64,000 nt of DNA. Origin: Sphyrna mokarran (taxonomy: Eukaryota). Positions within the stretch are counted from its first letter, which is position 1. Every line of letters begins with the position of its first letter. Shown here piece after piece: positions 1 through 64,000 of this stretch. The stretch lies in NCBI GenBank assembly GCA_024679065.1, contig JAGIQG010000023.1, forward strand, positions 24,366,001 through 24,430,000, given 5' to 3'. The position numbers and the translations under genes are program-made. The notes under the pieces were generated by a model. That model did not search any database. It had not been told where the DNA came from and saw only the letters and a program-made list of their open reading frames with translations.

Positions 1-357
1 TTCCATCTGCCATTCATCAGCCCACTGGCTCAATTGACCAAGATCCCATTGCAATCATTCCTTCACTGTCCACTACGCCACTAATCTTGGTGTCATTTGC
101 AAACTTACTAACTGTGTCTCCTAAATTCTCATCCAAATCATTAATATAAATGACAATTAACAGTGGAAGTAATACAAATCCCAAAGGCACACTGCAATTC
201 ACAGAATTCCAGTTTGAAAACCAACCCTCTACAACCATTCTCTGTCCTTTGTCATCAAGCCAATTTTGTACCCAATTGGCTACTTCACCCTGGATCCTGT
301 GGGATTTAACCTGATGCATCAGTGGCACCTTGTCAAAGGTCTTGCTAAAGTCCATAA
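1..357 (-). mobile_element. CR1 LINE reverse-transcriptase fragment (degenerate, runs off window start)
   Basis: ORF 17..367 gives DFSKTFDKVP...NWL...QRMVV...IYINDLDE...SKFANDTK, the CR1 RT motifs also seen intact at 24820..25881. Confidence 0.9.
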
Positions 358-680
358 AGGAGCTCATTGTGATTTACTAAAACAGAAGGATTTGGGGATT
401 TCAAATCAAAACTAGCCCACCTTTAAACTTGCCCATGTTTGATTTTAATAGCCAGAGAGGGATCAATCTGTTGTCAGGACGTAGCAGGTCGATTGGTAAA
501 ATCATTTAGGAGCTCCGGTTGGCTCCATTTTAGCATAATTTCGCCTGTAACCATGTTGACTGGGTTTCTCAGGGTTTGGGAAAAATAAATGGCAGGTTAG
601 AGAAGGAGAGAGGCCCATCAAGTTCTAGCAGTACTTTAATAACAGGATAAACAAGAGAGTTTCCTTCAGGCCACGTAAGA

Positions 681-681
<1 letters not shown>

Positions 682-724
<43 letters not shown>
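682..724 (+). repeat. (CA)n microsatellite, about 21 units
   Basis: Uninterrupted CA run. Confidence 0.98.
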
Positions 725-726
<2 letters not shown>

Positions 727-1214
727 ACGTTGATGATTGCACAGTTCCATCTCAATGATGTTGACATTTCAAAATATTCCTAAAAATTCAAAATCTGAAG
801 GAGTGAGGATTCACACTTCTAACAGTTAAAGTTTTGGTGCCAGAGACATTGATTAGCCATTATTAGCATCTATCATATTTTTTAGGAGTACTTATGATTG
901 TCACAGAAAAGCTACACTGTCTTTGACAAGGTTAGCTGGCAGTTAATGGACAAGTATCACAAGTTTCTGAATAAAATACAAGGAAACAAGGACTAACATG
1001 CCATTTTTTCGAAGTGAGCAGCAAAGTATCAGAGCTCAAAAAAAATTTTGGATATTTTCTTGTCCAGCCTCTTGTACCCTTAGTAGACATAATCTGATCT
1101 ATAAATCTGTTATGTCTACCAATTCACATATCATTCCTGTGCTTAGTGATGTATATTAGTTCCTGACTCGGCAATATCAATTTTAACGTGATTGTAAAAT
1201 GGTACATCTGCATT

Positions 1215-1840
1215 GTCTGGTCCCTCCCTATTTCTAATCTCCTTCAACCGTCTGAGATATCTGTGCTCTTCAAATTATAGCCTTGTGAGCATCCCTCATT
1301 TTAATTGCACTGCTATTGGTAATGGTACATTCAGCTGCTTAAAGTTTTTTTTAGTTCATTTATTAGGGTCACAAGTAGGCTTACATTAACGCTACAATAA
1401 AGTTACTGTGAAAATCCCCTAGTCACCATCTGTTCAGGTACGCTGAAGGGGAATTTAGCATGGCCAATGCACCTAATCAGCAAATTTTTCACATTGTGGA
1501 AGGAAACCAGAGCATCCAGAGGAAACCCACACAAACGTTATCTGCACAGATAGTGACCCAAGCCAGGAATCAAACCCGAGTCCCTGGCGCTGTGAGCTGA
1601 CAATGCTAACCATTGTGCCACTGTGCTGCTTACATAATTAGCTCTAGCACTCATTTCCCAAACCTTTCTACTTCTACCACTTTCCCCCTTTGAAACACTT
1701 ATTAAAGTCTAATTTTTAGCTAAACTTTTGATCATATGTCAATATCCCCGGTAGCTTGGTGTCAATCTTCGTATTTTCCTGTCAAGCCCCTTGGGACAGT
1801 TTACTTTGTTAAAAGTGCAGTATGAATGCAAATTATTATA
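1215..1840 (+). mobile_element. Old L2 LINE 3' end, split by a SINE insertion
   Basis: L2-like 3' sequence on both sides of the SINE (ccctccctatttct...ttcagctgc, then ...gccccttgggac...gttaaaagtgcagtatgaatgcaaatta). Recognised from family resemblance only. Confidence 0.55.
1358..1628 (-). mobile_element. HE1-type V-SINE with the alternative (type B) tail
   Basis: Reverse complement has a tRNA-derived head (A box tggcacaatgg, B box gggtttgattcc), V-domain ttggccatgctaaatt, and tail ggggattttcacagtaac...cttgtgaccctaataaa. Confidence 0.9.
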
Positions 1841-2039
1841 TTCATATTTAACTGTTTCTGGTCACTAAAATAAGTTGATATACCATTTACCCATTGATAA
1901 CAATAAATGCCACTAGTCTTGCCATAGCAATTCTGATTCAGTAAGCTGGGAAATCACAGATTCCAAAGGATGAGGCATTGATATATCTTAGATGATGTGT
2001 CTTATTATTTCTGGTGCTCTTTGAGACACAATGGAGCCT

Positions 2040-2800
2040 TGGAGCCTCTTGGATAGAGAATCTGGTGAAATGGTGCAATGACAATAATCTCTTCCTCAAT
2101 GACAGTAAAATGAAAGAGCTAATCATTGACTTCAGCAAACTTAATGGAGGACATGCCCCTGTCTATATCAATGGTGATGAAGTGAAAATGGTTGAGACCT
2201 TCAAGTTTTTTGGTGTTTAGATGACCTAAAACCTGTCCTGGTCCTTCTATGCCAACACCATAGTTAAGAAAGCCCACCAATGCCTCTACTTTCTAAGGAA
2301 ATTCATCATGTCCACCATTTTCACAATTTTCTTACAGATGTGCCATAGAAATGGCTCCTTCTCTGACCAAGACCACAAGAAACTACAAAGTATTGTGAAC
2401 ATAGCCCAGTCAATCACACAAACCAGCCTCCCATCCATTGACTCCATCTACACTTCTTGCTGCCTCAAAAAAGCAGCCAGCATAATCAAGGACCCTACAC
2501 ACTCCAGACATTCTCTTTCCATCTTTTTTCATCAGGAAAAAGATACAAAAGTCTGAGATCATGTACCAACCGACTTAGGAACAGCTTCTTCTCTGCTACC
2601 ATCAGACTTTTGAAAGGACTTTTCGTACATTAGGTTGTTCTTTCTCTTCACTCTAATGGTAACTGTAACACTATATTCTGCACCCTATCCTTTCCTTTTC
2701 CCCTATGTACTGTATGAACCCAATGGTAGGTTTTGTCTGTATAGTGTGCAGGAAACAATACTTTCAATGAATCCCAATACATATGACAATAATAAATTAA
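2040..2800 (+). mobile_element. Rex1/Babar LINE, 5'-truncated RT C-terminus and 3' UTR
   Basis: WCNDNNLFLNDSKMKELIIDF...VETFKFFGV, then NLSW...KKAHQCLYFLRK and KKAASIIKDPTH. Ends tgacaataataaattaaa. Contains stops and frameshifts. Confidence 0.85.
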
Positions 2801-3048
2801 AAAAAAATCACTCAGGGGCTTAGTGGATACCACTATAGTTTCACTAGAAGAAGCTGGTTGTGCAAGTTAAAATAATATGTGGTCTTTCAGATGCCTCAAT
2901 TTCAGATTTGCTGCTTTCGATCAATTACTTTAGAGCACCAAATTTTAAAATGACTGTATCTCTCACTTCTGCCAAGAACAAGTCTAGTCAAATGCCAGGT
3001 TAGTGTGCAGAGGCAGCAAATAAATAGCAAAACTAATAAAATAATATT

Positions 3049-3378
3049 GGGCAGCATAGTGGCCTGTTGTCTCACAGCTCCAGGGACCCGGTTTGATTCC
3101 TGGCTTGGGTCACTGTCTGTGTGGAATCTGCATGTTCTCCCTGTGTCTGCCTGGGTTTCCTCTGGATGCTCCAGTTTCCTCCCACTGTCCAAGCTGTGTG
3201 GGTTAGGTTGATTGGCCATGCTAAATTGCCCCTTAGTGTCCCGGGATGTGTATGTTAGAGGGATTAGTAGGTAAATATGTGGCTTTCAGGGGATAAGGCC
3301 TGGATGGGATTGTAGTTGGTGCAAACTTGATGGACCAAATGGCCTCCATCTGCACTGTAGAGATTCTATGAATATGAT
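3049..3378 (+). mobile_element. HE1 V-SINE with CR1-derived (type A) tail
   Basis: tRNA-like head gggcagcatagtgg...ggtttgattcc, V-domain, and tail gatggaccaaatggcctccatctgcactgtagagattctatg matching the CR1 3' ends in this window. Confidence 0.92.
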
Positions 3379-5005
3379 TTATTTTGAGGCGAATTAAATA
3401 TAAGAATAGAGAGAAGCTTGCAGGTGAGCCCAGCACTCAGGGAGAGAGGACCATGCCAGGTTAGCACCAAGGGATGCCAATGGTGTCAAGATAGTGTCAG
3501 GATGATACTGGGGTGCACCTGTATGGAGATTGCTTACTGGTGTGCTTGCTGTGCACTAAACTTGCCTTTAAAAAAAGGTGCATACAACATCAAATCACTG
3601 CTTTGATGATGGTTTGAAAGAATCAGAAACTGCCCACCAGCGATATAATAAGGAACACATGTCTGCATTTTTGTTCACCATCCCGCAGGATGTAGCAAAA
3701 AAAAAAGCTTGATGGCTTTGATGCCTAGCACTAACCTTCACCAATATTGGAGAAAATCTCACCCAAAGTTTACAATGAGATATTGTGACTCACTGTGGTC
3801 ACTGACATCTGGGTGGATTGTTGAGATATCTGTGGAGCCTGTATTGGTCATCTCTGCTCTTTAATGTGCAGTGTGGTATGTTCAGAAAAACAGTTTACCT
3901 GCCAATTCATATTTCCCTCATTTTAATTCTGAACTTTAGAGCAGAAGATGGATCTTTGAGATTGTTTTACTTTTCTGAATTCGTACAGTAAAATTAATTT
4001 TGCTTATTTAAAATTGTGGAACTTGTTTCTTCATTCTCTTATTGAATAATCAGAATTTCAAACATTGCCAACTTAAAATAAAATGTTACTGATCCCTAAA
4101 CAGATCTAACAATATGTTGTATTAACTGCTTTGCCACCATGAAGATTTTACTAATATATTTAAAAACTTACAAGAACAAAACTCTATTTACTTGTTCTAA
4201 AAATTAAGATTTTCTTGCCTTAGCTATTGGAAGTTGCTAATGATTCCCTTGGTGTGCTTTGTATTTCAAAGGCCATTTATCATACAATTCTCATAGCCGG
4301 TGTGACTAATATACCCATTTCACTCTTTAATATATTATCAGAAAGCATCAGCATTCATCCTTGTGACAAATTGCTTAATTTTAATTAAGACAGCACAATT
4401 AATCCTTGGACCTCTCTGCTTGGGAGGGTGATTTTGCTCGAGAGATAATTTTATTGGCCAAATTATGAACGATTAAACAATGGAAGATTTGTTAGTTAAT
4501 TGTATCTTTTGAATAAAATGTAATGCATTCATCACAATTATGCAGAACTATTAAACATTTCCTTCAATTATACCAAAGTACAATAGAGGCTACAATTTAA
4601 CTGTTGCTAATTTATATAAAAGACTTTTACAATTTACAATTTTCAGAAAAACTTGCAACATTTTGGATAATAAATTGTGTACAGTATCCTATTTTCTTTT
4701 CAATGTATCATCGGACTTAGCTGACATGGTGAAAGTATTCTATAGAAGAAGCAAAAGTAACAGATTTAACATGCTGATTTTGTTTAATAAACGACCCAAT
4801 CATTACATTTTGCACAAATGGCTGCATAAAGGTTGCAATGACAAGCAGATATTGGCATTAGAAAAAAGTGATAATAAATCTATCAGTTCTGTTAATATAT
4901 TCAATTTGTGTGACTGTTGGACTACAAAAGAACCTTCCTATCTCATCCCTTCATCTCTTTAATTTATCTACATTTGTAGAGATTTCCAAAAGGATGATGA
5001 GAGTA

Positions 5006-5299
5006 TGGGGGGACTTTTCCCATTTGGTCCACCATGGGAATTATAACAGGAGGTGAGGGTGGGGGTGGAGCAGGGGGATTGAGGGGGGAGCAGGGGAGGG
5101 AACCACGCCCATTGACCTTGGGCGGGATTTTCCAGTTTTGGGACGATTGCGGCTGGAGGATCCCACTCTATCGGTGGAATTCTCCGGCCACGCTGGTCTA
5201 AAAGCTGGAAATTCCCACCTGACCATCAATGGCATTTCATATACTCCACAAGCTGCCCATTAAAATTCCTGTGGCAGGTGGGATGGGAGAATTCCAGCC
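5006..5299. mobile_element. Short Harbinger-type MITE or nested MITEs
   Basis: Ends ggggacttttccc ... ggagaattccagcc and internal gggcgggattttcc resemble the TIR family of the element at 7522..11612. Related pieces at 20922-21005, 21688-21810, 33380-33580, 41437-41550 and 63371-63497. Confidence 0.55.
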
Positions 5300-5732
5300 A
5301 ATATATTTTAAAGAATTAATGCATTCCATTGAGCTCACTTTTTCTCCTGATTCTGAATTTTCAATGAGGCATTGACTTTTATGGCTTTTCCTCCCAAATG
5401 TTCCCATTTACAGCTCATGTTTTTGAAATATTTTTTAAAATGTTAGCGTTATAAACATAACACTGGGTTCTCTGAATCTGGACAACTGTAACATTAATTA
5501 GGAAAGTACTATTCTCCAACATTATGGTGAGCATTGACCATTTGACTTCTTCAGTACAAGGCATTGATGCAATGAGTTCCTGTTCGATCCTGAATGGTCT
5601 GGTGGAATAATTTAGAGGCCAATTCCTGTTTTATTCAAATAGCAATTAAGATTTCACCTAAAAACAACTCTCATAACTAAAGGAAAGTTAATAGGGATGA
5701 CCTGATAGATGAGTAGTTAGATTGTAGTAGGG

Positions 5733-6088
5733 GAGCGATGGTCAAGTGGTATTATCGCTCAGCTATTAATCCAGATAATGTTCTGGGGACCCAGGTTCGA
5801 ATCCTGCCATGACACATGAGTGGAATTTGAGTTCAGTAAAGGTATCTGGAATTAAGAATCTATTGGTAACCATGAAATCATTGTCGTTGATTGTTGAAAA
5901 AACCCATCTGGGTCATCAGTGTCTTTTGACAAAGGAAATCTGCCATCCTTATCTGATCTGGTCTACATGTGACTCCAGAGCCACAGCAATGCAGTTGACT
6001 CTCAAATGTCCTTCAAGGGCAACTAGGAATGGGCAATAAATGCTGGCCAGCTAGCAACACCCATGTCTACAAATGAATTAAAAATAAA
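5733..6088 (+). mobile_element. tRNA-derived SINE family 2, tail shared with the LINE at 52950..54225
   Basis: Head with B box ggttcgaatcc; tail gggcaactaggaatgggcaataaatgctggccag...atgaattaaaaa. Other copies at 18331-19375(-), 26256-26560(+), 59540-59910(+) and 61310-61745(-). Confidence 0.85.
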
Positions 6089-6572
6089 ACCAGTAATTCC
6101 CTCCAATTCAGAGAACGTAACCTTGCAGTAGATCTATGGAATATCTTGCAACTACTGAGGAGAACTGGCACTGACATTACAACAATATTAATTGCCAGCC
6201 CCATGAAGAATTTCTGCTGTCTGCACTTTTGAATGACTTTATAAAAATGCATTTTTATGGAATGGAATTTGGCGATGGCTCTAGAATACATTTATTCAGC
6301 AACTAGTATTTTATCTTTTCAAGTTTATATATCATCTAAGGCTTAAGATGCCGACAGGGAATTGAAAACTTCTGAGTGACAAAGACTCCAACTGTAAGAA
6401 AAATGAGTACAGATAAGGATGGGAACTATGGCTGGAATATACAAAATACTCTTATAAATTGAAAGATAACAGACAACTCCTATTTCCATGAATGGGAAAA
6501 ATATATCAAGATTTATCTTTATATCTACAATTTAATATGTGATAGTGCAACACAAAGCTACTCCAACAAGGT

Positions 6573-7105
6573 ATTGATTTGATTTATTATTGTCACGTAG
6601 TGGGACACAGTGAAGAAAGTGTTGTTTCCTGGATGCCATACAAATAAAGCATACTATTCATAGAGTACATACGGGAGAAGGAAAGGGGAGGTTGCAGAAT
6701 GTAGTGTTACAGTCATAGCTAGGGTGTAGGAAAAGAACAACTCAATATAAGGTAGGCGAAAATCTGGTCGCAGCAGAGAAGAAGCTGTGTTTGAGTCGGT
6801 TGGCACATGACCTCAGACTTTTGTATGATTTTCTCGATGGAAGAAACTGGAAGAGAGTATTGTGGGTTACATGGGGTCTTTGATTATGCTGGTTGTTTTT
6901 CTGAGGCAATGGGAAGTGTAGACAGGATCAATGGATAGGAGGCTGATTTGTGTGATGGACTGGGCTTTGTTCATAATATTTCATAGTTTCTTGTGGTCTT
7001 GGTCAGAGCAGGGGCCAAGCTGTGATACATCCAAAAAGGATGTTCTCTACGGCACATCTTAAAAATTGGTGGGAATCATAGCAGAGATGCTGAATTTCCT
7101 TAGTC
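6573..7105 (-). mobile_element. Rex1/Babar LINE 3' fragment
   Basis: Reverse-complement homologue of 2290-2800, beginning attgatttgatttattattgtcac (the Rex1 tail). Confidence 0.8.
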
Positions 7106-7756
7106 AAGCCTATCAGCAGCAACATAACTCTTCTCAAGCACATTAAGGATTGAGCAGGATAAGAGTGTTATTAATCATAACACTTTTATCATTTGATAAC
7201 ACTTAACGTGGTGATGAAATATGATAGTGTTAATTATTGTAGAAATAACACATACTTGACCGAAATCAACATAATCTGAACCTGTCGACACAATTAAAAA
7301 TTTTAAATCTATTCTCATTAGGTAGATACTTATCTTCATCACCAGACCTCTAATTTGATGAAGTGAATTATCTACCTGTTCTGGAAGCTGTCCAAATGTC
7401 TTTCCAAAAATTTATCCCAGACTCCACAACTCAGCCTTAGTTACATCTCACTTATTTGCAACACAAACAATGTCGCATTCAATGTTCAGGATTATAGCAC
7501 AGTCACATATTTAAATATACAGGGTGGAATTTTCCTACCAAAAATGGCAATCTTGGTGCAAAAACTGATGCAATTCCCACCAGCCCCAGCAATAGGATCT
7601 GGACCACACAATTTTTAGGCATTTAAGATAAAAAAAATTCCCCTGTGCCTGAGGAGTGAAGTGTCTGATTCGCCCGTCTCCTGGGGTCATCTGCCTATTT
7701 CAATTAAGCTGCATTTAAACAACTCCAGAGCACTTGATCTCATTCAAATCAGGAGG

Positions 7757-9410
7757 ATGGCAGTGAGGAAGCTTGCTCCTTGACTCACTGAGGGGCTCCT
7801 CACTCTTATTAGTGGATGCAATTGGGAGTCAAGCAGAAATATACCCTTGGGCTGGCAGGAGACTCTCCAGCAAAATAACAAATGTCCGCTGGGTGACAGC
7901 CACAGCACTGGGGTCAGTGTCAGCAGCCTGCACAAGAGAGTGGGGGTCAGAAGAAGATGAATGACCTACTCTGTTCTGCCAGGGGTAAGTGTTCCCCGTT
8001 TTCTCTGTGCTCCAACTTACCGTCACCCTTCAGAATGTCATCTCGATCCCACGTGCTGTCACTTCGCAAATCGCCCAGCATCTGGCCTCCCACAAGCTTC
8101 CTCACACCCCTGGAACTGACCAGTACTGCTCTCTGCTTGCACACCGTGCCTACACATGCCAGGTTTCAACCATCAATATCTGACCGCTAGCCAGCCAGAT
8201 TTGAGTTCCTGCAGGATAAGCTTGTCCACAACCATGAGGAATGAAAGAAGACGAGCAGTGAGATGCCCAGGTTTATGATCCTGACTCCATTTGAGCAATG
8301 AGCTCTACAGCTCCAGAGGAGAAGCAGGAGTGGGCCTGTGCGAAGGAAATGATGGGCCTGCAAGAGAAAAATGAGTGCCCATGGCAACTTTATTCAAGTG
8401 ACCAGACTCATGAGTTCTGTGTATCTCAGACCATTGATCTGGCTATGTACGAATATCTTTCCTTGCAGGAACATATCTGATCAACCTGGCCCGTCCCACC
8501 GACCAACCTCAACACAACTTCAGAGAAAATGTCAGGAGCATCACAGCTGTCATTGCAGAGACACACACCTCTGTGTGTGATCTTAGCAAGTAGGCTTCTG
8601 GGGTCACACTTTGGTCAGCACCATATAGCTGCTGATGCACATTAGCTGGAGGCAGGAACATCCCAGAGATCGAACAGTCAGACATCTGCTGGATCACCGG
8701 ACTCAACTGTGCCCCAGCCAGGTTCCATGCCTCCAGATTTGTTTGTCCATCAGCTGCTGGAGATGCAAAGGCAAAGACAGGATTACCAGGAGGTAGCGTC
8801 AATGACATTCCTGCGACTGCAATTGGAGGAGTCCCTAAACCTTCTGTTCAGCATTGCATGGCATCCAGGCCAAAACTGCAAGGTGATGTCTGCTGTGGAA
8901 AGCCTGGGATTCGAGGTCAGATCTATGGCAGAAGGACCCCAAAGCATGGCTCATTCTCTGAGGACTGTGGCTGAGGGGTCCAACTGGTGCAGACACCGGT
9001 GGCCTCCAGAACGGGCAGTGACAAATGACGTTGAGGCTTCTGGAGCTTACACCAGCTGCCCTTCTGTCCAATGGAATAGACCAGGGTCAAGGAGCACTCA
9101 GAGGGAGGAGGATATGTTGGAGCACAGTCCAGAATCTCCTATCCAGAAGACTTGGGGAACACCCAGTCAATCTGAATCCCCTCCCCCCACCCTTTTTGAA
9201 ACTGGCACATCTCAGGCACAGGGGACAGAACACTGGTGCCACCAAGGATAAGCCGGGGTCCTCTAGGACTTGACCCTTCAGAGAACATCTGCCAAGAGCA
9301 TCTTACGCAACCTGGTTTGGAAGGCAGCAGTGCCACCTCCACCTCCGATGTGCATCCTGGGAACACAGCTAGATATAGTGGGAGGATTTGTATGGTTAAG
9401 GAACTATAGG
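7757..9410 (+). pseudogene. Harbinger Myb/SANT (trihelix-like) DNA-binding protein pseudogene, three exons
   Basis: Exon 1 7757-7984 MAVRKLAP*...LLVDAI...RW...KKMNDLLCSAR then GTAAGT donor. Acceptor ttcctgcag, exon 2 from 8215 DKLVHNHEE*KKT...ILTPFEQ*ALQL. Acceptor ttccttgcag, exon 3 from 8469 including ORF 8709..9251. Stops and frameshifts present. Confidence 0.7.
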
Positions 9411-9799
9411 GCACAGCATGGGAAGGGGTGAAGTTACGCACTAATAATTGGAGGATGTTGTCACTTGACACATTTTTATATGTCATTACCATGAACGTTA
9501 TCGTTGCTCACCACTTTAATGCCTCAGAATCTACCTCCGGTGGCAGGGAGCTTCTCCCCATTCCAACACAGCTTTTCTTACTGGGCCTCCATGCCTGAAT
9601 ATTCCAATTGCAATGAAAGGACTCAGGCATGGTTGAGTGATCTTGCCCCCTCCCCCCAATTCCCTTCCAAAGAGATGTAGGGCACTCAGACAAGAGTCAG
9701 GGAGTCAGCGTGCTGTCAGCAGCCAGACAGGAGTCAGATATAAGCAGTAGCTAAGGAGCATCACAGACCACGCCTCCCAACGAGTCATCATCACCCTCC

Positions 9800-10084
9800 T
9801 GTAGTCTTGATGCCCATAGTCCATAAGGACATGGTGCAGGTGTTATATACAGAATCTCCTTCGTGTGGTGACATCTTTGAGGGCAGATGATGTTGGACAC
9901 CTCCATGAAGGACACATGACTCTAATACAGTCTTGGTCTTCTTCAATGCCCCTGTGCCCCCTGCATAGCTGGTACGGCTTCCAGCTCCTGATCCTGTCCT
10001 GCAGGGTCTTCCCTAGATGATGCCACATGTTACTCCTTCAGAGAGTGATTAGTAAGATAGCCAGCTCCACCCTAATATTGATCA
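9800..10084 (-). pseudogene. Harbinger transposase N-terminal remnant
   Basis: Reverse complement resembles the + strand remnant at 48389-48720 (tccttcatggaggtgtccaacatcatctgcc...cacctgcaccatgtc), convergent with the Myb gene. No DDE core visible. Confidence 0.45.
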
Positions 10085-10251
10085 NNNNNNNNNNNNNNNN
10101 NNNNNNNNNNNNNNNNNNNNNNNNNNNNNNNNNNNNNNNNNNNNNNNNNNNNNNNNNNNNNNNNNNNNNNNNNNNNNNNNNNNNNNNNNNNNNNNNNNNN
10201 NNNNNNNNNNNNNNNNNNNNNNNNNNNNNNNNNNNNNNNNNNNNNNNNNNN
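10085..10251. other. Assembly gap, 167 N
   Basis: Run of n inside the Harbinger element. Confidence 1.
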
Positions 10252-12289
10252 CGCTGACCATCATTATCTCTCCCTTGACCTATTGGCCTTCCTGACCTGG
10301 GAGCAGCCAGTCTCTGAGCTTCGATAGCAACAAGTGTCTACTCACTGCTCAAGTGCCCTTCCATTCCCAGGCCATGACTGACCCCCGCCTATGCCTTCAG
10401 CCACTTAAACTCGCCTGTATACTCCCATTGGGGTTTCTCCTTCCATAGGTTCACTACCACATGTGTCATATGGGAGGGTCATATGCTCCCTCATCCCAAT
10501 TGGCCAAGGTCAACTTGGTAATTATGTCTCGGTAGAGAAATGACACCATTGGCACTTGATCCCGTGCCATCAAGCTTTGATCCCGGAATGATTCATGCCA
10601 TTCCTTGACTTTGAGACTGGGGGTAGTTGATATTGCTAATGGTTAACTCTTAATGAATACTATAACAAAATGAGTCTCGGGAATCATAGAGGGCACAATT
10701 GCTTTGTGCTTCAGGAAGAGCCACAGCTAATAACCACCTTTCTTAGTCAGACTGCATAATTCACAGATCTCATTGTTGTGATGCCTCAAGCAACCTGAAC
10801 AGCTACTCTATAGGTTGAAACCACCTTCACAACCCGGATGGCCAACTTGTTGCCTTCTCTTTCAGGATCTCATCCACTCAGCCCCTGAAGCCTAATTCTA
10901 TAACTCTCATCACACCCCATACCAAACCCCCATGTGACCCCGTAGCCGACCCAATCACAGGCTGTATACTCAACACAGAAAGTAAACTGATACAGAACAG
11001 AAAGCAAACTCCAGGATACTAATTGCAAACTCCATCCTGCACCGTGAGTAGAGCCTTATACCCCCAACAGCTGCCCTCCTGTTTCTGTCACCTCCCCGAC
11101 TCTCTCCTTTGGACCTGTCTGACCCATCCACCCCACTCCTCCACCTCTGTCCCCCTCTCTCCCCCACTACCAAATGAACACTCCCAACCTCCCCCATCCT
11201 GGAGTTGCCCAGCAGCCTCTAGTCTCCTGGACTCCCTGATACTCAGTGGAGATAGTGGTGCTTACTCACTTCCTTCCTCCCCCTCTCTCAGAGGTCATGG
11301 CACTTGGTTCTCACTTTTTAAAAACCAGTAATAAATGGTGCCAGTGTGATCTCATGCCGGGTGGGTTGGAAAATTCGATGAGGGCTGAAAATGTGATGTT
11401 AAGCCGAGTATGTCGATGCTAATGGATTCAAATTCACGTTAATCAAGTTTGCGCCCTTCTTGGGTGTGAACCTGTTCACATCACCAAGGAGGACCTGGGA
11501 AGATTGATTTTTAAAATCTTGCCAGTGCAAATCTCATGTTCGGTCTCTCGCAATATTTAGCTGCTATGATGAGATTCAAACCCACAATTAACAGGCCTGC
11601 TAAATTATGCCCACAGTCTATACCACTATAAGTTCCAGTGTTAAAGCTGTACCTTAGTGGCAATGAGTATAAAAGGATCTTTCTTAGTGTAAGTGTTTAG
11701 GATACTTCTGCCTTTCTTTGTGATGCTGGCCATGTCTAGAGTATCAGGAAGTTCTTCCTCATATACAGTAATTAATCTATGTTACAGACCATCAGGAAGT
11801 GTTGTCCAGCAAAACCTTTCAAAAAATAATGAGCTTCTTAGATGTTGAAAATAGCAGAATCTATTGAATGGATAAATTTAGATGAGATGAGTATGACCAT
11901 TGTCAGCTATAATTATATTATCCTGTCACATGTATAATATAGGAGATAGGTGAGTGTAACATATCAAAGGACAAGCATGTTTTGTAAGAATTAACCCATT
12001 AATTTTACTATCCCTTGATCTGTTTTTTAGTGAAATTTGCAGTAACCAAAGAAATGTACCTTGTTGTCATACAAAAGTGTCATTTGTTCATCTATCCATA
12101 TTGCCAATGCTCTTGGCTTCCATAGGTTGAACTTTTAATCACCTCACACATCTGACAGTGCATTATTTTGCCTGCAGCATTCTTCTATGTCAATTGATGA
12201 TATTCTTATTCATCCTATTTAACTTGGTTCACGAGACTCTGCCTTCCAACATTGGGCAATCCACGTCAATGTTAACCCATTTATTGCAT

Positions 12290-12635
12290 TCATAGAACTT
12301 CCAGAATGCAGATGAGGCCATTCAGCCCACTGAGTCTGCACTGACTCTCTGGCAAAGTGTTGTAGCCAGGCTGTCTCCTTCACCCTTCACAGTTACAATG
12401 GCTAATCCATCTAACCTACACATCTTGGGACACAAAGGAGTAATTTAGCATGGCCAATCAACCTAATCTGCACATCTTTGAACTGTGAGAGGAAACCAGA
12501 GCACCTGAAGGAAATTCATGCAGACACAAAGGGAACGTGCAAACTCCACATAGACAATCACCCAATGCTGGAATTGAACCTGGGTCCCTGGCACTGTGAG
12601 GTAGCAGTGCTAACCACTATGCCACTATGCCACAC
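12290..12635 (-). mobile_element. HE1 V-SINE, type A tail
   Basis: catagaa...gcagatgaggccattcagccc...tttagcatggccaatcaacctaa...gcagtgctaaccact. Confidence 0.88.
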
Positions 12636-13224
12636 ATTGTCGGGGTATTTTATTCTTTTGAATAAAACTGGGCATTAGTTGTGAAAAGTTTTCCTCTTTC
12701 ATTATCTGCTAATAGTCTTCAACGATACTGCCAACCAGGTTTCATTAGATGCTTGCTCACAATATATTCCCTTCATATTTTGTTTCACCTGATTAGATTG
12801 CAAAGATGTTCCATTTCAGCTACGGATGGCAAGGTGAAAAGGGATTCACATGATCATCAAAAAGGATTACTGTTTTTAATAACTATTCGCAAGAAAATTT
12901 GATTTGCTTAAGCTTCCCAGTTAGAGTTAGGAGTTGGACCAGAATTTCAGGTTCCGAATAGGCAAGAACAGAGTGATATGGTCCTGAAAATGATGAAGAA
13001 AGTCATACTGTCCCACTTCCATTGATGGTGCTACATAATAATCTTATTTCGCTAAGAGCCTTATGATAAGGAACATTTTATTGACAAAAAGGAAAGAATC
13101 AGGGAGAAATTAACTCTAATTTTAAGCAGACATACGGCATTTTGCGAACATGGTGATTCCAATCCCCTCACTCTGGAATCATCTCCTTCTTGGAACTTCA
13201 CATTTCAGCACTTTTACACATTAT

Positions 13225-26179: not shown

Positions 26180-26960
26180 TTACAACAACAACAACAATTA
26201 GCATTTATCTGGCACTTTTAACATAGTAATAATTTCCAAGGCATGGCACAGTACTGAGAGGCAGTGGCATTTATCGCTGGACCATTAATACAGCATCTAA
26301 TGTTCTAGGGACCCAAGTAAAAAATCCTGCCATGGCAAATGGTGGAATTTGAATTCAACAAAAAAAAAATCTGGAATTAAGTATCTACTGATGACTATTG
26401 CGGATTGTTGAAAAAAACCATCAATAATATCTTGTAGGGAAGATCTGGCCTTCAGAGTCACAGCAATGTGGCTGACTCCCAAATGCCTTCCAAGGATAAT
26501 TAGGGCAATAAATACTGGCCAGCCACTGATGCCTATATCCCATGAATGAATTTTAAAAAATCAAATGAATTTTGACATCAAACACAGAAGTAGATTTTCG
26601 GATAAATCAGTAAAAACTTCATCAAGGAGATAGATTTGAAGTGTCGTCTTAAAAGAAGAAAGAAATACTTAAGGAGGGAATTGGAGAATGTAGGGACTTG
26701 GCAGCGGAAGGTACCAGTGGTGGAATGATTACAATGAGGGGATGCTCAAGAGGGCCAGAATTGAGAAGTACTGCTATTTTAAAAGGAGCTGGATGAGATA
26801 AGGAAATGCAAGGCCATAGAGGAATCTGAAGATATGGATTAGAATTTTTTTAAAATCAAGCATCTTCTTAACTGGAAGCCAGTCGAACCTAACCAACACA
26901 GGAGTTAATGGCTGAGTGGTACTCGGTACAAGTTAGGACATAACTTTTGGATGACCTGAT
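26180..26960 (-). mobile_element. Old L2 LINE 3' fragment containing a family-2 SINE (26256-26560)
   Basis: (CAA)n-like tail then gcatttatctggcacttttaac, the reverse complement of the L2 end at 1790-1840. A similar piece lies at 36800-37090. Confidence 0.55.
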
Positions 26961-28130
26961 TTGATAGAGGTATCCAAAATCACCAGTTGTGAGATCAGAG
27001 TAGAACAGTTTCCATTGGTGGAAGAACCGAGAATGAGAAGGCACAAATTTAAGTCATTCGGCAAAAGAAGCAACAGAGATATGGGCCGAATGTTTTTCAC
27101 AGCGTGTTTAAGATACAGAAAAGATGGCCAAACAGACAGATAGGTGGCAGATGAAGTTCAGTGCAGAGAAATTTGAGGTGATTTATTTTGACAAGAAAAA
27201 CATGCGTGCGACTTGAAAGCAGATGCAGAGCAGACAGCCCTGGGTGAACATGTGCATGAGTCATAAAGATGGCAGAACAGATTGAGAATGCAATTAATAA
27301 AGCATCCGGTATCCTGAGCTTTATTAGCATGGAAATGGAGCATAAGAGCAAGGGGTTTATGTTGTGCTTGTGTAAAACATTAGTGAAAGATCAGCTGAAG
27401 GATTATATACAGTTCTGGGTACCGCATTTTAGCAAGGATGTGAAGGCATTGCAGAAAAGATTATAGAAATGGATCCAGGGATGAGGAACTTCAGTTGCAT
27501 GGATAGCTTGGAAAAGTTGGGACTGTCTTCATTCGAGAAAAGAAGATTGAAAGGAAATTTGATAGAGATGTTCAAAATCATGACAGGTCTAGACACAGTA
27601 GATAGGGGGAAACTGTTCCTGCTCATGAAAGGGTTGAGATTGAGAAGGCACAGATTTAAAGTAATTATAAAAGAAGCCGTAGTGATAAGAGAAAAAACTT
27701 TTTCCACACAGTGAGTGATTAGCATCTGTATTGCACTGTCTGAGAATGTGGTGGAAGCAGCTTCAATCTGAGCCTTCAAAAGGGAATTTGATGCTTGTTT
27801 GAAAAGAAACAATGTTCAAGGTTATGGGGAAAAGGCAGGAGAATGGCATAATGTGTGTCGTTCATTCAAAGACCCAGTGCAGATGTGATGGGCTGAATGG
27901 GCTCCTTCTGCAGCTGTATCAATTCTGTGATTGCCTGAGAATGCGATGGGGACAGAATCAATCAAGGCGTCCAAGAAGGAATTAGATTGTTATCTGAATA
28001 GGAAGAAGGTGCAGGGCTAACAAAGAGTAAACAGGGAAATAATATAAGATTAATTGTTCATTCGGAGAGTTAGCACATACAAAACAAGTTGTGTGATATC
28101 CTTTTGTGCTGTAATACTTCTGTGATTCTG
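26960..28130 (+). mobile_element. Cluster of three old CR1 3' fragments
   Basis: WQMKFSAEK, KASGILSFI, IQFWVPHFSKDVKAL, LGLSSFEKRRLKGNLIEMFKIM. Two 3' ends ending ttctgtgatt, at about 27930 and 28128. Confidence 0.85.
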
Positions 28131-29059
28131 CAAAATTACAAAGTGCACTATAAGATGCAATTTCAAGCTGTTAGATTGCTCCAATTTATGGTGGTTTTTC
28201 CATCCATTGCTTATAAGACACAAATCATTTTCTCACCAGCACACTTACTTTAAGTGGTGGCAACTATATTTATGAAGAACAGACCTGCAAATAATGATGA
28301 GAATGGAGAAAAAGTACTGCAGCTGGAAGTGAACAAACTGCTTTAATCAATCTAATAAACAGCCAACTCAACCAGTCTACAAATCTGGGAATCACTACGG
28401 AATGTTCTAGCATCTTGTAACATCTCCAGAGAGGTTTGTCCATAATTATAATATCTAAATTTGGCTCCATTCCTGAGATTTTTGCCAGTGTTTAAAATTA
28501 ACTTCTGTTCTCCGGGTTTGGAAAGTCTGACAGCTGAAGGAAGGTGGGAGTAAGTGAATCCAAAGTGCCTACGGGCCAGGGCGAGCTAAGGATTATCCTG
28601 AATATTGTCCAACTGTTAACATCGACAACTGACTTCTACACACCTGTCAGACAGCCAGCAGGCAGGTGGTAAAGGGAATTCAAAATTGATTTCTAAAGTT
28701 GCATTGCTAAATTTGATGAGAATCATCGAATCGCTGCAGTGTAAAAGGAGGACATTTGGGCCATTGAGCATACTCCGATTTCTGGAAGCACCCTGATACT
28801 GAGGGAGAATTTAGCATGGCCAATCCACCTAACGCACTCATCTTTGCACTGAGGGAGGAAACCATAAATCCCATTATGATCCTCTTGCAAGATTTAGCAG
28901 TCATGATGCGATTTATAGCTGTGGCTAACGGACCGAAAAAATCACGCCCAATATTCTTAAAGAGGAGAACAGCCACTTACCTTGTTAAAGTGCTATATTT
29001 ATTGATTTCTAATATAGGAATTTATGGGAAATTAAGCAGAGGAAAGAATTTTTCCGAGA

Positions 29060-29345
29060 GCATAAATAAGAGGAGCAGTAGGCCATTTGACCCTTTAACT
29101 TTGTGGTGCCATTCTCAGGCATCATGGCTGATCTTTTATCTCAGCTTTATCTACCTGAATTATAGCAAATTCTTTAACCCAAGAGTCTATCAGTATCTTG
29201 AATATACTCAGCTACTATGCATCCACTTTGGTAGAGAATTCTGAAGATTCATAGTCCTTTGAAAGAAGACATTTCTCCACATTTCAATCCTATATGGCTG
29301 ACACCTGACTATAAGATTGTGATCTCCTAATTCGAGATTCCCTGT
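29060..29345 (-). mobile_element. CR1 3' end fragment
   Basis: aggagcagtaggccatt...atcatggctgatc...ggtagagaattctgaagattc is the reverse complement of a CR1 3' UTR. Confidence 0.7.
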
Positions 29346-30650
29346 CCTTGTTTTCTCATTTTTTTAAGTTGTATCTCCAATATTATATAACTTCTTTGTC
29401 ATTGAACTACCATCTAATCTCTCGTATTTTCTCTGACATAGTCTGTTATTGAATAAGTGCGCAGCCCTAAGGCACTGCTGTATCAGTGAAACTAAGTCTC
29501 CTTAACCTTAGTTCCCTGTTTTTCACACATTTCTCCTTATCTTTAAGTTGTATCATCTATATATTTACAACTTCATCATTAAATTATCGTTTAAGTCTTT
29601 TATTTTCTTACTTGGTCTGCTTAACAAATAAATGTGTGGCATTCTGGCACTGCTGTCTCAGCAAAACTAAGTCTCCTTACCTTACTTTCCTGTTTAACTT
29701 AAGTGTCTAATCAGCGTGCCCTTCGGGGACCTGCTGCGTGTGGGTAATGTCTTTTCCTTTACCTTCATCGCAGTCTTTCATTTTACCTTAGTACCCACAA
29801 GGGGTCTGGATGTTTAATGGATCCAGCAATTCAGAATGGGCAGCCTCCCTCTCCACTAAAAAAGTGAGCAAACTTTAATTAAAAATATACGCTCACCCTA
29901 TATAGAAATGCGCTCACTCGATCATCAGCTCCAAATTATCCAGGGCTAAATTGTTGTGAGATTTCTTCCAAGTGGCCTAATTAATGTAAGGACTAAATCT
30001 CTTCATTAAACATTTCATTTCTCGAGACTAGAAAAGTTTATTCTGTTCAATTAAATCCTTCAATTAAACTAGTTTTTACTAAAAGCATTGAAATGTTAGG
30101 ATAAAAAAAATTATAAAATTAAAATATTAAAAAAAATACAAACATGCAATTAAGACAAGACAAATCTCATTTTGGCTGAAAGGGAGATCTCTAGTTTCGC
30201 CTACACAGCAAATGCGCTATCAAGCTTTCTCAAAAGATTTCCGTTTCCATGCCAAAAAGTAGAACAGTTACACTTTTTGATATCAGATTACACAGCCTAG
30301 TTCTTAATTAAAATCAATTTTATTCACTCACAGTCCTGTCAATCTAACATATGCACGTCCTTCATTCAATTATAGTTTTAAATACAGATTTGTTATTCGC
30401 TAATTCTTACTGATTGCATCTGTGCCTCATTAAAAATGGCTTCTTATTGTTATGTGGCATGAGGCATTATCTTCTATTGTGAGTTAGTTTTTTTTTCTAG
30501 TTTAAACTCATTTCCTTACATTTGATATTGACCTGCTGTCAGGTGGTCATACCAGGATATGATGTAGAAATGCCAGCGTTGGACTGGGGTAAACACAGTA
30601 AGAAGTCTGACAACATCAGGTTTAAATCCAACCGATTTATTTGATAGTAA

Positions 30651-30690
30651 ACTCACAAGCTTTCGAACCTCTGGTCTTCGTCAGGTGAAT
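30651..30690 (-). ncRNA. Minimal type I hammerhead ribozyme, intact core
   Basis: Reverse complement ATTCAC CTGACGA AGACC aga GGTTC GAAA gc T T GTGAGT: CUGANGA and GAAA cores, 6-bp stem I (one GU), short stem II, palindromic AAGCUU stem III, predicted cleavage after CUU. Confidence 0.8.
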
Positions 30691-30720
30691 GAGGTGTTCT
30701 GTTTGAGACCAGAATACCTC

Positions 30721-30756
30721 ATTCACCTGACGAAGACACAAGAGTCGAAAGCTCGC
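30721..30756 (+). ncRNA. Minimal type I hammerhead ribozyme, intact core, weakened stem I
   Basis: ATTCAC CTGACGA a GAC acaaga GTC GAAA gc T C g. The 3' strand of stem I is eroded. Confidence 0.72.
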
Positions 30757-31380
30757 TTTTTTACTATCAAATAAATCGGTTGGATTATAAATTGGTGTTG
30801 CTAAATTCTTACTGATTTTACAGTAACAACTCCCTGAAACAAACAACTCCCATCATCTTATGCACTGTTCAAGGAACTCATTGTTTTGTAATTGCTGTTA
30901 TCAGTTAGTTATGCTCAGAGCTGTTCAGAATGGTTATCCAGCCTCACTTCTTATCAGGCAGGAAGAATAAAGATGTTAAACAGTTCTGCAGTTCAGCAGC
31001 ATGATGGCCATTTTCAAACCCATATTGCCTGGCTCTCAAAAAGTCTGGTAGAAACGAGGGTCAGGATTTAGGCCTCAGGAGATCTGGCCTAACCAAAAGT
31101 TCGTTAACTCTCAGCTGGACCAGACAACCCTGACGGTGGGCAGAGGTGGAATATCCCACCCAAGTTCCTTTTCAGAATACTTGAGCTTAGCTCAGCAAAA
31201 TTTTAAGAATTGGTCTATTTGTGCAGGCTTTAAATGTCTCAGTGAATGCTTAGATTTTCTCGACTTTTAAGATTTTGATCAAATTAAAGCAAACCTATGT
31301 TATTGAGGTTGCACTATACGGATAAGGGAGATGGCATGAATTCTTCCAATCTTTTTGCAGTTATCCAACTCAGCTTTAGG

Positions 31381-31675
31381 AGGTTCTGTGGCACAGTGGA
31401 TAGCATCCCTGCCTCTGACTCAGAAGCTCCAGGTTCGAGTCCCACCCCAGGGCTTGAATACCAAATGCGTTCATAACAGGTTGAGTGTCAACCTTTAAAA
31501 TCCTTCTAATAACTGTAAGAGTTGGAGATACTCCATGATTGGCTATGCTTCATGTGGAGTAGTACATCTCAAGCTACATGCCTCTGGCGACAGGTTAGCG
31601 ACCTGTTCCAGTTAAAAACCTGCAATTAGAATTTCTGAAAGTTTGTTGGAGTACCACAGAATGCAGGAAGAGAAA
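31381..31675 (+). mobile_element. tRNA-derived SINE family 3
   Basis: A box tggcacagtgg, B box ggttcgagtcc. Related head at 60155-60385; its 3' half is duplicated at 32781-32958. Confidence 0.75.
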
Positions 31676-32319
31676 CAAACAAACAGAGCAGCTTTGGAGG
31701 GCTACTTTTACACAAATCCCAGGAACCTCTGTTCACCATCCTCTAGCTCCAGGTGAAAGTCCTTGAAGTTCCCAATTCCACCTTGAGACTTCTTTTACCA
31801 CTTCAAATGAATATTTTTCTCACGCTGACTATCTTTCTTCTTGTCTTCAAAGTTTATTCTTTCCTAATCTATCCGTACAGCTCAACCTAATTTTATGTTT
31901 GTCGTAATCAATTTTGATGTTTTTCTTGACACCCCTTGATATTCTAATGCAGTGTTTGAGTGAATATATCATTTACTAACACATATATCCACTTAAATAG
32001 ATTATTCTCCCAAATGAGATGTCATCCTTCTTCCCATATTGCCTGATTAAAAACAACAGTATATTTTGTGGAACGTTTTTCTTTGAGTGATCAGGTTTGT
32101 AGGGTTGATTATTAGCTCTGAAGGTATATTGGCAAATCACCCCAGCTGTCAGGGTATGGATGTATTTAGCTGGAAATACACAGAATCTGCAGCATAGAAA
32201 TAGCTCATTTGGCAAACGAATAACATAGTCAATGCCACATGCATGCCAAACAAAAGTGATAGACACAGCTAAGCAATTCCATAACCAACATCTAAGTTCT
32301 GCAGTCCTGCCATGCCCTA

Positions 32320-33352
32320 CTGTGAATGGTAGTGGACAATTAAACAACTGACCAGAAGAATGAGTCTCCACAAATGTCTCCATCCTCAATGATTGGGGAG
32401 CCGAGCACATCAGTGCAAAAGACAAGGCTGAAGCATTTGTTGTCACCTTCAGAAGTTGCAAGTGGATGATCCTTCCAATACTCTTCTCAGCATTATAAAT
32501 ATTTTCAACTGATTTGATCCACTCCACATGATATCAAGAAATAACTGGACACAGCGCATCCCAGCAGCAATACTGAAGACTTGCATCATGCCCCTAGTCA
32601 AACAGTTCCACTACAGCTACAACATTGGCATTAATATAACAATGTGGAAAAATGTCCGGGTATGTCTTGTCCACAATAAGTAGGCAAATGCAATACCCTC
32701 TCTTCAGATTCCTCTTGACCATCAACAGAAATGAAAGATTTCCCATAGTGCTAACAAAAGGCACTTACACAACACTCACCAATCCTTCTAATATCTGTAA
32801 AAGTGGGAGAGACTCCATGATCAGCTATGCTTGATGCAGAGTCGTGCTCCTCAAGTTACACACCTCTGGCGATAGCTTAGCAACCTGTTCTAGTTAACAA
32901 CCTACAGTGAGAATGGCTGAAAGTCTGCTTTGCACATAACAGAGTACAGGAAGAGAAAGAAGCAAGTCCAATTGGTTCCTGACCTCATTACTATGTTGCT
33001 TCAGACATGAACAAACAGCTGAACTCAAGAGATGCGAGCGTGATCATTCTTGGAAAAACAACATTCAACTGAAGGTGACACCAAGGAATCCTTACAAAAT
33101 TGAAATCAGTTAGAATTGGGGAAAACTTTCTTCTTTTTGGAATCATATCTAGCAAAGAAGGAAGATGGTTATAACTTTTAAAGATCATTCATTTCAGCTC
33201 CAGGACATCACTACAGGAGATCCTTAGGGTAGTGTTCAAGGTCCAACCATCCTCAACTGCTTCATCATAAGGTTAGATATGGGGATGTTGGCTGATGATT
33301 GCATCATGTTCAGCAGCATTCATGAATCTTCAGATAGTGAAGAAGTCCATGT
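32320..33352 (+). mobile_element. Degenerate CR1-group LINE RT fragment, same family as 52950..54225
   Basis: WTIKQL...ILND.GAEHISAKDKAEAF; later P.GSVQGPTILNCFI...MLADDCIMF. A 3' part of the same family lies at 34965-35560. Confidence 0.75.
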
Positions 33353-33587
33353 TGATGGTACAAAAGTAGATAGAAAAGAAAGGAGGACACGAAAGGTGGC
33401 ATGTTTTGGCACCTCCCCCTCCCCTGGGGCTTCTTTTCCATTGGCTACTGGCAGGATCTTCCAGTCCTGTCAATGTCTATGGCATTTTGCGTGGCTTGCC
33501 TTTCCTACCACTGAGGAACCTTCCAATGAGGAAGGTCAACCAGAATATCCTATCAACAGGAAGCGTTGTAAAATCCCATGCCAAGTG

Positions 33588-34660
33588 TTTGCAAAGAGAT
33601 CTGAATAGGTTAAGTGAGTGGGCAGAAAATTGACAAATGCTATATAATGTAGAAAAATGTCCATTTTGTCAGGAAGATCAGCAAGGAGAATACTATTTAA
33701 ATGTGGAGAAATTGCAGAATGCTGCACAGCAAAGTGATTTGGGGGTTCTCATGCCTGAATCACAAAATGTCAGCATGCAGGTGCAGCAGTTAATTAGAAA
33801 GGCAAATACAATGTTAGCCTTTACTGCAAGATTATAAAAGCAGAGAAGCCTTGCTACAACTTGCTACAATGCCCTACAATGCAGGGCATTGATGAGACTT
33901 CACCAAGTGTACTGCATACTGTTTTAATCTCCTTCATGTCATGCTGAATAAGATAATATTCCATTCATACTTTAAAGCACAGGCTGTAATTTGTTCAGAA
34001 TCTTTTAGAACTAACTTTTCTTCTTTAAAAAAAACGTGGACATCAACAAGTGGTTAACAGGTGTATGAATACTGAGTAACTGACATAGAATTAGCTCTTC
34101 AAGGTTAAGATGAAATTAAATAATCCTCTTTATTTAAACTCACAAAAATTTGCTGCTGATTATTCAAAAGTTGACCATACGCGTAAGGTTTGAGAAACGT
34201 CTTGTTCCAAAGATATTTTTAAAAATACACTGATCATGCGCAGAATGGGAAGGGAATCAGAGATCCCAGTCTCCTTCTTATTTCTGTTTGTAATATTACT
34301 TGAGAACGGATTCTCTGATTGGAAACAGGTCAGAGAAGGATCACTATTTTGATTCTGGGGAAGAAGAATGTGTCTTATGAGAAAAGATTGAGCTTGTATT
34401 CATTGGCAGTTAAACAAATGAGCAGTTATTTTAATGAAAAATGAAAGGTTCTAAGGGGACTAGACACAACAGATGTTGAGACAATATTCTCTTTGTTGGA
34501 AAATCTAGGTCAATATGAAAATAAAGAATCTTCCATTTAAGATAGAGATGGAAAGGAATCTCCTCCCTGAGAGAGGTATTAATCTTTTGGAATACTCAAC
34601 ACTAGAGAGTAACTGGGATACTGAATATATCAAAGACCGAGTTAGATTTTTAATCTACAA
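33588..34660 (+). mobile_element. Old CR1 fragments (33588-33935 and 34325-34660)
   Basis: LQRDLNRLSEWAEN, YNVEKC, SDLGVL, IRKANTMLAF; later SYEKRL and PFKIEMERN. Confidence 0.75.
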
Positions 34661-34667
34661 GGAAACC

Positions 34668-34950
34668 ATTGTGGCACAGTGGATAGCACTGCAGCCTCAC
34701 AGTGCCAGGGACCTGAGTTCGATTCCTGGCTTGGGTCACTGTCCATGCAGAGTCTGCATATTCTTCCAATGTCTGCATGTGTTTCCTTGGAGCATTCTGG
34801 TTTCTGAAAGACGTCTTGGTTAGATGCATTGGCTATGCTAAATTCTCTTTCAGTGTACCCAAACAGGTGCCAGAGTGTGTGACTACGGGATTTTCAAGAG
34901 TAATTTCATTGCAGTGTTAATGTAAGCAGACTGACGCAAACCAATAAATA
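34668..34950 (+). mobile_element. V-SINE, type B tail
   Basis: gtggcacagtggatagcactgcagcctcacagtgccagggacctgagttcgattcc...cagtgtacccaaacaggtgccagagtgtgtgactacgggatttt. Confidence 0.88.
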
Positions 34951-36384
34951 TAAATATTTATATAAATGCTGTGACTACAAGAACAAGTCAGAGGCTCGGA
35001 ACCCTGTTGTGAGTAACTCAGCTCCTGACTTTCCAAAGCTTGGTTACCATCTACAAAGCACAAGTTAGGAATATGATGGAATACTCTCCACTTAATTGGA
35101 TATATGCAGCTCCATCAACATTCATGAACATTCCCATAATCCAGGACAAAGAAGTCCAGTTGATCATTATTCTACCACAAACTTATACATTCATACAAAC
35201 ATTTGTATAAAAGCTTTCCATTCACTGATGCACACAATGGCAGTAGGATGTACCAAATACATGCAGCAATTCACCAAACATCCTTTGATATAACATCTTC
35301 CAAACCCTTGATCTCTTCGAAGGACTTGGGGGAAGCACATGAATGGAATCACTATCAGTCCAAGCTACACACAACCTTGACTTGAAGTTATATCGCTGTA
35401 CCTTCACTATCGTGGAATGTAACATCCTAGAACTCCTTCCCAATGCAGTGTGTGTGTACTGCCATCAGTACACACACTATTGCTATTGAAGAAACTGGCT
35501 CCCCGGCAATTGGAGATGAGCAAGAAATATTGGCCTTTCCAGTATACTCCTATCCTGCGATAGAATATAAAAATAGTGTATGCTGGCACTTAGACCCAAC
35601 ATGAGACTCCTCTCACATGAATTCCCTATTCTCACCCAATCCCCACCCCAGCCCCATTCCTACAACCACTTCACCCTTATGCATGCACCAAGGTTTCGTA
35701 AATGAAATAGTGCTACCTGTTTCAATTCCATGTGCAGTGAGCTCCACATTCTCACCATGCACAGTGTAAAGAAACTCTTCCAATGGGAAAATGAGAGTAA
35801 ACAACCAGAAGTTATAATTCACAAAGGAATCAATTCCTTTGGAATTGATGGTAGGATGAAAGGGTGGAAGCTTTGCAAAAGAGGTTTGAGTACTTTTATC
35901 TTGGATCTTCTAAGCAAGGTTCAGCAAATTTAGTTTTACAATATACTCATTAATGAAAGATTACATTAATCTTTGGATTAATGGAAAGGTGGTTTAGGAG
36001 AGAACATCTTCTATTTGGGTACTGGTTCTGATGTGCTGCCAAGAAGATAATAGGGCAGTGGGAAGGATTTCATGATCCAAAAACAAATTAACAATCGTTT
36101 TGGGTTATAAAGGGTTAACCGAGCAAAATTCAAATCTAATTTTCTTTCAGCTCAGCATTCTCTGCATCCCAATAAAGCACCTGTTGAGGACTAGTATCAT
36201 TGCATTCAGAAATGGTGGCTTTATTAATCTTCCTAGAAATGAAGTTGAATAAGCAAAATTCTGTTGAGACATCCATGTTCTTGTTTATCCTGCCACCCGA
36301 AGAAAGATTTTATTAATTGGAAAGGCAACATGTAGTGAATTGTTTCCTCCAAACTATTTCCTAAAAGTAGTTATACATTTGAAT

Positions 36385-36565
36385 ACATTGAAAAGGCAGC
36401 AGGATATAGCACTTGAGGTGAATGAGATCAAAGGTTATGGGGAAAAAGCAGGATTAGGTTATTGAGTTGGATGATCAGCCATGATCATAATGAATGGTAA
36501 GAATAGGCTTGAAGGACTAAATGGCCTCTTCTTGCTCCTGTTTTCTTTGTTTCTATATTTCTATT
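36385..36565 (+). mobile_element. CR1 3' end
   Basis: gatcaaaggttatggggaaaaagcagga...gatcagccatgatc...atggcctcttcttgctcct followed by a ttctat tail. Confidence 0.75.
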
Positions 36566-37336
36566 TTGTTATAAGACTATGAACAGACCTTCTACTAATT
36601 ATGAAATATGAAACTATGGGCAAGGTTCTTTGGCTATTCATGCCAACAGGATCTTTCTGTCCTGCTGCAGTGAATGGAGATTTGACTGAGCTTTTAGGGT
36701 GGTAGAACTTGAATGGCCAGAAAATACCAGCCTATACTGGGAAAACTTCAATTTGTTAGCGAAAATCCAAATTCTTATCGTGGTGAGGCTTCTTATCACG
36801 TATTGATATGTTGTCTTTAATACAATAATATGTTCCATGGCATTTCACAGGATTAAAAATAAAGTTTGACATAAAGTTTGAGGGCAGATAGTCAAAAGTT
36901 GGTCTAAGAGATCAGTTTAAGGAGCATTTTAAAGAGAGGTAGGGAGGTGCAAGGTTTGAGGGAACAGATTGTAGTGCTTAGTGTAAAGATAGTTAAGGAT
37001 ACGCAGGCTGACAATATGGAATAACAAAAATCAGGAATGCTCAAGGAGCCAGGATTAAATGAGTATAGATATCTCAGAAGGTTGGTAGCCAGCACAAATT
37101 GATGGATTTTCATTTCTGTACAATTACTCCTACTTCCAAGTAGGATTCATCTCTTGCCATCAAAACTCTAGTTATTTCTATTAAATTCTATCAGGCTCCT
37201 TTAACCTTTTGTAGATCATATCATGTCTAAATTTATGAATGGATTGGAAATACACCCATATGATGCCAACAAAAAACCTTACTGAGCTTCTATCTTTTTC
37301 TGTTTCTGTATAACCTTAACCCCCTTACAATTATGA

Positions 37337-37713
37337 TACAGTAAGAAGTCTCACAACACCAGGTTAAACTCCAATAGGTTTATTTAGTATTAGCTGTCAC
37401 AGCAATGTCCCTTCATCTGTTGAGTTTGACATCATCAATTATTCCTAATCATATTCTTTAGTATGGATACCAAACAAAATGTGCAGGACAAGATATTCTA
37501 GAAGAAAATATTAACAATTTATAAGATGGGAAATTATACTCAAACCAATACCTATTTATTAAATAAGTCTTTCCAATTATTGCACGCACCTGATGAAGGA
37601 GCAGTGCTCTGAAAGCTTGTGATACCAAATAAACCTGTTGGACTTTAACCTGGTGTTATGAGACTTCTTACTGTGTCCATTTTAGTCCAACACCAGCATC
37701 TCCACATCATGGC
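37337..37713 (+). mobile_element. Penelope-pLTR inverted-arm cassette enclosing captured local DNA; 11-bp TSD
   Basis: Arms at 37338-37425 and 37587-37674, plus tail to 37713. Perfect TSD TACAATTATGA at 37326-37336 and 37714-37724. Interior 37431-37580 matches 38585-38734. Confidence 0.9.
37587..37621 (+). ncRNA. Minimal type I hammerhead ribozyme, intact core
   Basis: CAC CTGATGA a GGAGC agt GCTCT GAAA gc T T GTG: intact core, 5-bp stem II (one GU), palindromic AAGCUU, 3-bp stem I. Confidence 0.82.
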
Positions 37714-37726
37714 TACAATTATGACA

Positions 37727-38050
37727 GGCATGGCATTGTGGTACAATGGTTAGCATTGCTGCTTCACAACACCAAGGTCTTGGGTTTGATTCCTGGCTTG
37801 GTCACTATATAGAGTTTTCACATTCTCCCCATGACTGCGAGAGTTTCCTCCATGTGCTCCGGCTTCCTCCCACAGTCTAAAGGTGTACAGGTTAGGTGAA
37901 TTGGCCATGCTTAATTGCTCCTTAACGTCAGAGAGACTAGTTAGGGTAATTGGATAGGGTTATGGGGATATGATCTGGGTAGGATTTTGGTCGGTGCAGA
38001 CTTGATGGGCCAAATGATCTCCTTCTGCACTGGAGGGATTCCATGATTCA
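37727..38050 (+). mobile_element. HE1 V-SINE, type A tail
   Basis: gtggtacaatggttagcattgctgcttcac...gtcggtgcagacttgatgggccaaatgatctccttctgcactggagggattccatgatt. Confidence 0.9.
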
Positions 38051-38922
38051 ATGACAGGATCTATTTGCTTTACGTGATATTCACTTCTTAAGGATTTTGC
38101 AGCCATTGAATGTCTTTTCATTATAGTGTTCAATTGATTTATCTTGTGGGGCTTGAAGGGATGGATTGTCTGGAGTGTCTTATTAAATTCAAAATTCATT
38201 GATGCTTGATCCACAAGATACTTTCTGTTGATGTTTTGGCATAAAGGTTGTCGAGTGCAAAATAAGATTGTCATTTTATATTGACCTCAACTTTACAGTA
38301 AGATTGACAGGAGAATCCTCATACCCACAATATCCCCCACCACTTGCCTCAAGTGAAACAGTTCCCTGCTCTCCATATACAATAAAGCCTTCTGAACCAA
38401 AGTCGGTGAATTTGATGACATACAAATCTGCAATCTGATCCCAAGATCTTGATTTCAGAAAGCAAAGATCTCAGAAAGCAGCATGCTGAGGAAAGAATTT
38501 ACACTTAAAATGCGTTCACACTTCTGTTAACATAACAAGCGAAGATACATTGTATGAATGTATTAGTGTTCATTCGCTGTTGCTATCATCAACTATTCCT
38601 CATCACATTCTTTAGCTTGGACACTAAACAAAATGTGAAGGACAAGATATGCTAGGAGAAAATATTAACAATTTATAAAAAGGAAAATTATTCCCAAATT
38701 AATACCTATTTAGTAAATAAATCATACCAGCTATAACACCGCAAGTACTTAGTCACAATAAATACAACATTTGGAATGTTTGTTATGGACAATCTATTCT
38801 TCCTCATTCATACTAAACATTCACTTCACAGTGCATATATATTACTTAGTTTAAAATCACTGAGTACTTCAATCTTTATGGCAGAAAAGAACACTGAATT
38901 ACTAGAGGTATGTACACAATAT

Positions 38923-39067
38923 ATGTGTGAGTGTGACTGTGTGCCCTAAGATTGACTGGCATCCCATCTTGGGTGTACTCCGCCAAATTCCCAGCGCCTG
39001 TCAGGGCAGACTTCAACTCCCCATGACCCTGAATTGAAGTAAGTGGCTACGTGAAAGTGAAATGAAA
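38923..39067 (+). mobile_element. 5'-truncated SINE/L2 3' tail of a type familiar from bony fishes; 13-bp TSD
   Basis: gtgtgccctaagattgactggcatcccatcttgggtgtactccgcc...ccccatgaccctgaattgaagtaagtgg. TSD atgtacacaatat (38910-38922) / atgtacataatat (39068-39080). Confidence 0.75.
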
Positions 39068-39099
39068 ATGTACATAATATTTTCACAAGTTTTAAAGCT

Positions 39100-39384
39100 T
39101 ATTTTATTAGTGTTAGAAGTAGGCTTGCTCTAACACTGCAGTGATGTTACTGTGAAAATTCCCGAGTCGTCACACTCTGCCATGTGATCAGGTACACTGA
39201 GGGAGAATTTAGCATAGCCAATGCATCTAACCAGCATGTCTTTCGGACTGTGGGAGGAAACCGGAGCACCAGGAAGAAACCCAAGCAGACACGGGGAGAA
39301 CGTGCAAACTCCGCACATACAGTGACCCAAGTCTGGGTCTCTGGCGCTGTGAGACAGTAGTGCTAACAATTGTGCCGCCATGCC
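39100..39384 (-). mobile_element. V-SINE, type B tail
   Basis: tttattagtgttagaagtaggcttgc...gggagaatttagcatagccaatgc...gtgctaacaattgtgccgccatgcc. Confidence 0.9.
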
Positions 39385-39628
39385 TTCTTGTTTAAATTTC
39401 CAATCAAGATAACAAGGCAATGAGTTATCTTTCTCAATGTACTTCAGTTCAATCATTTTACTGAATTACACAGACAGGTATTCTCAAACTGTGGAAGAAA
39501 GAAATCTAATGTTGGTAATAATCTTTCCTCATGCTCAGTTGTGTTTTTTCCATGTCTGTCAGAAGAATTCAGCACTGAGAGAAATAATTATTTTTAAAAA
39601 AGCACTGGTAAAAGACTATAAAAACAAT

Positions 39629-40785
39629 GGAGGCACTTCTCCCAAAAAAATTCAAAGAGTCAAATTTGTGTAAAAACTAGAGTAAATCCCATTGCTTTTT
39701 TTCAGCGGGATTTTCAAAATTGATCTCCCACAGTCTAAGCAGAGGAGTGCCTCAGTGTGAATCGTGCTAAAAATCAGTGGGCAGGGCCTATTTCCACTGG
39801 GAAGGCCACCAGCATAGCATTGAGTGGGCCATTCTGCATGTGCTGATCTGTTAGCGCTGAGATTGGCGCATGTGTCGTTGCCCCGTATTGTCAGCCTCCT
39901 GAAAGCTGACCAGCTCTGCGATCCCACATCGCAGTCCCTCTGACCACCCCCTCCCCCCGAACAACCCAATCACTGGCTCCGCAAACATATCCAGGGCCAG
40001 CCTCAACTCCCCCTCTCCCCCCCATCTGCCTCGATTTCTCCCACCCAATCCTTCTGGCAGCCCCAGTGTCCCAATCCTCTCCCCACTAATGGCAACCCTT
40101 CACTCTCCCCCCCCCACCCCTGCCACCAGCAGCCCCGATTCCCTCATGTCCTGCAGTCCCGACTCTCCTGGGGAGGCAACTCCCACCCTGATGCCTAGCC
40201 TGTCACTGGTCTCCCTCTCTCTGCTCATGATCCCTCTGGCAGAGTGTTAGCAGGATCCCCCCACCCTTCTCTCATTCCCACTGATCATCCCCAGAGACCC
40301 TGCTTTCCAATAACCCTCAATAGGTCCCATCCCCTTGACACTACTTGATGCCCAGTGGGGAGCGCCTTAAGATCCCTTGGGCATTGCCACTTTGCCCCTT
40401 TGGCAGTGCCAGGGGGCCAGGCTGGCACTGACAAAGTGCCAATGCCCGTGGGCAGCCCCTCTTACCCCCTTCACTCTACTGGGATCAGGCAGCTAGCTCC
40501 CCGCGAGTGGGGAGCTATAGTAAACTTCCCGATGAGTGAACCACTTCTGGCCAGCGAGGAGGTGGTGAAGAGATGCTAGTGACCTCAATCTCGAGCCTAC
40601 TTATGATAGTTAAAATAGATTGAAATGAGCATTTAAATAAATCATGCAGCTGTGCACGATTTCTAGCATGGAGTTAACAATGCCAGAAATCCAGCTGTTG
40701 GAGACTCGTGGAGACCATGGCACGCAGTGGAAAGGCCAGCCCACTGCACTACAGAAACAACACAGCGGGCTGGGAGAAGAGTCCC
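39629..40785. mobile_element. Non-autonomous Harbinger-like element with a C-rich interior
   Basis: Ends ggaggcacttctccc ... gggagaagagtccc. An inverted fragment of the same family lies at 46140-46620 (tttgacacttagaattattttgaaagaattactc). Confidence 0.6.
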
Positions 40786-41124
40786 AAATGAATCTATTTT
40801 CTTTAAGTATTTCACCTAACTCTTTGGAATATTTTGTGGTTCACAGCAAAATTTGTTTATTTTCAATTCTGTTTGAATTATTTAACTTGAAAATATGCAA
40901 TGTATTAGATTTACAACTTGCCATTCAACTGGCAATTCTGGCATTGTGAATCTACTGCTTATTAAGCAAACTGCCTAATTTGCACTTCCATTGATTAAAA
41001 AATAAAATGCCAGCAGTTTCTCTATTGCTGGTCAATTGACAATGTTAGTTTTATGCCCAGTAATAAGCTGTAAAGTGCCCCAGTGTATGTGTGTCCAGGA
41101 TGTTGCAACAGTGCAGGAGAAACA

Positions 41125-41430
41125 TGGAACTGTAGAAACACACAGTATGGAAGAGTGCCATTCAACCCACTATGGTTGTTCTAGCTCTTTGACAAAGTAG
41201 TTATTCTAAGTTTCACATCCATGCTTTTTATTTCTATATCTTCTTTAAGCTCAAGAACCTGTTCTACTCCCTTTTAAAATTATTGAGAAGCAGAATCCAC
41301 CCCCTTCTCAGGTAGGAAAATCCAGATCCAAACAGCAGTCTGAGTGAAAAGAAATCTTCTCGTCTCAGCTTTTAAAGCTATATATTTGACCCATCTCACT
41401 AAAGGGAAAATTTTGTCTACATCTGCTTCA
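41125..41430 (-). mobile_element. Old CR1 3' fragment
   Basis: cacagtatggaagagtgccattcaacccac...ctcaggtaggaaaatccagatcc...gagtgaaaagaaatcttctc. Confidence 0.6.
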
Positions 41431-42294
41431 TGCATTTGGCCAGAATGTTGCAGCTATTCACGCTGATGGAATTTTCCCATCCCGCTGCACTGAACAGAGA
41501 TTTGGCTGGGCGCAAAGTCCTGACATGGACTGCCAGTAAGACCACACCCACAATGTTCTTAAGTATGTATTATGTCTTTTGCTCAGATGATGGCATTCTG
41601 GATTTTTAGCTGTGAGTTCCAGACCATGGCTTGAGTCCATAATCCTAAGATCATGTTAAAGCTATGCTGCACTGACAGAAGCATTGACCCAATGGTAAGA
41701 TGCTAACTGAAGCCTGTTCTGATGGTTCAAGAGACATTGAAGAAAGAGTCAAGCAGTGAACCCTCGATAAATGAACTATTCATTTATCTCATTGTTCTTT
41801 CTAGGGTGTTTCTGGTATCCATATTTATTTGCATAAATATCACTGCTTTCTAAAAATAACATGTCATTTAAAGAATTTTAAAATGTTCTGATATTTATGC
41901 TTCATCAATGCAGGCATCACTTTATCACCTACATATGAATGCATTTGTGCTACTCTAAAAGGTGTCAAACATCAATGTGAATGAGTTCTCTGTTTACTTG
42001 AATTGTCTTGCATCACAATTAATGTTGTATTATTTGTTTCCAAATCCAAAAATGAAATTTGCTCCTCAAATGACTTGAGTTTACTTTTATGCAGTGTCTT
42101 CTGGTGTGGCATAGTTAACATGAAGTTACTATTCCCTCAACTGTACTTCTCTTGGAAGGTTTATGTATGTAAGCAATTACAAGGCAGCAGTGAGCTGGTA
42201 GTAAACGAGTTTGTCATTAATTTATCTAGAGCCAACCATTTATCTGAAGAATTGATGATGAAATATTTATTTAAGCATTGAGTATCAGGCTGTT

Positions 42295-43730
42295 GCCATA
42301 GAGTTATAGAGGTTTATGCCCAGAAAGAGGTCTTCAGCCCAATTTGTCCATGCCGTTTATCAGACAACAAATTTTATGAAATTGGGCACACAATATGGAA
42401 GCAGACTAAAATTACACTCAGAGCCTCCCCACTAAAGTTCACAAAGAAGCAGACATAGACTAGCAGGCAAGAGCATGCTTTTATAATGCAAACGAGGGCT
42501 AACACACAAAGGGAACTGGACAGGATGGCACCTACAGGAACTAAATTAAAAAAAACACATACCCATCCCACCAAATCAGCACTTCTGATCTATCAAGCAG
42601 CCCTCTATGGAGAAACCTGAAGATTAGCATAACTAAGGAAGCATCCCTGGCCCCTCAAACTTCCTGAGAATAACCACATACCCGTTGTTTAAACTCCGTA
42701 TATTCTAGACCATTAATAACCCATCAGACAAAAATGATTAACATGCGCTTAAACCCATCGTTACAATACTTGAAGACATCGAAACAGGATGGTCAAAGTC
42801 CAATACTGTAAATAAAACATTAGCATTTGAATCATACAATACATTGAAGTTCAGATATAACTGTAGCCCATTGCAGCAGATCTTTAGAGTGCTTTCAGCT
42901 CAGTTCGGTTTGCATGTCCTGATTGCACCTCAATCGACATAAAAGAAAATAAAGCCGTACCGCTGTTGAACTTGACCCTGAGTCCGCAGTGGTTGTTTCG
43001 CCCACTGGCGCTAACACCGTGTTTTTTTAAACCCCAAAGCTAATCCCAATTGCCCGCATTTGGCACATATCCCTCTATAGTCATGTTATCCATGTAATTG
43101 TCTAAATGCTTTTTAAAAGACAAAATTGTACCTGCCTCTGGCAGCTCGTTCCAGACGCTCACGTCCCTCTGTGTGAAAAAATTGCCCTCTTGGACACTTT
43201 CGTATCTCTCTCCCTTGTCTTAAAGCTATGCCCTCTAGTCTTTGGCAAAAGATATTGACCATCTAACATCTATGCCTTCATTATTTTACAGACCTTTATA
43301 AGATCACCTCTCAGCCTTCTACGCGCCAGAGAAAAAAGCCCCAGTCCATCTAGCCTCACATTATAAGGCAAACCATCAAGTCCCTAGTAAATCTTTTCTG
43401 CACTCTCTCCAGCTTAATAATATCCTTTCTATAATAGGATGATCAGGACTATACCAATGTCTTGTACAACTTCAACAAGACTTCTCGACTCCTGTCTTCA
43501 ATGTTCTGATCAATGAAACTAAGCATGCTGAATTCCTTCTTCATTATTCGGTCCACCTGTGATTCCACTTTCAAGGAGCTATGAACATGTACTCCTAGAT
43601 CTCTTTGTTCAATATCTCTCCCCAGCAGACTACTATTAACTGAATAAATCCTGTCCAATGCATCATGTCACGTTTATCTAAATTAAACTCCATCTGCCAT
43701 TCATCAGCCGACTGGCCCAATTAATCAAGA
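42295..43730 (-). mobile_element. CR1 fragment interrupted by a 660-bp insert
   Basis: ORF 43449..43658 EQRDLGVHVHSSLKVESQVDR...LYKTLV. The 3' tail at 42295-42356 is separated from the body at 43017-43730. Confidence 0.85.
42357..43016 (+). mobile_element. LTR-like insert of unknown family
   Basis: Flanked by ccgt/ccgt (42353-42356, 43017-43020). AATAAA near 42948 followed by a U5-like end ...gcgctaaCA. The 5' end lacks the canonical TG. Confidence 0.45.
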
Positions 43731-43837
43731 AGACTTAATTGCGAATAAGACTTGTTAGATAAGTTAAGAAAATGAACAAGCTATAAAGAAACTTTGTGTG
43801 CTATCAAATCCAGTCTGAGCCACATATATTTGGTATT

Positions 43838-44560
43838 TTACTGAAAAGAGAGATGTGTTGCTGAAGTTTTTCATCTTTAGACAAACAAAACAATATCAAA
43901 TTTCAAACAATAGCAAAATTTATACTACAGGAAATAAGGGTGCAGTTTGGTTAGAAAGTTAGTGGAAAATGATCTGGTATATTCCACTAACAGGATGCTG
44001 CATCAGTCAAAATTGTGTTTTATTGACCACACTAATGAGCAAAGGCTTTAGTACTGGTGCATGTCAACCATCGACTGGTCAACTCAAGTAGCAAGTTCCT
44101 TTACTTATTCTTAATAAAGTGAAGATAAATCATGCTCAAATAGTTGTGCGCTTGCAGTGATTTCACAATTGGACAGCACTTACTAAACACTCCGGACTGT
44201 GCTAACAGATATATTAACAGCCAATTTAAAAGTAATCAATCAAGTTTGTATATGACTCAAAGTATCACACAATCAATAGCAGGGACTGAAGCAATAGCAT
44301 TTTCTGAAAACAAAAGGAATATGTTCAAGCTTTGCCCCCTTTTTTGAATTAACGTAGTGTGTGGGGAACTTGTAGTTCTGCCTTGCTTCTTCCATGGCAA
44401 CACCTCAACCAATAAGATCATCTTGCCAACTAATCAGCATCCTTTTCCCCGTAGCATAAATTGTTGTAATCATTTGAAATTTAATATTCTTGCATTTGTC
44501 CAGATGAGTGCAAGATGAAAAGCTTCAGCAACATGCCTCTCTTTATTGCAATATTCAAGC
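43838..44560 (+). mobile_element. Second Penelope family: GIY-YIG remnant, pLTR and inverted partial pLTR
   Basis: SDFTIGQHLLNTPDCANRYINSQFK (ORF 44144..44347). 43845-43960 is inverted relative to 44425-44545. Decayed hammerhead cCAGATGA gt gcaag at GAAA agct t c at 44500-44526. Confidence 0.7.
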
Positions 44561-45641
44561 TCTTATTACCAAACCACTGTGTATATTTGGTCATTTCAAA
44601 CCAAGTTAGCCAAAAAGCGCACACACTAACAATTCACACTTTGTAAGATTTTGCTTAACCGAGAGTTAGATGTAATCAGATTATCAGAAAATCGAATAAT
44701 AACATTTTACATTGGTTGAGACATCTTGTTGTACAAAGGAATTGTTTTTTTCCTCTCTTCACAAGTACAATATACTGATGAATTCTGTTGCAATGAGTCA
44801 TGTACAATAGGGAACAATTCCACCTCATGACCTGAAGGTTTCAAGGGAAGTTTATTTTGATTGTGATACTCTAGTCCTATAATGAGATGACTGACTATAA
44901 AGTGTCTTCTTGTGAGGTCAGTCACATCTTCAACAGATTGTACGTCTCACCTTCCCCATCACAAACACAAAGGACCTTCATACACCTGTACAATTCTCAA
45001 GGAATTCAATATACAACTGCAAAAAAAAACTGGCAGCCAATTTTCTGGGTATCTGTGAGCACCAATCTCTCAGTCTAGTATCTTCTCCTTCACAGTCTGC
45101 ACATTCTCCGCACACCCATGTTTCTTCTCATTGTTGAGGCATCGCTTGAAGAAATATCTCCTTTTCTTTGGGATAATGTACAGAATGCTGTAAGCTGTTA
45201 TGCTCTTAACTCAGTGTACTGAAATGCCAGTCTGGTTTGTTCAAAAGATGGAAGACCAACTAATATAGCAGAAAAACGTCACTGAGACCAGGCACCCGAG
45301 TGAAATGGGTATAATTTGTTGCTGCCTACTTTACTCAGAATTCTTATGTCCATTGCTTACTCTTTTCATGACAGACAAGATAGATTGAAAAGGGTACACT
45401 CTGATTTGACCTAATCCACATGTCAAACAAACATCCCAATAACTAGAAGCAATTCTGCATTCTTACTACATGTGCTACCAATTGCAGACAGAATATAATA
45501 TAACCAGAGTTAAAGTTTAAAACAATCCCATCACAAGAATCATGATATAACTGTATTTCTTAATGGCACAGTATCAACACACACTGTCTACGAAACACAA
45601 AGTATGCAATTTGTTCTGTAAGCGATGGCTGTTGGTATGAA

Positions 45642-45861
45642 TAGTAATAAGTCTCACAACACCCAACAGGTTTACTTGGAACAGGTTTATTTGGTAGCAT
45701 AAGCCACAAGCTTTCGGAGTGTTACTCCTTTATCAGGTGAGTGCTTATGAGTGCTGAAAGCATGTGGCTTGTGTTACCAAATAAACCTGTTGGACTTTAA
45801 TCTGGTGTTGTGAGATTTCTTACTGTGCCCAGCCCAGTCCAACACCAGCACTTCCACCTCA
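45642..45861. mobile_element. Palindromic Penelope-pLTR cassette; 12-bp TSD
   Basis: Inverted arms, tail on the right. TSD tgttggtatgaa (45630-45641) / tgttggtgtgaa (45862-45873). Minus-strand motif cactcac CTGATAA a GGAGT aac ACTCC GAAA gctt gtgg with G8 mutated. Confidence 0.88.
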
Positions 45862-45889
45862 TGTTGGTGTGAAGTCAGGCTATGTTTAG

Positions 45890-46137
45890 TACCATGAAAA
45901 TTTCTGTTTCCTGCCTCAACTCTTTGCTGCTTCTTTCTAACTGTTCAGATGTGGAGGTGCCAGCATTGGACTGGGGTCAAAAACCTGTTGGACTTTATCC
46001 TGATGTTGTGAGACTTTTTACTGTGTTCATCCAGCATACAGATGCTCATGGCCGATTCCAGCGTTAGTTTTTTCTTATGAAGGAGCAGCTTGCGGATAAC
46101 TTCACTATGGACCCCACACACAGTATGACCTCTCACA
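45890..46137 (-). mobile_element. Gypsy gag-like remnant split by a 76-bp Penelope mini-insert
   Basis: VCGVHSEVIRKLLLHKKKLTLESAMSICMLDE | QLERSSKELRQETEI reads through once 45948-46023 and one TSD copy are removed. Confidence 0.65.
45948..46023. mobile_element. Minimal Penelope-derived insert (tail plus opposite arm end, no hammerhead); 6-bp TSD
   Basis: gatgtggaggtgccagcattggactgggg joined to aaacctgttggactt...ttactg. TSD tgttca at 45942-45947 and 46024-46029. Confidence 0.8.
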
Positions 46138-46924
46138 AATTAAGCTATAAGGGTGCTATGCTGATTTTGTAACCTGTTTGAAGGGGTCGGAGCTGCTGAG
46201 GGATGGGGACGATACAGGCTGGGACAACGAGATGGAGGAGAGTTGAGGCTGGCCCGGATATGTTGAGGGAGCCACAATCTGGCCATGGTGGTGGGGAGGA
46301 GGTGAAAGGGGGATGCGGAGGGCCGAGGATGTGGGAGCCGTGGAGCTGGCCAGCAATAGGGTGGCCAGCAACGAGGAGGCATTGTGTATGTGCCGATCCC
46401 GTGCTGACGGACCAGTGCCTCATCAATGGGCCATTCAGCACTATGTTGCTGGCCTCTCCAGTGGGAATAGGCACTAATTTTCCGACTGATTTATGCCAGT
46501 GCAGTCTGCAATGCACAGAGCATGGGAGATTCATTTTGAAACTTCTGCTGCAAAGTCCAACGAAATTTACTCAAGTTTTTACTCAAATTTGACACTTAGA
46601 ATTATTTTGAAAGAATTACTCATACATTCTTTTGCCAAGATGTATGATCGAATCAATGCATTAAAATTTTGGTTGGTTATATTGAACACGTGTCTATCCT
46701 ATGGGTTCGTGTATATTTTTTAAAAAGTTTTAGCAAAATCTTGGGTTCCTTCCTCTCTTCCTCCCCTTGAAAAACAGAAAACGTAAATTTCTCAACTGTC
46801 TTGGAGTACATGAAATTTTAAAAAGTGTACACCTGTACCATCTTGGATTTGTCAGGTAGGCCAGTCCTGCAGTAGGTGTGGTAATCTTTTTGCATTTTGT
46901 CTAGTTTTCTGCAATGTTTTTTGT

Positions 46925-47565
46925 AAGAACATAAGAAATAGGAGCAGGAGTAGGCCATCTAGCCTCTCGAGCCTACCCCACCATTCAATAAGATCATGAC
47001 GGATCTGAAGTGGATCAGTTCCACTTTCCCACTTTCTCCCCATAACCCTTAATTCCCTTGTCTATCAGAAACCTATCTACCTGTGACTTAAGTATATTCA
47101 GTGAGGTAGCCTCCACCACTTCAACGGGTGGAGAATTCCAAAGATTCACTACCCTTTGAGTGAAGAAGCTCCTCCTCAACTCCGATTTAAACTGCCCCTC
47201 TCCCCCCTCCCTTATTTTGAGGCTGTGCCCTCTCGTCCTGCTATCCTTTCTAAACAGGAAGAATCTCTCTACCTCTACCCTATCCATCCCCTTCATTATC
47301 TTATAGAGACATATATCCCCCCCCAACCTTCTAAACTCCAACGAGTACAAATCTAGTCTACTCAATCTCTCTCATAGGCTAACCCCTCCATCTCCGTTGT
47401 CAGTCTAGTGAACCTTCTCTGCGTTCCCTCCAAGGCCAATATATCCTTCCGCAAATGCGGCAACCAAAACTGCACACAGCATTCCAGCTGCGGCCTCACT
47501 CTGTACATTGCAACAAGACCTCCCTACTTTTATATTCTATGCCCTAGCTATAAAGGCCAACACGA
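46925..47565 (-). mobile_element. CR1 3' fragment
   Basis: ORF 47015..47365 LYSLEFRRL.GD...RTRGHSLKI...FFTQRVVNLWNS; tail aagaacataagaaataggagcaggagtaggcc. Confidence 0.9.
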
Positions 47566-47688
47566 ATAGGTCTTTGCGGCAAGGTCCTTGTGTGACCTTT
47601 GCCAGCTTCTGACACTATGTGGTAACTGACAACAAGGCATTAACAACCATGAAAGTTTATGAACAGTTCTGAGCAGTTCTTACATGGT

Positions 47689-49530
47689 GGGCACAATTTT
47701 ACCAACAAGTTGCACCCGTTTTCAGACGCGAAAACTTGGTAAAGTTGGACATAAGACAAGTGGCACGATCCGTGCCTGCCTCCACGCCCATTCCTCTTTT
47801 ATGAAGGCCAGAAATGGACGCAATCAATACTGCGTTCAAAACAGGTACTAAGTTGGAAATTTAGATGTATTGGAATTCATTTAAATTGACCTAATGGCTG
47901 GACACTCCAATTTTGCCAGTACTTCCCCCTTTACCACCGCATTCATTAATCAGGAATCAGCATGAATCGGACATGTTCCATAAAAGTCTGATTCGGGCAC
48001 TCCATCAATGAGAGTTAGTGAGGAGGTAAGCGCATAGTGTCCAATGGCTCTCTGTTACTCACAGGCGTCCTCTTGTTGTGGTCATTTTCTATCTCAAGTT
48101 GGTGGCAGGAGTGGGGGGCAATGGGGAGCTGTTGCTCTACAGGGTCTCCATTATCCAACTTACAGCACAGACCTGGGTCTTAGCACTGACCTCGGGTCTT
48201 GCTGTGCTGCTGGGTCCTCGTGCACTCAGCTCACTTCCAGCTGAAGGGTATTCACAAAGCCTTTGCGAATTGCATTGCTGCAGCCTCTCTGCAAGGAGCT
48301 GTGATTGTGGGGAGCATGCGGCTGGGGGAGTTAGGGAGGGAGCCTGTGCTTCGTCTCCCTATCCTCTCCCTCCCCTTCAGATTGACAACATGGTTTTTTC
48401 AATGCAACTGATAGATCTAGCTGTTCTTTAAGTTGCTGCTGGAGCTGAGGAGGAGGAGCAGGAGGAAGAACTGTGGACACAGGAGGCCCAAGCTTTACCA
48501 CGTGCAAGCTAGAGGGAAACAAGAGGCAGGAGGTGGCCATCATTGACCCAAAAGGGGGGAGAAGGGAGCAGACACCACAGCAGTTCCGTGCGTGACTATC
48601 CTTTGAGCAGATGTTGGACACCATGTGCCACCAACATCTGACGCTGAAAGGAGATCGTGCAACACCTGTGCAATTTCTTGCAGGATCTGGCACCTAGAGG
48701 CAGGGTGGGGTGAGCTCCACATGCATACTGACACTTTGACCCATGTCTGTGTAGCGTGTAAGGGATCTGAAACCCCCAAACAGGACCTTGGGTCGGGATA
48801 GGAGGGAATCACTCATGAGGTCTGGGGAACCAATGGCTTCCCTTTCTCAGTGAGGGGCCTCCCCAACTGATATCAACATGAAGCATTCCTCCAGCAATCA
48901 TCAATGGAAGAGGATTCATTGTCCAAACAAATTAGTCACACGTAGATGTTGAAAAAACATTTATTTACAATAAAATGTTGTAGCATAAAATCTTGTGCAC
49001 AGAAAACATTAAGTTGCTTAAATATCTTACTAACTAGTGCAGCCCTCCCAATGCAACTACAACTTCCTAACCTTATATGGTCTACCACTATGTCACAGTG
49101 ACTTCCCAGAATGTACATCGGAGGTGAAGGGGGACAGCTGCCTACCATGACCTGTGACTTGTGATGTGTGTGGCAGGCTTTCTCTGGATGTCCTGGTCTG
49201 CTTCCAGGTGTCTGGGATGTTTCCATGATAGCCTTTTCACCCTGCTGACCCTGAAATGCGGCAGTTTCAGGAAGATGAGAATCAGAAGATGTAGCCAAAG
49301 CCACAGTCTCAATGGGTTCAAGCCCTTCCTCCCACCTTGGGGTTCCTGTGGGCCTCTGGGTCACTCCATGGGACAGTGTTGCTTCTGCAGTGAGCTCCAG
49401 AAGTTCTGGTGTCAACTGGCACTGCCAGTCTTGGAGGCCCACCTGCGTCCTACCCATGGTGGTCAGCCCTCTGCGATAACCATTTGAGTTGGGGGCTACC
49501 TCTCAATGGCCACAGCAAGTGCCTTCTGAG
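47689..49530. mobile_element. Second Harbinger copy, opposite orientation to 7522..11612, truncated
   Basis: TIR gggcacaatttt at 47689. + strand transposase N-terminus at 48389-48720 (LSFEQMLDTMCHQHL...IVQHLCNFLQDLAPRG). The - strand ORF 48936..49457 (LLELTAEATLSHG) is homologous to 9025..9273 (LLELTPAALLSNG), with minus-strand AATAAA near 48960. Confidence 0.7.
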
Positions 49531-49534
49531 ATTT

Positions 49535-50223
49535 ATCCCTGAAAGTAGGCAGTCAAGTGGATAAAGTTGTTAAGAAGGCATATGGAGTCTTAGCTTTTAT
49601 TGGTAGGGGGATTGAATTTAGGAGCCGCAGCATCATGTTGCAACTGTACAAAACTCTAGTGCGGCCGCACTTGGAGTATTGTGTGCAGTTCTGGTCCCCA
49701 CATTATAAGAAAGATGTGGAGGCATTGGAGAGGGTACAGAGGAGGTTTACCAGGATGTTGCCTGGTATGGAGGGCAGGTCCTATGAAGAGAGGTTGAAGG
49801 ATTTGAGGTTGTTTTCGTTAGAAAGGAGGCGGCTAAGAGGGGATCTTATTGAAGCATATAAGATGATTAGAGGTTTAGATAGGGTGGACAGTGATAGCCT
49901 TTTTCCTAGGATGGAGAAAGCTAGCACGAGGGGACACAGCTTTAAATTAAGGGGTATGAGTTATAGGACGGATATCAGAGGTAGGTTCTTTACTCAAAGA
50001 GTGATTAGGGAGTGGAATGCCCTGCCTGCAGCTGTTGTAGATGCGCCAAGTTTGGTGGCGTTTAAGAGGTTAATTGATAAGTATATGGAAGAGAAGGGAA
50101 TGGTTTAGTTTGGAGGGGCATTGCTTTTTATTTTGGTCGGCACAACATCGAAGGCCGAAGGGCCTGTTCTGTGCTGTAATGTTCTATGTTCTATGTTCTA
50201 TGTTCTATGTTCTATGTTCTATG
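49535..50223 (+). mobile_element. Young 5'-truncated CR1 LINE with intact C-terminal ORF and (TTCTATG)6 tail
   Basis: ORF 49557..50108 (183 aa) is open to its natural stop and nearly identical to the 24820..25881 protein. Tail at 50182-50223. Confidence 0.97.
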
Positions 50224-50440
50224 AGAGAGGAGCTGGCCAGAGTTGATTGGAAAGGGAGCCCAGCAGGGAAGAGAATGGAATGAAGAGTTATTCGGGAGGC
50301 ACAACAGAAATTCATCCCAAGGCAGAGGAAACATGCTTAGGGGAGACGAAGGCATCCATGGCTAATGAGGAAGTCAAGGCCAGCATAAAAGCAAAAGAAA
50401 AAGCTTACAAAGTGGCAAGGATTAGCAGAAAGCCAGAAGC
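50221..50440 (+). mobile_element. Older CR1 ORF2 linker fragment
   Basis: MREELARVDWK...AQQKFIP...HPWL..VKASIKAKEKAYKVAR, the region between endonuclease and RT. Confidence 0.7.
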
Positions 50441-50539
50441 CGGGATCCAGATCTGTCCCTGCAACACAGAACACAAGGTTAAATGCAAGGGAGGAAGAGG
50501 AATCTGGGATGCCATTCATATGATTCACATTCCTCTATT

Positions 50540-50835
50540 GAACATAGAAGAAACAAGAAAATTACATCATAGGAACAGGGCCTTCGGCCCTCCAAGCCTG
50601 TCGCGATCAGGTTGCCCATCTGATTTGTAACCCCCTACCTTTCCAGGGAATATATATCTTTGTTCCTATCCCATTCACCTGGCTGTTGAGATACCTCTTA
50701 AAAGTCATTATCGTATCTGCACCCATAACCAGCTCCAGCAGTGAATTCCAGGCACCCACTACTCTTTCTCTGCAAATAAACATGTATCGTACATCTCTTT
50801 TAAACCTTGCCCCTCGCACCCATAATTCGTGCCCC
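50540..50835 (-). mobile_element. CR1 3' fragment
   Basis: VRGARFKRDVR...RVVGAWNSL...FKRYLN in ORF 50607..50942; tail hairpin gggccttcggccc. Confidence 0.8.
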
Positions 50836-51009
50836 CAGAAGTTGCCTCGAAGTGATTGAAGGAATGACAGGTATTCACAATCTTGACCAATCATGCTGTC
50901 ACTGACTGCCCGCATCTCCCCTTCTCCGGAAAATTCCAGCACACACTCCTCAGTGGGGGTGAGGACCCAGAAGTCTGACTCACCACCCCCTGTCTTTGCC
51001 TCTCAAGGG

Positions 51010-51715
51010 TGTTGTGCTTGGTCTTCTTCTGAGAAGACAGAAGGAGCCATGAAAGAAATTCTTAAAACATACTCTCTGTAGCAAAGCCTTGGTTGATGTC
51101 ATTGTGGGGGAGAGAAAATCTTTGGCCCTGTCAGGTGATAGAAGCTTCCTTCAGCTTTCAGTTTCATTTTAGAAGCTGTGTTAGAGGCATAGCTAAAAGA
51201 AGTCTCTTTTTCTCTGTTTTTATTTTGAAACTTTTACCATTTAGCTGAAAGCACACCTTGTTTGCCATTCTACAGTAAAGAATCTGTGTTTTGGGGCACT
51301 GGTGACTACAAACTGCTCTGAGTTTTCAAGATCACTTGAAATCAGCATTGAACCCAGGGAACAGCATTCCAGCATTATGTGAGCTTTAACCTGTACAGTG
51401 ATAAATCTGTCCAGAGGGTTTTGCTTATTGGACATTGGTTTTGATTGGAACATCTGATATATATTGGTTAAGGGTTATATATTATTGTGATTGTTCTGTT
51501 TTTGTTTGTAATTGATAAAAGTTCTTGCTAATTTTCTTACTATACATGTTAACTATATTCATAAGTAAGCTTTGATAAAAATTCTCCAGTGGGTCTTTTG
51601 AATCACACCGGAAGTGGAACATATCTTGCTTATCTTAGCCAAATTCAATGTCAAAAACTTTTGGTTTAGGTAAACTTCTTAAAACACTTTGAAGTTTCTG
51701 CCCTGACCCACAACA
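51010..51715 (+). mobile_element. Probable solo LTR
   Basis: Terminal inverted heptamers TGTTGTG ... CACAACA, about 700 bp, T-rich interior. No matching TSD seen. Confidence 0.45.
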
Positions 51716-52677
51716 ATAGTCAAAGACACTTCAGGAGGGTGATTTCTCAGTATGGGATGGGGGGAGTGGGATTTCTGCCGATACGCTCCCCATTATTGCA
51801 TGCCTCAACCCACAGTGCCAATGCCTGCCACACACACTTACACACACACACACGCTACAAACACATCTTTCCCAGTGTAAAATATCATCTTGAGCCAACT
51901 GGCTTCAGAAAGGTAACCCTGCAGCAGTAATATACTGGGAGAAGACTTACCATACTGAGTGTGAAGCTTCCACCCTTCAGGGAAAGTCCTGCCCTCAAGT
52001 GCTGCTGGTCAATCTGATTAGCTGGAAGCTGAGTAGTCCCAGGAGCCTCAGAGCTCAGTACTGCCCACTACAGGAACCATAAGAAATCCCAAGACAAAGC
52101 AGCATGGATGCTACACTGAAAGGACAGTCCAGGACTTTTGGTTGGGAAGGGATCGGGGAACCTATTGAGTAGGGAAAATAGTTTCTAGAGGCCAAGGGAG
52201 GGGAAAGTGCAAGCACAAAGGTGGGATGTGCCACTTTGACAGTAACACAATGCTTGCACCCCCGCCCCTTCAGCCCCATGCCCACCCCCTACTTCCCCCT
52301 TGCTTTCTTCCCACCTTTCAGTCTGAGTTAGTGACAAAGATGGTGGGCCTCCATAATTCCACCTTCTCCAGTCACACATTATTGCAGTTGCAGTGGAAAC
52401 ACACCCCTTAGCAGCTGTTAATTGGACAGTTGAGGACTTTAAAAGACCCAGAGAAGGTGAACAGGTTACTGCCTCACCCACCTGCTATATATTGGAGTGC
52501 TGCCATAGAGTGGGCAGAAAGGCAGTGAGCTAGCTATCCATTCTTGCTTTATGTGCTCTCCAACCGCTGGCAGAGGAGCTGTAAAATTTAGCCCTTTGAC
52601 TCAGTGGGAAGCTGCAAGTGGAAGGGCCTGGTAATGAATTTTTACTTCAATTTGCATAAAATTGCAGATCAAAGAAA

Positions 52678-54360
52678 TGATTTGCATTTATATAAGGCCC
52701 TTCACTACCACTGAGTTTCACAAAGCACTTTATGGCCAGTGAAGTATTTTTGAAGTGTAGTTACTGTCTTAATAGAAGAAACACAATAGTCAAATGCCCA
52801 CAGCAAAATACCACAAATAACAATGAGATTGTGACTAAGTAATTATTTCTTTGAAAAGAATTTTGGTTGAATGATAAATACTAGGGAAGCTCCTCTTCAA
52901 ATAACATTGCAGGTTCTCCTGAGAGGTCAGACTAGGCTTTAGTTTTCAACAGTGCTATCAAGCCACAACTGCTCGGCAATAATCAGTGACATCCAGTTTT
53001 GGATTTTGCATGGGTCACTCAGGTTCTGAGCTCATTACAGCTTTGGTTCAAACATAGATAAAAGAGTTGTATTCCAGAGACAAGGTGAACGTGACATCCT
53101 TGACATCAAAGCTGCATTTGACCGAGTGAGGCATCAAGGATCCCTAGTGAAACTAGAATTAATGGATATCTTGGGGCATACTCTTTGCTGTTGGAGTCAT
53201 ACACAGGAAGATGATTGTGGTTGTGGAAGATCAATCATCTCGGCTCTACAACATTTCTGCAGGATTCCTAGACCCAACAATCTTCAGCTGCTGTGTTATC
53301 AATGACCTTTTCTCCATCGTGAGGTCAAAAATGAGGATGTTCGCTGATGATTGCACACCGTTCAGCACCATTCATGACTCCTCAGATACTGAAGCATTCC
53401 ACCTTCAAATGTAACAAGATCTGGACAATACCCAGGATGAGGCTAACAAGTAGCAAATAACATTCACACCACATGAATGCCTTGGCAATAACCATCACAG
53501 ATAAGAGACACTCTAACCTTGACATTTAATGGTATTACCATCATTGAGTACCCCCACTGTCAACATCCTTGGAGTTACCACTGATCAGAAACTCAATTGT
53601 ACACACCACATGAACACAATGGCTACAAGAGCAGAGGCTAGGGATACTGTGGCGACTAACTTACCTCCTGACTCCCTGAATCCTATCCATCATCTACAAG
53701 GCAGAAGTCAGGAGTGTGATGCCTCCATTTACCTGGATATGTGCAGCTCTCATATTGACAACAGTCAAGACGCTTGACAATATCCAGGACATAGCAGCCC
53801 ACTTGATTGGCACCGCATCTATAAGCATCCACTCCCTCCACCATCTACACTCAGTAGCAGCAGTGTGCACTATCTACAAGTTGCACTGCAGCAACTTATC
53901 AAAGATCCTTAGCATCTTTCAAATCCACAACCAAATCTATCCACAAGGACAAGGGCAGCAGATACGCAGGAGTACCACCACTACCAGCAAGTTCCCCTCC
54001 AAACCATTCACCATTCTAACTTGGAAATAAATTGTCTTTCTTTCGCAGTCATTGGGTCAAAACCCTGGAATTCCCTCCTGGATGGCATTGTGGATCAACC
54101 CACGGCACATGGACTGCCGCAATTCAAGAAGGCAGCTCACCACCACCTTCTCAAGGGCAACTAGAGATGGGCAATAAATGCTGGTCAGCCAGTGATGCAC
54201 ATGTCCCACAAATAAATAAAAAAATCCAAAGATGGCACATCCAAAAGTGCAGCACACTCTTGTGCCACACGGGAATGCCACTGAGTGGCACTGGAGTAGG
54301 GCTTGATTTCACAGCTTTCTGATTCAGAGACAAGAGTGCCAGTGCTCACCCAGGGCTGAC
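52678..54360 (-). mobile_element. Old DeuSINE-like (SacSINE1-type) element split by a LINE
   Basis: 52678-52950 carries the L2-type tail and body (ttgcatttatata...gaagtatttttgaagtgtagttactg). 54226-54360 continues it (aaagatggcacatccaaaagtgcagcac...ttctgattcagag). A more decayed + copy lies at 41600-41915. Confidence 0.6.
52950..54225 (+). mobile_element. CR1-group LINE RT and 3' end (partner of SINE family 2)
   Basis: LDIKAAFDRV.HQG...MIVVVEDQSS...INDL...MFADDCT...NILGVT.DQKLN...LDNIQD.AAHLIG. Ends gggcaataaatgctggtcagccagtgatgcacatgtcccacaaataaataaaaaaa. Confidence 0.85.
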
Positions 54361-55199
54361 ATTAAACAAATACATTATGAAATAATGGGAATCCTAAGGG
54401 GAGATAACTCAGAACATACAAAATAACTAATAAAGCTATAAAGTAGATGCATTTTGAAGGATGCTAGGGTTTTTGTTTAATTAACTTAGGTGTAGAATTG
54501 ACTTTATGAAGGAGAAGCAAGTTTGCTAGTAATTATAATTAGGTGTTTTAAATACTTTGTAGCTTTAAAAGTACCTGTAATGCTGTTAATTAGTCCATAC
54601 ATATAAATATATCCTCTGTACATTTTTTGAAGTTAAAGAAACTTTGATATACAGCTACAGAGTGCTCCTTTGATACTAAACATATGTTAGATAAAGTCCT
54701 TTAAAGCACCCAACTGTTGGAATCACAAGGCCATAAAGGACACTTAATTACCTCACTAGACATCAGAAACAGTTGATACAAGAGTGAGTTTTAATGGAGC
54801 TAAGCTCAACTTAGACATTAATGTCTAAGCTAACAAAAGAGTTATAAAAGGGAACTTAGTGGCAACTGACAAGAATTAATGGTAACATGATGACACCCCT
54901 CAAAATTGTAGGACTGATAAAAAGTTCAATCATTGAATTGATAAGGAATATTTACATGTGTTTTATTATGTTGGCAATAAACAAACTTAGCAGGGCTATA
55001 ATCAGAGAATATTCTGAAGGCAAGATGAATTGACCATATCCCTTAGAGATTCAGTTAACTTCACTGACAAGATCATAAAATACTAATAGCTTTTGTAGGC
55101 CCCTTTTATCGACTAAAGGATGCTCATGTGAGACTGTTTCAGTGAAGATGCTTTGTGAGGCTGTTATCAAAATAGAGACAGGATGTCTGACTAAGAGAC

Positions 55200-55793
55200 T
55201 AAAGTTGTCTACCTGATACACTGTAGGAAAGGATGTTCTGAGGCATGATACATTGGGGAGACCATGCAGATGAATGAACACTGCTTGACAATCACTAGCC
55301 AAGATTATTCTTTTCCTGTTGGGGGATACTTCAGCGGTCACAGGCATGCGGCCTCTGATCTTTGGGTGAGCTTTGTCCAAGGCAACCTTCACAATACACG
55401 ACAGCGCACAGTCGCTGAGCAGAGACTGATAGCCAAGTTCTGCACACATGAGGACAGCCTCAACCGGAATCTTGGGTTCATGTCACCCTATCTGTAACCC
55501 CCATGATTTCCCTAGGCTTCCAAAATCTCACTAACTGTCCTGTCTGGAGACAATAGACATCTCTTTAAACTGTGCTTAACCCTCTCTCCACTCACATTGT
55601 CTGAGATTTGATTACCTGTAAAGACTCGAATTCCAACATTATTTTGTAAATTGGGTTTGTGTCTTTATATGCCTTGTTTGTGAACAGGACTCCAACTTGC
55701 CTAACATAGGAACAGCAAGCGCTGTGAAAGCTAGTGGCTTTTGCTACAAAATAAACCTGTTGGATTTTAACCTGGTGTTATGAGACTTTTTAT
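55200..55793 (+). mobile_element. Penelope-like element 3' fragment (GIY-YIG plus pLTR), no inverted arm; 8-bp TSD
   Basis: VVYLIHCRKGCSEA*YIGETMQ..MNEH..AEQRLIAKFCTHEDSLNRNLGFM. The pLTR matches 18482-18790 reversed. TSD taagagac at 55192-55199 and 55794-55801. Hammerhead core decayed near 55700-55736. Confidence 0.9.
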
Positions 55794-56819
55794 TAAGAGA
55801 CAAGAGGACAGGCTTAGGGATGATATGTTGGTATCCCACAAAGTATCCTGATCTCATAGATCGGGGACGGGGTGGGGGGGGGTGGTTCAGTACTTTTTCT
55901 ACTGGATCAATATGTAAAGTATGTAATTTGTAACATTTTTGATTGGATTGTGTCCAACTGACACTGAGCTACAGAATTGTATAAATCAGGATGATTTTCT
56001 TTGTCTGGTGGAGTGTTGTCTCTGACCATTGTGTCAAGAATCTCCCCCCTTGCTAGCAAGTAAAATAAAGACAACCTGTTGGTTAAGTATCTTATGTTAA
56101 TGTGTGTTTGCGTTAAAATCAAACTTGCAAGTGGAGATCTCAATACTTTTTTTAAATCAACTTTCAAACACATAAATACAGGAAATTTGATTATAATACA
56201 TGTGCCTGGTATCAACAGAATGATCTGATAGTGTTATACTTAATGAAGATGTCCTAAATCCCAAGATATACCAGATCAAGTGATTAATGTTGTGTTGTAC
56301 TTCTATTTGTGAAATACAGACAATGACACATGCCTTGATCAACAGAACAAGTAACATGTTCATTGCATATAAAAAAAACTTCTAAAGCTTTGACAGTAAA
56401 CATTTTCTGCACTAGGAAGGAAAAATTGTCCAACAAAAATAACCACAAATCAACTTTGCACAAGGGGGGCTGCTCTGAGGGAAAATTTCCTTGTAGATTA
56501 AGAATGGAATCTTGTGCCTTCCACTGTGGCAAGTTTGATGGAGGAGAACATTTAATGAGGTGGATGATGCAGTGTACAGATTCTGCCATCTTTTTTGCCT
56601 CCACACAGATTAGGTTTAAGGCAGGAAGGCTTCTAGGACACCCAATTAAGCCCAATTCATGCCCACTTTAGGATTTTGTCTCACTACTTCTGGTATTAAT
56701 TTGATGGCAAGTAGTGGTGTTGCTCAGCCTGACCAAGGATTGGCATCAAGAAGGGTATTAGTTCCACTAATTATATTTTAAGGAAGAATCCTGTGTCTTA
56801 AAACAGGCTTATTTTCAAG

Positions 56820-57135
56820 GTAGCAAAGCAAAGTGATAGACCCTCCCAGTTTCTCCTCCCCTCAGTGTTCCAGTTGTTGAACATAACCAATTAAACTCAA
56901 ATACACCAACTATGGGACAAATCAAAGCAGCAGCCCCCTTAAAGAGACACTGCATCAAACATAAACAAATGGCTAAGAAAACTGAAAACATCAAATCAAA
57001 GTATGGATAAAGGAGTCAATAAGACATCCTGGTCCATCAGGTACAGAATGCCTTAATGGTGTCAATAGGCACCACATGCACTCACTCTCTTCAGGGACAC
57101 TAAAACCCAAAGCCACATAGCAAGACAGACATGGA
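56820..57135 (-). mobile_element. Possible Tx1/L1-type LINE 3' fragment within a Harbinger-like MITE
   Basis: Reverse complement gagtgcatgtggtgcctattgacaccattaaggcattctgtacctgatgg resembles Tx1 ORF2 C-termini. Family resemblance only. Confidence 0.35.
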
Positions 57136-60100
57136 GTTGAACAATTCCATTCATTACTTGCTACCTGAACCTGTGTCTATTTATAGATGGGCCAAAATCC
57201 ATCACCTGTTTATCAATGCAATTGACTTAATGATGTAATTGATATTAAACTTTCCTAATATAACTGCCGTTTAACAAAATGATTTTTCATTGGATCTTAA
57301 CAGTGTGATTAATTAGACATTGGTGAGGGGTGTGGTTAGACCTCTGAAAGCCACATTCTGCCTTTGCTGTATTTTCCCCTTTCCCACAAACCGATTCCTG
57401 CATCCCTCTCACCATCATCACTCATTGCCTTGGTACTTTCCAGAGTGGCACATGCCACCACCTCCCTGGTGGTATTACTGAGTGCAGAAGAGCTTTCAGC
57501 CTCTTATTGACCTGTAACTTTTGATCAGCAGGCTAATCACTCCTAGACTCTGTGACCCTGGGGTGATAAGCCATTGGCCTGTTAAGTACCTCAGTAGCAT
57601 AAAATGCAGCAGGCCTTCTTGACACCAGGGTCTCACCAGCTCACCATGAGGTGACCAAAACCCCTTTTTGTTCCATGGGATCCTGTCCTTAGAGCAGGTT
57701 AAGATCATAGAATCTCTAGAAGAAGGAAGGCCATTTAGTCCATCGAGCCTACCAGAGCCCTATTACTGTAACCTCTTGTATTCATCCTGCTAAACCCCCT
57801 GATATTAAAGGGACAATTTGCCATGTGCAATGCACCTAAACCGTGCATCTTTGGATAGATTCTGGCGATTTGTGCAGTTTTGTCTCCATAGAGAACCTAC
57901 CAAGCTCACAAACTAGCCATGTGGAAACTATTTGTCTTTTTGAAAAATGAATGCAAAATCAAAGTCTTCTCATGGTTCTTAGTTCACAAGGTGCCTCCAA
58001 AGGGAATGCATTGTAAAATCTGAGTTTTCTATATAGAGACCAGGATTTTTTTTTGCCATATTGTTAAATAAATTGCAAATCTGAGAATAATCACTGTAAA
58101 AAGCATAACATGAATACTGGAATTGCTGAACCTCTTGGTGGAACTATCGAGTGATCATGACTGCACAGGGAAAATGGATTTATACTTCAATTCATTGCTA
58201 TTTTTCTCACAAGTTCAGGCATAGAGTGCCAGTACTAAACATTGAAAGGAATCTCCTACCGTGAAGATCCTGGCAAAAGACATTCAGAAAAAAGGAAATC
58301 CCAAACTAAAAGAAATTATATAGCAAGCCGATTTAAACAGTTGAATGAAAAATCACAACAACAAAAATCCTTCACACTGTTATGGGTGGGTGGCAAGACT
58401 TTGATAAATTGAACACTTCCTCCATCTCCACAATCATGTATTGTGTTAGAAGAAAGATTGATCATCACTTTAACTCAAAAGGCCAGAAGCACCAAGCTGT
58501 GTCTGTGAAACAGCTTTTGTAATGTGCAGATTTCTGAATACAGCTCACACCTACAGTCTCTGTAACCCACCAAAGAGCTCTTTGAGGTGCAACTGACCAC
58601 TTGCCTGTTATTTATTGCCATAAAATTCTGCCTTCCTGCAAGTTCTTGGGTTTGATTGTAGCTGTGACAGCAAGATAAGCATTAATATTGGCCAGTTCCC
58701 CTCCACTGGAGGAGAGGACATTAACCAGAGCTCCTGTTATCTGATCACTACCTGATGATTATTTCTTGAAGTATCATTAGCAATGACGTAGAGATGAGAG
58801 GGGTTTATTTTCTCTGTGATATCCTGAATAGTTAATTGATTCTCATGGGGTTGCAAGCAAAGAATGATCATTTGGTAATGGTACCAAAAGTCATGTCATC
58901 TGAAATATCAACATCCAATTGTTATCACTTTCAGAAGAAGAGGGAAGGATAGATAACTGGTGAGGGCGGGTGATGGGTTGGGAAATATATTCCTGCCAAC
59001 TGTCAATAAAGATATATCAATTATTATAGCATAAAAAAAATTTCAAAACATCCAATTACCAATTAGCATTACATTGAATTTCAAAAGGGACTCTAGCATC
59101 CTGTAAAAAACTTTGTAATATGGACCACTTTCAAATTATCAGTTTACAATGAAAAGGTTGTTTTAAGGACTTGGTTGATGGCTTGCTCAGTAAATCCACT
59201 GCAAGCATGAATTGAGCTCAAAAGACCCGCTAGCTAAGGTCTGAACATTTGCCTCCACTAATGAGTTGATTTCAACCAGACCAACTGCAGGAGACTTGGC
59301 TTCAACTCTATCAGGTTAGGCAGGAAAGAACATAGCCAAGGTTTCGTCAGCTCTTTGGTACCCATTGACTCATGAGAAAAACTACCCAACATGGGCATCA
59401 CATGGGAATAGTCATTGGACTCGGCTGCAATGTTAGCTCAATGCACACTTGACTAGCCTCCCCACCCTCAGTACACAATCTTATACATGAAGATTCAACT
59501 CAATGAGGTAATGTGCTACTAATACCTTTTCAGCTTCAGCGCAGCATGGTAGCACAGTGGTTATACAGTGAACCTAGATATAATGATTTGGAGACACAAT
59601 TTTCAATCACCTCACTGCCAGTAAGGAATTTAAATTCAATTAATTAATTAGATCTAATTAAAAAGCTATTATCAATAACTGTGACCATGAAACTACTGGA
59701 TTATCATACAAAACCCATCTATTTCATGAAAATCCTTTAGGGAAGAAAATCAATGGCACTTATCCATTCTGACCTGAATGTGACTCCAGACCCAAAGCAA
59801 TGATTGGCTTTACCCTGCTCTGGAAATGACCCAGCAAGCCTCTCAGTTATATTCAGTAAAGCAGTTCACCTCCATCTTTGAGGACAATTAGGGATGACAA
59901 ATAAATGCACAAATTCTGTTCCTGAAGATTTAAAAGTTTGAGTCAATATAAGGAGAGAATCAATATGAGAAAGTAGAATAATTGAAAAAAGTAATTGAGA
60001 ATCCTGAATGTGCAACTTACTGTTTGTACAAGGCTCTTAAAAATAAATCTAATCTCATTTCTGATCTTTTGAACTGGGTCACAATTGCAAGAAATCAAAT

Positions 60101-62199
60101 CAACAGGATTCACATAGGATTACAGTCCAAGTTTGTGTCCTGTACAGTATACAGATGATATCGTACAATGGGTAACATCCCTGCCTCTGAGACAGAAGTT
60201 CAGAGTTCAAGTCCAACTCCAGGACTCGATGCCGAAGGAAAGTCCTTTCACTAAATTAGCCAAACAAGTTGGGTATCAATTATGACTCCTTTGAATATTC
60301 AGCAATGGCAGATGGTGAGAGTGGGAATGATTCCTGGTCAGTCATGTGCTGCAAAGAAAATTGGACCCTCTATCATATTTTTTTGTTGTTCCAGATGACA
60401 AGGTGCATGTTAAGTATATATTGTCACAGCGATTCAGAATCCATGGGCTTAATTAGCTGATGGCCTGTATAGTTCAGATTGGTGCTGATAGCAGGGGCTA
60501 GGGTGGATTCGAGACCTTCCTCTGTGTCTTAAATATGGCAGATGCCAAGGCACTTGAGTTAGACTTGCCCTTGGGCAGAGTACTGAAGGTGTAGAAGATA
60601 TACATTATAAACAGCCCAGCTAAAAAGAGCTATAATATACTGTATTATGAAATGGAAAGTTGTAGATCAATGGCTGTTCTTTGACAAATATTTATTGATG
60701 AGTTTTAACCTTGTTATTTAAAAAATCCCAAGCAGATCCCAAACTCCTCTCTGTAGGAATTGAAAGGAAATTGCAACACTATAATATTGGGACATATTAT
60801 AACCATTATTGACCAAATAAATGGTCCTGTTAATAAGAAACAAATCTTTCTTTTTAACTGTGTCGTTCTTGTTTATAAGTTTTCAAATATATCCATTGAC
60901 TTTCCAAAATTCTAAGTTACTAATACTTCTTACTTTAGAATCTTGAGCTAAATAAGAATTAATGTCCTGTTGTGTTTCACAGAAGGAATCAAAACAAAGT
61001 CCAATCTTCAGGTAAATCAGAGTTAGAAGGTAGGGTATAATTAGAGCAGAGTCTGGAGACATAATTCAACATCCATTTAAAAGTCATACGATTATCTAAT
61101 ATGTTAGTTTATTTCTTGAAATATCATTAGATTTTATGGTCAGCAAAGTGAGGGCATTCACCATTAACCTTAAATAAAACATTGCTCAGAGATCTGACAA
61201 TACCTAGTACAAAAATTTTACTTCTCTTTGATGTGCAAGCGATTGTAGCATAGTTTATTAAGGATTCCCAATGTCAAAAGCAATGGTGTTATCAAGAATA
61301 GCCAATCATTTTTTATATGAGTGTTACTGGCTGGACCAGCATTTATTGTCCATCCCTGAGGGCATTTAAGAGTCAACCACATTGCTGTGAATCTACAGCC
61401 ACATGTAGGCCAGGCCCGGTAAGGGTGATGGATTTTTTTTCCTAAAGGACATTAATGAACCAGATGGGTTTTTACAGCAATCGACATTGATGCCATGGTC
61501 ACCATTAGACTTTCAAATCCAGATTTTTATTGAGTTCAAATTTCACCATCTGCCATGGTGGGATTCTAACCAGGATTCCCAGAGCATTAGAATAGCTTAA
61601 TGGAATTGTTACTATATAGTTATGATGGCGGCGCGGGCTCGTTGGGCCGAAGGGCCTGTTTCCCATGCTGTGTTGCTCTAAAAAAAAATTAACCTGGGAT
61701 CTCTGGATAACTAGTCCAAAAACCATACCATTACGTCACAGCCTTTCCACATTAAAGAATCTTAACAGTCAGCCACTAAGCGAAAGAAGAGAAAGTGAAA
61801 GAAAAGATTGGAACATTTACATGGGATGAAAGTGCAAACTGAAGTATCATGAAAATAGTTTTAAAAATATTTCAACAGATTATTTGTAAAATGTAATAGA
61901 TTAGTAATAGAGTCGGTTAACAATAGTCCACAAATATAACATCATCTTTTTCAGGGCCAGGTCCATTTTTATTATCACTTAGATCATTGCCGAAAAGACA
62001 CTTACACCTGATTAAACAGGATGTCACTTTTAATTTTTTTTTAACAGTGATAAATTTATAGCTTTAAAATGAAGATTAAGTTCAGCAGTGAGGATAAAAA
62101 CTGGAATATAGCGGAAGATTAAATGGAGTAAAATGGATTAATTTTAACATAGAAACAAGTGTTTCCCAGTGAGTCATTTGAGTCTATTCAACCGTCAGT

Positions 62200-62500
62200 T
62201 AGCTCAAGGTGATCTGTTGGTTCACTCACCTTAATTCCATACTCTTTATACTCTTGATTAACTGATACTAGCTAATCCTTGTTTTGAAATTTTCAATTAA
62301 GTTAACCACAACAATTTTTTGGGGAAGTGTGATTCAGATTTCCATGATTTTGTGTGAAGAAGTGCTTCCTGACATCATCCTTGAATGATCTTGCTCCAAT
62401 TTTAATTATTGCCTGCTTGTTCTGGATTCCGGCACCAGAGGAAGCAACTTCTCTCTATCTAACTTATAAAATCCCTTTAATCAACTTAAATTTCTCAAAT
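62200..62500 (-). mobile_element. Old CR1 3' fragment
   Basis: tgtgtgaagaagtgcttcctgacatc...ccagaggaagcaacttctctctatc. Confidence 0.65.
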
Positions 62501-62564
62501 AAATGATATGCAAATATTGTGGACCAGAAAAAAAATGACAATTTAAATGTTTATACCTGAGAAT

Positions 62565-62878
62565 CATAGGATCCCTACAGTGCAGAAGAGGGCCATTCAG
62601 CCCACAGTGTCTTCACCAACTCTCTGACAGTGTACCTTACCCAGGCCTTCTCCCCACACTAGCTACTTAACCCTGCACATTTACCATGGCCAATCCACCT
62701 AACCAATTTAGCATGGCCAATCCAATCTAGGCAGTGAGAGGAAACCAGAGCATCTAGATGAAACCCACACAGACACATGGCGGTTGTATATAAATTCCAC
62801 ACAATTAGTCAAGGTCAGAATTGAACCCAGGTCCCTGGCTCTGTGAGGCAGCAGCGCTAACCACTATGCCACCATGCC
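62565..62878 (-). mobile_element. HE1 V-SINE, type A tail
   Basis: cataggatccctacagtgcagaagagggccattcagccc...ctgtgaggcagcagcgctaaccactatgccaccatgcc. Confidence 0.9.
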
Positions 62879-63530
62879 AAGCATCTTAACTGGTGTGCAA
62901 AAAAAAAAGCAACTTGTGCTGAAGAAGAAATGAGCCGCAAGTTGTGATTCACCACAAATTGTTGAATGATCTTCACCACTCCTGACTTTCATTCCTCTCT
63001 GTTTTAATTCAATCTTTCTTTGCCTCTCTTTACTTAGCTTCCTGTACCTAATTTGACTCTAATTTATCTTGTTTCCTGTTCCCCTCCTTTCTATCCAAAA
63101 ATCTCATTGGTTAAGGAGATAACTATCGGTCCCATATTGTCCACCAATGACCAAGATTTCCTTTTGACTTTACCACGTTGTTATTAATCCACACTTCCAG
63201 CAATTTACACAGAAAGAAACATTCAAGCTGAAAGCTGAGGACAAGATCCAACAAATGGGCCAGACCACAAGATGCCAAACTTGAGCACATTTTGGCCCAT
63301 TGTGTTGAAGCTCATTATATAACATCACCCTTGACCTCTATATGCATGAGATAAAACCCAGCATTTCCTTGGGGTGGGATTTTCCGACTGTGCTCGTCCC
63401 AAAACTGGATATGCCAAACTGAGGTTAACAGACCTTTGCATGTTCCGCCTCCGTCCGCTACAACTCCCTTGGCGAGTGGGATGGAAAAATTCCTGCCATT
63501 GTGTTGGAAACCAATTTATTATTCAGGCTC

Positions 63531-63720
63531 AAAAACAGAAAATGACCCTTCATCGGTGAAAAGAAAATGCTGGAAAATCTCAGCAAGTCTGACAGCAGCA
63601 TGTCACGCTGACTTGAAATGTCGGCTCCATTCTCTCTCCATAGATGCCATCAGATCTTCTGAAATTTTCCAGCATTTTCTGCTTTTGTTTCAAATTCCAG
63701 TATCTACAGAGTTTTGCCTT
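63531..63720. mobile_element. Third Penelope-derived palindromic cassette, decayed
   Basis: agaaaatgctggaaaatctcagcaagtctgacagca is inverted against tgccatcagatcttctgaaattttccagcattttct. Hammerhead remnants gtcacgctgacttGAAAtgt (+) and gatgaagggtca (-). Confidence 0.6.
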
Positions 63721-64000
63721 TATGTTACTTTTCAGGCAGTTGGTTGTAAAAAAAATCCACAATATATTTTTGCCACAGTCTATTTTTTAAAAGTTTGCCT
63801 AGATACTATTAAGCCTACTTGGTAAAGAAAGACTGAAAATACAGCAAACTGCTGATGGTCACAATTATTTTTAAGACACTGGGTCTCTAAACATTTCCCA
63901 GTGCCTTGCATAACAAGAGCTTTGCCAGAACACATTGAGACAACAGCTCTTTTCACACTCAGGCAGCTTTCCAGCTGCTGTGGATCCATCCCCATGTAAT

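Follow-up and report, generated by a model that had tools for sequence, protein, structure and literature searches.

A palindrome in a shark genome as a probable head-to-head insertion of two truncated Penelope-like 3' ends

The Locus and Its Surroundings

The window, that is, the whole 64,000-nt stretch of shark DNA that was analysed, has a CpG observed/expected ratio of 0.25 and contains LINE-type RT frames and many interspersed repeats; Pfam, applied to the 104 window frames of at least 80 aa, returned only two RT matches and one weak ALKBH8_N match. Two pieces of a LINE-type RT element (24617-25917 and 49530-50198) lie in opposite orientation and are 92% identical over 676 nt, with a 365-aa frame (RVT_1, E 1.5e-23). 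SINE-like interspersed repeats of about 300 nt, with many copies at 70-80% identity, occur across the window, for example at 3051-3370, 12307-12632, 14523-14806, 22870-23203, and 37733-38041. The palindrome considered here sits in or beside an old low-copy repeat (29972-30540), whose paralogous contigs, seen in four runs, are about 80-90% alike. Contig evidence throughout derives from public runs, the assembled contigs of four of the 20 listed runs having been aligned to the window and the best rows used; for run X1 (DNA of the window organism), 55,852 contigs aligned.

The palindrome is an inverted repeat with arms at 30589-30701 and 30710-30821 flanking an 8-nt loop (30702-30709). Its fold is real, with an MFE of -140.3 kcal/mol (z = -17.2) and none of 200 shuffles equally stable; the perfection attributed to it by the original prediction is not, as the arms match in 91 of 113 columns (80.5%), with 21 mismatches (eight of them transitions) and one gap. 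This identity is no higher than that of the old inverted pairs A (114/136) and B (74/90) elsewhere in the window. The open reading frame list holds no frame of at least 80 aa over the palindromic element, in agreement with the earlier statement that coding sequence is absent.

The two sides of the structure are unequal. The left arm (30596-30701, minus strand) is a 5'-truncated 3' end, or pLTR, that is 75-78% identical to copies A and B in alignments of 130-147 nt, and it extends 37 nt further, to 30559, as an unpaired one-sided tail of the Penelope-like element (30559-30595, minus strand) that lacks a partner in the right arm and aligns with the tails of copies A, B, and C. The right arm (30702-30814, plus strand) is a second 5'-truncated 3' end, tail-less like the corresponding ends of A, B, and C; its probable end lies near 30814, complementarity continues past this point to 30821, and a contig of organism C aligns only rightwards from 30813. 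At the centre, the loop and the surrounding 8 bp constitute a hairpin of the element's own sequence (30694-30717, plus strand; -7.6 kcal/mol), as seen in the alignment with sister copies; homologous, weaker hairpins (-3.4 to -4.8 kcal/mol) occur in the left and right arms of A and in D. By its orientation, the loop is part of the right, tail-less arm. A further, 5-bp micro-hairpin (30748-30759, plus strand) takes the place of a stem I strand in the right-arm type and, at the joint 30651>30748 (depth 244.5), is the centre of a shorter palindrome present elsewhere at multi-copy depth, if the palindrome is rebuilt on the assumption of a direct join.

Family Identity and Sister Insertions

The window contains further insertions of the same family. 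Insertion A (18446-19198) comprises an endonuclease C-terminus and a 3' end on the minus strand followed by an inverted 3' end on the plus strand, with its tail on the left and a 13-bp target duplication; B (37339-37710) and C (45643-45863) are inverted pairs with the tail on the right and target duplications of 14 and 13 bp, respectively. Copy D (55249-55792, plus strand) encodes an 82-aa endonuclease C-terminus followed by a 3' end with a decayed hammerhead, and copy E (45948-46030) has the same 3' end. Copy E is itself a very short inverted pair of the family: part of the tail is kept at only one of its two ends, the opposite end is tail-less, and the pair may be flanked by an 8-bp target duplication.

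Inverted, 5'-truncated copies in head-to-head arrangement are thus found at the palindrome and at A, B, and C, and the tail is one-sided in all four of these clear pairs (37 nt at the palindrome, where a tail of 30-40 bp was looked for). Three of the four (A, B, and C) have target duplications of 13-14 bp, with two mismatches each; the palindrome shows no such duplication in the 30 nt next to either end. A candidate duplication at 30402-30415 and 30804-30817 was set aside, as paralogous contigs of the old repeat run unbroken across 30415. In B, the spacer between the arms (37412-37588) is a copy of 38568-38743, about 1.15 kb downstream (85.5% identity over 145 nt), and apparently represents host DNA from close by that became trapped between the two arms.

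The end of an endonuclease frame lies upstream of the common 3' end in both A and D. The 82-aa frame of D aligns with residues 796-880 of an 881-aa RT-domain protein (54% identity, E 5.5e-15), which itself matches RVT_1 (E 3.8e-10) and has a CX4CxxC linker; a cut-off of E 0.001 gave 58 relatives for the frame. Pfam gave no match on the 82-aa frame itself or on homologue P0001, and GIY-YIG was detected below the curated cut-off in two other homologues of the frame; Atlas matches are mostly unnamed eukaryotic clusters, one of which bears GIY-YIG on 15% of its members and serves as a lead only. In homologue P0009, a CX2-5CxxC linker can be discerned by eye between RT and EN, and the window copies stop short of the linker region. 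Judged from the sequences of sister copies A and D, the family is an EN+ Penelope-like element with an RT plus C-terminal GIY-YIG architecture, probably of the Neptune type. The two named close homologues of a window frame come from Mustelus asterias and Rhincodon typus. Three predicted proteins (P0005, P0017, and P0020) fuse a Penelope endonuclease end to a FAM210B or 7TM receptor domain; these fusions are probably gene-model read-through into insertions.

A truncated Penelope insertion, which the original prediction had kept as its fallback, is the best reading of the locus.

Hammerhead Motifs

Pattern matching and manual inspection identified an intact CUGACGA...GAAA core on each strand, at 30661-30684 (minus) and 30727-30750 (plus), and both arms possess the core (CUGANGA...GAAA), a stem II, a palindromic remnant of helix III, and an NUH site. 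The left motif (30651-30690, minus strand; core 30684-30661) is, by pattern and folding, a complete minimal type I hammerhead with a 6-bp stem I, a bulged 4-bp stem II, and a self-complementary AGCU that replaces helix III; its cut site is predicted between 30657 and 30656. The right motif (core 30727-30750, plus strand) has a 3-bp stem II and pairs at one of the first five stem I positions, whereas a stem I of 4-5 bp or more was looked for; it is predicted to be dead through loss of stem I, with the core and stem II alone intact. Of the proposed one ribozyme per strand, therefore, a core in each strand holds, and a second complete motif does not. Rfam reported no hammerhead at the locus, whether at the gathering score (0 hits) or at E up to 10, where its five weak matches were unrelated and none fell at the palindrome.

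Modelling of read-through RNA places the hammerhead fold above the optimum by 49.8 kcal/mol on the minus strand and by 42.1 kcal/mol on the plus strand, compared with 4.7 and 7.1 kcal/mol, respectively, in the isolated arms. Whichever strand is transcribed, the antisense arm would be made first and would capture the hammerhead motif. Cleavage at the locus is accordingly predicted to be very unlikely, because there is one motif per strand without a tandem partner, because the right stem I is lost, and because the antisense arm would sequester what remains; the hammerheads would be passengers of the pLTR. The suggestion that the locus is a retrozyme-like unit, self-cleaving and productive of circular RNA, can draw on two intact catalytic cores and a complete minimal hammerhead on the left, but it is highly improbable: no tandem array exists at the locus, each strand bears a single motif, and the energetic cost of the ribozyme fold amounts to 42-50 kcal/mol relative to the hairpin. 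Minimal hammerheads, moreover, need dimers and cut poorly according to the accessible part of one study (PMC4209133), or alternatively need the element's protein according to that of another (PMC11167929). Lacking a tandem partner, the locus also falls outside the retrozyme definition as given in the part of bioRxiv 10.64898/2026.07.22.740005 that was available.

The palindrome is most likely inert, and read-through would yield a long, imperfect hairpin RNA. An endo-siRNA source is possible in principle, and the very stable fold-back on both strands, together with long identical blocks between the arms (the two longest runs sum to 49 nt), would suit a functional hairpin RNA, endo-siRNA or miRNA-like, that might silence the Penelope family. 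Such a function is nonetheless improbable, given that the right arm is absent beside the orthologous flank in organism C, that similar palindromes arise constantly in the Penelope-like family, and that no host exon with a Pfam domain is found among the 104 window frames of at least 80 aa. Run X3 (guessed to be RNA) gave no cover over the unique right flank, an observation that is not evidence on expression.

Subfamily, Arm Types, and Age of the Insertion

The earlier remark that both arms share variants absent from other copies was borne out, as derived letters common to the two arms and absent from older copies occupy 8 of 94 informative columns. The palindrome retains eight CpGs in 248 nt, versus 0-1 CpG per arm in six of the seven other arms counted, and neither of its arms has lost any of the three CpG sites that are homologous between them; the claimed contrast between CpG retention in the cores and decay in most other copies does not extend to the left arm of copy A, which also holds four CpGs in 173 nt.

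The Penelope-like family is very abundant in the window organism, since loose, mutually unlike flanks stand just before 30559-30562 in 1433, 670, 350, and 296 contigs of run X1. Expressed as summed contig depth, which is not a copy number, the right arm reaches 1.2 and 2.8 million in X1 and 1.4 and 1.2 thousand in organism C, whereas the family's common end is similarly deep in both (4.7 and 3.2 million, respectively). At 30626, 98% of the depth in organism C carries the older letter, compared with 28% in X1 and 21% in organism B, although this site by itself is a weak marker, copy D also carrying the newer letter. Other loci in the contig data also form palindromes in which each arm carries the shared 27-nt block, and contig loose ends disclose further stem II variants that differ in sequence and keep their pairing. 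The original prediction of a distinct subfamily is therefore supported: the shared variants characterise an abundant group of copies that has expanded in organisms A and B. Its alternative, arm-to-arm gene conversion, becomes unnecessary as a source of the shared letters because the subfamily is abundant and other loci have the block on both sides. Scans for exact patterns gave no stretch in either metagenome or viral contigs.

Within this subfamily, the arms represent two sequence types. Their divergence from each other (about 19%, 21/112) exceeds that of the flank from organism C (41/529; p 1.3e-4), and their mismatches are clustered (p 0.002 and 0.0009, 20,000 shuffles), while those of pairs A and B are not (p 0.23-0.62). 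Private differences number 18 in the right arm versus three in the left among 94 columns, about four of the 18 lying beyond the right arm's probable end. Right-type sequence is present in other contigs: its variant at 30742 appears in 49, 11, and 6 contigs (X1, X2, and X3, respectively), and right-type joints occur also at 30741, 30748, and 30749.

The insertion looks young, judging by CpG retention and by one contig of organism C in which the right flank is matched (the 41 differences in 529 positions noted above) and 764 unlike letters stand before 30813, where the right arm would be; with these letters in place, the contig offered no clean empty site. Near-identical stretches of 17-18 nt (14 nt exact) were also observed at 30399-30415, about 145 nt left of the left end, and at 30800-30817, across the right end. 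A 14-mer match to 30402-30415 was reached in four of 5000 resampled controls. The likeness to 30399-30415 is possibly a templated repair patch or the result of local templating, and part of the right arm's outer divergence could be locus-specific.

Origin of the Inverted Pair

With a probability of roughly 80%, a Penelope-like subfamily (EN+, probably Neptune-type) that has multiplied in the lineage of this shark gave rise to the locus by a recent insertion, made up solely of non-coding 3' ends placed head to head. One of the two 5'-truncated ends begins at a tailed site and the other at a tail-less site, and they meet at the built-in hairpin. To account for this arrangement, we infer that the element's protein would nick both strands and prime two cDNAs, one per start site, that these would be copied from two different sister RNAs, and that the cDNA ends would anneal via the complementary halves of the hairpin. 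This more specific proposal, in which a dimeric Penelope protein starts one cDNA on each strand and the two cDNAs copy different sister RNAs, is tentative, its chances lying between rather less than even and about even. Two templates in a single insertion are suggested because the arms differ in clusters, because CpGs are kept, and because both types occur at other loci; a tail-less arm could not, in addition, have templated the tail of the other arm, and the loop is oriented with the tail-less arm, both of which favour two templates. The proposal also fits the two start sites, the extension of two strands, and the predicted dimer described in the accessible text for the element PAc (PMC11167929).

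The published proposal for such junctions, in the part of PMC3846280 available, is self-priming. Applied here, a fold-back of a single template would have produced identical arms, the right of which would later have acquired clustered changes, either through local switches of template or through gene conversion acting patchily on the hairpin. This would agree with the single mismatch of the built-in hairpin, preserved at 30695/30715, with the concentration of private differences in the right arm, and with right-arm changes that include a perfect micro-hairpin and the 14-nt exact match to 30402-30415. It remains doubtful, however: other contigs also carry right-type sequence, another palindrome of multi-copy depth is centred on it, and the CpGs have not decayed. 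Moreover, a fold-back that began in the tail-less arm could not have produced the tail, and in a fold-back of the tailed arm the loop would point the other way.

The whole palindrome (left type, loop, and right type) might instead constitute a non-autonomous mini-element, transcribed as one piece and put back into the genome whole by the Penelope protein; its right hammerhead would have decayed in a master copy. Consistent with unit spread and counted against two templates are the nearly equal summed depths (again not copy numbers) that X1 shows over the left and right stem II loops (about 202 and 209 thousand, respectively), the termination of locus-unique contigs at 30587 and 30791, and an organism B contig (30604-30723, nine differences) that crosses the same centre; both outer ends look common to other loci, and the right type is abundant even though its stem I is dead. 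Unit amplification is nevertheless unlikely. The corresponding loop depths in organism B are unequal (4646 and 521), and the six loose-end positions with the most support in X1 (82 contigs or more each) include none at the right end. Many different centres, furthermore, are found within the same subfamily: X1 yields 10 different "skip" joints among the joints listed (15 of 75), seven of which rebuild as palindromes with stems of at least 8 bp, on the assumption of a direct join, the intervening letters often being not known. The deepest two joints (244.5 and 136.1, single copy being 14-21) are centred on built-in micro-hairpins. The subfamily thus forms palindromes de novo with many centres, some of which recur, and the present centre, as a built-in hairpin, is able to recur independently. 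Since the family sequence itself contains the hairpin that forms the loop, identical spacers elsewhere are no proof of unit amplification, contrary to the reading originally envisaged for them; more generally, repeated identical centres need not imply that a palindrome amplifies as a unit.

Also counted against the two-template proposal are the missing target duplication, the missing empty site, and the resemblance of the right end to 30399-30415. The feature is mostly ordinary, being the stump of a very common shark retrotransposon in a published inverted layout; its one oddity is that each half apparently derives from a different sister copy. Its relevance lies in how Penelope-like elements make inverted copies, a question left open in the accessible text of PMC3846280 and partly addressed in that of PMC11167929. 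A sequence-marked young subfamily with two arm types permits a simple genomic test of one template versus two; if the two-template proposal is true, young mixed-arm palindromes in sharks constitute a natural, countable record that could decide between it and self-priming, and recurrent centres mark built-in micro-hairpins, not unit amplification.

Comparison With Known Systems

A literature search conducted at the level of listings, with supplements, Repbase, and most subscription papers outside its scope, found no paper on Penelope palindromes in sharks or on a two-template Penelope insertion; the comparisons below draw on the accessible portions of the works cited. Minimal hammerheads that occur in pairs, one per strand and separated by 100-700 bp, have been described, with high sequence variability and weak, dimer-dependent cutting (PMC4209133), and the dimer requirement is repeated in a review (PMC6765202). 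The motifs reported here resemble these metazoan minimal type I hammerheads in their conserved core, the extra nucleotide before stem II, the G-C first pair of stem II, the palindromic positions 15.2-16.2, the variable stem II, and the opposite-strand pairing; they differ in that stem II has 3-4 bp, versus 7-8 bp in the Schistosoma families, and in that the right motif is without stem I.

Retrozymes are tandem head-to-tail units with a hammerhead in each, in the same orientation (bioRxiv 10.64898/2026.07.22.740005). The palindrome shares with the non-LTR retrozymes of that report, which it records in one chondrichthyan, a non-coding, pLTR-derived sequence and a type I hammerhead, but its two copies are inverted relative to each other, each strand having a single motif, instead of forming a tandem head-to-tail array.

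The closest layouts are the complex insertions of EN+ Penelope-like elements, for which an adjoining inverted, 5'-truncated copy and a one-sided tail of 30-40 bp have been described (PMC8557442), as have head-to-head repeats with palindromes at the junction, ascribed to self-priming, and some copies without target duplication (PMC3846280); inverted pLTRs and short 3' extensions are likewise mentioned (PMC8969392). Head-to-head arms, a short junction palindrome, a one-sided tail, and a pLTR hammerhead are common to those insertions and the present locus, and the sister insertions in the window add target duplications of 13-14 bp. The palindrome departs from them in that both copies are about 110-140 nt long and non-coding, no target duplication is present, and the arms are of two sequence types.

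Finally, the Anolis Poseidon element PAc has two RT start sites bounding the tail, extends both strands, and has a predicted protein dimer (PMC11167929). It probably belongs to another clade, the best full-length homologue of the element studied here having the CX4CxxC linker described for Neptune. Two RT start sites of the kind used by PAc, which inserts in vitro without a need for hammerhead cutting, would nonetheless explain why one end of the palindrome is tailed and the other is tail-less.

Follow-up and report, generated by a model that had tools for sequence, protein, structure and literature searches.

A dead Penelope-like insertion with a centre copied from host DNA about 1 kb away

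The window analysed here, a stretch of 64,000 nucleotides of Sphyrna mokarran DNA, carries at 37326-37724 what we read, with fair though not high confidence, as a dead, 5'-truncated insertion of a Penelope-like element (PLE), the centre of which (about 155 bp) was copied from about 1 kb away, likely by repair synthesis joining two cDNA ends at integration. That the middle of the insertion came from nearby host DNA had been proposed in an earlier note, made from the letters alone, and it holds: a single-copy donor lies about 1 kb away. Local capture at PLE junctions is real and recurrent, and is a variant of a known process. The locus itself gives no sign of function; we infer that it is a repair scar which decayed neutrally, not a cargo vector.

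The cassette, its filler and its hammerhead motif

The features of the locus are collected in Table 1. The perfect 11-bp target-site duplication (TSD) described in the earlier note around both arms is exact: TACAATTATGA is present at 37326-37336 and 37714-37724 and has no further occurrence in the window. The arms are inverted, as had been noted, their outer parts (37335-37390 and 37622-37677) being 91% complementary over 56 nt, but the left arm is not limited to its outer 55 bp: it extends to 37425 and includes a broken antisense hammerhead. Compared over their whole length, the two arms are identical at 75/88 positions (77/91 in a second alignment). The tail of the right arm is absent from the left one; the locus presents an inverted 5'-truncated copy, a one-sided tail of 30-40 bp and a TSD, which is the arrangement that characterizes EN+ PLEs. 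The SINE-like repeat at 37725-38058 abuts the right TSD of the cassette, and its flanking ATGACAGG overlaps that TSD.

Table 1. Positions of the cassette, its parts and the donor in the window
Feature	Position	Strand	Basis
Left TSD, 11 bp	37326-37336	+	exact match to 37714-37724
Short inverted arm: PLE 3' end without tail, hammerhead core broken	37337-37425	-	75/88 identity with right arm
Filler copied from 38580-38740	37426-37586	+	127/150 ungapped, two genome matches
Tailed arm: PLE 3' end	37584-37713	+	1749 first-look genome candidates
Minimal type-I hammerhead motif with all core bases and partial decay of the stems	37587-37621	+	
Tail of ~37 bp, right arm only	37677-37713	+	left-arm alignment stops at 37677
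Right TSD, 11 bp	37714-37724	+	exact match to left TSD
High-copy SINE-like repeat separating cassette from donor	37725-38058	+	contig depth 1e4-1e6, ATGACAGG on both sides
Donor segment, single-copy, without PLE arms	38580-38740	+	alignment and genome search

The alignment on which the proposal of a local origin was founded could be reproduced: 37431-37580 matches 38585-38734 at 127/150 positions without gaps, on the same strand and with an offset of 1154 bp. The diagonal extends slightly on either side, to about 37426-37586 against 38580-38740, which gives a filler of about 155 bp with a well-aligned core at 37431-37575; 14 transitions and 9 transversions separate the filler from its donor. 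A genome search with 38585-38734 returned exactly two matches, the filler and the donor, as the earlier note had anticipated. The search tool skips common words, and the low copy number is backed by contig depth, which is 2-14 over the filler versus millions over the arms; the filler is therefore low-copy, and the spacer contains neither Penelope sequence nor a high-copy repeat. The donor lies 875 bp from the edge of the cassette, or 539 bp once the SINE-like repeat is removed. At the right junction the last three bases of the filler, CAC at 37584-37586, are compatible with the donor and the right arm alike; the left junction is too diverged to be read.

The earlier note had called the hammerhead of the right arm intact. 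All core bases are indeed in place (37590-37596 and 37611-37618, with an extra A at 37597), but the stems are decayed: a G-U pair closes stem II, stem I has 3 bp and a U is found at H17. An Rfam scan of 35000-41000 at E<=1 gave no match, and a functional ribozyme is not supported. The lowest-energy fold of the motif differs from a hammerhead (z -1.0), and MFE folding recovered the hammerhead in 0 of 4 sequences. In the left arm, the antisense motif is broken by changes to U4 and to the GAAA motif. The full core was found in 115 distinct family copies among those fetched, 113 of them with the extra A. Pairs 1-4 of stem II are kept in 111, 105, 108 and 96 of the 115 copies, with G-C/A-U and A-U/C-G swaps, and pairs 1-4 of stem I in 94, 103, 99 and 83. 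To judge from these copies, the family arm carries a minimal hammerhead with paired and partly covarying stems.

The family and the recurrence of local capture

In a first look at the genome, the arm gave 1749 candidates (best copies 86-93% identical) and the body 6662. Upstream of the arm, the longer copy L058 reads Y-L-I-R-C-R-K-G-C-P-E-V-W-Y-I-G-E-T, with two cysteines between GIY and YIG, and a Cys-rich stretch, C-x4-C-x2-C, precedes EN in the longer copies. These two characters point to an EN+ PLE, perhaps a Neptune-like one. The GIY-YIG is a motif reading on decayed frames, ten read-through frames of the longer copies having given no Pfam match, and the fetched copies hold only a thumb-like RT stretch, none of them reaching the RT core. 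Two loci taken at first for long PLE copies, L060 and L061, proved to be largely satellite and were dropped from the library; they lie on different contigs and show near-identical PLE fragments next to the same short-period satellite, L061 being 3 kb from a contig end. Further family copies are present in the window at 18444-19203, 30559-30821 (a subfamily with a different stem II), 45643-45862, 45948-46030 and 55249-55792, with three head-to-head cassettes. On G000:C805, at about 24477784-24480756 (region 311784-314756), a head-to-head structure of about 3 kb with long symmetric arms belongs to a related subfamily and may be almost full-length.

The inverted-arm frame is the normal product of the family. 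Among 86 unselected arms there were 29 head-to-head pairs (the target itself and two pairs more than 2 kb apart included), mostly with 0-30 nt between the arms. A search by exact motif found 15 cassettes with gaps of 40-70 nt and 281 with gaps of 71-400 nt, against none for the reversed-pattern control. Extrapolation from 16 cassettes in 464 kb gives roughly 1e5 for the genome; by a rough estimate, perhaps 1e3 would contain a traceable local filler.

The frequency of local donors was determined on 60 ten-kb loci, mostly picked by eye for spacers that did not look like PLE and blind to donors; 59 were testable. They yielded 43 foreign runs of at least 20 nt, target included, of which 11 were high-copy and were excluded, leaving 32 low-copy runs (31 non-target). 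A donor was found in their own 10-kb neighbourhood for 13 of these 31 fillers, versus 21 of 402 length-matched low-copy segments drawn at random (Fisher p=3e-8) and a match rate of 0.6% per decoy at decoy loci. The comparison of spacers with nearby DNA across the genome, which the earlier note had called for, thus gave a positive answer. Two of the positives are weak, L116 (three decoys score equally) and L148 (16 bp), and their removal brings the strict count to 11/31. As to the remaining particulars of the sample, L141, which lacks the motif used in the search, was not entered in the donor tests, L123 and L193 appear foreign to the eye and were masked by the library, the 80-bp run of L138 is DNA between two cassettes and was kept as a miss, and certain tail-side labels of L132 and L191 are unreliable. 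When the spacer was not a basis for selection, i.e. for the first 50 of the 281 listed cassettes, a foreign run was present in 14 and a donor within 3 kb in 4; among the short-gap cassettes, 1/15 had a 21-bp exact local copy. Fillers of the repeat class also fit, the own match being the best of 99 for L204 and the second for L124.

The locally sourced fillers measure 16-160 bp. Their 17 donor pieces (target and the two repeat-class cases included) occur on either side of the cassette, at 141-2145 bp (median 743, or 539 without repeats), and none was found beyond that distance in the ~4.8 kb searched; 8 share the orientation of the filler and 9 are opposite to it. Within those ~4.8 kb, 18 of the 31 low-copy fillers had no donor, and L196, L199, L202, L119 and L130 had none. 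The spacer of L125 (L125:4884-5198, 315 bp) is single-copy in the genome and the genome search found no donor for it; it may be original DNA between two insertions. A clear TSD was seen for 4/16 cassettes with a local filler and 14/44 others, versus 10/300 in a null of mismatched pairs. In L191 two local donors are joined through an overlap of 5-6 bp. Several direct junctions have 2-6 bases in common, as read by eye on diverged ends and without a null, and many carry extra short filler. In L116 (4951-5067, donor 6174-6240), the two arms continue, across short linkers that resemble each other, into one and the same strand of the donor, and one of them has an internal deletion; this structure could be a fold-back, the outcome of conversion, or the result of both cDNAs copying one template. 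High-copy fragments, presumably LINE-like, occupy the cassette centre in L129, L136, L192, L197 and L210; either they inserted into the junction later or they were templates captured along with it.

Relatives' contigs exclude the misassembly against which the earlier note had cautioned. Arm, insert and arm are bridged by a contig of organism B (37392-37629, with 21 differences and no gap) and by one of organism D (37356-37606); a contig of organism C covers the insert together with the last bases of the left arm (37410-37582). Run X1 has a contig that includes the donor and is identical to the window, and X2-X4 have contigs that include it at 88-92% identity; X1, which possibly comes from the very sample used for the assembly, was not counted as support. 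The filler is present in all three relatives compared (B, C and D), with no empty site among them, and A and B have different letters at 72/882 sites of the donor flank, which makes the insertion event older than the A/B split. Among the shared differences listed inside the filler, 5/7 revert to the donor's letter in relatives, as expected if filler and donor started identical. An artefact or coincidence in the wider sense (faulty assembly, a repeat common to both places, or a local duplicate already there when two separate insertions landed on either side of it) could appeal to the ~5% of random low-copy segments that have a local look-alike and to a depth hole in run X1, where one bin over part of the insert falls to 0.5. 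It has to face, besides the presence of the insert in three other organisms and the bridging of both junctions by two contigs, the single exact TSD that encloses the entire unit, the single-copy nature of the segment (its donor apart) and an enrichment of local donors over control with an odds ratio of 13. This explanation is already largely refuted and we give it practically no weight.

The earlier note had also envisaged that the cassette might be re-mobilised in trans. A non-autonomous, ribozyme-ended vector, moved or movable with its cargo, would agree with the complete hammerhead core kept in the right arm and with the Adineta vaga case, where pLTRs sufficed to mobilise a host gene in trans (PMC3846280, in part). 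The cargo, however, exists in two genome copies only, 1154 bp apart; for two other cargos, those of L137 and L127, the best match was the local donor, and 0/10 remote matches had an arm within ~650 bp. Both arms are decayed. In Anolis, the PLE RNA must reach nt 172 of the ORF, past the point at which RT begins (111-118), and the element can do without ribozyme cleavage (PMC11167929, in part); the copy described here terminates at the tail, a point that counts against a vector insofar as the RNA requirement may be extrapolated from Anolis across clades. We regard re-mobilisation, past or future, as very improbable.

Timing of capture and the way the filler was laid

At this locus, the insert differs from its donor at 21/145 positions (14.5%) and the arms differ from each other at 13/88 (14.8%, p=1.0), in agreement with the earlier judgement that filler and arms are of roughly the same age class. 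Pooled over 13 loci (L208 was left out of the arm-arm pooling for its short alignment), the values were 14.7% for insert versus donor and 17.8% for arm versus arm (p=0.06). The 11 loci with donors more than 400 bp away gave, together, 16.9% against 15.6% expected from the arms. The four with donors closer than 400 bp (L135, L140, L127 and L195) behaved otherwise: their fillers are only 18/272 (6.6%) from the donors, versus 50/372 per lineage for their arms relative to the family yardstick. The arms of these four seem more mutated than average (13.4% versus 9.4% per lineage), and the filler appears younger than the arms in L135 (p=0.0006) and L127 (p=0.03). Insert-donor divergence rises with donor distance (rho 0.81, n=15), and no correlation was found between filler age and arm divergence (rho -0.13, n=13; rho -0.32, n=15). 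The age deficit of the near-donor fillers and the distance trend suggest that some captures are later palindrome repairs, or were homogenised by short-range conversion.

Palindromes undergo centre-break revision. The whole pattern could accordingly be read as later repair: a near-perfect palindrome of about 90 bp would have integrated first, its centre would have broken as a hairpin or cruciform, and the gap would have been patched with a copy of nearby DNA. The youth of the nearest-donor inserts, the dependence of divergence on distance and not on the arms, and the near-palindromic state of most unselected cassettes, with their 0-30 nt between arms, all speak for this reading; as a variant, gene conversion between insert and donor over short range would leave a similar age signal. 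Against it, the insert at this locus is not younger than its arms (the outer arm predicts 8%), the 11 loci with distant donors fit arm age when pooled, and insert and arms co-occur in the contigs of relatives. We consider later repair rather unlikely, though it deserves serious attention.

The reading that we favour, repair synthesis at integration, rests on the TSD, the two head-to-head arms, the single-copy local donor and the recurrence across the family. A GIY-YIG endonuclease would make an 11-nt staggered cut, and each target strand would prime a short cDNA on the PLE RNA, one at the tail site and the other about 37 nt upstream; both cDNAs would halt just beyond the hammerhead. As the cDNAs are of the same polarity and unable to anneal along their length, end-joining would be needed, and a free 3' end could prime on exposed or invaded DNA nearby, copy about 155 nt and release. 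If the SINE-like repeat came in later, the template would at that time have been at a distance of about 540 bp. The copied strand would finally be joined to the other cDNA via a few shared bases (CAC). Extension of both strands has a precedent, since the Anolis PLE protein, a predicted dimer, cleaves and extends both from two initiation sites (PMC11167929, in part). Repair synthesis on nearby DNA is suggested by the origin of fillers from either side and strand, by the patchwork of L191, by the 2-6 shared bases and by the extra short filler. The fillers are longer, and their donors more distant, than is usual for polymerase theta, and both features suit an aborted step of the SDSA type, which has been proposed for L1. 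Several observations run counter to this reading: the near-donor fillers look younger than the arms, with a divergence that follows distance and not arm age; 18/31 fillers have no donor within ~4.8 kb and only 4/16 local-filler cassettes a clear TSD; filler lengths and donor distances go beyond both typical polymerase-theta inserts and the L1 cases; and in L116 the entry of both arms into the same donor strand is not explained by simple resection.

The last point leads to the reverse transcriptase as the possible agent. A PLE RT dimer that assembles the inverted junction in place on the chromosome, and that switches by itself from the PLE RNA to local host DNA or nascent RNA, is, in our estimate, unlikely. 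Were it true, local capture would be a built-in step of Penelope integration that has left about a thousand short copies of host DNA in the genome, and both cDNAs would sometimes copy the same donor strand, as in L116. The enzyme may have jumped from its own RNA to a local nascent host transcript or single-stranded DNA before end joining, which we hold to be distinctly doubtful. Template jumps have been proposed for PLEs (PMC3846280, in part). The arms of L116 enter one donor strand at nearly the same point, both pieces of L191 can be read as copies of one strand, and the spacers of L126, L141, L145, L184 and L200 seem, by eye, to hold PLE sequence downstream of the tail, which suggests template jumps to RNA 3' of the RT start site. 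What weighs against a jump to a host transcript is that 17/17 donor pieces lie within 2.2 kb, with a median of ~0.5 kb without repeats, so that an exposed DNA tract fits better than a long pre-mRNA. Nor was a host exon found: a comparison of about 26-27 ORFs of the window with Pfam gave one unrelated RT match. This match (RVT_1 at 24823-25917, E 1.5e-23) is carried by a 365-codon ORF at 24820-25917 (-), which is LINE-like and unrelated to the cassette.

Relation to known systems

The cassette shares with described EN+ PLEs (PMC8557442, PMC3846280 and PMC11167929, each in part) the head-to-head arms, a one-sided tail of 30-40 bp, an AT-rich TSD of ~11 bp, a minimal hammerhead in the arm and, in longer copies, a GIY-YIG motif. 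The difference lies at the arm junction, where they have element sequence and where the present cassette has host DNA from the neighbourhood of the target. In Adineta vaga, too, solo pLTRs within a TSD enclose unrelated sequence, with host-derived spacers in Pen1_Av (PMC3846280, in part): a host gene was captured there between pLTRs with TSDs, and so were a few non-coding sequences, and for the non-coding ones the portion of that source drawn on here gives no local donors. In the main Adineta vaga example, a whole gene lies between two direct pLTRs at a new site reached in trans, whereas the cargo here is short and local, sits between inverted arms and has not spread.

A parallel outside PLEs is offered by L1, with its twin priming and its templated insertions (bioRxiv 2024.08.27.596794; PMC11702581; both in part), which likewise involve non-element DNA of less than 250 bp from near the site, two cDNAs, joining by microhomology and an SDSA-like model. 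As in L1, non-element DNA of less than 250 bp from the neighbourhood is here duplicated inside the TSD. One study counted 22 cases among 3,598 insertions, without having specifically sought them, and attributed them to an SDSA-like step (bioRxiv 2024.08.27.596794, in part); three cases are given in the other (PMC11702581, in part). The L1 templates are typically within 15 bp of the site, whereas the donors described here are 0.14-2.1 kb away (875 bp at this locus), and, unlike in the L1 cases, the filler is bordered on either side by the same 3' end. The jumps suggested by the spacers of L126, L141, L145, L184 and L200 would be like L1 'twin priming and 3' switching'. Polymerase-theta inserts come in both orientations, form multi-source patchworks and have short shared junction bases, traits that the present fillers may share, but they are typically shorter than 25 bp and ~85% are primed within 10 bp (PMC5068794, in part), as opposed to ~155 bp copied from ~0.5-0.9 kb away.

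The earlier note knew of no description of local capture. This stands for Penelope: in the literature searched, subscription journals being outside its scope, we found no report of locally templated filler at PLE inverted junctions. It does not stand in general, cargo between pLTRs (PMC3846280, in part) and local insertions at L1 having both come first. The PLE cycle has been called undefined (PMC8557442, in part), and self-priming on an antisense template has been proposed for the inverted end (PMC3846280, in part). If it was laid at integration, a local filler exactly at the inverted junction would mean that the junction is made on the chromosome between two separately primed cDNAs, which agrees with the in vitro extension of two strands (PMC11167929, in part). 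The family pattern is thus a useful result, since it opens the origin of the PLE inverted end to testing. The cassettes also form a large fossil record of germ-line break repair, in which template distance, strand and junction can be read.

Non-LTR retrozymes (bioRxiv 10.64898/2026.07.22.740005, in part) are, like this cassette, short non-coding units derived from PLEs with a type-I hammerhead; they form tandem arrays amplified as a unit, whereas the cassette is single-copy and inverted and holds a unique cargo.
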